From assembly GCA_951406725.2 (NCBI GenBank), contig OX597816.1:66216001-66280000 (forward strand): a stretch of 64,000 bases of DNA. The letters are read 5' to 3'. Both the position numbers and the translations under genes were made by a program. The first letter of the stretch is position 1. The number at the start of each line of letters is the position of its first letter. The stretch comes from Octopus vulgaris (lineage: Eukaryota). Below, piece by piece: positions 1 to 64,000 of this stretch. The notes under the pieces were generated by a model, which did not search any database, was not told the DNA's origin, and saw nothing but the letters and a program-made list of their open reading frames with translations.

Positions 1-907
1 GAAACAAGAAGCAGTGCTCTAAGTCATCCTCAGATTGGTGACCTACTACAACAGGTACCTAAAGATCAGGTGGTGGTGTTAAAGTGAGGGATGGCGTAAG
101 TGTACAAATGAAACAGTTGCAGTCCAGTGACCTTCTCCACAGGTTCTGTCTAGCCAGTTAAACACAGCTTGGCTCAACTCAAAGCAATGGTACAATACAC
201 TTACACAAGACACAATGTAGTGAGATCAAACCTAGAATCACCTGACGGTGATGTCAGCTAAACCACACAACTAGAACTGCACTGTTATTTTCTCAGCAAA
301 ACAATGTGGTTTATTCTCTGAACAAAACAATCCCAAAAAATTGCATACTTATAAAATTCCCACTCCACACACTCCCTTGGCTTGCAGTTTGTTTTCTTTC
401 ATTACAAATACAAGCAATAAATCATACAACTTTTTTCACCAATAAAAATGCTAGTTGCTTTTGTAATGAATCCTTAAACAAAATCCTAATTTAAAACAAT
501 TTTTAAAAAACAGTCAACATCCTCCTTAAACAGTCTGAAAAATAGCTTTGAAACATAGTAGTATCTATTTTTATAGGAAAGCTGTCTGAAATTGCATCAT
601 CTGTTATGTCTAAAGACAACATTCTGAAGAAGTATTTGAAGTAACGACCTATTAATTAGTCAGGTTCTAAGTGCTTTAAGTACATTTCATTAATATTGAT
701 TCAAAAGTATATTCACTTCATTTCAAACACTCAACAGAGTCACAAAACATTGATAATTATAAATAATTAATCAGTAGTTAGGTTACAATTAATTGTAGGC
801 TAATGTATCAATGATAATAGATAAAAACAAAGCTATATATATATATATACTTTGTCAAAAAAGCAGCAAAGATATAAAAACTGCTTTTTTAGTGCTTACT
901 CTGGTAT

Positions 908-945
<38 letters not shown>

Positions 946-1949
946 GTATATATATATGGGTTTGGTAATACAAACAGGTAAAATAGAACTCAAAATATAA
1001 GTGTAGGGCATCCAGCTGTAGAAACATTGCCAGATCAGATAGGAGCCTGGTGCATCCGCTGGTTCTCCAGACCTCAATCAAACCATCCAACCCATGCCAG
1101 CATGGAAAACAGACGTTAAACGATGATGATATACTTTTTTTTTATTATTCTTAATTGGTAGAAGTTACAAGTTGCCTTCATTTATAAAGACCAACTTAAA
1201 TGATAAATATAATTATCCCTGGATTCTAGTAAAAGTTAGAAATTTTTTTTATATCTAGTGCCAACTGAAATGAAACACAGCTGCAAGAAACAAACTACTC
1301 TAAACAGTGCTTTCTTTTAGTTTTAATTCAAAACATCTGTGTGACGAAGGTTTTTTTTTTTTTTGACTGATTGCTCCAAAATACTAGTTCAAAATGCACC
1401 AACTTCGTTTAACCTGTATCTTAAGATAATCAAGTCAAGCTATCCAGTTGAAAAACTGGTAATCACTTCTCCAACATCAACTTCAACAAAGAAATCCAGC
1501 TTCAAAATCTCATAAAAATCATGGTGGAGACATCGTGGGTATTAAACATGTATACACTATAATATTCACTTTTAGTTTGTTACTATCAAGATATCAAAAT
1601 CTTTCATTGTACACATACAACTTCATCACCGACTGTCAACATTGTTTTTAACAGCTACAATGATGACTCCAATGAAAGAGTTTCAATCCCAACATAGGAT
1701 TAGATCAAATTCCTTGCCAGACAAATGCAACTCAAGAATAATTACCTTTCATTAAGAAACATTTTTTCATAAAATACTATGGACCAGCCTGCTGACTTAA
1801 CCCTAGTAAATAATTAGTACTTACATTATACAAACATGATTCAAACTAAAAATCCTTCTTGTCTACTGCTAGGTAACAAGTAAATATACTACTATATATT
1901 GCAAAACCAATATATAATTTTATATGCAATACAAATATATCTTAATTTC

Positions 1950-2322
1950 GGTGCCAGTGTAGAATGTGATCTACAGCAACTTAAATCTAGACGGGCTTCA
2001 CCTCTTATTTTCCCACCATTTCTCCTCACATTTGCTGCATGGATCAATATCTCCATGTTCATCAAGGAGTTCATAGCAGAGAAATTCTATTGCAGCTTCT
2101 TCATCTCAAATAACCTGTGTGTAAAATTCTTTTGCTCTAATCATGACTTCTTCCAATGGGCTCAGGACTAAATCATAAAAACCAACCAAAAGTTGAGTAA
2201 ATAGATGAATTTTAAATGGAGATCAAAAAGTCAGCGTAGATCACAAACTATACCATTTGAACTAATGTAGATCACAAGCTATACTAGAAACATGCATGTA
2301 GATCACATACTACACCAGCACC
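1950..2322 (-). mobile_element. Merlin (IS1016/ISXO2-like) internal-deletion derivative
   Basis: About 26-bp imperfect TIRs beginning GG (GGTGCCAGTGTAGAATGTGATCTACA vs GGTGCTGGTGTAGTATGTGATCTACA). 8-bp TSD-like flanks TTAATTTC/TTGGTTTC. Remnant frame KEFYTQVI*DEEAAIEFL...PCSKC resembles the Merlin transposase N-terminus. Confidence 0.75.
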
Positions 2323-2689
2323 TTGGTTTCTTCTGACTAGGCATATAGCCACTTATTTAAAAAGGGCATGAAATAAAATGAAACTTGAGATGTTTACACT
2401 TCTCCCATCATCATTTAACATCCATTTTCCATGCTGGCATGGGTTGGACAGTCTAACAGGAGCTGGACAGCTGCCTAGGCTCCATGCCTGTTTTGGCATT
2501 TATGGTCAGATGCCCTTCATAATGCCAACCACTTTACCCTCTGGGTGCTTTTTACGTGGCACTGGCAGTTGTGCTTTTTATGTGGAACCAGCACCCATGA
2601 GCACACAAGATTAGGGATGCTCAACTGAAGAGGGGAGCAGGGGACATGCCTCTTGGAATTGAACTGATATGAATTTGATTAGAAACTGA

Positions 2690-2980
2690 AGTTATACAAT
2701 AAATCCAATGAATGTTGGTTAATGACTGAAAGAGTACAATCATGAATGCAAGCAGCCAAAATGGGATTTCTCTTAAGTATCTTTAGAGCAACATTATTTG
2801 ACAGGGTGCATAGCTTGGAGATTAGACTGTTTCTCCAGGTCAAGTTGCTACTTCTTCACATTGAGAGATCACATAACTCCAGTACTACAAACAGGTGATT
2901 ATCACAAGAAAGAATTGTAAGAGGACTCTTCAAGCTAGGCCAACAGGCAGGAAACCTAGGAGTAGACCAATAACAAGAAT
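2690..2980 (+). mobile_element. RTE-clade LINE 3' remnant
   Basis: Degenerate LLLHIERS...QARPTGRKPRSRP peptide, typical of the region after the RT domain in RTE elements. Confidence 0.6.
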
Positions 2981-5052
2981 ACAGTATTTTTCTTTTACTT
3001 AAATTACTTTTGTTAATAAGTAATAACAGAAACTTAGTCAGGTCAGAGATCTCATCACAGGCTGATGAGACCTGCTATTGGTACCATGTAAACCAGTATT
3101 GTTTCATAGTCAAATGGTTGGCAACTAAACCAGCTCCCCTGCATCAGTACTTTAGTACTCTTGTGAGGAGCCTGTCTAAAAACAAGATTTGTTGAGAGAC
3201 GGATGAGCTCCTTGTGGGCCAATGGCAAACCACCTCAATATCTCTGCCAAGAAAACACTATGAAAAAGAACAAGTAATGCTTAATCAGGAAGACATTTGC
3301 TGTAGTGTCATCAACACACTGCAAAAGTATATGATACATAATGACAACTCACAGGAAAACTATAAAACTACACAATCCAATGTCTTAAGATAATTTGTCG
3401 TTAATTCTTAATGGGACAAACAACCACAGAAACTTCTTCATTAGAGACTGACAGATAAATATTGTTTTGAGAGATGTTGTTTGTATGGGCAATACTTTTT
3501 ACAGCTGGATGTTCTTCATATTGTTAAAAGCTCCAGTATTGGTTTCTTTAAAAGTATTCATTCAACTTTTCAGTGAATCATGCTCTAATTATGCTTGACA
3601 TTGTTAAACAATTACACAAATCTGCAACCAGGTATTAGTACACATACAACTTAGTATTAGGAAATGAGGTGCTTAGTTAGAAATGATGTTTTTATTATAA
3701 GCAAACACTAAATCTTGGTTAGCAGTGTAGCTCAGGAAGAAAGACTTAAAAATTTATTGACTACTTTGTTGTGTTTTGCATTAATGTTTATTCCTTTGAA
3801 AACTATCATCATTTTAAATTAGAACTGAATAGATCGGAGAAATAGTATTTAAACAATGATGATAATGATGAGTATATAGCAGGCAAGGGTGAGTGATTAT
3901 GAAGTGTGCTTCAAACTTGTGATTCTAGGATCAGTTCCACTGCACATCACTTTGGGCAATTAACTTTTGTTAAATTTTGACTAATGTCATGCAAATGAAA
4001 TTTGGAAGACAGAAATTATGAGGAAGACCAGTATGTGAGTGTGTGTGCCTGCACATGCATCCACATATGTGCATATGAAAGTAAATTTCTTATATAGTAT
4101 GAAGTAATTCATAAAAAGGGACATAACTCAAGGTCAACTCGACATTCGGTTAATAGGAATTGAGACTTAAATATTGGGGTCAATAATTCACAACGCAGAG
4201 AGAGAGAGAATAACAGAAATTAACTTTCTTCTTTGGAGAGGATAAAAAAATCAACCCTGAAATTAGCAGAAAATATTAAGTGATAATCAATAAAATGAGC
4301 ATAGTTAATTGGAGATGTTGCAAACAAAACAATCAAATAGCCAGGATCCACAATTAAATGAGTTTAATTTAACATTGCTGTGAATCAGCAGAGATTAAAA
4401 GTTCTATTTTTACTGTTAGTTACATAAACAACGAATTCATCTATAGTTATCTATGTCAGTCCAGTTACATAGTTTAAAGAGAACAGCCTTATTAATTATT
4501 TTCATTGTGTATTTTCAACACCGCTTGATACATCTGTTCTACTGACAAGTTAATTAGCCTCTAAAATGATTTTTAAAAAATATCAAACAGTCGTTTTTTT
4601 TTTCTTTTCTTAGTTTCATTAAGAATATTTAAATCACAAATATAGTAATTTATCAATTTAATGTCCATTATATGCTGGCATGGGACAAATGAAACTTATT
4701 GAGACAGTAATTTTCAGTCAGATGCTCCTCCTAACATCAACCCTCATTTGTTTCAAGGTATTTTTATTCCACTGAGGGGGAAGCATAAAATAAAGAGCCA
4801 ACTCTCAATACTATATCCTGCCCTCAGTTAAGGGGTCTTGTCTCACAAGTTACTTGGTGACCTCACCACCGGTGTCACATAAAAAGCACCAGTGCACACT
4901 GTGAAGTGGTTGGTGTTAAGAAGGGCATCCAGCTATAGAAACCATACCAAAGCAGGCACTGGAGCTCAGTGTAATCCTCTGGCTAATCCATTTCTGTCAA
5001 ACTGTCCAACCCACACCAGCATGGAAAATGGACGTTAAATGATGGTGCTGAT

Positions 5053-5434
5053 TTGTTTGTTTGTTAAGCAAAGCGGTCTTCATCCGTAATGGGAGAAGTC
5101 CGATACGTGGTCCTTTGCTATTCGTAAGATCCGCAGAAGAGAAAGCAGGTCAACCCCCCCGACACCGAGAGCATCGATGGATGGATGAATGTGCATCCAG
5201 GCTCAGCGGTTGCGTAGGAAGTCGGGGACAAGAAACAGGAAGAAAGAGTGAGAGAAAGTTGGAGCGAAAGAGTACAACAGGGGTCACCACCACCCTCTGC
5301 CCCCCTGCCGGAGCCTCATGGAGCTTTAGGTGTTTTCACTCAATAAACACACACAACGCCCGGTCTGGGAATCGAAACCGCGATCCTCTGACCGCGAGTC
5401 TGCTGCCCTAGCCATTGGGCCATTGCACCTCCAC
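5053..5434 (-). mobile_element. tRNA-headed SINE (family E), copy 1
   Basis: A/B-box tRNA-like head, simple-repeat tail, 13-bp TSD TGATGGTGCTGAT. Homologous to the copies at 27801 and 46590. Confidence 0.85.
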
Positions 5435-6295
5435 TGATGGTGCTGATGATGATGATCTTTGTATGAAACAGATGAAACCAGAGTTATGGGATATTGCTCA
5501 AATAGTGTCAATGTGAAGACATACAAACACTCATTCACAAACTGCTATATAAAGGGTGTCTCTACAGTTTTCATCAACTAAATTTCACTCAAGGTGTATA
5601 AAAGAAGACACCCGAGTAAGGTGTCACACAGCAAAATGAAAGCTGAAACCTTGGTTGCAAAGTTAACTTCAAAACTACTGAGTCATGCCCATAAAATTCC
5701 AAACAAAAAAATCTAAATTGACACCACAGGATTTGCAAAATAAATTTAATAGCAACTGCTATTCTGTTTATTTGAAGTTTTTCATAGAATGGGAACATCA
5801 TCATTTTAAGGTCCAATTTTCTGGGTCAGACAGAGTGTGGGGCAAATTGTTTACAGTTGGATGCCCTTCTTGTTGCCAACCCTCACCTGTCTCCAAGCAT
5901 GGAAACATTTCTCCACAACCAGACATCCTCATCGTTTAACATCTGCTTTCCATGCTAGCATGGGTTGGATGAATGACTGAGGGCTGGCGAACCAGATGAC
6001 TGCACCAGGCTTCAATCTTGATCTGGCAGAGTTTCTACAGCTGGATGCCCTTCCTAATGCCAACCACTCCGAGAGTGTAGTGGGTGCTTTTACGTGCCAC
6101 CAGCATGGGGCCAGTCAGGCGGTACTGGCAACAACCTCGCCCGAATCTTTTACACATGCCACCAGCACGGGTGCCAGTAAGGCGATGCTGGTAACAATCA
6201 CGCTCGAATGGTGTCGACAATTATGTGATGTCATAACAAGGAGACACAAACATATATACATTTTTTTTTAATATTTATATACATAGATACATGTA

Positions 6296-6490
6296 CAGAG
6301 TGGCCCAAAAGTAGGTTTGCAGTTATCACATAGGCACTTTAAATTTTATTACATTTAAATTACTATCTTACAATTAACTAAATTAGCATAGAATAATGGT
6401 TTCATATTTTTTATAATTAAGAACTAAACTTAATATATGACTGTGAAAGAGATAGTTGAATAACTGTAAACATATTTTTGGGCCACCCTG
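6296..6490. mobile_element. Tc1/mariner-type MITE
   Basis: About 31-bp TIRs CAG(A/G)GTGGCCCAAAA..., flanked by TA on both sides. Confidence 0.85.
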
Positions 6491-6510
6491 TATGTATGTA
6501 TATATGTGTG

Positions 6511-6848
6511 TGTGAAGGCGCATGGCTCAGTGGTTAGAGCGTCGAGCTTACAATCGTGAGGTTGTGAGCTCAAATCCCAGACCAGGCTGCATGTTGTGTT
6601 CTTGAGCAAGACACTTTATTTCACGTTGCTCCAGTTCACTCAGCTGTAGAAATGAGTTGCGATGTCACAGGTGCCAAGCTGTATCGGCCTTTGCCTTTCC
6701 CTTGGATAACACGTGGTGTGGAGAGGGGAGGCCAGTATGCATGGATGACTGCTGGTCTTCCATAAACAACTTTGCCTGGACTTGTGCCTAGGAGAGTAAC
6801 TTTCTAGGTGCAATCCCATGGTCAGTGTCGTGACTGAAGGCGGTCTCA
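6511..6848 (+). mobile_element. tRNA-headed SINE (family B), copy 1
   Basis: Head GGCGCATGGCTCAGTGGTTAGAGC followed by a B-box-like segment. Homologous to 33143-33472. Confidence 0.85.
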
Positions 6849-7414
6849 GATATATATATCCTTTCACTTTCCATCTACCAAATCCATTCACAAGGCTTTA
6901 GTCAGCCCAGAGCTATAGTAGAAGACACTTGCCCAAGATACCACTTCAAACTGAACCCAAGATGACATAAGTAGTTGAGAAGCAAGCTTCTTAACCACAC
7001 ATTTTAAAAACATTTTGGATAGAAAACCTTGTCTGAAAAATTTTAACCAGTGTTTTAAACACAAATATATACATCAAAGTTTGGAAGAAATTTCGCAGAA
7101 GAAAGTTTTTTATTAGCAATATGTGAATAACAGTGAATGTACATTAAATACTCTAAAAGCAATTGTAGCTGATTTTATGTTTTAAACAACTTTTTATCTT
7201 CAGATCACAATAAAAGGGGTTTTAAACTTTCTTTGCAATACAATTTTTATAACATTTTTACTTCATTGTATGACTTTTCACAAAGAAACAAACAGATCAA
7301 AGCATTATACACATAGTAAAGCATGAAAACATAAGTGGTTCTCACAAAGTATACAAAATCCTTAAGGTGCCAAGGCAGGAATAACAGGGGACAATTAAGG
7401 CATAAATATAAATC

Positions 7415-7938
7415 AAATTCGATGACTGGCGTTTGTGCTAGCAGGGTGCAAAGAGCACAATACGAGTATGATCATTGACAGAGTGGCTAACCGGCTTCCG
7501 TGCCAGTGACACTTAAAAGGCATCATTCGAGCGTGATCGTTACAAGCGTCGCATTACTGGCACTCGAGCCCCATGCTAGTAGGGTATTAAGAGCACCATC
7601 CGAGTGTGATCGTTGCCAGAGCAGCTGCGTGGCCTCCGTGCCAGTGGCACGTAAAAGACACCATTTGAGCGTGATTGTTACCAGCATCGCCTTACTGGCA
7701 CCTGTGCCGGTGGCATGTATAAAAGATTCAAGCGAGTTCGTTGCCAGTGACGCCTGAGTGGCACGTAAAAGCACCCACTACACTCTTGGAGTGGTTGGCG
7801 TTAGGAAAGGCATCCAGCTGTAGAAACATTGCCAGATCAAGATTGAAGCCTGGTGCAGCCATCTGGTTCGCCAGCCCACAGTCATGTGTCCAACCCATGC
7901 TAGCATGGAAAGCGGACGTTAAATGATGATGATGATGA
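7415..7938 (+). mobile_element. Retroposon (family A) with modular GTGCCAGTGGCAC repeats and (ATG)n tail
   Basis: Shared 3' block ...GGAAGGGCATCCAGCTGTAGAAAC...GGACGTTAAA(TGA)n. Further copies near 1000, 2410, 4850, 5930, 12440, 21400, 23410, 28575, 31750, 32050 and 54700. Confidence 0.85.
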
Positions 7939-9401
7939 CTGAAAAATGGAAGTAACTATAGTACGAACAATAAGAGAATACAAAAGTGATTGTCCAAAAC
8001 CTGTAAGAATATTGGAGAGGGAAAAAAGGCTGCAACACAATCTCTCAATTCTTGTTTTCTACCACTGTTCTGGTTTCATTCCAGCTTCTCGATCCTTCTT
8101 GTCTCTGCTAGTATGCAAAATTAGTCTACTGCATTTTTTTTTAACCTCTTTGATACCAACCTGCCTGAGACGGCTTTTGGTTCCATGATTAAAAAAAACT
8201 TCTTTTGATATTACTAGTAGCTGATAAGAGTACACTGCCTCAGTTGTTGAAGGATAAGTCAGAAAGGTCAAAATTTTAGCCTTTTATAAAGTCAGTAATT
8301 GTTCAAAGCCAAAATTTTCCTTATACTTTAGAAAAGAAAGTGAATTTTACTGAAGCTTTTTCATTTTTAAATGAAATATTAAGAAATTCCTGAAGACAGC
8401 TGGTGTTAGTATTTGCATGCAGCTTGGTGGGTGAGTGCTTTATTTGGATATTGGCTGGTGAATGGAAATGGATGGAAGCAGGGGGAGGAGTGTATAGTTC
8501 TTTTTAACAGAAGTAAATAAAGTTTGCATTGGCTGTTTCATGTATTAATTTCGGCAGTCCAATAATAAAAATGAAGAATGAATTTAGCAGGCTTAGCGTA
8601 CATGTAGTAAAACGTAGCTAACAGCTATTTAAGATATAATCAAGTCAACCTGTTTTTTCTCCTTACTATTCTTATAATTAAAAATGTTATAATGTTTAAT
8701 AGAAAGATTATTTGATGAAGAGCATATAGTATTTCTATTTTTAACTTCACATTGCTTCAGAAAAATTCAGCAAACCATTTTTGTTTTTCATCTATGTCAA
8801 TAAAACAGAATGTAATGTAACATTGATGTTACTAGCTTAGCCTTTCATTAAATGCCTCACTGTTCTGTTCTGACTATGCTGAATACAGATGCTTTTGTTG
8901 TGTTTTGTTTTGTTTTGTATTTTGCTTTTTTCTGGGGGCGGGTAGTTGTGTTGGTTACCTTTTGCAAAACCTTGGCCTCTTGCCATTATCTTCTAATTGA
9001 GAAAAAATGTTCATAAATATAGCACTGCAAACTATTAAATGCTCCCCTACACACACGCACACACACACACACACACAAAGGCCTTTAAATGGTGATACTT
9101 TATAATAATCAAAAATATCTGGAATAATTTATTCCTTCACTGGTCATTGTTGTTTAGCATCAGATTAACCCAGATTAAGATGACCTATAACCTGTGACCA
9201 TCCCATTTTTTTCAGGCAGTGAGAATCCAGAAATACATGGAGTCAATGTGTGCACATCCTCACAGTAGTTTTCATTTGAGTGAGGTTTGACTGCTATTTT
9301 TACCAAGTCAAGTGGCTGCATAAAGCTTCCTTTAATTGGTTTGTCAATTTTATTTATTTCAATTATTGATTACACCGCAACACTCATTCCTACTCCAAGG
9401 A

Positions 9402-9829
9402 CAGTAAAATCCCTCTTATCTGGTATTCAAATAACCAGAACTCTCCAGCAGCTGTCACCCAAAGAAAAATGTAACAGAATGCATTGTTAATTAGTCAAGA
9501 AAATTTGAACTAATTTGTGTTAATTAATCAACTGTCATTAAAAGAAGAAAGTTTCTACTGTATCTAAAATGAATCATTGGTTCTTGAAGTACAGTTGTTA
9601 TTTTATTTTATTGACAGTACCTGTATTTAGGTTGATAAAACATTCTTTACTTAAATCATATTTTTATTTCTTTATATTTCTACTAAATTCAGAATATTAA
9701 TGATAATACTGATGTATATAGAAAATTTAACGAGTTTTGTAAGGTGCTACAGTAATTTAAAAAGTGTTTAATGGAAAATTCAGTAATTTGGCAACCTTCT
9801 GGTAGAGCCAGACAGGAGGAAGTTTACTG
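9402..9829. mobile_element. Degenerate pogo/Tigger-like MITE
   Basis: Termini CAGTAAAATCCCTC... and ...GGAGGAAGTTTACTG around an AT-rich interior. Confidence 0.5.
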
Positions 9830-12403
9830 AACCAGAGGAAAGTAAACCCTGGCTGGATTTGAACTTATAAATGTAAAGAGATGCAATCAAACATAATGAT
9901 GTATTTTGTCCAATGCTCTACCAATCCTGCTCATCTCATACTTATTAGTAAATTATTTTCATAATTTATTTTTTTTGTATAGGTCCTGATATTAACCACC
10001 CCAACTTTTTGGTGTCGATACTATTTCAGTCTGTTCACATTGATGGACTTCATATACTCACAACTGGAATGCTTCCAATTCTTTTTCACAGTAACCATAA
10101 ACCTATTTGGCAACTTGAAATCACGAAATACTGTCATCAATTTATCTATTCAAGTGTGCATGCGCACACACACACACAGTTATGTTCTTGAGCAAAACAC
10201 TATTTAACATTGAATGGGTAACCCTGCAGTGTACAGGTTTCTGTTTGGGGGAAATGTTAACCTGCTCACCTAGCCATTGGGGTGGCATTATTTGAAAGCT
10301 ATAATGATGCAAGGAAGTGCATTGAGACCAGTGATGTATAACAACATCCAATAGTCTGGCTGTTACTGTGATTTCTCTTGTACCAGTATCCTGATTTGCA
10401 AATTAAAGACATGCATGCATATATATATATATATACTAATGATTCTGCTAGTTCACTGCTCTAGACTGTTAGAAGAATGAAAGGCAAAGTTGATCTCCGT
10501 GTTATTTGAACTTAAAATGAAAGGAAGCAGAATAAATACTGCAAGCATTTCATCCAATGCTCTAGTGACTGCCAATTCACCACCTAAGATGCCAAAATAT
10601 AAACCAATTTCATTTTGTATCCTGAAATGGAAACATGGTAACTGACAAACATGATCAAAGAGGCAATTATAATTATAAAAACAATCATTTATAATTATAA
10701 ATGATGGTTTCAGACACCTCAATATGGGTTCAAAATATGCCATCATTTAAGATTATATTCTATATGATAGCAAAATGTCTTTAGTCATAGTGAACCTTAC
10801 AAAATGATGCACATTGTCATTCAAGATATCAATAATTTTTTGATAGTTTATGCTGAGAATTCCCAACTTAACTCTCTACCTAAAGATTATAAAGCAAACT
10901 TAATTACTTGGATTGGTAACAATCACAGTCAAGTAGTTTTGACACCAACAATTCTCTTAAAATCAGGTTTGCTAAGTATGTGAGAGGGAAAGTCTAGTGC
11001 TTTGTCCAAAAACTGAACCCAGTATTTGTGTTGAAATGGAAACTAAAACAGAGACCAGAACATCTGCTGACAGTTTCTCAAATCTTGAGTATTTAATTTG
11101 TTTTATCATCATTTAAACTCAATACAGCTGTCTCTCCTGCACTTGTCAGTCTTACTTTAACTCAATACTCAGACTATGTGCTTAAACATTTTGTGAAACT
11201 GCTTTTTTCCTGACATTGCATCTGCTGGAATTTTCTTTTTGACAACACTAACCAACAACAATTGAAAGTGATCAAGTCAAAGACGTTAATGTGGCAGTTC
11301 CAAAGGTCTTAGAGAAGGATACATTTGATTATACAGATATAAAAGATGATGGGACAGTCAAGGCTTGAATGTTTGGGGTCAAAGATTTGCTTGATCAGGC
11401 TAACCAGGGATAAACAACAAATCAAATTTACCACAGTAATCCATCATCTTTAGACTAGATAAGTTTAAAATAAAATACCCACAAATTCTTCTCAGAATAA
11501 ATTCTCAACACTCACACATTCATAGTTCCAATAACAACATTTGCTATAAACACCTACCAGGTGTAAATAATGATCACCTTCTCATGCAGAAGCTACAACT
11601 ATTCACCTGTACAGTTCAACCAGATTTGTATTATTCTCTGAAATGCAATGCTGTCACACCATATTATACTATCAGACTGACCTACATTTATTTATATTAC
11701 AATTTATAAACAATAACCTTGTTGGTTACAAGTTGCCAATGGGTCAATAATTGGTTCACTGTATTCTGATGGTGACTGCCTGTAACAAACAAGGGACTTA
11801 GGGAACTTCGTTCATTTTTTTTTTTTTTTTCTTGCCAATATTTAATATCCTTCACTGATATAGACTGGCAAAAAGCACTCACATCTTCAACAAGCTTCCA
11901 CACAATTTCTGTACCAAGTTTCACACTGATCAACCCAGGGTTAAAGTAGAAAACCTGCACTGAGTACCAAACAATGTGATCAAACCCAGATACACATGCT
12001 TGCAAGATTGCAAATCAATGACCGTAGCCTCGATAAAGTCACTCACTCAGCTAGAAATAATACCCAAATCCTCTTCACCACTACCTTTAACAAAAAAGCA
12101 AAAAAGACACATTCAATAATATAGTTTTAGATACGCTATGCCAGAACTAAAATGATAGTATGGACAGAGCTGAAATTTGTTTAACCTTAAGCCTGTTAAA
12201 TCAGATCTGATCTTGAATTAATGAATAATTACATAATATATGCAAACGCATGACTGTGTCGTAAGTTCGATTAGCGACCATGTGGTATCCATCATATTCT
12301 ATCCTACTGCAAAGTACTCTGACCAAATGTCTTCTACTATAGTCCAAGAGTGATTAATATCTCATGTGGAATTTGGTAGACAATTTGTGCAAAAGTTCAT
12401 TAA

Positions 12404-12435
<32 letters not shown>

Positions 12436-13561
12436 ATTAGCGTTAGAAGGGGCATCCAGCTGTAAAAGCCATGCCAAAGCAGACGGAGGTTGATACAATC
12501 CTTGGACACATCCTATCAAACCGTCCATACCAGCATGGAATATGGACGTCAAATGATGATGATCATCATCTTGCATATATACATGCATAACATACACGTA
12601 TGCACAAGTGTGTATAGAACCTGCGCTCCTAATGAGTGTGTTTATGCTGTAAAACTTAACAGTTTGTCAGGTAGATATCGATAAGTAACCTGCACCTAGT
12701 CCCTCTGTATGGTCAGAGCCCATGGAGCTGAAACCGATAAAATAAGCAAATACAAGACCCCCAGTGATATCGCGATGGCGTACGATAGATATAAGGGGAA
12801 AACGATGGATAGCAACAGATGACCACTTTAAGGGACACGCTACCAATTATTGATAGTGTATAAGGGGAGTCTACATCTAATGGAATCCTAATCAGTACGG
12901 GACAATTTTTAAATTCAAACATACATTAGCAGTAAGACAAAGTTTGTGTTTAAAAAAAAATTAAGGTGGTTACTATCGTTTAACTTATAGTTAATCCTGA
13001 TCAAGACGTCTACGATCAAGGGCATTCCAGCCGTGACCATCGTTCATTCTGAAGACATCTAGATTATCTAATGTTTTTTTTTTGTCGTTATTTAAGGTGT
13101 AAGGTGTATTTGAGGAAGATTTGGTTGCAATTTTAAGCAAGTCGAGGAGCGCATGGAGGCTCTTTAGTTGGCTTGTGAATATATTGTGTTTAATCCTCAA
13201 GGCACCAAATACCCCTGCTTTCACTAATAACTTGCTTAGGTGACCAAAACACTGATCGTATTTCAGCAACGAGGCTAAAAATATTAAATCCAGATTAACA
13301 GCTGGTCGTCCGGGCATCAATATATTAAATAACGACGAACAAATATTTACACAGTCTCTCAACTCAATAGCCAGACTTAAATTATCATGTGTATAATTTA
13401 TTTTACATTTGTTTTGTTATTAAATCTTGAAACAAAAATATATTACAGATACCGAAAGATCGCTCATAGCAATTACACAGGGCCCAAATGAGAGGCATTT
13501 GATACACACACATATATATATCTATATTACCATTTAAAGAATAAAAACGAGAGTTTATTTA

Positions 13562-13770
13562 CTACCAAACCCATCGGCAGTAACTTTCTCGTATTTATAT
13601 GTCCCAAAATCGAAAGATCGCCAGAAATATTTATAGAACTTTGCAGAATCTAACCAACTTTTCTCTAGAAAATTCCTTGTTAAAACGAAGTAGTCGCAAT
13701 AGTTGTTAGCAATTGTCTGATTACTGCTACTGCTCGACAATGAAGTAAGTCTGATAACCATTTTCTTGCA
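13562..13770 (-). CDS. Candidate exon of an unidentified minus-strand gene (MVIRLTS...FWRSFDFGTYKYEKVTADGFG)
   Basis: CTTTTCCACCCTCAG acceptor, about 200 nt open frame, phase-1 donor options (GTAGTA or GTAAAT). No homology recognised. Confidence 0.3.
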
Positions 13771-15484
13771 ACTGAGGGTGGAAAAGCAAGCGTCTAATGG
13801 AGTAGTGTGGTTCTGAACTATTTTTCACCTATAGACCCCTTCGATTCCAATTTTAGTTGGCTGGACCCTCGTAGCCATTCAATGTTTAAAAAAAAAATCC
13901 TATTATATTTTTATAATTAAATATTATTAGGAACTGTATTTAAAAAAAACTGTTGAAAGATTTTGTGTACTGAATAATCAATTTATTGCACATAATCTTT
14001 AACAGCAAAAAATTTATATGGATCCCCACCCCAGGGGTCATACGAACCCTCATTGAAAAACACTTGTCTAGAGTGATACTGGAAAGAGAATCTGTTGAAA
14101 AATTAATTTCAATACAACGTGTTTTTTACAAAGAAATAAAAGCCGAAGCAGTCCAATGTGGAACCGATGAAAAAAAAATTTTTTTTGAGTTGATATTTTT
14201 AAAGCAGTGTTTCACACAACACAGGGCAATTTCAAGCAAATGGTCCTTACCCCCCCCCCCAAGGACTTTCTATAAAATGAGTAGTAGCAATATACCCGGT
14301 TTGAAACTATTCTGAACATTTCCTTACAATAAATAAATAAACGGCCTTGTCAACAGAGAAAAGAATCCATTGCCTACTAACACAATGTAAATGATCAAAG
14401 TACGAAGGAGGGGGGTGACCTAACCTTCCCAACATAAACATCTAAAATTAGCTGGATATTACTTGCATGTGTGGAGAAATAGCATTCTACCAGCTATTGT
14501 TAACTTATTGTAAAAACGTTAGGAACACTATTTTATTTTTCATCTGAATAGCATAAATTCGTTGAGAAAATCTTTCTTCAATTATCTAAAACCAACAAAA
14601 AGGTATTATTTTGGAACAATTGCAAAAAATATATTATTTCCATATTAGACATCAAACGAAAAAAAAAATTGTCAATCACACATCGGCGATTAAATAAGTA
14701 AACATTGTCGGGTGCCGATAATTTAAATTACCATAATTATTGTTACATCGCTATTTAATTGTCGTAGTTATTACACAGGGTACTAGTTAATACATTACAT
14801 TACATTACATGGTGTTTATTTTTATTTATTTTTTGTAAAAACGTTTGAAAAATAGAAATTACATACACACACACAATATATATATATACATATATATATG
14901 AAAGAGAATGAGTGTTTGTGTTCCTGAAGAGCTGAAACAAAATATTTTATTGGACTTAACGATTATGGATAAAATTTGTATGTGTGTGTATATACATATA
15001 TGCTTAGTGTTGATTATGGGGGGGGAGTACTGAATACCATTGATATATGGCATTATATTGCACACTATCGAATTCTGTACTGTGGATATTACTATTTCTT
15101 CTAAAAAAATTTTTAAAAAAGCATTCAAGATGGAAATTCTCACCCTAATATCTTCTCATAATGTATGAGAGGATATGAACGCCACAATAAATACGGCAAT
15201 ACCTTTCTTACAATCTTACATTCGGAGGTTTTATCCTAAAACGTATAAAAAAAAAACTATAAATCTCCATATTTGTTAAATAGATACTGAAACCAATAAA
15301 AACAAGTTGATTGCGTCAAAATTATTTATTAAAGAATAGAAAAGAAAATTTTTTTTTCTGCTTTTATTTAAACAGGATTTTCCAAACAAAAATAAATAAA
15401 TAAAAAATCGGAAAAGGGTAAAAATGAATAGAACCGGGGTAACTAACCCATCTACTATATATCTATATAAGAAGTGTTTAGACG

Positions 15485-15520
15485 AAACCGGAGCTATATA
15501 GGAAGTGACGTCATCCGTTC
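15485..15520. promoter_or_regulatory. Candidate promoter with overlapping ETS-CRE composite motif GGAAGTGACGTCA
   Basis: Motif at about 15501-15513, near the middle of a CpG-retaining region (about 12.6-18.7 kb). Donor-like sites lie on both strands nearby. Confidence 0.5.
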
Positions 15521-16372
15521 TCACGGTTCTCTCAATGTCTATTGTTCAACACTAAAGTAAATATAAACATGAGCCATTATTATTACTATGAGAGCGAGTT
15601 GGATTGGCAGAATATGGTAGTGTCAGACTAAAATATCCTGAAATATTTTGTTATATCGCATTAAGCCGGGACGTCGACTTTGCCTTTCATCATTCTCAAG
15701 ATCGATTAAATAAAGTACCAGCCAAATTATGTGGCTGTTTGAGCAGCTAGAAAGAATAGCTAAATCACACGCCCAACTGTCCTAGAAAAATGAAGGATAC
15801 GTTCAATAATGGATGTAATTTTATTTTGTCAAATAATAAAAGGTAAAAAATTAGGGATGATCGCGGAAAGAATTTTTCTTACTCAGATCAAGGTGGAGAT
15901 GAAATTAAAAACACAAGTCTTAATATTACAGGCAGCAAGCTCTATCTTAAATTTAAAATTTAAAAACAAACATAGACTAAAATATAACTACATTTGTTTG
16001 CTGTCTTTTAAAAACAATTTTTTTTTAAATAAACGTAATTGGGTGGTTATTATTATTATTATTATTTTAAAGAAAATAATAAACTGACAAACATCTGTCT
16101 GTTTGTCTGGGTGAGTCAGTCAATAAAATGATGACACAGAAATGGCTACAGGTTTGCTTCTCCATTGATCGTCGATAATTCAGCAGGGAATAACAAAACA
16201 ATAATTATTTTCAAGAAACTAACACAGTCCGAGCAACGCATACCAAAATACTTCCTGTAATATTGTATCAATATCCATATAATAACTACATTAGGCGAAA
16301 GTATATATATTATTAAAGACTTCGGATTTCAAACTAGCCTAAAATCTAATTGCGATATTTATTTATTTTTTT

Positions 16373-16560
16373 ACCTGCATACACACACTAAAGATATATA
16401 AAGAATTATAATTATGTATATAAATACGTGTGTGTACTTTGGCGGACAAATAACCTGCATACACACACTAAAGATAAATATATATATTATAATTATATAT
16501 ATATAAAGAATTATAATTATATATATATAAATACGGGTGTGTACTTTGGCGGACAAATAA
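16373..16560. repeat. Tandem duplication of an 80-105 bp unit
   Basis: ACCTGCATACACACACTAAAGATA...GTGTACTTTGGCGGACAAATA occurs twice head to tail. Confidence 0.85.
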
Positions 16561-16755
16561 TTGGTTTCGTGCAAAGAATATTTTTCATTCAGTCGGATAT
16601 ATATATATGTGTAAACAATGTCTCCCTTTCAAATTTAATTGTTTATTTACCGACCAAGATTTATATATAACACAAAAAATACTATTAGACCACGCAACTC
16701 TCAAATACATTTTCTTATTGTTTATCTTTGTAAATTTGTGACTCAAAATATAATT

Positions 16756-16806
<51 letters not shown>

Positions 16807-16934
16807 GAATTCCAGATAAACCCACTATTATGCAACTCAAACAGTGATAGACATAATTTATATATTTATACTGTGAAATTTGATTTAATACTAAATTGAA
16901 TTTTTCCCTGTAAGTTTGGAGCTATACTCCCCAA

Positions 16935-17006
<72 letters not shown>

Positions 17007-17311
17007 GCACACACATTTTTTTTTATTTTTTGCCATCAAAACGGGTCATAAGTTGGTTAACAGTCTTTGTTTTCATTTTGTTATTCGTCTTATAAAGAGG
17101 CAGTATTTTATTTATTGTCATGATGTTTACCAAAACATAGGCACAAGACTGCAAAGTTAGTCTAGAAAAACAACTTCGAAAGACTAAAATAACAACCACT
17201 ACACTACTGTTATTAGGTAGTGGGGTGTCTGTGTTTCGCTTATTTTTTATCATTTCGGCTTAAGAGAAGCAAAAAAAAAAAAGAATTATGAAAGGAAATA
17301 CAAGTACGTAC

Positions 17312-17420
17312 CATACATTCTAGATCAGACCAACACGTATCATAAGGCAACCGCATCAACTCTGAAGCGTCTTCGCTGTCTCCGAGTCTTCTGACCGCTA
17401 ATTTGATGTATCCATCCATT
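17312..17420 (-). CDS. Candidate exon encoding MDGYIKLAVRRLGDSEDASELMRLPYDTCWSDLECM (NBR1-like PB1 N-terminus?)
   Basis: TTTTCCAG acceptor, ATG|GTACGT donor, only one open frame. TCWSDLECM resembles TTWADIEAM of NBR1. A matching next exon was not found. Confidence 0.4.
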
Positions 17421-18750
17421 CTGGAAAACGTTCTGAGATTCTTATTTTTTGCAATTGGTAATTGATGAGTTTAAAACAGAGGGGAAAAAAACCTTCGTAA
17501 AATTTGGAGGGGTTAAGGAATATGAAGGAAAATTTCAGAAGCCATAACACAATATAAGATTCTACTACTATTTGACACCGATTTGCCGAACAACTACCCA
17601 ATATTTATACATGAAATACAGTAAGCACTAAAAATACTAATACGCTTGTAAGAAATAGAACCTATTTTTTAAAGTTTTGCTATTTGAAAACAGCAGTTGA
17701 ATGATAAAATGTAACATTAAAATGTTTGGACAATATGTTTGCGCGAATAAAAAAGAAGTATATCAATATTTTCAGTCGATAACATTAAGTACGTAATTTA
17801 TGTTATGATTGTTATTGTATACAAACAGTGCGGATTGATTTTAGTTAAGTAATTTTCCTGTTAAGACATCTGACGTCACTGGCAGACAGCCGTCAGACAT
17901 TTTAGTAAAGTTATTCAGTCGTAGTCTGCTCCAGTCAATGGTAGAAGTTTCAAGAGAAAGACCTAAATGTTTTAATTTTGCACTTGTTAGCCACATGTCT
18001 CTATAAAAAAAAGTAATGGCTTTGAATCATTCAGATCAAAATTAAATATAGTCAGTGTGAACGTCTGATGATATATATATATTTAAATAATTAGACGTCC
18101 ATATATCAGAGCAATGAATCGATTGATGAACGAAATGATGACACCGATTATTATGAAAATTCATGGCCAATCATGATACCAAATAAATACAAAACCTAGA
18201 TATCTGAAGGTCAAACCTTTGTTAAATTTCGGTCAGCTACTTTATAAACAAAAAGTTGATTTTTAAAAAATCTAGCAATTAAATTTTAAATAAGCAGTTC
18301 ACTATATATATTTATTGTGTATCTGAAATACAATTCTTCGTTTAGGCGTCTTATTGAATACTGGACTGGAAAGCCTTTTAAAAAATTGGATGAATGTTTA
18401 TGTGCATTACAATATTTAATGCAGCCTATCCCATCGAACTCATCTATGCGCTTGGAAATACGAGAAACTTGATAGGAAAATGGCTGAAATTATACTTCCC
18501 AGCCATGAATTTAATCGGACATGCTTAGTCACGTGAACAGTAGGCTATTGAGACAGTATCTCTAGAGTTATCTCAACGCTATAATAATTACACTCGACTT
18601 TTTTTTTTTTACCCCTTGCTTGTAAATTCAAACACATTTGTTCTGATTCAAAGCTTATAATGGCAAATCTGATGAAAGCCATGCAAATGGTACAAGATGC
18701 TTTTGAATTATACATATGTGTGCGTATGTATATATATATATATATATATA

Positions 18751-20385
18751 CAGTTGCGGCCAAAATGTGCAGAACGACATTGTTTTTGTCAGAAAAGAAG
18801 GTATAAGTTTTTATCAAAGTTGTTTTATATTCTATAATTTTCACAGTCAATAAATACGATATTAATTAGTATTGTCTGAGATTTTGGTGTAATTTGAGTG
18901 GATAATACAAAAGTTATGGATGATTTAGTGATTTACTGTAAAACCCATGGTGGCCAAAATTATCAGAACGGTTGAAAAAATAAAATAATCAAAAGTGACA
19001 GAGAATGCTGGAATTATTTCATATTTAGTGTGAAGCCCTTTAGCTTCAATCAAACTTTGACTGCATGAGGAAATCAAATTTTCAATTTCTTGCTGGGTGA
19101 TCTTATTCCATTCTTCCTGAAGGGCATTCCATAATTGCTCGGTTGTTTTAGGATTTCTGGCTTTCGAACCTTCTCCAGGAGACCTGGATGTTGTCTTTCC
19201 GACTCCAGCACATGTTTTCAATAGGATTGAGATATGGGCTTTGAGCAGGCCAATCCATAACAATAACTTTTTCAGCCTTGAGGAAGTTCATGACCGCCGT
19301 AGTCTTGTGACATGGGGCATTGTCCTGCATGAATATGGGTGGTCGCTTAGTTGAATTTCTCAGCACAGGCAAGACATGATCTTTTACAAGTTGTTTATAA
19401 ACTCCTGCATTTACCTTTCCATGTAATCGCACCAAAGGGCCCACACCATCTCCAGATATCATCCCCCAAACCATGACACTTCCTCCACCGAATTTAACAC
19501 TAGTCTTAAGGCATTTAGGCGACAATTTTTCGCCTGCTTTTCGACGAACGTACCTTTTCCCATCTGAGCCAAATAACATAGACTTAGATTCATCACTGAA
19601 ATGCACCGTTTGCCATTTTTCTTGAGACCACAACACATGTTCGGTTGCAAAGGTAATATGACATTTTTTATTCTTGGAGCTGATCAGTGGCTTCACTGCA
19701 GGTGCTCTTGCTTGTAGGTCATGTTCAACTAAACGACGAGACAGTTTTTTGAGATAAAGTTTTCTTCAGTACAATGCTCATTTCCTGAGAAACAGCAGCA
19801 ACAGTTTTAAATCTAACCCTTTTAACCAACTTTACCATAGCACGATCTTCTCTCTTAATCGTTTTTCTTGGCCTACCTGTAGACTTTCTTGTTTCACACG
19901 AACCACAATCATCGTAGACCTTAAGAATACCGTGAACAACACTTTTTGACTTGTTAACAATCTTTGCAATAGACCCAATACTTAAATTATCCTTCTTTCG
20001 AAGCTTAATAATCTGCTGACGAATTGGTAACGGAGTAAGTGGCATTATATTAACAAAGTACACTGCAGATATTCTTACTAATGTTTAGTAATCGAACTGT
20101 AACGTAAACAAATTCAAAACATTAGAGCTCGACGGTTAAATATACTAAAACATGGAGTAAAAGCAACCGTTCTGATCATTTTGGCCGTCATGGGTTTTGC
20201 AGTAAATCACTAAATCATCCATAACTTTTGTATTATCCTCTCAAATTACACCAAAATCTCAGACAATAACAAATAATATCGTATTTATTGTCTGTGAAAA
20301 TTATACAATATAAAACAACTTTGATAAAAACTTATACCTAATTTTTCTGGCGAAAACAAGGCCGTTCTGAACATTTTGGCCGCAA

Positions 20386-20388
<3 letters not shown>
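18751..20388 (-). mobile_element. Near-full-length Tc1 (DD34E) transposon with about 220-bp IR/DR termini; transposase frameshifted
   Basis: Termini CAGTTGCGGCCAAAAT sit in (TA)n. ORF pieces give an HTH region with TGRPRK, then FSDESK, QDNAPCH and SPYLNPIEN, with 34 residues between the second D and E. Frame breaks near 19730 and 19200. Confidence 0.97.
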
Positions 20389-20440
<52 letters not shown>

Positions 20441-20469
20441 CATATATATATATTATATTATATATATAG

Positions 20470-20835
20470 AAGTGGGTGTATGGTAAGTAGCTTGCTTACC
20501 AACCACATGGTTCCGGGTTCAGTCCCACTGCATGGCACCTTGGGTAAGTGTCTTCTACTATAGCCTTAGGTCGACCAAAACCTTGTGAGTGGATTTGGTA
20601 GACGGAAGCTGAAAGAAGCCTGTCATATGTATGTATGTGTGTGTGTATATGTTTGTGTGTCTGTGATTGTTCCCCCAACATCGCTTGACAACCGATGCTG
20701 GTGTGTTTACGTCCCTGTAACTTAGCGGTTCGGCAAAAGACACCGATAGAATAAGTACTGGGCTTACAAAGAATAAGTCCTGGGGTCGATTTGCTCGACT
20801 AAAGGCAGTGCTCCAGCATGGCCACTGTCAAATGG
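20470..20835 (+). mobile_element. tRNA-headed SINE (family C) with internal microsatellite
   Basis: GGTTCAGTCCC B-box head and shared body. Other copies at about 29845-30240, 34940-36595 and 47280. Confidence 0.85.
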
Positions 20836-22052
20836 GTGCTTTTTTACATGCCACCGGCAGAGGGGGCTGGCATTGACCATGATCGGATGATGCCTTTTAC
20901 GTGCCACCAGCACAGGGACCACAACTACAATTTCCATCTGATTGCAATTTGATTTGATTTTGATGTTGATGTACTTGACTCAACAGGTCTCCTCAAGCAC
21001 GGCATGTCACCCTATGATTAAAAGAAAATGGATTATTTAATTGGGAAACTTCACTCATCAGAAAACTGTAACTACGTCTGCCAATGCACTTTGATTTGCT
21101 TTCTGTCCTTTCCATAGCAACAACTATAATGTCTTGAAACAAGTAAAGTGTTTTCCACCATACCTCAGCTACTCTTAATCAATGCACCCTCGTTTCCTCC
21201 ATTCATTGTCCTGAAAATAATCTTACAAGAAACGTTTTTCTCTCAAATCTTCCTCCCTGAAATGTAATCCTTTGAAGGTTCCTCTTGGAGCAAGTTTCCA
21301 TGATACTTTGTCGTCTCCGGCAGGACAAGTGAGACCATAACACTTGGCCTCTACCTGGGATGTAGCCACCACTTATGCATACCTTTCCTTCTTGGGACAC
21401 AAAACTCTGCTTGTGAAGACCTGTTGAGGCAAGTAAAATCGAAATCGATCAAAAATCAATGGAAATTGTAGTTGTGATACCAGTGCCAGTGGCATGTAAA
21501 AGAACCATCTGAACGTGGCCATTGCCAGTGCTGCCTTGACTGGCCGCCGTGCCGGTGGCACGTAAAAAGCACCAACCGATTGTGGCCGTTGCCAGCCTTG
21601 ACCGGCACCTGTGCCGGTGGCACGTAAAAAGCACCCACTACATTCATGGAGTGGTTGGCGTTAGGAAGGGCATCCAGCCATAGAAACACTGCCAGATCAG
21701 ACTGGGCCTGGTGCAGCCTCCTGGCTTCCTAGACCCCAGTCGGACTGTCCAACCCATGCTAGAATGGAAAGCAGACGTCAAACGATGATGATGAAGACCT
21801 AACATCATCATCAGTGATCTAACTTCATCTTTTAGCGTTTACTTATTTCTGTCATTGGACTGCAACCATGCTGGAGCACCATCTTGAAGTGTTCAGTCAA
21901 ACAAATCAACACCTATAGTTATTTTTTTAAAGTCTTGCACCTATTTTATTGGTCTCTCTAGCTGAACTGGTAACTTATGAACACATAAACAAACCAGTAC
22001 TAGTTGTCAAGAAATGTTGTTGGGATACACCCACTCACACAAATGTTGTATG

Positions 22053-22222
22053 TTTAAAAAATAATTATTAAGAACAGAAACTATTAATACCAAAAGGCAA
22101 TTTTTATATCCAACTTAACATGGATGCTTTGTTAGAATGCATTCACAAAACATCCATGTTAAGTTGAATATAAAGATTGTCTTTTGATATTTATACTGTC
22201 TCTTGCTAATAATTATTTTTTA
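22053..22222. repeat. Fold-back inverted repeat with arms of about 75 bp
   Basis: ...TATATCCAACTTAACATGGATGCTTTGT pairs with ACAAAACATCCATGTTAAGTTGAATATA..., with a short loop. Confidence 0.85.
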
Positions 22223-22537
22223 AGAAGCTTGCTGGTTATTTGCAATGTCAGTACCTGGAAAAGACACTGATATATATATATATATATATATAGTTGGCAG
22301 TGAGATAGATTTGGCTTTTCTGCAGCTACCAGATGCCTGCCACTGAGGAGTCTAGGTACGTTGAGATCATGTGATCTGGCAATTCTGGTGCCCATGGCAG
22401 ACAATTCTGCCAATGATATAAATATGTGTGCTTTTTTTGTAGTATGCCTCCATATGAGAGGTCCTCTCAAGGTAAATACAGCAGTATTTGGTGTTCTAAC
22501 AAAACAATCATGTTAAGTTGGATGTAAAAATTGCTTT

Positions 22538-22813
22538 ATGCATGCTTGTTTAGAGGACACCCACTTGCCAAAACAGGTATCGTATGGTAAGCTAGAGCAA
22601 GGAAAACATTCCCAGTACAAGTCAGGCAAACATTTCAAAGACAATTTTAAAGACACACTTAAAAAGATCAATATCAGTACTAAGACCTCGGAAGATCTTG
22701 CATCAGATAGGAAACTGAGGAGGAATCTGATTGCTAATGGTGTTAAAGTATTCAAGAACTATAGCATTACATACACTGAGTTGAAACATGCTGATAAAAT
22801 ATGGAGGATGTGA
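22538..22813 (+). mobile_element. RTE-clade LINE C-terminal remnant
   Basis: LPKQVSYGKLEQGKH...FKDNFKDTLK...LASDRKL matches the RTE LPKQLLYGEL...FKD.LK...LA.DR..WR pattern. Confidence 0.8.
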
Positions 22814-23214
22814 ACCCTCTTCCTGGGAAGGGCACAAAAGAGTCTCTTCCATGGGACCAGTATGGTTGTATTTGCTTCTCAAAGAAATGCTTATTCAGCT
22901 AGAAGCATGGTTCTGGAGATACCCTCATCTATCAGCATGTATTTTTGTATACACTGTGTAGCAGAGTGTGTAGGTCAGACAGTGGACTCAACCAGTATTG
23001 TAGTTCCCAGAATCCAGATGGTTGGGTTGTTGATGGAAGGCAGACTTGTGGTCAGTGTTGGAATGACTTTGAGGTCCCTTGCAGGCCTCAGGAGCCACAG
23101 GAGATGTCACCAGCAATGGGGAGACCAAATGTGAGATATGTTTCTTACAGTGAAATGGGTCTAAGAAGTGGTCTTACTCATGAGTCAACTTCCACCACTT
23201 TGTATGAATGTCTA

Positions 23215-23408
23215 TCTGTTCGAAGGTCGTGCTTCACCACTTCATCCAAGGTCTTCCTGGGTCTACCTCTTTCACAGGTTCCCTCAACCACTAGGGTGTG
23301 GCACTTTTTCACACAGCTATCCTCACCCATTCTCGCCACATGACCATACCAGCACAGTCATCTCTCTTGCACACCACATCTGATGCTTCTTAAGTCCAAC
23401 TTTTCTTG
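23215..23408 (-). mobile_element. RTE-clade LINE remnant
   Basis: Minus frame WYGHVARMGEDSCVKKCHTLVVEGTCERGRPRKT. Confidence 0.85.
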
Positions 23409-24384
23409 TAGGGTATTAAGAGCACCATCCGAGCGTGATCGTTGCCAGAGCGGCTATATGGCCTCCGTGCCGATGACACGTAAAGGACATCATTCAAGTG
23501 TGATCGTTACCAGCGTCGCCTTACTAGCACCTGTGCCAGTGGCATGTGTAAAAGATTCGAGCAAGGTTGTTGCCAGTACCGCCTGACTGGCCTCGTGCCA
23601 GTGGCATGTAAAAGCACCCACTACGTTCTCAGAGTGGTTGGCATTAGGAAGGGCATCCAGCTGTAGAAACTCTGACAGATCAAGATTGAAACCTGGTGCA
23701 GCCATCTGGTTCGCCAGCACCTCAGTCATTCGTCCAACCCATGCTAGCATGGAAAGCGAACGTTAAACGATGATGATGATGATGAAAGATTGAATGACTG
23801 CTCAGAAACTCTGTCTTTGGTTATATTGAAGGCATTCCATTAGTTGCTGTTGTTGAGCCCATAAAATAAAAGCTATTCCAACTGTGTCCTTCTTTTTTTA
23901 CCCATGATGAGAATCGGCTGCTATTTCTAGCAGCTTGAGTTACTTCAAAGCTTCAGAAGCTAACATGTTTCTGTATGCATGTGCTCATGCAAATAAACAA
24001 ATTACTGTGTGCAGGAATGGACCCAAGGAAGTGGGGCTTCAGGGGCACATGCCTCCCTTAAGAAAAGAAGCATGGTATTGTAAATAATGTTATTACGCCC
24101 TTTTCTCCTGGAATTGTATTACCTTCTGACCTTGTGCCCTCCTTTTGAAAACTCCTTCAGACTGTGCCTGGTGTGTGTGTGCATGCACTAGTCAATGAGC
24201 ACATATTATTACTAATGTTTGTGTCTACATGCTAATATTGGAGTGTGTGATTTGAGGGGAATTTGACTTTTTACCATGTCTAACTACTATGCAGAGACTT
24301 CAAATAGGCTGATACATACATAATATACATATGCAGCTGTGCTCAAAAATTTCAAACATAGGTCTGAAAATTAGAATCTTTATA

Positions 24385-24600
24385 TTAAATGCTTAGCGCA
24401 CCGGGCGAAAGGCTTAGCGGTATTTCGTCTGTCGTTACGTTCTGAGTCCAAATTCCGCCGAGGTCGACTTTGCCTTTCATCCTCTTGGGGTCAATAAATA
24501 AAGTACCAGTTTCACACTGGGTCGATGTAATCGACTTAATCCGTTTGTCTGTCCTTGTTTGTCCCCTCTATGTTTAACCCCTTGTGGGTAGTAAAGAAAT
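24385..24600 (+). mobile_element. SINE family D (core GAGGTCGACTTTGCCTTTCATCC...AAGTACCAG, Meta/MESC-like)
   Basis: Repeated at about 25330-25552 (-), 37603-37760 (-), 50715-50905 (-), 51065-51235 (+), 60635-60840 (+) and 62170-62580 (+, tandem). The Meta/MESC domain name is from recall. Confidence 0.8.
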
Positions 24601-26425
24601 ATATATGAAATGCTTAAAGTTATATTTAATTTGCAATATATTATTACTTGGGCATAAGTTTGAAACATATGTATGAAAATTATGATTTTTATATTAAATG
24701 ACAATTTGAGTCAAATTGTGCTTGGGCATAACAATTTTAATTTTTTTTTAAATACTCCAAACTTTTGGCCACAACTGAATGTACACACACACACACACAT
24801 ACAAGACAATAAGGAGTGATTTGAGCAAGAGTTGGCTGCTGTTTCTATCTAGTCTGAATTGTCTTCTGTGTTGTTAATACATACATAACTTGCAATTCAT
24901 TGAAGCATTATTTTCACAAATGCACTAAATTGAAGCAAGTGATTTTAAGATGTGTAGACATAACATACCTATTTAATACTAGGGAAATATAAAAGAAGAA
25001 AAAAAATAGAGTATTATACTCAGGTCCAGATTAAGACCCATAGAGGCCCTAAGCACTTAATACCTTCATATGTACATAATTCGAAATATAAACAATAATA
25101 AACTATAGAATAAATTTTTATTTTTCAAAATATAACAAAATTAACAGTAAGATGGAAAACAATATTTATTTTTGTATACTTCCACTTTAGATTTTTATAC
25201 CCCACTTTGTATATTTGTAACCTGGCACCATTTTGTTGGCATGTGCACACATATTGTGTAAAGTACTGTCTGTCTGAGGTCCTTGTTGTGACTTGACAAA
25301 CAGTATAAAACCCTGGTAGACACAATATCTGTTTCTTTATTACCCACAAGGGGCTAAACATAGAGGGGACAGACAAACAGATTAAGTTGATTACATCAAC
25401 CCCAGTGCGTAACTGGTACTTAATTTATCGCCCCCAAAAGGATGAAAGGCAAAGTAGACCCCGGCGGAATTTGAACTCAGAACCTAACGGCAGACGAAAT
25501 ACGGCTACGCATTTCGTCCGGCGTGCTAACGTTTCTGCCAGCTCGCTGCCTTCTGGTAGACACAATATCTTCAATCAACAACCTCACCAAATTGTATACT
25601 GTATGATATCTAAAATAATAACAACAACAATTATAATAATTATAATGCTTTCTTTATTAATCACAAAGGATCAAAGGTGTGGGATTTCTGGAATTACATA
25701 AAAAAAAGGTAAACAAGGGAAATTATACACAATTCAAACAAAGAAAAATTCTAAATTAGGGAGACAGATTTTCAAGGGCTACTTGTGGAAACCCCTATAA
25801 AAATCATGACCACCCTAACCACTAGCACACATGTCCTCTCCAAGTGGTCCTTCTCTAATCTACCAGCAGAAATTCGGAGCCGGTCCATTTACTTGAGCCA
25901 CATTCACCACACTTACTGCTGTCATCCAACATTATATGAATTTGCTGGGAGCAAAACTTGCCCCCTCTACCCTCTTTTTCAAGTGAAACCTGATAAAGGT
26001 GAATGAGGGTTTTGCAAAAGAAGATATCTTTCTTTAGCCCTTTCAATTTTGTTCATCATAGTCTCTTTCACCTAAGCCACCAGACAGATACACACTGCCT
26101 GCTCTTCCCAGCCAAAAAAAGCTGTGGTGTGGGACAATCTTTACAATGGACTCAGCTGATAACTGGACCATCCTACATGTAACAGCTGCTGTTTGGCATA
26201 ATTCCATAAGTCAGAAATGCTTGGACCATTCTTATTAACAACAGTTCAAAATGCAATGGATGCTTGATTTTTGTCAACTTTGGCAATATGTATCTAATGA
26301 TATAAATAATATATATATATATAGTTAATCCAAACATGAAAACACACAGAGAAAACACAACAATGCGAGGACGTGGAACAAGTATAGTGTTACTGGACGC
26401 TCAGGAAAGGAAAGAAAGAAGGAGG

Positions 26426-26460
26426 ATTTAACATTTCAAGCAGAGCTCTTCGTCAGAAAC
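26426..26460 (-). ncRNA. Minimal type I hammerhead ribozyme motif in a short (TA)n-inserted element
   Basis: GUUU-CUGACGA-A-GAGC ucu GCUU-GAAA-UGUU-AAAU: core boxes, stem II and a short stem I. Confidence 0.65.
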
Positions 26461-26659
26461 ATAGGAAAAGGAAAGATCCAAGGAAGGGAAGACAGAGGAA
26501 AAAAATTGCCAATGGTACACACATGATCACATATATATATATGTGGCTGGGAAGAGCAGGCAGTGTATATCTGTCTGGTGGCTTAGGTGAAAGAAACTGT
26601 GTGATGAACAAAATTGAAAGGGCTGAAGAGAGACATCTTTTGCAAAACTCTCATTTCTT

Positions 26660-26936
26660 TGAGACTTTCTGAACAGTTTTATCTGCTTCAAACTTACCTC
26701 TAATTCAAGTGATGGTAAGTTGTGTTGGTGGATCTCTTTGAAACTTTCTCGTAAATTGTCTTTGCACTTCAAATACATTTTCAGAGATCCAGTTGCACTT
26801 TAGGCTACATTTCTTTTGTTCAAAGATTAATCCAGTCCTCTTCATTATTTCTAATGGACTAAATCTAAAAAAAAAAAAAAATGAAATTTATGTGCATTAT
26901 CAAATATTAAAGTATGTATACATTTTTGGAGACACT
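26660..26936 (-). mobile_element. 5' remnant of a rosa/DD41D-like (DUF4817 HTH) Tc1-mariner element
   Basis: Terminus TA|CAGTGTCTCCAAAAA and peptide WISENVFEVQRQFTRKFQRDPPTQLTIT. Confidence 0.7.
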
Positions 26937-27800
26937 GTATGTGTGTGTGTGTGTGTTCCTTGAAATCATAGAAGTGCTATCATTACATATGGTATGTCTT
27001 GGACATTTTTAGACTTGACAAAACCCTCTTTCTATAACATGAATACAGAAAAGAGTAGACGAACAGAAATAAAGAGAGACAGAATGAAGAGGAAGAATCA
27101 ATCCTAGTAAAGAACTGGGAACTTATATGTGGCTTGTTAAAGGATGAAAGGTAAAGATAATCATAGTGGAATTTGAACTCGGAGCACAAAGTTTAGGAAA
27201 CAATTACCATAAGGTAATTTATCCAAATCTCTGACAACTCAGCCAACTCAGCTTACATGCATGCACACATGCATGCTCACACACACATGCACGCGCTTGT
27301 ACACACGCACGTGCACACACACATTGTTAGAGTTTAGCTCCAGGTCACCTAGATTCTGAAGACCCACAATGAAAGGCATTAAAACTGTGATATTCTATCT
27401 TTCTTCAAGACACAGTGCATTTAGGAGTACATCATCTAATATCTACTTCCTTTTCTAAGGCATTTGAAAATGATTCAGGAGATTTAGCTGCTATCTCTAG
27501 CAGGTCAAGTCACCACTTATAGGCTTAAACATTGGCTTGTGGCATAGTGATCTAGAGTGTTTAGAATTTGTGTGTGGATATTTGGTAGAGGTGGGGAATG
27601 GTAATGGAATGTCAGGAACTGTGATGATTGTAGCTCGTTGCACAACAAGAAATTAAGCCTTCACAACATTAGTTCATTGCGATCTGAATAAAATTTGCCA
27701 ACTAATATAAGCAGCTTCATTGACTGTATAAAGGCAGCCTAGTTGATTTGTATAGAAGATTCGTTCCTCATTGATTCATTACAAGCTTGTAGTTGCTGCT

Positions 27801-28186
27801 GCTGTTGTTGTTGATGTTGAGCGAACGGTCTTTGTTCCAGAGCTCGCAAGATGGGAGAAGTCCGAAACATGGTCCTTTGCTATTCATAAGACCTGCAGAA
27901 AAGAAAGCAGGTCAACCCCCAACACCGAGAGCATCGACGGATGGATGAATGCGCATCCAGGCTCAGCAGTTGTGTAGGAAGTTGGGGACAAGAAACAGGA
28001 AGAAAGAGTGAGAGAAAGTTGGAGCGAAAGAGTACAACAGGGGTCACCACCACCCCTTGCCAGAGATTCGTGGAGCTTTAGGTGTTTTCACTCAATAAAT
28101 AGAAACAACGTCCGGTCTGGGAATCAAAACCGTGATTCTCCGACCACGAGTCCGCTACCCTAACCACTGGGCCATTGTACCTCCAC
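27801..28186 (-). mobile_element. SINE family E, copy 2
   Basis: TSD TGTAGTTGCTGCT and homology to copy 1. Confidence 0.85.
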
Positions 28187-29357
28187 TGTAGTTGCTGCTA
28201 CTGTTGTTGTTGTTGTTGTTGTCGTCGTTCTTGTTGCTTACACCCCAAACAACTCTTATTGAACAGATATGTGATTCCGTGACATTCCGGCAATAATCAA
28301 CCCAACACGTTCTGTGTCAGGAACTGCATTATTCAATGTATCCTTTTCTTGTTTAAGATTATTGGAATGTGATTTCAAGAAGATTTCATTACTATTTCTA
28401 GCAGGTGATGTGATCATGCAAAGACCCTCTCATTAGTTAATTACAAACTTAATTGGAGTTTAAGGAGATTTCTTTTCAAATTACTACCTGAGGGCGATGT
28501 TACCTATTACTATCCTATCACCTGTACAGTGTTATATCTACAGCAAAGACACATTCTCTCAAGCTTTAAATTGATCATCATCATCATCATCATTGTTTAA
28601 CGTCCGCTTTCCATGCTAGCATGGGTTGGACGATTTTGACTGAGGGCTGGCGAACCAGATGGCTGCACCAGGCTCCAATCTTGATTTGGCAGAGTTTCTA
28701 CAGCTGGATGCCCTTCCTAATGCCAACCACACCGAGAGTGTAGTGGGTGCTTTTTACGTGCCACCAGCACGGGACAGTCAGGTGGTACTGGCAACGACCT
28801 CGCTTGAATCTTTTTACACATGCCACCAGCACAGGTGCTAGTAAGGCAACATTGGTAACGATCACACTCGAATGGTGCCCTTTTTTACGTGTCACTGGCA
28901 CGATCACACTCGGATGGTGCTCTTGGCACCCTACTAGCACGGGACACAAGTGCCAGTAAGGCGATGCTGGTAATGATCACACTCGAATGGTGTCTTTTAT
29001 GTGCCACTGGCATGGAAGCCGGTTAGCCGCTCTGTCAACGATCACGCTCGTATGGTGCTCTTTGCACCCTGCTTGTACGCTCAAAGAGAAATACATTTTA
29101 CTACTATAAGTAAGCTTCTCACCTTCTTACCTGGGTTACTGACCTTAGATATCACATTTCACACTTTCAAGAACTATATTCTTAACTTCAATGGCCAACT
29201 TAGTTGGTCATTCTCCCATTTCATAGTTGGCCTCGACAGACTTCAACCACATCCTTACTGTATTCTTGGGATATTCTATTGTTTGTAAAATTTCTTCTCA
29301 TTTGATGATTAAAGTCTTTTGTAATGGAGTAATGTTCTCATATAAAAAGAATAATAA

Positions 29358-29665
29358 TAATGAAATTATTGTATACAGTGCTCAGGTGCACCACAACTTG
29401 TCAAAAGTGCATATAAAGCATATGCAGTAATGTACAAATGTCTGGAAAGCGAACAGTGTATGAGTCATATACATGCTTGCGTGTGCATGGAGGGGAGAAA
29501 ATCAGGTGTAGTGTTGGCGAATCTCAGGAAGCATGGAAGTTTTGAAGGATGCAGTGCTCTGACAACTAACAACTGATGCTGGCAGTTTGTTCCATGCTTC
29601 AGCAACTCTTAGCGTGAAAAAATGTTTCCGAAAGTCATGGGAGCTGTGCTGTTTTCTGACTTTAT
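29358..29665 (-). mobile_element. 3' end of the CR1-like LINE also present at 37778
   Basis: Shared TGTATACAGTGCTCAGGT and GTTTCCGAAAGTCATGGG blocks. Confidence 0.7.
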
Positions 29666-32600
29666 CATTCTTCTATTAAAAACTTAAGTAAGAAACAGTT
29701 GTAATGAGCTGACAGTTATCTATTGTATGTTATTATTCATTTGATTATATATGTACTTATGTATATAAGTAGGTATATGGAAGGGCATCCAGCCATAGGA
29801 ACCATAACAAAACTGACAATTGGGCCTGGACAGCTCTCTAGTAAGAGTGGCTGTGTGGTAAGTAGCTTGCTTACGAACCACATGATTCTGGGTTCAGTCC
29901 CACTGCGTGGCACCTTAGGCAAGTGTCTTATGCTATAGCCCCAGGCCGACCAAAACCTTGTGAATGGATTTGGTAGATGGAAACTGAAAGAAGCCCGTCG
30001 TATATATATGTATATATGTGTGTGTGTGTGTATATGTATGTGTGTGTGTCTGTGTTTGTCCCCCCAACATCGCTTGACAACTGATGGTGGTGTGTTTACG
30101 TCCCCATAACTTAGTGGTTTGGCAAAAGAGACTGATAGAATAAGTACAAGGCTTACAAAGAATAAGTCCTGGGATCGATTTGCTTGACTACAGGCAGTGC
30201 TCCAGCATGGCCACAGTCAAATGACTGAAACAAGTAAAAGAGCTCCTGTCAAACTGTCCAATCCATGCCAGCATGGAAAACATATATTGAATGATGATGA
30301 TGATGATGATGATATCTGCATATATATAGATATAAATTTATGCGTGTATAAATGTGCATATGCATGGCCTAGTGGTTAGAGTGTGACCCTTATGATCACG
30401 AGATCGTGATTTCATATCCCAGGCTGAGTGGTGCATTGTGTTCTTGAGCAAAACACTTCATCTCACTTCATTGTTCTGCGATCACTTCGACACTTGATGC
30501 ATGGTACACTGTGCATCTGTTCGAGCAACAGTGATTTAATGGAAGGAGTCGGCTAATATACGGCACATGCATTTGATCACTATAAATAAATCATTTGTGC
30601 AGAGCATATCGTCTTCAGTGGGAGAATCCATCATATATATATGTGTGTGTGTGTACTCTATGCATAATGTGTTTTATGAATGTTTATGAAGAAGTAATTG
30701 ATATCAATGTACATACATATAGATAAAATGCTACATTATACTTGTGGCTTCGGTGAAAGAGACAATAATGTTGTGAAGTAGGTCAGTTACATAGCAAACC
30801 TCAACTGTTGTATTCCACTCAAGCTCGCTTGAATGTTTGTGTTTTAGAAGTGCTCTGTTTGGAAGAAATTGTATAAAAATCCATTAATGCAGAATCTTTG
30901 TAGTGTGTTTGTGTGTGTAAGAATGCATGTTTGTGTTTACAAGCCTGAATATATGTTGAGGATGTGTATGTGGTACTTCATGTTGATCCGTTTCTGTATT
31001 TGCATAAATTCTTGCATGTTCATGTTGGTGAGTGTGTACTGACATCTAGGTATTTATAATCTATGTCAGTGTGTATATGACTGTCTGCATAAAGATGTAC
31101 TACTGTCTAGGTCTGCATCTGTATACATACATACATACATGTGTGTGTGTGTGTGCATGAATATGTATAGCCCCTATATACACATAAATGCATGGCTGCA
31201 GTCAAATGACTGAAACAAGTAAAAGAATAAAAGAATATATATGTCTGTGTATATATACACTCACTCACACATGCATGCACACACACACACATGCATGCAA
31301 ACTCATATATAGTTAAATGAGAAGATTACCTAACTAGTTTCACCCTTGATAAATCAGGTCAGGGGTTGTTCACCTCTCATTTCAACTGTCAAAGATGAGC
31401 AGAATATACTATTACTAGTATAAAGAAATTTACTTACAAAATTGACAGCCAAGATTTGGCTGCTATTTCTAGAAGGCCAAACATTCATATAGAGGCCTCC
31501 TTAATGGCTGAAAAGATTTTTTTAAAAAAAACTATCATCATAGGAGAAACAACATTACATAATTTACTGGGTTTGTGTGCAATAATTCAGAGATAGATAC
31601 AATGCTGTGTTTTTTCATAATATCTCTTTTGTTGCCACAAGAAAATTTTAACCATTTTACTGTGGATTTCAGATATAGCCACTCAAAATTTCACTACCTT
31701 TAACTACTGAAAGCAGTTTTATATACCAATCTCCATTTTGTTGTAGAATGTCATCATCATCATCATCATCGTCGTTTAACGTCCACTTTCCATGCTAGCA
31801 TGGGTTGGACGGTTTGACTGTGGGCTGGCGAACCAGATGGCTGCACCAGGCTCCAATCTTGATCTGGCAGAGTTTCTACAGCTGGATGTCCTTCCTAACG
31901 CCAACCACTCTGAGAGTGTAGTGGGTACTTTTACGTGCCACCGGCACAGGTGCCAGTCACGCAGTACTGGCAATGACCTCACTCGAATTTTTACTTGGAT
32001 CATAGAGTGACCCGCTGTTCTTGAGGAGACCTGTTGAGTCAAGTTCGTCAACATGAAAAAATTCGAATGGAAATTGTAGTTAAGACACCCATACCGGTGA
32101 CACGTAAAAGCACCATTTGAGCGTAGCAGTTACAAGCATCCATGTCAGTGACACGTAAAAGCACCAACCGATCGTGGCCGTTTACCAGCCTGCTCTGGCT
32201 CCTGTGCCAGTGGCACTTAAAAAACACCTACTACACTCACGGAGTGGTTGGCGTTTGGAAGGGCATCCAGCTGTAGAAACACTCCCCAACTCAGACTGGA
32301 GCCTGGTGCAGCCTCCATGGCTTACCAGACCCCAATCGAACCGTCCAACCTATGCTAGCATGGAAAACGGACGTTAAATGATGATGATGATGGACCAGTC
32401 AGGCGGTACTGGCGACGACCTTGCTTGAACTTTTTTACAGATGCCAATGGCACAGGTGCCAGTAAGGCGATGCTGGTAACGATCCCGCTGAATGGTGCCT
32501 CCTACATGTCACTGGCACGGAAGCCAGTTAGCTGCTCTGGCAACAATCATATTTGAAACTATTTTTTGTTGAGATATGTTAAGTTTATTGAGGGAACATG

Positions 32601-33049
32601 ACTTGCAAAAAATACCAATTCTATTTTTTTGGTAGATATTTGACATCATTACTGGAATAACCGTGCAATTTAATTTCACAGTTATAGGGTTGAATCAGTA
32701 ATGTAAGGTAATGAAACACTTTTCAACTATACAGTGAGTAATTCTGTCTATACCAGTAATATATTCTTCTCTGTGGTATCCATTGAAAGCTAGAAGGATT
32801 AGACTACTTAGTAAAATATATGTTTCAGTTAAAGTACTGTACTGAGGAGTCGTCAAATCTTCAGGTCAGATAATTAAAAGAGAAAATAGTATTTCCAAAG
32901 CCATGAGGGATTAAGAGCCAGTATTTAACTTCTGTTTCATCAAACCTTAAATCTTCTACTGAGTGAGATGTTGCTATCCGTTGTAAATCTCATAAATGAT
33001 TTAGTCATGCCTGACAGAAGGATTTGGAGACAGGAAGTTAAGTTTAATG

Positions 33050-33641
33050 TGGTGGTCCTCAACTGAGGTCCATATGACCCTTTAGGGTCCATGTAAGATT
33101 TTGTTAAAAATTATGTGCAATAAATTGGTTATACTCCTACAATGTGAAGGCACATGGCTCAGTGGTTAGAGTGTCGAGCTTACAATCATGAGGTTGTGAG
33201 TTTGATTCCCGGACTGGGCTGCATGTTGTGTTGTTGAGCAAGACACTTTATTTCACTTTGCTTCAGTTAATTCAGCTGTAGAAATGAGTTGCAACATCAC
33301 TGCTGCCAAGCTGTATCGGCCTTTGCCTTTCCCTTGGATAACATCAGAGGGGAGGCCGGTATGCATGGACGACTGCTGGCATTCCATAAACAACCTTGCC
33401 CAGACTTGTACCTCGGAGGGTAACTCTCTAGGTGCAACCCCATGGTCATTCATGACTGAAGGGGGTCTCCCCACTCCTACAATACACAAAATATTTTAAT
33501 ATTTTTATACACTTCCTAATAATATTCAGCTATAGAAATATAATGGGATTTTTAAAACATCAAATGGTTATGAGGGTTCATCTGAGTAAAACAGGAATCC
33601 CAGGGGTCCACAGGTAAAAAAAAAAATGGTTGAGAACAACT
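33050..33641. mobile_element. hAT-like MITE interrupted by a family B SINE (33143-33472, TSD ACTCCTACAA)
   Basis: Termini ...GTGGTCCTCAAC and GTTGAGAACAACTG. Related degenerate copies at about 13803-14072 and 34290-34563. Confidence 0.65.
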
Positions 33642-35210
33642 GGTTTAATGGCGAAAACACACAACAAAACATGTAGTTCAATATCTTATCCACTCAACTT
33701 TGTGATAAGCTGACTGAAACCTTATCAAGCCAGCTGTCTCTCTCAATACAAAGCTGTTGGTGTTATGTAAGAGCTTGATGTACATACATGAATTTGCAAA
33801 GTAGAGAAAGAGAACAACCCACGAAGACACATGTAAAAATGGCAAAGGCTGATCTCAGGGTATTGAACCTCACAGAAATGGCAACAAAAGAACCATGATG
33901 ATTTGGCAGTGGGAGGCATTGTATTGAAACTGACTTGTCCAATTCATGATAGCATGGAAAAGTAAGCATAATGTTGACAAGGATGATAATGATTTCGTGT
34001 AAACATGTCTAAGTTGAAAAGAGAATAGTGTCAGTTATGTAAGCTAATAATATTTGCTATGCACACGCACATGACCTGTCTGTGCTAATTTTTCAATAGC
34101 CCAGACAAAGCTAAATAGCTTCTTTCAATGCTATTGTGATACTGGCAGGTCACATAATTTCTAGCTCTACTGATAGCTGGAATAATTACAACTGATGTTA
34201 AGGCTTAACCCTCAAGTCAAAGCTGTTGTCCTATTCTAACTGCAACCATTATGTTGTCTGTGAAGTACTTCCAACTACTTTATCTAACATAGCAGTTCTG
34301 AGACTTATTTTGCTGTGGAACCCTTATATGATTTTCCAAAAATCGTGGAACCCATACTTACATTTCACAGACAACAGTCACCACTATAATCTTAATATGA
34401 TATTGTTTTAGAGAATTTATTCTTATAAAATACATGTATGACATGCATTTGAAGTGTTGAATGTTTTTTTTTATAAAAGAAATTTTTATTAAATTTTATT
34501 AAAAGACTTAATTTCCTGCAGAACCCCTGAATTATTTCAAGGAACCTGCTTCGAGAAACACTGATCTAATGTATCCTTTTCTTATTTTAAGATGGTAGGG
34601 TGTAATTTGAGGGGGATTCAACTGCTATTTTCAGCAGGTCAGGTGACTGTTGTCAGCTCATGTTTTTGTCATTATTGTCATTACTTGGGCCAAAGTTACC
34701 CCATAACAAACAGATCTACAACCAACCTGTCTTTTGTGCAGTATCTAGGATTATATTATCTAATGCATCTTTACATCTTTAAAATGATAAGGTATAATCT
34801 GAGGCAAAAATCTATCTGGTTCAGGTTCTCTCTCTCTCTCTCTCTCACTCTCTCTCTCTTTCCTTTTCCCTCTTTAATAGATGTTCATAGTCATGTTGTG
34901 AAAGGAAATGTGGTAAACCAGTTTTTATTTATATAGGCATAGGAATGGCTATCTGGTAGGTAGCTTGCTTACCAACCACATGGTTCCAGGTTCAGTCCCA
35001 CTGCATGGCACCTTGGACAAGTGTCTTCTACTATAGCCTCGGGCCGACCAAAGCCTTGCGAGTGGATTTGGTAGATGGAAACTGAAAGAATCCCATCGTA
35101 TATCTGTGTTTGTCCCCCCCAACATCGCTTGACAACCGATGCTGGTGTGTTTGCGTCCCCGTAACTTAGCGGTTCAGCAAAAGAGACCGATAGAATAAGT
35201 ACTAGGCTTA

Positions 35211-36501
35211 CGAGGGACGTTCAATAAGTAATGCCTCTGACTCACTTGCAGTTGTTTGATCTAGCTGAAATTTTGCATGTGCAATCATTTATATCTCTAT
35301 AGAGTAAGTGGCAAATTACAGCTCTGAATTAATTGTGGTTTCTGATTTACAGGTGTTTGAACCGAGTCAAGTGTGAAATGGAGCCTGTTGAGTGTCGAGC
35401 AGTGATCCGGTTTTTGTATTTGAAAGGACGCACACCACGGGAGACTTTTGATGAAATGAAAGTAACTTATGGTGATGATGCCCCATCATATGACCTTGTA
35501 AAACGCTGGCATCGTGAATTCAAACATGGTCGGAACTCTGTGGAAACAGCTCCCAGATCAGGTCGCCCCCTTCTGCCGTTGATGAGGCATCTGTCCATCA
35601 AGTTGAGGCTGCCATTTTGGAAGATCGACGCATAATTATTCGCCAAATAGCCCATGAGGTCAAGATTATTACCGGGTCTGTGGAAACTATCATTCATGAC
35701 CATTTTCATATGCAAAAGGTGTCTGCCAGATGGATTCCCAGGTTGCTCACGCCTTTCCAGAAGCAAGAACGTGTCGAGTGCTCGAGGGTGAATTTGGAGA
35801 TGTGCCAAGAAGATGAGTTAAAATTTTTCAAAAGACTGATTACACAGAATGAAACCTGGGTCCATCACGATGATCCAGAGACCAAAGCCCAGTCAATGCA
35901 GTGGAAGCACCGTGACTCACCCCCTCCAAAGAAGGCAAGGGTGCAGCCCTCCGCTGGCAAGGTCATGCTCACAGTCTTCTGGGACCAGGACGGAGTAGTG
36001 ATGACAGATTTCCTGGCAAAGGGTACCACAATTGCAGGAGCCTATTTTGCTTCACTTTTGAGGAAATTAAGAGAAGTTATCAAAATCAAGAGGCGGGGCA
36101 AGATCAGCAAAGGCATCCTCCTCCTGCAGGACAACGCTCCGGTCCACAACTCGCTTGTCGCCAGATCAGAAGCACAGGCGTATGGCTATGAACTCCTCCC
36201 CATCCCCCCAACTTTCCTGACCTTGCACCCTCTGATTTTCACCTCTTCCTAATCATGAAGTTGTTTTTGAAAGGAAAGCGTTTCCCAGATGATGCAGCCT
36301 TGATTTCTGAAGTCACGTTGAGGTTGGAGGACCAAGCTGGGTTCTTCTACAAAAACGGTCTCCAGAGCCACATCAAACGATGGGAGAAATGCGTAACTTT
36401 GGGTGGTTCCTATGTAGAAAAAGACTAATAACTGTGCAAAGTTTCGTTGCTCTACTGCTATGGGAAGTGGGTCAGGGGCATTACTTATTGAACGCCCCTC
36501 G
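35211..36501 (+). mobile_element. Full-length mariner (DD34D type) inserted at a TA within a family C SINE; transposase disrupted
   Basis: TIRs CGAGGG(A/G)CGTTCAATAAGTAATGCC, TA duplication, 1291 bp. Motifs RSGRP, WIPRLL, ITQNETW (catalytic D changed to N) and LLQDNA. Frameshifts near 35570 and 36200. Confidence 0.97.
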
Positions 36502-37189
36502 TACAAAAGAATAAGTCCTGGGGTCGATTTGCTTGACTAAAGGCGGTGCTCCAGCATGGCCACAGTCAAATGACTGAAACAAGTAAAAGAATAAAAAAAA
36601 AGAATTAAAATTCACCAAACAAAGAGAAGGCTAAGTTTACTTATAATGCTAAATGATCAGGGGTGGGGCACAAAGATTTGGGAGCCCAAGGATGACAATG
36701 TTTAATTTGATTTGGGTCACTAAACTGTACTTAAACAGCAGATATGGGTGCAGGCTTTGCTGCATGGTAATTTTAAGGAGATCAAATAGTGAAAATCTAC
36801 AAAATAATAAACTAGATCTTCGTTTTACCTGTATGCATAAGAATACCTGCATGTTTAAATACTTTAAGGACATTAAACAACTTCTATAATAACCCCACCC
36901 AACCTTGATCCAGTCTAATTTACTCCCTCTTTCGCTGACCCTTTAGTCAATAGATCTACCTATTTGTTTCTGAGTCCTCCTAGTCTCATTTTCCCTTTAC
37001 CTATACCTTTTAACCAATCTTACTATTCTTGCATGGTATGCTATATAGAAGGAACAAACCATTCTATCTGTGGCGTACCCAGTATTATAGCCCTAGGTGA
37101 ACCAAAGCCTTGTGAATGGATTTGGTAGACAAAAACTGAAAGAAACCGATCATATATGTCTGTCTGTCTGTCTCTCTATCTATCTATCT

Positions 37190-37395
37190 ATCACCACCAA
37201 CAACAGAGGCAGCACCATCACCACCACCACCATCACACCACCACCACCACCACCACCACCACCAACACCAATGACAACACAAGCATCCAACCCAGAAGAA
37301 AAAAACTAATACTCCATCCCCCATCAACCCATACATCACATCCCAACAACCTCCAACCAACACCAACAAAAACAACATCAACAACAACACACTCA
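37190..37395. repeat. (CAC/CAA)n low-complexity tract
   Basis: Direct reading. Confidence 0.85.
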
Positions 37396-37777
37396 CAAAT
37401 TGATCCTAATACCTTTCCCCTCCCTTCTTCTGATTCCTCCAACATATCGTTGGACTAAGGGCGATACAGAAGAATGGCAAATGGCCACAGGGGAGAAGAA
37501 AAGAGGAAAAGAAAAGAAAAGACACTCCATCAAAGCAAGAAGAGTCCCTACTCCTGAAAACAGCTCCCTCACAAATCACACACATTACTACCAACACTAC
37601 CTATTTCTTTACTACCCACAAGGGGCTAAATACAGAAGGGACAAACAAGGACAGACAAATGGATTAAGTTGATTATATCAACCCCCAGTGCGTAACTGGT
37701 ACTTATTTAATCGACGCCGAACGGATGAAAGGCAAAGTTGACCTCGGCGGAATTTGAACATACACACATATATAATG

Positions 37778-38720
37778 ATGAAAGAAATTGTTGTATACAG
37801 TGCTCAGGTACACTACAACTAAAAAGAAAAAAAATGGCCATCAGGTGTACTGTTGGCAGATTTAAGGACACATGAAAGTTTTGAAGGATGTAGTGTCTCG
37901 TCAGCTAACAACTGATGTGGGTGGTATATTTCATGCTTCTGCAATTCTGAGCATGAAAAATTGTTTCCGAAAGTCATGGGTGCTGTGTTGGTTTTTTGAT
38001 TTTATAAGCATGTCCGTGAGTGTTTGTCATATGGAATTCAAAAAGGTACCCAAGGTTGTTGTTGGAAATATGGTGGATAATCTTATGGGTGTCAATCAAG
38101 TCAGTTGCCAGATGTCTGAGCTTCAATATATCCATGCCCAGGAATGCAAGACATTCAGATTATGGTAGATGTCTGACAGCAAGTATTCGCTTTGTTGCAC
38201 ATTTCTGAACAGTTTCCAGGAGATTTATATGCTGAGCAAGAGAAGGGTTCCAGACTGGTGATGCAAATTCCAAGTTTGGGTGTACCATTGTCGTATACAA
38301 TTTTAAATAGATAGCTGGAGAGTGGCTGACAAAGGTCTTACTGGGTAATGCTAGTACCCCTCAGCCTTTTTGATAATCTTAGATATGTGGTTTGTCCAAT
38401 GCAGATTGTTGTTTACAATAATACCCAGATCATGTCCACTAGAAGACTTCTTGAGATTGATGTTGCTGAGGGAGTATGTAAAGGCTGGATTTTTCCTCCC
38501 AAAATGCATGGTGACACACTTGTCTACAGCTAGCTTGAGTTCCCAGTAACAGGTCCACTGCTGCATTGTATCCAGGACTGATTGCAGGATAGAATCTATT
38601 CTTTTTATTTCAAGATATAGCTTGGTGACATCTGCATATTTCAGTACTGAAACATTCTTCAAATTGGCATCTATATCATTAATATATGCAACCAACAGTA
38701 AGAATCCAAGAACACTGGCA
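37778..38720 (-). mobile_element. CR1/L2-type LINE, 5'-truncated RT remnant
   Basis: YINDI...KYADVTKLY (degenerate YADD), LQSVLD...W, DKC.TMHFGRKNP, DLGIIV..NLHW..HI. Confidence 0.9.
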
Positions 38721-38739
38721 ATTTTCCAGGAATTCTCAT

Positions 38740-39318
38740 CCTCAAAATAAGAGTAGAGGAACATCGCAAAGCTGTGACACGAGGAGATATTGATAAATCG
38801 GGTATAGCTGATCATGTATGGAAAAATGGAGACCACCTCTCCCTGTGGGATGAAGTTAAAATAATAGACAGAGAACACCACTGGAAAATACGAAAACTAA
38901 AAGAAGCAGCACATATGCTTGGATACAACAACCTCCTAAGCAGACCGAGTGCAAATATGAGTAGCATATGGGAACCAGTATCAAGGAAGGATAGGAAAAT
39001 ATTAGACTTATAAGCCCTAAAATTCACTACATAATGGTTAAGAGTGAGGGCTACTAACCCCAAGATTCCGAGTTCAATTCCAAGCAGTGACCTGAATAAT
39101 AATAATAATAATAATAGTAATAGTAGTAGTAGTAGCAGCAGCAACATTGAAAAATACCTTAGGAATGAGAACCCAGGTTCAAAATTTTCCCAAGACACCT
39201 GATGAAGGCTGGAGAGTATATCAGCTGAAATGTTATGTTAACAACAAACAAGATGAGAACAAAATATCTGTCAAATATAAATAATGTACATAATTCCTCA
39301 TCTCTTAAATATAGAACT
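38740..39318 (+). mobile_element. Penelope-like element 3' end (GIY-YIG C-terminus plus hammerhead-bearing tail)
   Basis: HRKAVTRGDIDKSGIADHVW...WDEVKIIDREHHWKIRKLKEA is a typical PLE endonuclease end. Confidence 0.85.
39195..39238 (+). ncRNA. Minimal type I hammerhead ribozyme motif
   Basis: ACAC-CUGAUGA-A-GGCUG gagaguauau CAGCU-GAAA-UGUU-AUGU downstream of a PLE ORF end. Confidence 0.7.
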
Positions 39319-39333
39319 GTGCCTACTGATCAT

Positions 39334-40703
39334 ATTATGTATATTTGTAATGGCTTTTATGTAAGTAAGTCTCCTAATTATATACCCCTAGAAACTATAA
39401 AATCATATATGTGACATTGCTACTTATAAAATCTCTTCAGTCTGAATACCTCTAACTCTTTTCTGGTTACCTTTGTCTCTACCTCAATTTTAATACACTG
39501 TCTCTTTAAATGTAGGTTATATATATTTCTTATTATTTTCTATAAATTCTTATTATTTTATTTTTTTACTTTGATATCCTTACCTACTAATCTCATATCC
39601 CCTATAAGTTGTTACTGTTCTTAAATAGAGATTTTTCTGCTACTTAGGTCTATATGAGATGGTTATACAATATCCATATAAACATATAAATATTTGTATA
39701 TGTGTATATATGCATATATGTGCATAACCTATTACCTCTTATCCCTTATAAATTGTTATCTTTCCTGTTCATAAATAGATACTTTTTAGTTACTTAAGTT
39801 TATGCGAGATGGTTATACTATATCCATATCAACATATAAATATTTGTGTATGTGTGCATGTCTGCACATAGATAAATATATTTATGTATCTGTATACATC
39901 TTTATTTTTTCTGATTCTTGGCTTATAATTATATAGACAGCATGTTTCTCTTTCCAGTATTCCATAAGTAAACGCCCTAAGCAGCTTTTATAGAAACCAC
40001 CTAATCAGTAATTAAGTGCATGAATGAATATTAAACTGATTCTATGTAATCTTTCCTTTTTAATGTTGATAATTGACATACATACACATTTACCTATTTT
40101 GGTTATGATATCATTTTTGATAATCTTAAATTTTATTTTTATACAACATAACAACATTATTTATAAACAATCACCTCTGTATTAACTTCATAGGTTTTAT
40201 TAGCATCTTGCTAATTTAACTGGTAATTAACATCATGATTTAGAGTCTTCCCTTACCCAGCTTCCTTTCATAGACAGTTACTCTATATCTAATTAACTAC
40301 TCCTAATGTCTTTATTTATTTATGACCATACCTAGCCACGAGCTGTCAACTCACTCTTGCCTTGCATTCTAAACACATGCCTCTAGTCTTAGATTTAGTT
40401 GTTGATAAAAAGACAAATAAATTAGAAATGAATCACAATCCTTTACAAGCTATGACCCCAATGGAAGTGTAGTCTATTCTTAGCTACAATAGCAACAACA
40501 TGGATTTCTTCCATCTTCTCACTCTGTTAAAGTATTTGAGAAAAATTACATTAATGCGTCCAACTCATTAAAGTTCTATTCATTTGTGCAGCTGATGATA
40601 GCCCTTCATTTAAATTGATTTAATGACTGAATTGTTCAATTAAATGGAGCTGCTTGAAACAGTCGTACTGCATCATTTCTTGATATCCTGTTGCTTATTT
40701 TGA
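39334..40703 (+). mobile_element. AT-rich dispersed repeat of about 1.35 kb, probably PLE-derived, copy 1
   Basis: Colinear with 42379-43700. Degenerate TSYDP..KCSLFLA segment and a hammerhead-like motif near the 3' end. Confidence 0.7.
40587..40672 (+). ncRNA. Type I hammerhead-like motif with long stem II
   Basis: UGCAG-CUGAUGA-[...UUCAUUUAAAUUGA...UCAAUUAAAUGGA...]-GAAAC aguc GUA-CUGCA. Confidence 0.65.
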
Positions 40704-40807
40704 TTTTATTCATCTTACTTCAAGCTGTGCAGATAATACCGGACTGACTTGGTGCTTAAGTACCTAATTCTTAAGTACCTAATTCAACTGAATCTCAATT
40801 ATTTATA

Positions 40808-40852
<45 letters not shown>

Positions 40853-40916
40853 ATAGTAAATGAAGTATAAGGATTTCTGTCCTCACCACTTTTATACATA
40901 CATACATACACACATA

Positions 40917-40992
<76 letters not shown>

Positions 40993-41118
40993 TACTTGGA
41001 GAAATAAGAAAGTGACGCGAGGCGTTCAATCATATAATAACAATTTAACAAATAAAACATATGCATACATACACATATGTATGTATGTATGCATATGTTT
41101 TATTTGTTAAATTGTTAT

Positions 41119-41163
<45 letters not shown>

Positions 41164-41294
41164 TTATGTTTATATATATATATATATATTTATGTATGTA
41201 TATATATGTGTGTGTGTGTGTATATATATATATAACAGGAAGCTTTACGAAAATAAATATGTTATTACATATATATATATTTATATATATTTAT

Positions 41295-41335
<41 letters not shown>

Positions 41336-41371
41336 GTATGTATATATATGTGTGTGTGTGTGTATATATAT

Positions 41372-41583
41372 ATAACAGGAAGCTTTACGAAAATAAACAA
41401 AAGACGAAGGCAGGTGGAGTACAAACAAACAATTGTATTAGTATGGTGCTCAGGAATAGAAGTAAAACAAGTCTTTTACGTTTCGAGCCTACGCTCTTCA
41501 ACAGAAAGATACACAGAAAAGAAACACGGAGAGAAACAAGGAGAGAAAAAAAATGCGTGCAGGAGCTAACGAATCAACATGGC
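41372..41583 (-). mobile_element. Element of about 200 bp carrying a hammerhead-like motif (41472-41509)
   Basis: Near-identical to the reverse complement of 58398-58598 and adjacent to a (TA)n tract. Confidence 0.8.
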
Positions 41584-42378
41584 AAAAGACACTGCTAGAA
41601 TAAGTACTAGGCTTAAAAAGAATAAATCTTGTGGTTGATTTTTTTAACCAAAGGTGATGTTCCAGTTTGGCCGCAGTCACATGACTGAAACAAGTAAAAC
41701 AATATAAAAACTATGCCATTTTAATCCCGTTCAAGGCCAGGTATCTCTGCAAATACACACACACACACACTCACTCACTCACAGACACACACACACACAC
41801 ACACATACACACACACACACACACGCACATCTATATATATTTATGTATCTGAAAAGTTCCTTTTTTCATGGTATTGCGAAAGGCCTTGTTCAAGGCCCAA
41901 CCTTCCAAGTTCTTTTACAGAGCTTAGGAAAAAGGGTAACGAAGGGAACAGGCAGGTTGCTCCACCCTATAAGGATAAGAAAAATACTGGTAATAGAAAC
42001 ATACCTAATAATCAGTTCATGATTTTGGGAGGCATTGAGAAAGCAGGAAGATTCTGCCCTTACATATACTGTAAGTCTGATAATAAGGATTTCATCTGGT
42101 ATAACGTTCCCTTCAACTGTTCCATATCCACAAACATATATGGAAAATTTATGACAATTATGTTATTCAGAAGATAGCGTGGATGTGAAGCAGCTGTGAC
42201 AGCAAGAGCAGAATGGAGCTGGAGGGCTGGTGAAATCAGTGGAAACGGTGAGAGGGTTTTGTTATTTGATTTATGACAATTATAGAAAAAAAACTTCCCT
42301 GCCTAGTTAGTCTGACTTCATTGTGTTTTTGGTGATTACTATTTATTCATTTCTATGATGTTCTACTCTACTAATTAT

Positions 42379-43697
42379 ATTACGTATTTTGTAATGGCTT
42401 TTATGAAAGTAAGCCCCCTAATCATATACCCTTGTGAAACTATAAAATCATGTAAGTAATAACAAAGGTTACTTTATAACTTATAAAATACCCCTTTGAT
42501 CTGAATACTTCCTTCTGCCCTCACTACTACCATACCAATTGCTTCTTCTGTGGGATTATCTTTATCTCTTCCCTACATCAAATTTTAATACTCTGTCTCT
42601 TTAAAATGTAAGTTATACATATTTTTTTACTATTCTCTATAATTTCTTATTATTTTGTTTTCTTATTTGATATCTTTATCTATTAACCTCTTATCCCCTA
42701 TGAGTTGTTAATATTCTTAAATAAAGTTATAAAATTTCTGGTTTCTTAAGTCTATGAGATTTGATTATAACACACCCATAATAAAGTACATTTATTTGTG
42801 TATTTTTGCAGGTGAGCACATGGTTAAATATGTATATGAATCTATGCACAACGTTTTTTTTTCTTCTGATTCTTAACTTATAATTAATATATAGATAGCA
42901 TGATTTATCACCCCAGTAAATACCCAGAGCAGTCTTTATGGAAACCACCTAATAAGTAAATAATTAAGTACATGAATGAATATTAAACTAATTCTATGTA
43001 ATCTTCCCTTTCTAAAGTTGAAAATTGGTATATATATATATACACATTTTATCTATTCTGGTTATATCATCATTTTTAATAATCTAAAATTTTATCTTTA
43101 TACAACATAACAATATTGTTTATATACAATCACACATAGTACCCGTGATAATTACCACTGTTTTAACATCATAGGTTTTATTAGCGTTTGCCCCTTTAAC
43201 TGTTAATTATCATTTTGATTTGGAGTCTTCACCTACCCAGCCTCTTTTATAGACAGTTACTTTATACTAAGCCTAAAATCCTGACAATATTTATGACCAT
43301 ATCCTAGCCATGTGCTGTCAACTCACTCCTGCCCTCCATTCTAAACAGACACAGTCCTCTAGTCCTAGATTTGGTAGTTGATAATAAGACTAAAATAAAT
43401 TAAAAATGAACAATCCTTTACAAGCTATGACCCTTACAAATTTCATACAGTTCTTAGAAGTGTAGTATATTCTTAGCTACATTAGTGGTAACATGGACTT
43501 TCCCTATTCTTGTTCTATTAGAGCATTTGAGTAAAACTATTTTAATGTATCCAACTGATTAAAAATTTCTCTTTATTTATTTATGCAGCCGAGGATAGCC
43601 CTACATATAAATTGATGTAATGATTGCATTGTTCAATTAAATGGAGTCGCTTGAAATGGTCATACTACATCACCTCTTTATATCCTGTTACTTATTT

Positions 43698-43700
<3 letters not shown>
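42379..43700 (+). mobile_element. Dispersed repeat of about 1.3 kb, copy 2 (hammerhead core decayed to CCGAGGA)
   Basis: Colinear with 39334-40703. Confidence 0.7.
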
Positions 43701-43736
<36 letters not shown>

Positions 43737-43877
43737 CATGTGAAAAAACATTTGAGCGAGGTCGTTGCCAGTGCTGCTGGACTGGCTCCGGTGCAGGTCA
43801 AATCGTCCAACCTATGCTGGTATGAAAAGTGGACGTTAAACGATGATGATGATGATATATATATATATATATATATA

Positions 43878-44022
43878 TTTTCTCTCCTTGTTTTTTCTGT
43901 GTCCCTTTCTGTAGAAGAGCATAAGCTCAAAACATAAAAGACATTTTCTATTCCTGAGCGTTATACTAATACATCTGCTTGTACACAACCTGTCTTTGTC
44001 TTTTGTTTTTTTCATAAACTCT

Positions 44023-44027
<5 letters not shown>
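43878..44027 (+). mobile_element. Decayed copy of the 200-bp hammerhead-like element
   Basis: CTTT-CTGTAGA-AGAGCATAAGCTC-AAAA-CATA-AAAG, flanked by (TA)n. Confidence 0.7.
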
Positions 44028-44061
<34 letters not shown>

Positions 44062-44095
44062 TATGATAATATAAATATATGCATATATACATACA

Positions 44096-44582
44096 TCTCT
44101 TATTATAAAAGGCAGATTTTATCTGCCTCCCTTTGGGAGTTATACAAATCTACAATATAGGATTTCTTCAATTACAATTTACCTAGCATTTTTGAGAGTA
44201 CAATGCATCGCGTCATGCCAGGTCCAGTTTTTAAAATTTAAACTCCAATTAAGCAAAATTTACAGAAAACTCACATTCTGGTGTGTGTGTCAAATGCTTT
44301 TCTTAGTCTGGTTTACACCACACGCAAACGCACACACACAGTGGGCAACGAATAAAATGAAAGTAAATAGCGACAGAGTGATTTGAGGAAGGCTAAACTG
44401 AAAGTATTCTGTCTATGACGCTGATAGATACATGAGTAAAATGTATGGGAAGCTAAGAGCTAAGAGTGAGTGAAAATGTTCTTGGAAGAGAGTAAATAGC
44501 GAGAGAGAGAGTGATTTGAGGAAGACTTTACATTAAATTACCATAGTGGCTTGTGTTAGTAATAAAGTAAACATACACTCAT

Positions 44583-44617
<35 letters not shown>

Positions 44618-44800
44618 TACACACACACATACATACACACACACATACATACATACTCACACTGAAAACGCACAATTAACTTTCGATATAATTAGAATAA
44701 ATTAACCATACCAGAAGAATGAAAAACAAGAACAAGAATACAAAACACACACACACACACTAATTCTGAAACACACGAATAATTCTTTTTAAAATATTTT
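44096..44800 (+). mobile_element. Possible Helitron-type element, 5' part
   Basis: A|TCTCTTATTATAAAAG start, small hairpin AGGCAGA-TTTTA-TCTGCCT, internal microsatellites. No 3' CTAG terminus found, so the end is approximate. Confidence 0.4.
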
Positions 44801-44942
44801 CCACTATTTTACTCGGAGGAATCTTGGAATTCCTTCAAGAGAATGAAGTCAAAAATACATACACACACACATACATACACACACACATACATACATACAC
44901 ACATACATACATACATACATATACATACATACATACATACAT

Positions 44943-44973
<31 letters not shown>

Positions 44974-45139
44974 GTATTGAAGCTTGAGAACAATCAGATA
45001 CATTTGCAACACATCTGTTGAAAATATTATTGTTCACACACATACATATACATATATACATACAGACAGACAGACAGATAGACACACACACACATACACA
45101 TGATCCAGCATGGCCACAACCTCAAGGCTGAAACATATA

Positions 45140-45520
45140 AAAGAATAACAGAATATAAATGTGTGCAAAGTACAAGAAATATTAATGCAGTATATGGGGA
45201 TTGGACAATAAGCGTAAGGCAGTGTCAATGGTGGTTCCAGAAATCCCGAGCTATAAACTACAGCCTAGAAGACGAGCCTCATCCTGAAAGATCTGTAGAA
45301 CTCGACAAGGACATCCTGAAAACCCTGGTGGAACAAAATCTCATCGTAACTGTTGAGGAACTAGCAGAGAAGCTTGGATTTGATCATTCAACCATTCATT
45401 GAGACCTGTGTGCTATCGGAAAAGTCAGCAAATTGGGTCAATGGGTTCCTCACGAACTTTCCAAGTCTAATTGCATGCAGAGAGTGAATGTATGCTTTTC
45501 TTTGCTGTCACATCTCACCA
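45140..45520 (+). mobile_element. Mariner N-terminal remnant
   Basis: RNINAVYG...SVRQCQWWFQK...SLEDEPH...TVEELAEKL, followed by WVPHEL. Confidence 0.9.
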
Positions 45521-45537
45521 CTACTGCGCTATGTATA

Positions 45538-46176
45538 TCTATATATATAAAACTGTAGTTGTGTGAGTGTCTGTCCCCTTCGATTTAGATTCCTAACTAC
45601 TCCCACATTTTGCGGTGCAGTTTAACCAAATTCGGGTAGCTTATAGTCGTGATTCATATCGAGCCCGTCTGAATATTAGCGCGCATCTACGATGAGTCTA
45701 CGATTTTAAAAATAATTTAACATCATTTTTTATTCCATTTTAATGCATAATTTTTCGTGTGTCGATGGCGGCGGAGTTGGCGTCCACGCTCACACCTGCA
45801 CCTGTGGGGAAGGGAGTGTAAGGAAATCAACGTCGTAATGCGTTGTCAAGGAGACCAGTGTTCTTTTAGAACAACGACTTCATGGCTTGAAGACACCAAA
45901 ACAGAAATGGCTAAGAAAGCGTCTACATGAGTCTACGATTTAAAAAAAAAATTACCATCGTTTTTTTTTCCATTTTAATGCATTTTTTCGCTATTATATA
46001 AGGGAAGTAACTCTCTAAAAATGTCTACGATGAGTCAACGATTTAAAAAAAAATTTACCATCATATTTTTTCCATTTTTAATGCATTTTTTGCTATTTTT
46101 TGGCTTATAACTCTCTAAAAATGCTTATATAGTTATTTCCCTTACAAACCCGAGCAACGCCGGGCGATACTGCTAG
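45538..46176 (+). mobile_element. Complete non-autonomous Helitron
   Basis: 5' TC start, 3' hairpin CCCGAGCAACGCCGGG about 12 nt before a terminal CTAG, inserted between A and T with no TSD. Confidence 0.9.
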
Positions 46177-46253
46177 TGTATGTATATATGCATATATTTA
46201 TATATTATTTATATTATTATATGATCGAACGCCATGCATCCTTTTCCAAGTAA

Positions 46254-46312
<59 letters not shown>

Positions 46313-46589
46313 TACATACATACATACACATATACATACATATATGCAAAAATGATAAATATCTATATATAAATGTATGATTTTTACGTTAATGTAGCTG
46401 CAAAATGTATCCTTTATTTAAAGCAATAACCTGCAAACAAATCAGGACGGGCTTCCCCAGTACCGGAGGCAAGATCAATAAGCCTCGCATGCTAGATAAA
46501 AGAGTTGTTTCCCTTGAATTGCCTTTGGAAAAAAAAATGGATCTAACGCTAAGTTTGTGGTCAATGTTGTCATTGCTGCTGTTGATTTT

Positions 46590-46956
46590 GAGCGAACGGT
46601 CTTCGTCCTAGAGCTCGCAAGATGGGAGAAGTCAGAAACGTGGTCCTTTGCTATTCGTAAGACCTGCAGAAGAGAAAGCAGGTCGACCCCCGACACCGAG
46701 AGTATCGACGGATGGATGGATGCGCATCCAGGCTCAGCGGTTGCGCAGGAAGTCGGGGACAAGAAACAGGAAGAAAGAGTGAGAGAAAGTTGGGGCGAAA
46801 GAGTACAACAGGGGTCGCCACCACCCCCTGCCGGAACCTCGAGGAGCTTTAGGTGTTTTCGTTCAATAAACACACACAACGCCCGGTCTGGGAATCGAAA
46901 CCGTGACTCTCCGACCGCGAGTCCGCTGCCTAACCACTGGGCCATTGCGCCTCCAC
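46590..46956 (-). mobile_element. SINE family E, copy 3 (CpG-rich, youngest-looking)
   Basis: Homology to copies 1 and 2, with CpGs intact. Confidence 0.85.
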
Positions 46957-48600
46957 TTAATGTTGCTGTATTTGTCGTCGTCGCAGTAGTTTCTGTTTAA
47001 ACTCCGTTCCAATGTACTATACGAGAGCTCTGGTCTAAGTAAATCAGTCCCTAATCTTTTTTTTAAACACGCCATTTATCATTTTATTTGAATTTAGCTT
47101 TAGCTTCAAATTCTTTTTCGGATTTCTTTTACTCAAACTTTTTCCAGTTTGTAAATATTTCTTCTGATATGATCACGTTAGAATAATATTCACATATCTA
47201 GGGTAGTACAGCTGCTACACACACACACGCGCACACACATACACATTCCAAAAGAAGGCTATTTGACAGACAGGGACACAGGCATGGTTGTGTGGTAAGA
47301 AGCTTGCTTCTCGACCACATGGTTCTAGGTTCAGTCCCACTGCATGGCACCTTGGCCACGTGTGTTCTACGATAGCCTCAGGCTGACCAAAGCCCTGTGA
47401 GTGGATTTGGTTGACGGAAACTGAAAGAAGCCTAGCACATATCTTATATATAAATACCAATGTCTGTCTGTTACCATCTTGCTGCCCAAACCAGGGAACA
47501 AATCTTCACCAAACTTTGTATACATGTTGAACTAACATCCAGTTCAATTATAGGCTAATTGGATTGCAATGAAAATTGATATTGGACTGACTATTGGGGT
47601 TGGGCTATTACATGATAAAATAAGAGTGGTGTGCGTGTTAGGTTGAGGGAAATGTGGCATAATGAGGGTGGTTGATATCAGGGGAGGGGGGAAGACAGGA
47701 AGAGATAGACACACAGGGAATGTAAGAGACAAACAGGGACACTTCCATATATGTAAAAGAGAGTTTGTGTATGTGTGTGCATGCACATGTATCTTTCTTA
47801 TGCATTTGAAAACTGAGCTGCCTACGACGATAATGACGATGACATCACATTTTCTATATGAGTGTGTACCTTAAGAGACATCCATTTCTCTATTTTATGT
47901 ATGTTTATATGAAAGATGTGTGTGTGTGAGACAGAGAGAGAGACCGAGTGAGTGCCACTTACATATACATGACAACACACACCTTCACTCACTCACTCAA
48001 CTCACACACAATCATATGATCAAGTTGACAACTTTCCTGCTTCAAACAAAAGAATGCCGTAAAATAACTTTTGTTATGTAGATTTTCCTCACAACTACTT
48101 GCATCAAACCTTTTGCAAACTGAATGGAGATAAACGTTGCAAGCTTTGTCTGACTGACAGGAGAATCATTCTACATAATTCACACAATTCAGCTGCTTTC
48201 CTGAACTCAAAGGGTGAAATATTTCATTGTTTCTTCTTGAAAGTAAATTTGTTTTGACATATGGTTATACTCTTTTTCAGATTATTGGATGACAAACAAG
48301 TACACATGCACAGCGGTCACCCTTTGGCTGCAGCTGATGTCTTTCCATGAGAGGTAACTCTTCTTTCCCCACCAGAAAATGATATATAAATTTTCACGGT
48401 GTTTTCATTCCAGTTTTTTTTTAAATCTCACCAAGTGAACCAGAACTATATATTTACCTCCAGTATACAAGAACCTATGCTCTCCCAGCCAGCAAATCTG
48501 AAGAGTCATTATCGTAAAGTGCAATAGTTGGTATGAAACTGATGATAACATTTTGACCAGTTGTATGCTATAAGCAGGAATATACTCAAGAATATAATAC

Positions 48601-49195
48601 TGAGTCATCCCATAAATAATGCAGTATTTAATACTTTCTTTTATTTTTCAAAATTAAGCTAAGTTCTTTTTTAATTTAAAATATACTCTTTCATTTTCTA
48701 CAGTGCTCTTCCACCTATCTGGTAGACTCCAAAATTCACTTGTCCGTGATGAAAAATACTCCTCCAATACTGTTCTCACCTTGTCTGCAGAATTCCTTTT
48801 TTTCCCATCCAAATGATTTTGAAGACTGCAGAATAAATGATAATCAGATGGGACAATGTTTGGCAAATATGGTGGGTGGGGCATCATTTCCCATTCAAAC
48901 TGTTCCAGCCTTTGAAATGTCATCCTCACCATATATGACCTAGCTTTATCCTGATGGAAACACCTTTTGTCTTGAAACCAAAGATGGTCATTTTTCTTCT
49001 AGCGCTGACTTAAGCTTCTCACAGTAGATCTCCTTTGTTATCAAAGTGGACTAAACTTTTCATATCCTACCAAACAGATAACACCTTACGTGGGTGAAGT
49101 CCTTCTTTCACCTGGGGTGCCATTGTTTCTCCTTTCCCTACCCAGTCTTTGGTGCTTGATGTTTTTATAGAGAACCCATTTCTCATCACCAGGGA
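48601..49195 (-). mobile_element. Mariner C-terminal remnant with one TIR
   Basis: WEMMPHPPYLPNIVPSDYHLF motif. Same family as 56626-57818. Confidence 0.9.
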
Positions 49196-49823
49196 ATATA
49201 ATTCCAAACTTACAGGGAAAAATTCAATTTAGAAATACTAAATCAAATTTCACAAAATATGATATATATATATATATATAAATTATATATGTGTGTGAGT
49301 GAGTGAGTGGGTGTGTGCTTGTCTCCCACCACTGCTTGGTAACTGGTGGTGGTGTGTTTACATCCCTGTAACTTAGCAGCGGTTCAGCAAAAGAGACTGA
49401 ATCAACGCCAGGCTTCCAAAAAGGAAAAAAGTCCTGATTTGTTCAACTAAAACCCGTCAAGGTGGTGCCCCAGAATGGCGTCAGTGAAATGACTGAAAGA
49501 AGTAAAAGATAAAAGATAGAAATATGATCCACACATGTGAAAGTGTAGAATATGTATGTTTATTTTAATTATTCTTTAGAACAATAGATCTTAAAGTGCA
49601 TAAAGATTGTAAACATTGGGTTTCAAAAATTCTGTTGGAGAGAAAAAGTCAAATGTATTAAACTTTATATATTTTCTATATTTCAAATACAACCATCCCT
49701 ATTACTACCCTTCTAATTTCACTAATTGCCCTTTTTTACTAAAAAAAACCCCACTTTCTATTATATTTCGTTTTTGGATTTGGTTTGCAAGATTCTTTAT
49801 GTGAGTTCGTGTGTTGAAGCATA

Positions 49824-50012
49824 TTCTGTTGTGTCTGGGGAGAGTCATTCACTTTTGGTGCCTTATAATTTAACACACGGCTATTTAAAAGGTTGCAAGA
49901 TGCAACAAAAATTTTATGAAAATAAAAATAAGAAATAAGTGGAAATTTTACCAGTGAGTGTGTTGAATTATAAGGCACAAAAAGAAAATGACTCTCCCCA
50001 GACACAACAGAA
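49824..50012. mobile_element. MITE-like fold-back with inverted repeats of about 55 bp
   Basis: TTCTGTTGTGTCTGGGGAGAGTCATT...TTATAATTTAACACAC and its reverse complement. Confidence 0.8.
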
Positions 50013-50449
50013 CTAACTATTATGCTTAATATGTAAAGAGGGGTCTCATAAGGATCAGATGTCCATATTCAATCCATTCTGCTCTTTTTTACTCATTCTC
50101 GCTCTCTCATCCATTCCTCTCCTCTAACATCCATGACCCGCTCTTACTCTTCCTATTTAAAAAGATAAAGATTCTTCCAGAGTTATATACTCATACGGTC
50201 GCTTTCCCAGTTTCTGTGGTGTATATATTTCCCCTTAGATGGGACACAGGTCCATTGTAGGATTCATTTTTGCCAGCTGAATATTCGGTGGAAAAACATG
50301 GAATAAAGCATTTTGCCCAGTCCATGAACTGAAATCTTAATCTTACAATTATGAGTCCAATACCCTAACCACAAAGTCACTTTCAATTACCTGTTATTAA
50401 CTTACATCCATCTCTTTCTCTCTTTCCAGTCGTAACCATCCAGTTTTTT

Positions 50450-53400
50450 ACTCTATGTATATAGAATGCATGACCCATTTCGCAATGCTTTCTTTCTGTG
50501 ACGTCGGGCGTTAAAGAGAATTTGGCTGCTAGATCTAGCAGGTCAAGTGATCTCATAAATACTTCCTCGTTGAGTCGCAGTGACTATAATAGCTATCGTC
50601 ATAGTGAGTGTGTGCTTTATGATAAAACCAGCCAAACGTAATGTTTTTCTGTTGCATAGGAAACATGCTACAAGTATAAATCAGCTCAACTTCCCCCTAC
50701 GCAAATTATAATAACCATTTCTATTCTAGGTACAAGGCCTGAAATATTTGGGGAGTGGGCTAATCGAGTAGATCGACCCTCAGTACGCAACTGGTACTTA
50801 ATTTATCGACCCCGAAAGGGTGAAAGGCGAAGTCGACCTCGGCGGAATTTGAACTCAGAATGTAAAGACAAACGAAATACTACTAAGCATTTCGCCCGGC
50901 GTGCTAATTATAATAATAATAATAAATTCTTTAAAAAAATGACATAAAATTATAACTGTTCATCGTTAATGGATTTTGTAGTTTTGTTGCTACGGCAACA
51001 GGCCCACAATTAGCTGTTTCTGATCGTTTACTATTAGGTTTGAAAAACAAATTACGTTCACATTTTAGCCGTATTTCGTCTGTTCTTACGTTCTGAGTTC
51101 AAATTCTGCCGAGGTCGACTCTGCCTTTCATCCTTTCGGGGTCGATAAATTAAGTACCAGCTGCGTACTGGGTCGATCTAATCGACTGTCCTCTTCCCCC
51201 AAAATTTCGGGCCTTGTGCTTAGGGAGGAAAAGATTATATCTTGGTACTCGGAAAACAGAATTATAATGAAAATCCGTATGGTCAATTTATCATTCGCTT
51301 CACCATGAAAATGAACAGAACGTGCTAATGAAATGCTGCTTGCCTTCGTCCTGATTTTTCTTACTATTCCATTCTATCAGCCCAGTAATAAATGAAATAA
51401 CTGTAGGATATCTCAGAGGCATAACTACACTTTGGTACCCCAATGTATCTTTGTTAATAAAACTTTTAGGACACATTTTTGAGGGTGTTCTTTACAATTA
51501 CTTTGATAAAATTTAAAAAAAACAGACTTTTGGCAGTTTAGGATCGTTCTTCCCCATCGTATCTAGCATTTTAACCTCTTTCGTTTTTCATATTTATGTT
51601 TGAAACATCAATATTACGTGGTCTACATCCATGAAAAAGGCCATTTTAATGCATTATAAAGGACATGAAGAACCACCTCACTAACATTTTAACGCTATCA
51701 ACATACCTCTCATCTATATCCTCGAAACGTGTCACTTCAAAATGCTATAAAAAAATTTGTTTTCAAAAATGTATGAAGAAACAAAATCGGCGGGTGGAGA
51801 GCCTCAAACAGTAGATATACCATCAGAGCAATTCGCGATACTTAATAACTGGACAGAAAATGGTTTCTCCTTCCTGATCCATGTGAGTGAAGAACTGAGT
51901 GTACAAGAGCTTCCAAAACCCTGGATGGGACACCAGTGTACCGCAAGGTTAACCTTCAGCTATAGTCGGTCTTCTTTTCAGCCAAGTTAACATAAACAAA
52001 GTGAAACGAAGTACCTTGCTGAAAGATATAACATGCCACTCGGTCCAAACCGACGACTTTTCAATCGTGAGCTCAACACCTGAACCACTATACATATATA
52101 TATTTTATTAAATAAAATGTATTCACATTTACTTGTCTGTGTGACCTATATTTTTAATGAGATTATTGAATTGTTGCGAATTAAAATAGAAAAAAAAAAT
52201 TACTAAACGAAATTTCGTTTCGTTTCGTCTCGCCTTGTAATTATATATCTCCACCAGGTTTTCGATAATCCCCACCCAACACCGTTTCAGACTCATTAGC
52301 GGCTCCTTAACAAGTCTATCTTGTCTGAGTTTGACTGACCGGGGCCGTTCGGGGTTTTTTTTTATAAAAAAAACTGAACTGCCATTATGCTCGCCTTACA
52401 ATGCGCATCGAAAGGACTCAGCCAGGTTTGTATTGTTCGATATATATGTACATACACTATATACATCCGTGAATAGTCTCTCTTTTCTTCGTCCAAGGTC
52501 AATTTATTATGTGGGCGAATCATACATAGATACAATCATTGTATTGGATGCTATACAACGAATATATATATATAGATAGATAGATTTAAAATGAGGATGA
52601 GAAATTAGATATTAATTAAATTAACATCGATTTCACACCAGTGGTCTAGCATATAAAAAAACTGAAGGTTCAGTAAAATTATTGTGTATTAGCCAATTCT
52701 GTCTAAATAACAATTGCTTATGTTTTCTGAACAATGTATAATTTTTCTTCTTTAAATCATTCAAATGTTTCAGTAATTTGTTTACAAATGTATGCCCGCA
52801 TTCACCTCTAACGCTCAGCTCTACCGTCGCACTAATTTTATATATACATCCACAGGTGTGTAACACCCTTTTGTTTGAATATGCATAGTTCAAACTTTCT
52901 TTTGTAGCCCTTGTACATACCCTTAGTTGTCTAAATGAATGGTTACTATGAACACTGTCTGTTAATTTCCGTTATGATGGTCTTTGCTAAAACATTTACT
53001 TAAAATGACCTCCAGCTAGCTATAAGTTGCATTGTCAAACGCAAATAAACCCAGCTTAGCATTGAAAATGATTTTGCTTTGACATTTTTTAAAGCTAAAC
53101 TAGCTTGTAAATATATATATATATATATATTGATTTGTTACATTCATACTTATAATCTTTACCAATAAGACATATGTATCGATAAACAATAGTAATGTCA
53201 TTACTAATGCCTTGGAGAACAAGAAACGTTGTGGCTTTTCCTAAGGCTCTTCAGTGACACGACTGGAAATCGAAACCACATCGCGAGTTCTGTATGACAA
53301 TTACCGTGAAGAGGGTTTCGTTTATTAGCTTGAAAGATAATCTTTAAAAGTGAGCGAAGGGACAAAATTTCGTCTCATTCATTTAAAAATTCGAATGTAA

Positions 53401-54500
53401 TTTTAGTATGTATTAATCTCAAGGTGCAATACTTGGTTAGTTATCTTTTTAATTAATTCAGTCGACTAAATAAAATTATTACCAGGGTCCAGAAGCAGTA
53501 AGCATCCATTACAAACCAATTGCCCTGTTAGCTATTATAATTGGTTTACAATATAGCATTCATTCCTCAAATTTGTAGTAAGGTGATTTGCACGATGTAC
53601 ATGACTTTCCCAAGGACATTCTCGTATTAATATGATATAGGATAACAGACAACTCTTATAGTTTAAAAAGGAAATTAATTAATATTTTCGTAAGATCAGA
53701 TAGTGAAGACATTATATGTGAACGTTAACCCTCAAAATGTTAAGTCTTTACAATTTGTAGAGTATTTTTTATTGTATTATATAAACTTAGCACGCAATCT
53801 CCAAATGCTTTAACCTGAGAGATTCGTTTTGACCACATTCGTCTATCATTTTCCTTTTCTATGATTAAAAAAAAAAATTTGTAATAGCTACTTGATTATT
53901 TAGTTACACCTATTTACATTGCACAAATAATTATGTGATGTGTGATAGGTTTACGAACTAATTTCTTCCTCGTAATAAATTTCGCTGATAAAATAACTTT
54001 GATTGAGGTTGATTGTGTAACCTCTGAAATTATATTCAGTAAATTTTCAATTTACCTTATATTCTATAGCCATTCATTTTGAAATTCAAAGTCTTTCTTT
54101 TAATATTTAACTGGTTTTAGTCATGAGACTGTAACCATGCTGTGAGATTGTCTTTAATGTTACAATAAATTATATCGACCTTAGTACTTGGGCGTGATTT
54201 GAACTCGGAACGTAAAGGGGCATAAATACTACACAGTATTTTGTCTGTCACTTTGGATCCGACATAATCTTAATTCAGCGTGTTTGACACTGATGATATA
54301 TTATTTGCGTACTTCGTTACTTTTTTTCTGTCTTCCAATTGTGACCATGCTGGGGCACTTACCATGAGGTTCGCTTTGGCTGCTCTTCTCTGTATTCGGT
54401 GCTGCAATGTTGAGTCATCCGGAATGTGCTGTAAAAAGAGCTGCGGTGTTTTGAATCATAGGATATTGCCCTATGTAGTCCCTAATTGCGAGGGATAGAG
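50450..54500. promoter_or_regulatory. CpG-retaining (likely unmethylated) island around the PDHA1 promoter and first exon
   Basis: CG dinucleotides are visibly retained, including in resident SINEs, compared with TG/CA-shifted flanks. The island is centred on exon 1. Boundaries approximate, judged by eye. Confidence 0.6.
52387..52425 (+). CDS. PDHA1: PDHA1 coding exon 1 (MLALQCASKGLSQ), start of mitochondrial transit peptide
   Basis: ATG in a CpG-retaining island, 13 open codons ending CAG|GTTTGT (phase 0), in frame with the exon at 58286. Assigned by position and phase because transit peptides are poorly conserved. Confidence 0.7.
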
Positions 54501-56625
54501 TGGAGTTCTTAGGATTTTGCAGTGGTTACTGTTTCTAATTCCACAGTCATTTTGAAGTTGATGTGATCATAATTAGGAGGGATAATTTGGATACCTGAGA
54601 ACAAGGGCCTTGTACAAAACTAGCATAATTTTTTCCCATGTAAATATTCTTAAAATCCATCATAAGCTTGAAACTATAATTCTGTACTAAAATACCAACA
54701 TCATCATTTAACGTTCGGTTTCCATGCTGGCATGGGTTGGACGATTTGATAGTAGCTGGTAAGGCCAGGGGCCACACCAGTCTTTATTGTTTGTTTTGGC
54801 ATGGTTTCTTTGGCAGGATGCCCTTCCTAACGTCAATGATTTTACATAGTGTACTGGGTGCTTTTTATGTGGTACCAGCACCAATGCTTTTTATATGGCA
54901 CCAACATAAGAAAACAAAAACACTAAAAACCATGAAGTTATATCCTCATGATGACTACTTTTCTTTGCTAGCACAGGTTGCATGAGGCTTCTTGAAGAAC
55001 TGTTCTATGTTTGGATGCACTTTGAGTTTTGAATCAATATTAAAATAAATTAGAAAAGTTAATTGATGATGCAGGTTTGTATTCTGGATCAGATGGGATG
55101 GTAACTGAATTGACAAACACGCTTCATCATTTGGATGGAGGTGAGCATATAGTTATAGGAGATGAGTTGGTTGGAAAGGTTGGTTGTGAATTGTATCCTT
55201 AACAAGTGGATTAGAACAGTGATTTTATTATAATGGAATCAATTCGAAACCCTTAAATATTTTAACAATGCAGTGGCCAGTGGTATAGCAGATTTTCTCC
55301 AAGCTTGTCCAATCAGAATGAATTTCCTTTTTTGTTTCCTTTTTAATGCAAATGCTATTAGCTAAGAAGGTCCGTGCATTTGATGTTAACTGATTACTAG
55401 TTTTTTCTGAAAAATGAACCTCAATGGCATATATTTGGCAGGCCACACTTCTGTATCACAAAAATAAGACTAGGGAACCAACCTTACATTTGACGGTCTT
55501 TGCAAAAGACTTACATTTCACAAGTTAATTATGAATCAAATGACATATATATATGACCAGAATGTACAATATATACAGACAGACAAAATAAGCATGCAAC
55601 TATCAGTAGCTGTTACTCTCTACAGTGTTTGATGCAGTCTATGGTTAGGATTTGATTTGATGAGTATCATTTGTCCTGTCTAGTGCGCAACTGAAGGTTG
55701 ACTGACTTTAGCCCAGAGTCATTTGATACATTTCTATCCTACGATTTGTGGGTATATATAAGTATATATATATGCATTATTTTCCATGGGATGAATTTTT
55801 CAAACGTCTAGAGAATACATTGGAGTATTTCTTCTGGTTCTTTACTTTCTGAGTTCAAATTAGCAAAGAAAATATGGGGTCTTTTGTTACAGAGGACATA
55901 ATTGTTCTAGAGTTAATGCCACAGTATAATGCACCCAGTACACTCTTCAAAATGGTTGCTGGTAGGAAGGGCATCCAGCCATAGAAACCTGATTAAAAGG
56001 AAACAGCACTTGTATGTGTGGACAGTAATTTCCTATAAGAATTGACTTGGACCATGTTAACTTGGCCTGCATGGAAAATAGATGTAAAAATGATATATGC
56101 TTTCAGGCACAGTGAAACTCATTAACATATGCTTACATTTGACCACACAAAAGCTGACAAAGTAGAAAGTAAAAAAAATTAAGGACGTAGGATAGTACTT
56201 ATAGCTTTGCAGATGGGTGCAACTACTGCCACTTAAATATATGCATATGCACATGCTCACAAATATATACATGTATTGATATATGTGTGCATAAATATTC
56301 ATACACATGGACTCAATTAAGTATAGACCTAGAGTTGGCAAATGAGGAGATGGCTTTTGAAAGGTGGAAGGAGAAAGCGAAATGCTGCAAGGGAAAACTG
56401 GTTTGGAAGTCAAAAGAATTGCGTTGGTGTTGTTTGTCTTGGGCATAACACATTATCAGCAGTGAGGTTTGAAGTTAAAGCTGTGGCTCCTTACCTAGCA
56501 CTGTAATCTTAGTCATTGTGCTATGGAAACTAATGTAAAGTGATGATAATTCTACACCATCCAACCCCTGCCAGCATGGACAACAGACATTAAGTGATGA
56601 TGACAATGATATATATATATATATA

Positions 56626-57818
56626 TTGGGTCCCATAAATAATGTGTTTTTTTTATACTTCTTTTATTTTTCAAAATTAAGATTAAGTTCTTAATCTAAA
56701 ATATACTCTTTCATTTTCTACAATGTTCTGTTTATCTGGTAGATTTGCAAGGCCCCTCTTCCAAAATTCACTTGTTTGGATGTACTGTTCTGACCTCATC
56801 TACAGAATTCATATTTTTTTTCCATCCAAATGATTTTGAAGACTGCAGAATAAATGATAATCAGATGGAGCAATGTCTGGTAAATGTGGCTGAGCATTAT
56901 CCTGATGGAAGAACACCTTTTGTCTTGAAACCAAAGATAGTCATTTTCCTTCCAGTATTCACTTAAGCCACTCAAGCTGCTCGTAGTAGATCTCCTTTGT
57001 TATTGTTTGGTTTGGGTTTAAAAGTTCGAAGTGGACTAAACCTTCCCTATCCCACCAAAACAAAAACAACACCTTTTGTGAATAAAGACCTTCTTTAGCC
57101 TGGGGTTTCACTGTTTCTCCTTTCCCCACCCACTGCTTTTGGTGCTTGACATTTTTATAGAGAACCCATTTCTCATCTCATCACCAGTCACTATTCAGTC
57201 CAAAAAGCGTACAATCGTGAGACATGACAGCAAAGAAGAGCACACATTCACTCTCTGCATGCGATTAGACTCAGAAAGTTTGTGAGGAATCTATTGACCC
57301 AATTTGCTGCTTTTTCCTATGGCACGCAGGTGTCGATGAATGGTTGAATGACCAAATCCAAGCTTCTCTGCTAGTTCCTCAACAGTTATGATGGAATTTT
57401 GTTCCACCAGAGTTTGCAGGACGTCCTCGTCGAGCTCTACAGATCTTCCAGGATGAAGCTTGTCTTTTAGGCTGCAGTTTCTGGCTCAGAATTTCTGGAA
57501 TCAATGTTGACACTGGCTTATGCTTATTGTCCAATTCCCATATACTGCATTAATATTCTTCGCACTTTCCCTTGCGTTGTTGCCCTTATTGAACTCATAT
57601 AGCAAAATATGCCGAATATGCTTTTGTATTACTTCCATTATAGCTTTGAAAAATAACTGTTAAAATCAAACTGCACTCTTCAAAACTTGCACTAAGAATA
57701 AGGACAAGGTAAAATTACTACCTGCTTTTATAGCAGGTTGATGCAGGTAGTTTATCCTTTCCCCCTCCAACTTTTAGTTCATGCAATTGGAAAAACTGCA
57801 TTATTTATGGGATGACCT
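56626..57818 (-). mobile_element. Decayed near-full-length mariner in PDHA1 intron 1
   Basis: Both TIRs (GGGTC..CCCATAAATAATG) present. Interior homologous to the 45140 and 48601 fragments. Confidence 0.88.
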
Positions 57819-58285
57819 TGTGTGTGTATGTATTACGTGAGAGTGTGTGTAAATGTGTGTATGTTTGTCTGACATTATTTGATTCTTATAAATGAATGCC
57901 ATTCATTTTCAATGTTCTGTGAAAGCATGTCTGGCCAGAAGGAAATATTACCTTGTTTGGAAATAGGTAAGGGTTGGCATCTGGAAGGGCATCCAAATGT
58001 AGAAAAATCTGCTTCAGTAAACTCCATCTGATTCATAGCAAGCATGGAAAAGTAGACATTAAGATGATGATGATGATAATACAAGAGGATGACCTAGCAG
58101 TCCTAAAAATTATACTTTCCGATCATGCTTTTAAGATCATTAGTAATATAAGCGAAGTGAAATAAGAACTGATAATAATAAAATGGGTCAAGGTTTTGTC
58201 TTGTTGAGTGTTTACTTTTTATTCTACCAGTGATTGCCATATTATGTGCTTGTGTTTATATTGCATTTTTCTTTGTTCTTTTTAG

Positions 58286-58357
58286 TTCCAAGGAATTCTT
58301 GGAGTTGCCCTGCGTTTTTCATCTTCTCTGGCTGACGAGGCGACATTTGACCTCCAG
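58286..58357 (+). CDS. PDHA1: PDHA1 coding exon 2 (FQGILGVALRFSSSLADEATFDLQ)
   Basis: Polypyrimidine tract plus TTTAG acceptor, CAG|GTTAGT donor, 72 nt, phase 0-0. ADEATFDL matches the ANDATFEI region at the mature N-terminus of animal E1-alpha. Confidence 0.88.
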
Positions 58358-58461
58358 GTTAGTTAACTATATATATATATATATATTGGCCAGAATCGCC
58401 ATGTTGAATTGCTAGCTTCTGCACGCATTTTTTTTTCCTCTCCTTGTTTCTTTTCTGTGTA

Positions 58462-58499
58462 TCTTTCTGTTGAAGAGCGTAGGCTCGAAACGTAAAAGA
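58462..58499 (+). ncRNA. Minimal hammerhead-like motif (CUGUUGA variant), sense strand of PDHA1 intron 2
   Basis: UCUUU-CUGUUGA-A-GAGC guag GCUC-GAAA-CGUA-AAAGA within the element at 58398-58598. Confidence 0.65.
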
Positions 58500-58617
58500 C
58501 TTGTTTTATTTATATTCCTGAGCACCATACTAATACAATTGTTTGTTTGTACTCCACCTGCCTTCGTCTTTTGTTTATTTTCATAAAGCTTCCCGTTATA
58601 TATATATACATACATAC

Positions 58618-58650
<33 letters not shown>

Positions 58651-58763
58651 AGGGAGAAAGAGAGAGAGAAACTGATTGACAACTGAGAGGAAAAACTTAC
58701 TCATGCATAAGCCGAGGCTTTCTTTCAACACTGTTCAGAGTTTTGCTTATTTTTCAAGGTGGT

Positions 58764-58802
<39 letters not shown>

Positions 58803-60018
58803 GTACATTCATATATGTATTTATATTATATATATGAGCAAGTGAAGTAAGTAGGTAATACAAATGAGGTAGGAGTGCAGTCTGCTTCCACCTTAGTAGA
58901 CTGACAGCATATTACAATCACTACAGGAAGAATCAAATTCTTGCTCAAATCGTTAGTCTTGCACTTATTGTGATTTATAGAAAAATATTTGAAACAATAA
59001 ACAGGACCAGTCAGTTATTTAAACTCATTTTTTTTTTTTTTACTTTCTGTGAGGTTAGTGAAATATGTATATCATTGCAGTAAACCTCTGTAAATGCTAA
59101 CTTACCATTGAAAATTTGCTGATATAATTTGGCAAATACCAAGAAAAGTTAAGTAGTTTGCTTTACAACTACCTGCTTTCAGGTTGTGCAGTCACTTGGG
59201 CATGCATTTTCTACCATTAACTTTGATTATGCCTTATGTGTGGAATCTGGTATACATAAACTGTTTGAAAGCACATGATATACTGTATCTGACAGCATAA
59301 AAAATGCATTGTCATATTAGATACACTCCAATATCAGCAGCACATATTCATGAAAATGAGCATCAGGAACAAAATTAGCTTGCAGAAGGCCCAACTTGGC
59401 ATATAGGACCTGGGGGAATTTTTTGGAGGCATTGTTTTGAGGGGAAAAGTATGTCTTATATGCCATCAAATATGGTATATATTTCTATTTATATTGGTAA
59501 AAGATATAAACTTTAATAAGAAGACTAGTGCTTTTTGTATGAGAATTCTCTGTTCTGCCTAAGTCAGGGGGATGTCTCCTTGTCACTCTTGCCATCATAA
59601 ATACTGCAAATCAGTGAAAATTTGCCCATTAAAAACCTGCAACCAATTGTGCTGTTGTTTACATAATGCAATATAAAATACCATTGCAAATAAGCATGAC
59701 TACTCCTATAGTGTACAGTGTTTGTAAGAGTGGACTCTCCACACATCACATCTAATTTATGATTTTTTTACATTTCCCCCTCATTTATTGTCACAAATTA
59801 GAGATGCTTAAAGATTCAGATATTTGCATGATTAGAATGATATTTCCTAATGCCAACTCTCCAAATATGAATCTCATAAGCATTCTATTTTATTTAAGGA
59901 CACTAGTGTTTGAAATTGCAGGTCATTGGTCTTATATTTCTTTTCTAAAAAAAAAATTACTTATGAAATGAATTTTACTGTGTGAACATTATCAAGAAAT
60001 GCATATTTCTTTTTACAG

Positions 60019-60192
60019 CCATTCAAACTCCACAAACTTGAATCAGGACCGTCAACAACAGCCACTCTCACTCGAGATGATGCCCTCACTTACTATAAAC
60101 AAATGCAGGTTATCCGACGAATGGAGACAGCTGCCGGCAACCTCTACAAGTCTAAAATTATTCGTGGATTCTGTCATTTGTACTCTGGACAG
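60019..60192 (+). CDS. PDHA1: PDHA1 coding exon 3 (PFKLHKLESGP...MQVIRRMETAAGNLYKSKIIRGFCHLYSGQ)
   Basis: TTTTACAG acceptor, CAG|GTAACC donor, 174 nt. Contains the IRRME and IIRGFCHL signatures of PDH E1-alpha. Confidence 0.97.
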
Positions 60193-60869
60193 GTAACCAT
60201 AATGTTGTGTATTGTCAAAAATTCAAATAACACTAAAGGTTAATAGGTGATACAGTGGCTTTTATCTGCAATACTTACTTTTGGCTGTTGCTTTCTGATG
60301 CTTTTTTTATGTTATATTAACTTTGTTGTTAATAATTATGTAATGCCTCCACGGGGTATATAAATGAATTAATTCTATGTAAGAAGAAGTGAAAAAAAGG
60401 AAACAACTCTTAAACTGTTATATAAAAAGTAGAAAGGAAATGACTGGTGAGGTGGAAAGAAGAGAAGTGGCAGTATACAGGAAGCATGTAGAAGTAAACT
60501 CCATTTAATGTGCAATATGCATTAGGTTGATTTGTTGAAAATGTAGTGGTGTGAGAATGTTAGTTATGTGGAAGCTAGATTTATGTGTAAGTTGTGTATG
60601 GAGGAGCTGCAGATGAAGATAATGTTGAGCTGGAAGGCGGCGAGCTGGCAGAATCGTTAGCACGCCGGGTGAAATGCTTAGCAGTATTTCGTCTGCCGCT
60701 GCATTCTGAAGTTCAAATTCCACCGAGGTCGACTTTGCCTTTCGTCCTTGATAAATTAAGTAACACTTGCGTACAGGGGTTGATCTAATTGATTGGTCTC
60801 CTCCCCCAAAATTTCAGGCCTTGTGCCTAGAGTAGAAAATAATGTTGAGCTGGATCATGGTAGTAATGG

Positions 60870-61310
60870 AGAGAAAATATTTTGTTACTTTGGAGACATG
60901 TTAAATGGAGAAGGTGGATCAAACTTAGCAACAGTGGCTAGAGTGAGCTAGCTATGTATGGAAGAAATTTCAGAAACTGAAAAATATTCTAAAGGAATTG
61001 TTGTTGAAGCTGAAGTATGCTGCATGTGTCAGAAGTGTTGTGAGTTATGAATGTAGAGCAGTAGAAACGACTGGAAAGAATGGAGGTGATTATTGCTAAA
61101 AGAGAAGATAGCCAACATTGAATTGCAAAGAATTCTAGGGATGGAGCCAATGATAGATGTTATGAAAAGAGATGGCTGAGGAAGGATGAAAGTATCTGGG
61201 TATGAGGAGTAATGGAAATTAATGTGGAAGGAAGCAAAGGAGATGTGACTAAAGATGATAGAAGAAGGGCAAGGACATTGGTGAGGAGAGGTGTAGAAGA
61301 TAGAGCTTAA
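60870..61310 (+). mobile_element. RTE-clade LINE remnant in PDHA1 intron 3
   Basis: FCYFGDMLNGEGGSNLATVARV matches the RTE FCYLGD..GG..AV.ARV pattern. Confidence 0.7.
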
Positions 61311-61729
61311 TGGGAAAAGCTATCACGGGGATTGCAACTTTTATTCAATCAGGTAAAATAACCCTAGAATACCCATTGCCATATTCACTTGTCACTCCAT
61401 CCCCTTTTTTTTTTTAAACAGGGTGATATTGTTGTTTCTTTTTTTTTTCTGAAGAAAATAAGTAAATTTTAGGAAAGAAATAAACCTGATTCTCAACTGA
61501 GAACTAAACCATGAAATTAGTCATCATTAATGTTGATTATAATCAGCCTTTTGCTGTTGGATGGTTTCATCCTAACCAAAACGTCACTGACATGAAAGAT
61601 GGTGTGTCTCAGATGTAGAAATACATTTACATATATATATATTTAGCCATGTTGTGAAATAATTTTTTGAATTACACACACACACACACACATATATATA
61701 TACACGAACTGTAACTCTCAATATTTCAG

Positions 61730-61856
61730 GAAGCTTGCTGTGTTGGGATGGAAAGTGCTATTGAGAGGGACGACCCAGTTATTACAGCCTATCGAGCTCA
61801 TGGTTGGACCTATATGAGGGGAGTCTCTTTGGTGGGAGTACTGTCAGAACTCACAG
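61730..61856 (+). CDS. PDHA1: PDHA1 coding exon 4 ([42 protein letters not shown])
   Basis: TTTCAG acceptor, ACAG|GTTTGA donor, 127 nt. ITAYRAHG motif. Confidence 0.97.
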
Positions 61857-62785
61857 GTTTGATTCCTTTTACTTCCTATTTTTAATGATTTAAAAAGTTC
61901 TGCCATGAAATTGTGTTGTCTGTCATGGAAAGAAGTGTCTCTTTCACTCTCTACTTTTGAAATATATAGGAGATAAGCTGTGGAACTTAATCTGCAACGA
62001 TTTTTCTTTGTTGACACTAATGGTAGCCCTTGTCTTCTGTAATCTTTTCAGTCTCTCGAGAGGAACTGTTGTTTAATTATCTGAAGTAGAATCCATACAA
62101 GATTGGATGATTTAGTGCAGTTAATGTTTACTTTGCATTAATTCATGTTCAATTGGTCAATGCAATTTATGGCGGTGAGCTGGCAGAATCATTAGCACAC
62201 CAGGCGAAATGCTTAGCGGTATTTCGTCTGCCGTTACATTCTGAGTTCAAATTCCACCAAGGTCGACTTTACCTTTCATCCTTTCGGGGTCGATTAAATA
62301 AGTACAAGTTATGCACTGGGGTCAATATAATCGACTTAATCCGTTTGTCTGTCCTTGCTTGTCCTCTCTGTGTTTAGCCCCTTGTGAGTAGTAAAGAAAG
62401 GTATTTCATCTGCCATTACGTTCTGACTTCAAATTCTGCCGAGGCCGACTTAGCCTTTCATCCTTTCGGGGTTGATCAAATAAGTACCAGTTACGCACTG
62501 AGGTCGATGTAATCGACTTAATCCCTTTGTCTGTCCTTGTTTGTCCCTTCTATGTTTAGTCCCCTGTGTGCAATACAGAAATATATATTTCTTTTTTACT
62601 CAGCTTTGTAACTTAAGTGTGTACATTTTAAAAACATTTTATAGCTTTATTAAAGGAGAAAGGACAGCACTTATGATCTTTGAAGAGGAAGGGATAAACT
62701 ACTCATGGGTTACAGCTGAATGCAGCAACACATAAAAACATCCAGTTCTCCAGAAACTTGGTCCCACTCAAAGATATAAATCTCT

Positions 62786-63078
62786 TATGACTCGAGTGTG
62801 GACATATTCTATGACTTGAGTACATTCATGACTCAAGTGCACACATTTCATAACTCAAGTGGACACATTTCATGACACAAATGCATATATTTTGTGACTT
62901 GAGTGTGCAAAGATTTCATATCTCTAGGTGTGCACATTTCATTGTTAAATTGTGCACACGTTTTTGGCTTGAATATATTTTATCATATTCTATGATTCAA
63001 GTGTACATATTTTAACTCATCTACACACATTTTGTGGCTCAAGTATACACATTTTTTGATGGATTGTGCACACACTTG
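62786..63078. repeat. Degenerate minisatellite, unit about 22 bp (ATGACTCAAGTGCACACATTTC), roughly 13-14 units
   Basis: Direct reading. Ends about 70 nt upstream of PDHA1 exon 5. Confidence 0.85.
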
Positions 63079-63146
63079 AAGATTGTTGATCTCTCATAAT
63101 ACTGTGGTTGTCTTAATTCTCACTGTGATCTTTTATTGTAATGCAG

Positions 63147-63238
63147 GACGCAAAACGGGTTGCGCTCAAGGCAAAGGTGGTTCTATGCACATGTACAATT
63201 ATAATTTCTTTGGTGGAAATGGCATTGTAGGAGCTCAG
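63147..63238 (+). CDS. PDHA1: PDHA1 coding exon 5 ([31 protein letters not shown])
   Basis: ATGCAG acceptor, CAG|GTAAAT donor, 92 nt. GKGGSMH and GGNGIVGAQ motifs. Confidence 0.98.
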
Positions 63239-63651
63239 GTAAATATTTTCTCATTTTGTGGCCCCTTTAACTTTATCAAGCTTGTGTGACTTGGATGATT
63301 TTGGGGATCTTTTCGCTTTGACCAGCAGATTTTTAAAATAATTTCTTTGTAACTAAACACTTTTAAACTTCGTATACTGGTAGAATGTGTTTATAAAACA
63401 TCTTTTTCTCTTGGCTTTCTTCAGAAAATTCTGTAGTTTGTAAGCTATTTGTTGTTTAATTTTTTGCATTTTGGCAATTTCAACTAATCATTGATTAAGC
63501 TCTCTGCCTAAATCAGAAATCACCATTATTGTCATTCCATACCATTCCTCTCTCAGGCATGCTCTTCTTTTCTTTACCTTCTCCACTTTTCTTTCTTGCT
63601 CTTGTTTTCTACCATTTAGTTTCTGACCATCATTCCACTCTATTTCTCTAG

Positions 63652-63900
63652 GTGCCATTAGGAGCTGGCATTGGTTTTGCCCTGAAGTACCAGAAGAAAC
63701 CTAATATTGTTGTAGCTCTGTATGGAGATGGTGCTGCCAACCAAGGGCAATTGTTTGAGACCTATAACCTGGCTAAGTTGTGGAATATTCCTATAATTTT
63801 CGTGTGTGAGAACAATGGATATGGAATGGGTACAAGTGTTGATCGAGCAGCTGCCTCAACTGATTACTACACTCGAGGGGATTATGTCCCTGGCATTTGG
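63652..63900 (+). CDS. PDHA1: PDHA1 coding exon 6 (VPLGAG...[10 protein letters not shown]...[11 protein letters not shown]...[10 protein letters not shown]); gene continues beyond the window
   Basis: CTCTAG acceptor, TGG|GTGAGT donor, 249 nt. ThDP-binding GDG...NN motif and the YGMGTS phosphorylation loop. Confidence 0.98.
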
Positions 63901-64000
63901 GTGAGTAAAATTTGGTAACATCTCGAATATTTATACGCATTCTATTCTTATCTGAAATTTAAAAACAAATTATTGTAATTATCATTCAGTAAGAAGGAAG

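What the first reader, a model, noticed from the sequence alone, without database searches (positions are those of the whole stretch)
58398..58598. Hammerhead-like element in sense orientation about 105 nt into PDHA1 intron 2
Seen: a 38-nt motif with perfect stem I (UCUUU/AAAGA), perfect stem II (GAGC/GCUC), GAAA and a CGUA junction, which would be present in the pre-mRNA of an essential gene. Known: minimal type I hammerheads lacking a stable stem III occur in Penelope-like elements and are thought to act as dimers. Inference: it is tolerated either because the A6-to-U core change or monomeric state silences it, or because it cleaves conditionally and affects splicing.
Basis: partly seen in the sequence, partly recalled or inferred. 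Interest (0 to 1): 0.75.

Follow-up and report, generated by a model that had tools for sequence, protein, structure and literature searches.

The report
Penelope-element hammerhead with altered core
This motif is one of more than 20,000 genomic copies of a jumping-gene end, likely sitting harmlessly in an intron of a core metabolic gene; the notable part is that the whole family carries a change in the self-cutting RNA's core yet keeps the rest of the motif unchanged, so it likely still serves the jumping gene, though cutting is untested.

Summary
The 38-nt motif is real and lies in sense orientation 105 nt into intron 2 of PDHA1; exons are confirmed by spliced contigs and a PDB match. It is not special to this locus. 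It is the minimal type I hammerhead in the terminal repeat (pLTR) of a Neptune-type Penelope-like retroelement, and the PDHA1 copy is a ~210-bp 5'-truncated remnant in a (TA)n run. An identical motif lies 17 kb away. U6 is inherited: 22,975 perfect-core U6 copies against 745 A6 genome-wide, and both pLTRs of two long RT/endonuclease copies carry U6. So U6 is no local silencing, and nothing supports splicing control. The real oddity is family-wide. Across U6 subfamilies 0 of 33 ribozyme columns diverge against 4-18 of 78 flank columns, while the free position N7 takes all four bases. That points to selection on a core that CUGANGA descriptors would miss and that in-vitro data on other hammerheads predict to be crippled. 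Cleavage is untested. The scan noted other Penelope hammerheads in this genome, but nothing matching this sequence.

The parts
58387..58598 (+). 5'-truncated 3' end (pLTR remnant) of a Neptune-type Penelope-like retroelement
   Evidence: 93-97% matches over the full 203-nt query elsewhere in the genome; longer copies continue 5' into a GIY-YIG/RT ORF
58462..58499 (+). Minimal type I hammerhead motif with U6 core (CUGUUGA-A), stem II GAGC/GCUC, ACGU palindrome and stem I
   Evidence: fits the published min-HHR consensus except at position 6
58470..58470 (+). U6 (canonical A6), fixed in the family
58494..58495 (+). Predicted scissile bond after H17 = A; cleavage not shown
   Evidence: hammerhead numbering applied
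58368..58386 (+). (TA)n run at the 5' junction
58597..58650 (+). (TA)n-rich run at the 3' junction; most listed copies end the same way
58286..58357 (+). PDHA1 exon 2 (72 nt)
   Evidence: joint 52423>58284 GT..AG in 4 of 4 runs
58358..60018 (+). PDHA1 intron 2 (1,661 nt), the host intron
41320..41583 (-). Second copy of the same subfamily, with an identical hammerhead motif
43878..44080 (+). Third, decayed copy from the CUGUAGA subfamily

Best explanation
The PDHA1 motif is the minimal hammerhead of a Penelope-like retroelement's terminal repeat, left as a ~210-bp truncated copy in intron 2, where it is likely an inert passenger, while the family's U6 core is likely still used by the source elements. 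Shown: the element anatomy (pLTR with motif, RT, GIY-YIG, pLTR with motif), the copy numbers, U6 as the inherited state, normal spliced contigs, and near-zero divergence of the motif between subfamilies. Inferred: the copy arose by target-primed reverse transcription into (TA)n DNA that ended early. A single copy has no stem III and would need a second copy, paired through ACGU, and probably the element's protein; no partner was found in the part of this gene scanned. In full-length element RNA two pLTR motifs would pair, and either cleave slowly with protein help (about 0.5) or serve as a fold or protein-binding site without cleaving (about 0.4).
For: Copy numbers: 22,975 U6 against 745 A6 perfect cores. 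In the GAGC/GCUC context C6+G6 (532) outnumber A6 (309), as expected if U6 is the master state. L082 has two ~650-bp direct repeats, 93.5% alike, each with the U6 motif, around a frameshifted ORF; L084 is similar. RVT_1 matches at E 1e-6 and 4e-5, both below the curated cut-off. The DKG, CX4CX2C linker and GIY-YIG-like motifs were read from the translations and compared with PMC8557442. 28 of 30 loci picked by the endonuclease region had the motif downstream in sense, all 28 with U6. In a flank-ascertained sample from 1.2 Mb, 59 of 64 hits had the motif; N6 was U 51, A 5, C 3 and N7 was U 25, A 13, C 12, G 9. Net divergence between U6 groups: 0 of 33 motif columns against 4-18 of 78 flank columns above 0.3, permutation p at most 0.0024 in all 6 comparisons. 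Splicing. Poor folding in context. A lizard PLE hammerhead cleaves only with its protein and is dispensable for insertion in vitro (PMC11167929).
Against: No cleavage assay exists for this motif, so both 'inert' and 'still used' are inferred. U6 copies show almost no compensatory stem change: only 36 of 22,975 change both 10.2 and 11.2, and of the 30 fetched 12 pair, against 9.7 in shuffles. Conservation could therefore be of sequence rather than structure. The six sampled blocks were chosen where perfect cores were dense, all on one contig; the flank profile was built from core-selected copies; flank alignments in U-rich tracts are noisy; and the columns are not independent. The tree does not fix the direction of the A/U change: the outgroup branch is long and U6 needs 5 changes. 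Pfam found no GIY-YIG match for the endonuclease piece. Contigs drop rare isoforms.
Confidence: 0.8

Rival explanations
1. The U6 hammerhead is dead everywhere. The family amplified without needing it, and the apparent conservation reflects a short history or sampling bias.
For: All single mutants in the CUGA turn showed low activity in one hammerhead (PMC9901934). A6C strongly lowers Mg2+ activity (PMC3088659, PMC7151607). The hammerhead was dispensable for insertion in vitro. There is no compensatory change within U6.
Against: Flanks gathered up to 18 of 78 diverged columns between subfamilies while the motif gathered 0 of 33, and N7 needs 13 changes on the tree. Copies were found by the 3' flank only.
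Confidence: 0.15
2. The PDHA1 copy cleaves conditionally, in trans with abundant element RNA or with element protein, and tunes splicing or level of the pre-mRNA.
For: The orientation is sense and the motif is intact. Family sequence is far deeper than unique intron in RNA-like runs (summed contig depth, a poor measure), so partners in trans may exist. The insertion is present in two other runs with different organism codes.
Against: Normal spliced contigs. Stem I probability at most 0.1 in context. No second copy found in the part of the gene and downstream DNA scanned. The motif is the same as in thousands of other copies, so there is no sign of local adaptation.
Confidence: 0.04
3. U6 was favoured because it weakens cleavage of host transcripts, which let this lineage reach far higher copy numbers than A6 families while keeping enough activity in its own RNP.
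For: U6 outnumbers A6 about 31 to 1. Retrozymes are depleted from Xenopus introns (bioRxiv 10.64898/2026.07.22.740005).
Against: It rests on one lineage, so there is no replication. Lone A6 minimal hammerheads are already inactive as monomers. Orientation bias was not tested.
Confidence: 0.1

Closest known systems
Minimal type I hammerheads (min-HHR) of metazoan Penelope-like elements (Cervera and de la Pena 2014, PMC4209133)
   Same: Extra nucleotide between A9 and G10.1, G10.1-C11.1 pair, palindromic 15.2-16.2 with no stem III, 4-5 bp stem I, U-rich 5' flank, location in both pLTRs, and mostly solo truncated copies.
   Different: U at position 6. Their consensus is CUGANGAH, and every row in the part of their alignment that I read has A6. 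Their families vary widely within a genome; here stem II and its loop are nearly invariant in over 20,000 copies.
Neptune/Nematis-type EN+ Penelope-like elements (Craig et al. 2021, PMC8557442)
   Same: RT followed by a C-terminal GIY-YIG endonuclease, a CX2-5CxxC linker, pLTRs, (TA)n insertion sites and inverted truncated partners.
   Different: Clade was assigned from motifs, not from an RT tree; Nematis is not excluded.
Natural A6C hammerhead of phage Bcep176 (PMC3088659, PMC7151607)
   Same: A natural change at core position 6.
   Different: C rather than U; a single phage ribozyme that is weak in Mg2+ and active in Mn2+; not a retroelement family.
Protein-assisted hammerhead of Anolis Poseidon element PAc (PMC11167929)
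   Same: A pLTR hammerhead of an EN+ PLE; a model for activity that needs the element's protein.
   Different: A different clade; its motif overlaps the ORF start; its position 6 was not seen in the passages I read.
Intronic CPEB3 HDV-like ribozyme and amniote intronic hammerheads (PMC6765202 passages)
   Same: A ribozyme motif in an intron.
   Different: Those are proposed to act in pre-mRNA processing; this is one of tens of thousands of repeat copies with no sign of local function.

Membership tests
PLE minimal type I hammerhead | Core CUGANGA ... GAAA ... UH | tested here: not met
   All positions match except A6, which is U; family-wide
PLE minimal type I hammerhead | Extra nucleotide after A9, G10.1-C11.1 pair, palindromic 15.1-16.1 without stem III | tested here: met
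   A58474; G58475-C58486; ACGU 58490-93
PLE minimal type I hammerhead | Sits in both pLTRs of a PLE, in sense with the ORF | tested here: met
   L082 and L084; 28 of 30 endonuclease-selected loci
PLE minimal type I hammerhead | Compensatory stem changes across families | tested here: inconclusive
   Clear among 29 distinct A6 copies (e.g. 10.3-11.3: 22 Watson-Crick pairs against 12.8 shuffled; relatedness is not controlled); at 10.2-11.2 not above shuffles among 30 U6 double-change copies
PLE minimal type I hammerhead | Self-cleavage as a dimer | not testable with these tools
   Needs an in-vitro assay
EN+ Penelope-like element, Neptune type | RT with DKG motif followed by C-terminal GIY-YIG endonuclease | tested here: met
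   RVT_1 E 1e-6, below curated cut-off; motifs read by eye; Pfam found no GIY-YIG
EN+ Penelope-like element, Neptune type | CX2-5CxxC linker before the endonuclease | tested here: met
   CX4CX2C in L082 and many loci; definition
EN+ Penelope-like element, Neptune type | RT phylogeny within Neptune | not tested
   No reference RT set on hand
Non-LTR retrozyme | Tandem non-coding units, each with a hammerhead | tested here: not met
   The PDHA1 copy is solo and longer copies run into an ORF; one short tandem of three was seen in L017
Host-regulatory intronic ribozyme | Cleavage or splicing effect in the host transcript | tested here: inconclusive
   Only normal spliced contigs seen; contigs cannot show ends or rare forms

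The most novel reading that the evidence does not exclude
The commonest minimal hammerhead of this layout in this genome has a U6 core that standard descriptors miss, has been kept by selection through successive retroelement subfamilies, and is an active ribozyme rescued by dimer formation and the element's own protein. It would be a natural A6U hammerhead that is switched on only inside the retroelement RNP and stays silent in thousands of host introns.
Probability: 0.3. Interest if true: 0.68.

Novelty: new variant of a known kind. Interest (0 to 1): 0.38.

Why it matters
The PDHA1 site itself is ordinary. The family-level result bears on an open question: what Penelope hammerheads are for, given low in-vitro activity and dispensability in one insertion assay. 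A lineage that changed a supposedly required core base, then held every other motif position fixed while amplifying to tens of thousands of copies, splits the options cleanly. Either catalysis is rescued in the RNP, or the fold has a non-catalytic job. It also shows that CUGANGA-based censuses can miss the great majority of such motifs in a genome (22,975 against 745 here).

Tried and rejected
Rfam: no hammerhead hit up to E 10 in 57000-60000; the hits were unrelated families below their gathering scores, mostly over simple repeats. Folding z-scores were not significant. Run search: no RNA holder listed on record; the four runs laid are RNA by guess, though their contigs are spliced. Presence or absence of the insertion in other organisms: present in X15 and X17, undecidable in X19 and X20 because reads are cut at the TA run. 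Copies starting at the predicted cut: of 20 flank hits without a matched motif, several were sister-family or duplicate-tail hits; two begin at AAAGAC, one of them explainable by TA microhomology; too few to count as evidence. Rooting the subfamily tree: the outgroup was too distant and the direction of A/U is unresolved; the ladder was rooted on an A6 copy by assumption. A U1.7 to loop II contact was considered; the published contact uses A at the fourth loop position and this loop has G. A change count on inner tree branches could not be run, which leaves source-level substitution counts open. Sense/antisense bias in introns was not testable without annotation. Literature on U6: searches for hammerhead + A6U, core variants, CUGUNGA spellings, octopus + Penelope + hammerhead and the scan's own notes found no description. 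Lunse et al. 2017, the largest catalogue of these variants, is not held and may already list U6. Supplement file 1 of PMC4209133 could not be searched.

Full report
Observation. The motif is as described: stem I 58462-66/58495-99, core CUGUUGA plus an extra A, stem II GAGC/GCUC around a GUAG loop, GAAA, then CGUA. It folds as drawn when isolated, but no better than shuffles (z -1.64), and Rfam does not find it. The host gene is PDHA1 (PDB E 2e-36; E1_dh). Contigs from four RNA-like runs of three studies join exon 1 (ends 52425) to exon 2 (58286-58357). In 3 of 4 runs the record coordinates leave exactly an exon-2-sized piece before exon 3 at 60019; the exon 2-3 joint row itself was not displayed. 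The motif starts at nt 105 of the 1,661-nt intron 2, on the sense strand.

What it is. An identical motif lies on the minus strand at about 41,500 and a decayed one at about 43,900. The genome is 2.8 Gb in 227 contigs; an octopus is likely, an inference from its size and from the scan's earlier notes. It holds 4,948 exact copies of a 32-mer. Copies share a fixed 3' end followed by (TA)n and have variable 5' ends. Longer ones run upstream into a reading frame with an RT, a CX4CX2C linker and a GIY-YIG-like endonuclease. L082 shows the whole plan: two ~650-bp direct repeats, 93.5% alike, each with the motif, around a frameshifted ORF; L084 is similar. Pfam gives RVT_1 below its cut-off and no GIY-YIG hit; the clade call rests on motifs described in PMC8557442 (passages). 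The PDHA1 copy (about 58387-58598) is a 5'-truncated terminal-repeat remnant in a (TA)n run.

U6 is inherited. Perfect-core counts are 22,975 for U6 and 745 for A6, with controls of 2 and 0. With the first core half left free, U6 is in 98 of 100 listed young-subfamily copies (A6 in 0) and 91 of 100 older ones (C 6, A 3) (only the first 100 of 7,602 and 4,035 matches are listed). In the same stem context C6+G6 (532) exceed A6 (309). All 28 motifs found in 30 endonuclease-selected loci have U6. Extrapolating from 39 exact matches among 59 sampled copies gives roughly 35,000 motif-bearing copies; this is rough, since the blocks were chosen for density. A sense copy in some essential gene's intron is therefore expected.

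Selection on the U6 motif. I searched 1.2 Mb (six 200-kb blocks of contig 1) with a profile of the 3' flank only: 64 hits, 59 with the motif, and 5 dropped as truncated, false or duplicate. One distant sister copy was removed for the statistics. N7, the free core position, shows all four bases. Shared variants occur in 4 of 30 constrained motif columns against 57 of 93 flank columns (p 5e-6; the flank alignment is noisy). Between four flank-defined U6 groups, 0 of 33 motif columns but 4-18 of 78 clean flank columns show net divergence above 0.3 (p at most 0.0024 in all six comparisons). Against a structural reading: U6 copies show no compensatory change at 10.2-11.2 (12 of 30 paired against 9.7 shuffled), whereas A6 families do covary, and loop II is as fixed as the core. 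The tree places four A6 copies with six U6 copies in one supported group but does not fix the direction. A6 as the older state rests on the sister family and the published consensus.

Mechanism. Shown: anatomy, counts, inheritance of U6, spliced contigs. Inferred: insertion by target-primed reverse transcription that stopped early. Inertness of the lone copy follows from the missing stem III (monomers did not cleave and dimers cleaved weakly; PMC4209133, main text parts 1-2 of 4 and part 2 of 3 of supplement file 2 read), a stem I probability of at most 0.1 in pre-mRNA context, and no partner copy found in the window's part of the gene or the next 59 kb. For source elements, two pLTR motifs could pair through ACGU; a lizard PLE hammerhead cleaves only with its protein and is not needed for insertion in vitro (PMC11167929, passages). 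Position-6 changes lower activity in other hammerheads (PMC3088659 passages, PMC7151607 parts 1-2 of 4, PMC9901934 passages), though A6C stays active in Mn2+. I put protein- or dimer-rescued cleavage at about 0.5, a non-catalytic RNP role at about 0.4, and a relic at 0.1-0.15.

Comparison and novelty. It works like, and sits where, a PLE minimal hammerhead does, but it fails the A6 criterion of that family's consensus. I found no description of a U6 family in five paper searches or in the scan's notes by sequence or words. An octopus repeat-annotation paper does not mention ribozymes in its main text (PMC13282606, word search). Lunse et al. 2017 could not be read (seen only as a citation in PMC6765202, passages) and may contain the variant. 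Other papers seen: bioRxiv 10.64898/2026.07.22.740005 (part 1 of 5 and passages) and PMC11875169 (passages).

Verdict. The PDHA1 placement is ordinary and regulatory cleavage is unlikely (about 0.04). The family-wide, apparently selected U6 core is a new variant of a known kind and worth a simple bench test. Interest 0.38.

Noticed in passing
L131, L137, L154 (contigs 3, 8, 20): A small separate repeat family with a CUGUUGA core, a different stem II and unrelated flanks; three copies seen. It may be an independent U6 motif.
   Followed up: no
G000 contig 1, inside blocks L275-L294 (hits B5_31363 and B5_26057): Two truncated copies begin exactly at the predicted cleavage site (AAAGAC); one is explainable by TA microhomology.
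   Followed up: partly
L047, L149, L168: Inverted pairs of truncated copies next to each other, the arrangement described for Penelope-like insertions.
   Followed up: no
L017: Three head-to-tail short copies separated by (TA)n: a natural tandem in which dimer cleavage could be tested.
   Followed up: no
window 41200-41260 (- strand): The last ~30 nt of the element's 3' end is repeated after the (TA)n tail of copy B.
   Followed up: no
window 19148-20084 (-), 35518-36252 (+), 45082-45402 (-), 48654-48998 (-): Broken ORFs that look like Tc1/mariner transposases; the label is recalled and comes from no database call.
   Followed up: no
window 58180-58600, runs X19 and X20: In two other coded organisms related motif copies are abundant, with no listed U-to-A difference at position 6, while the young subfamily's 3' flank is nearly absent. 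U6 appears older than the young subfamily.
   Followed up: partly
L032, L038, L045-L047, L112: A sister family with the canonical A6 core (CUGAAGA), the same stem II and different flanks; a natural control for assays.
   Followed up: partly
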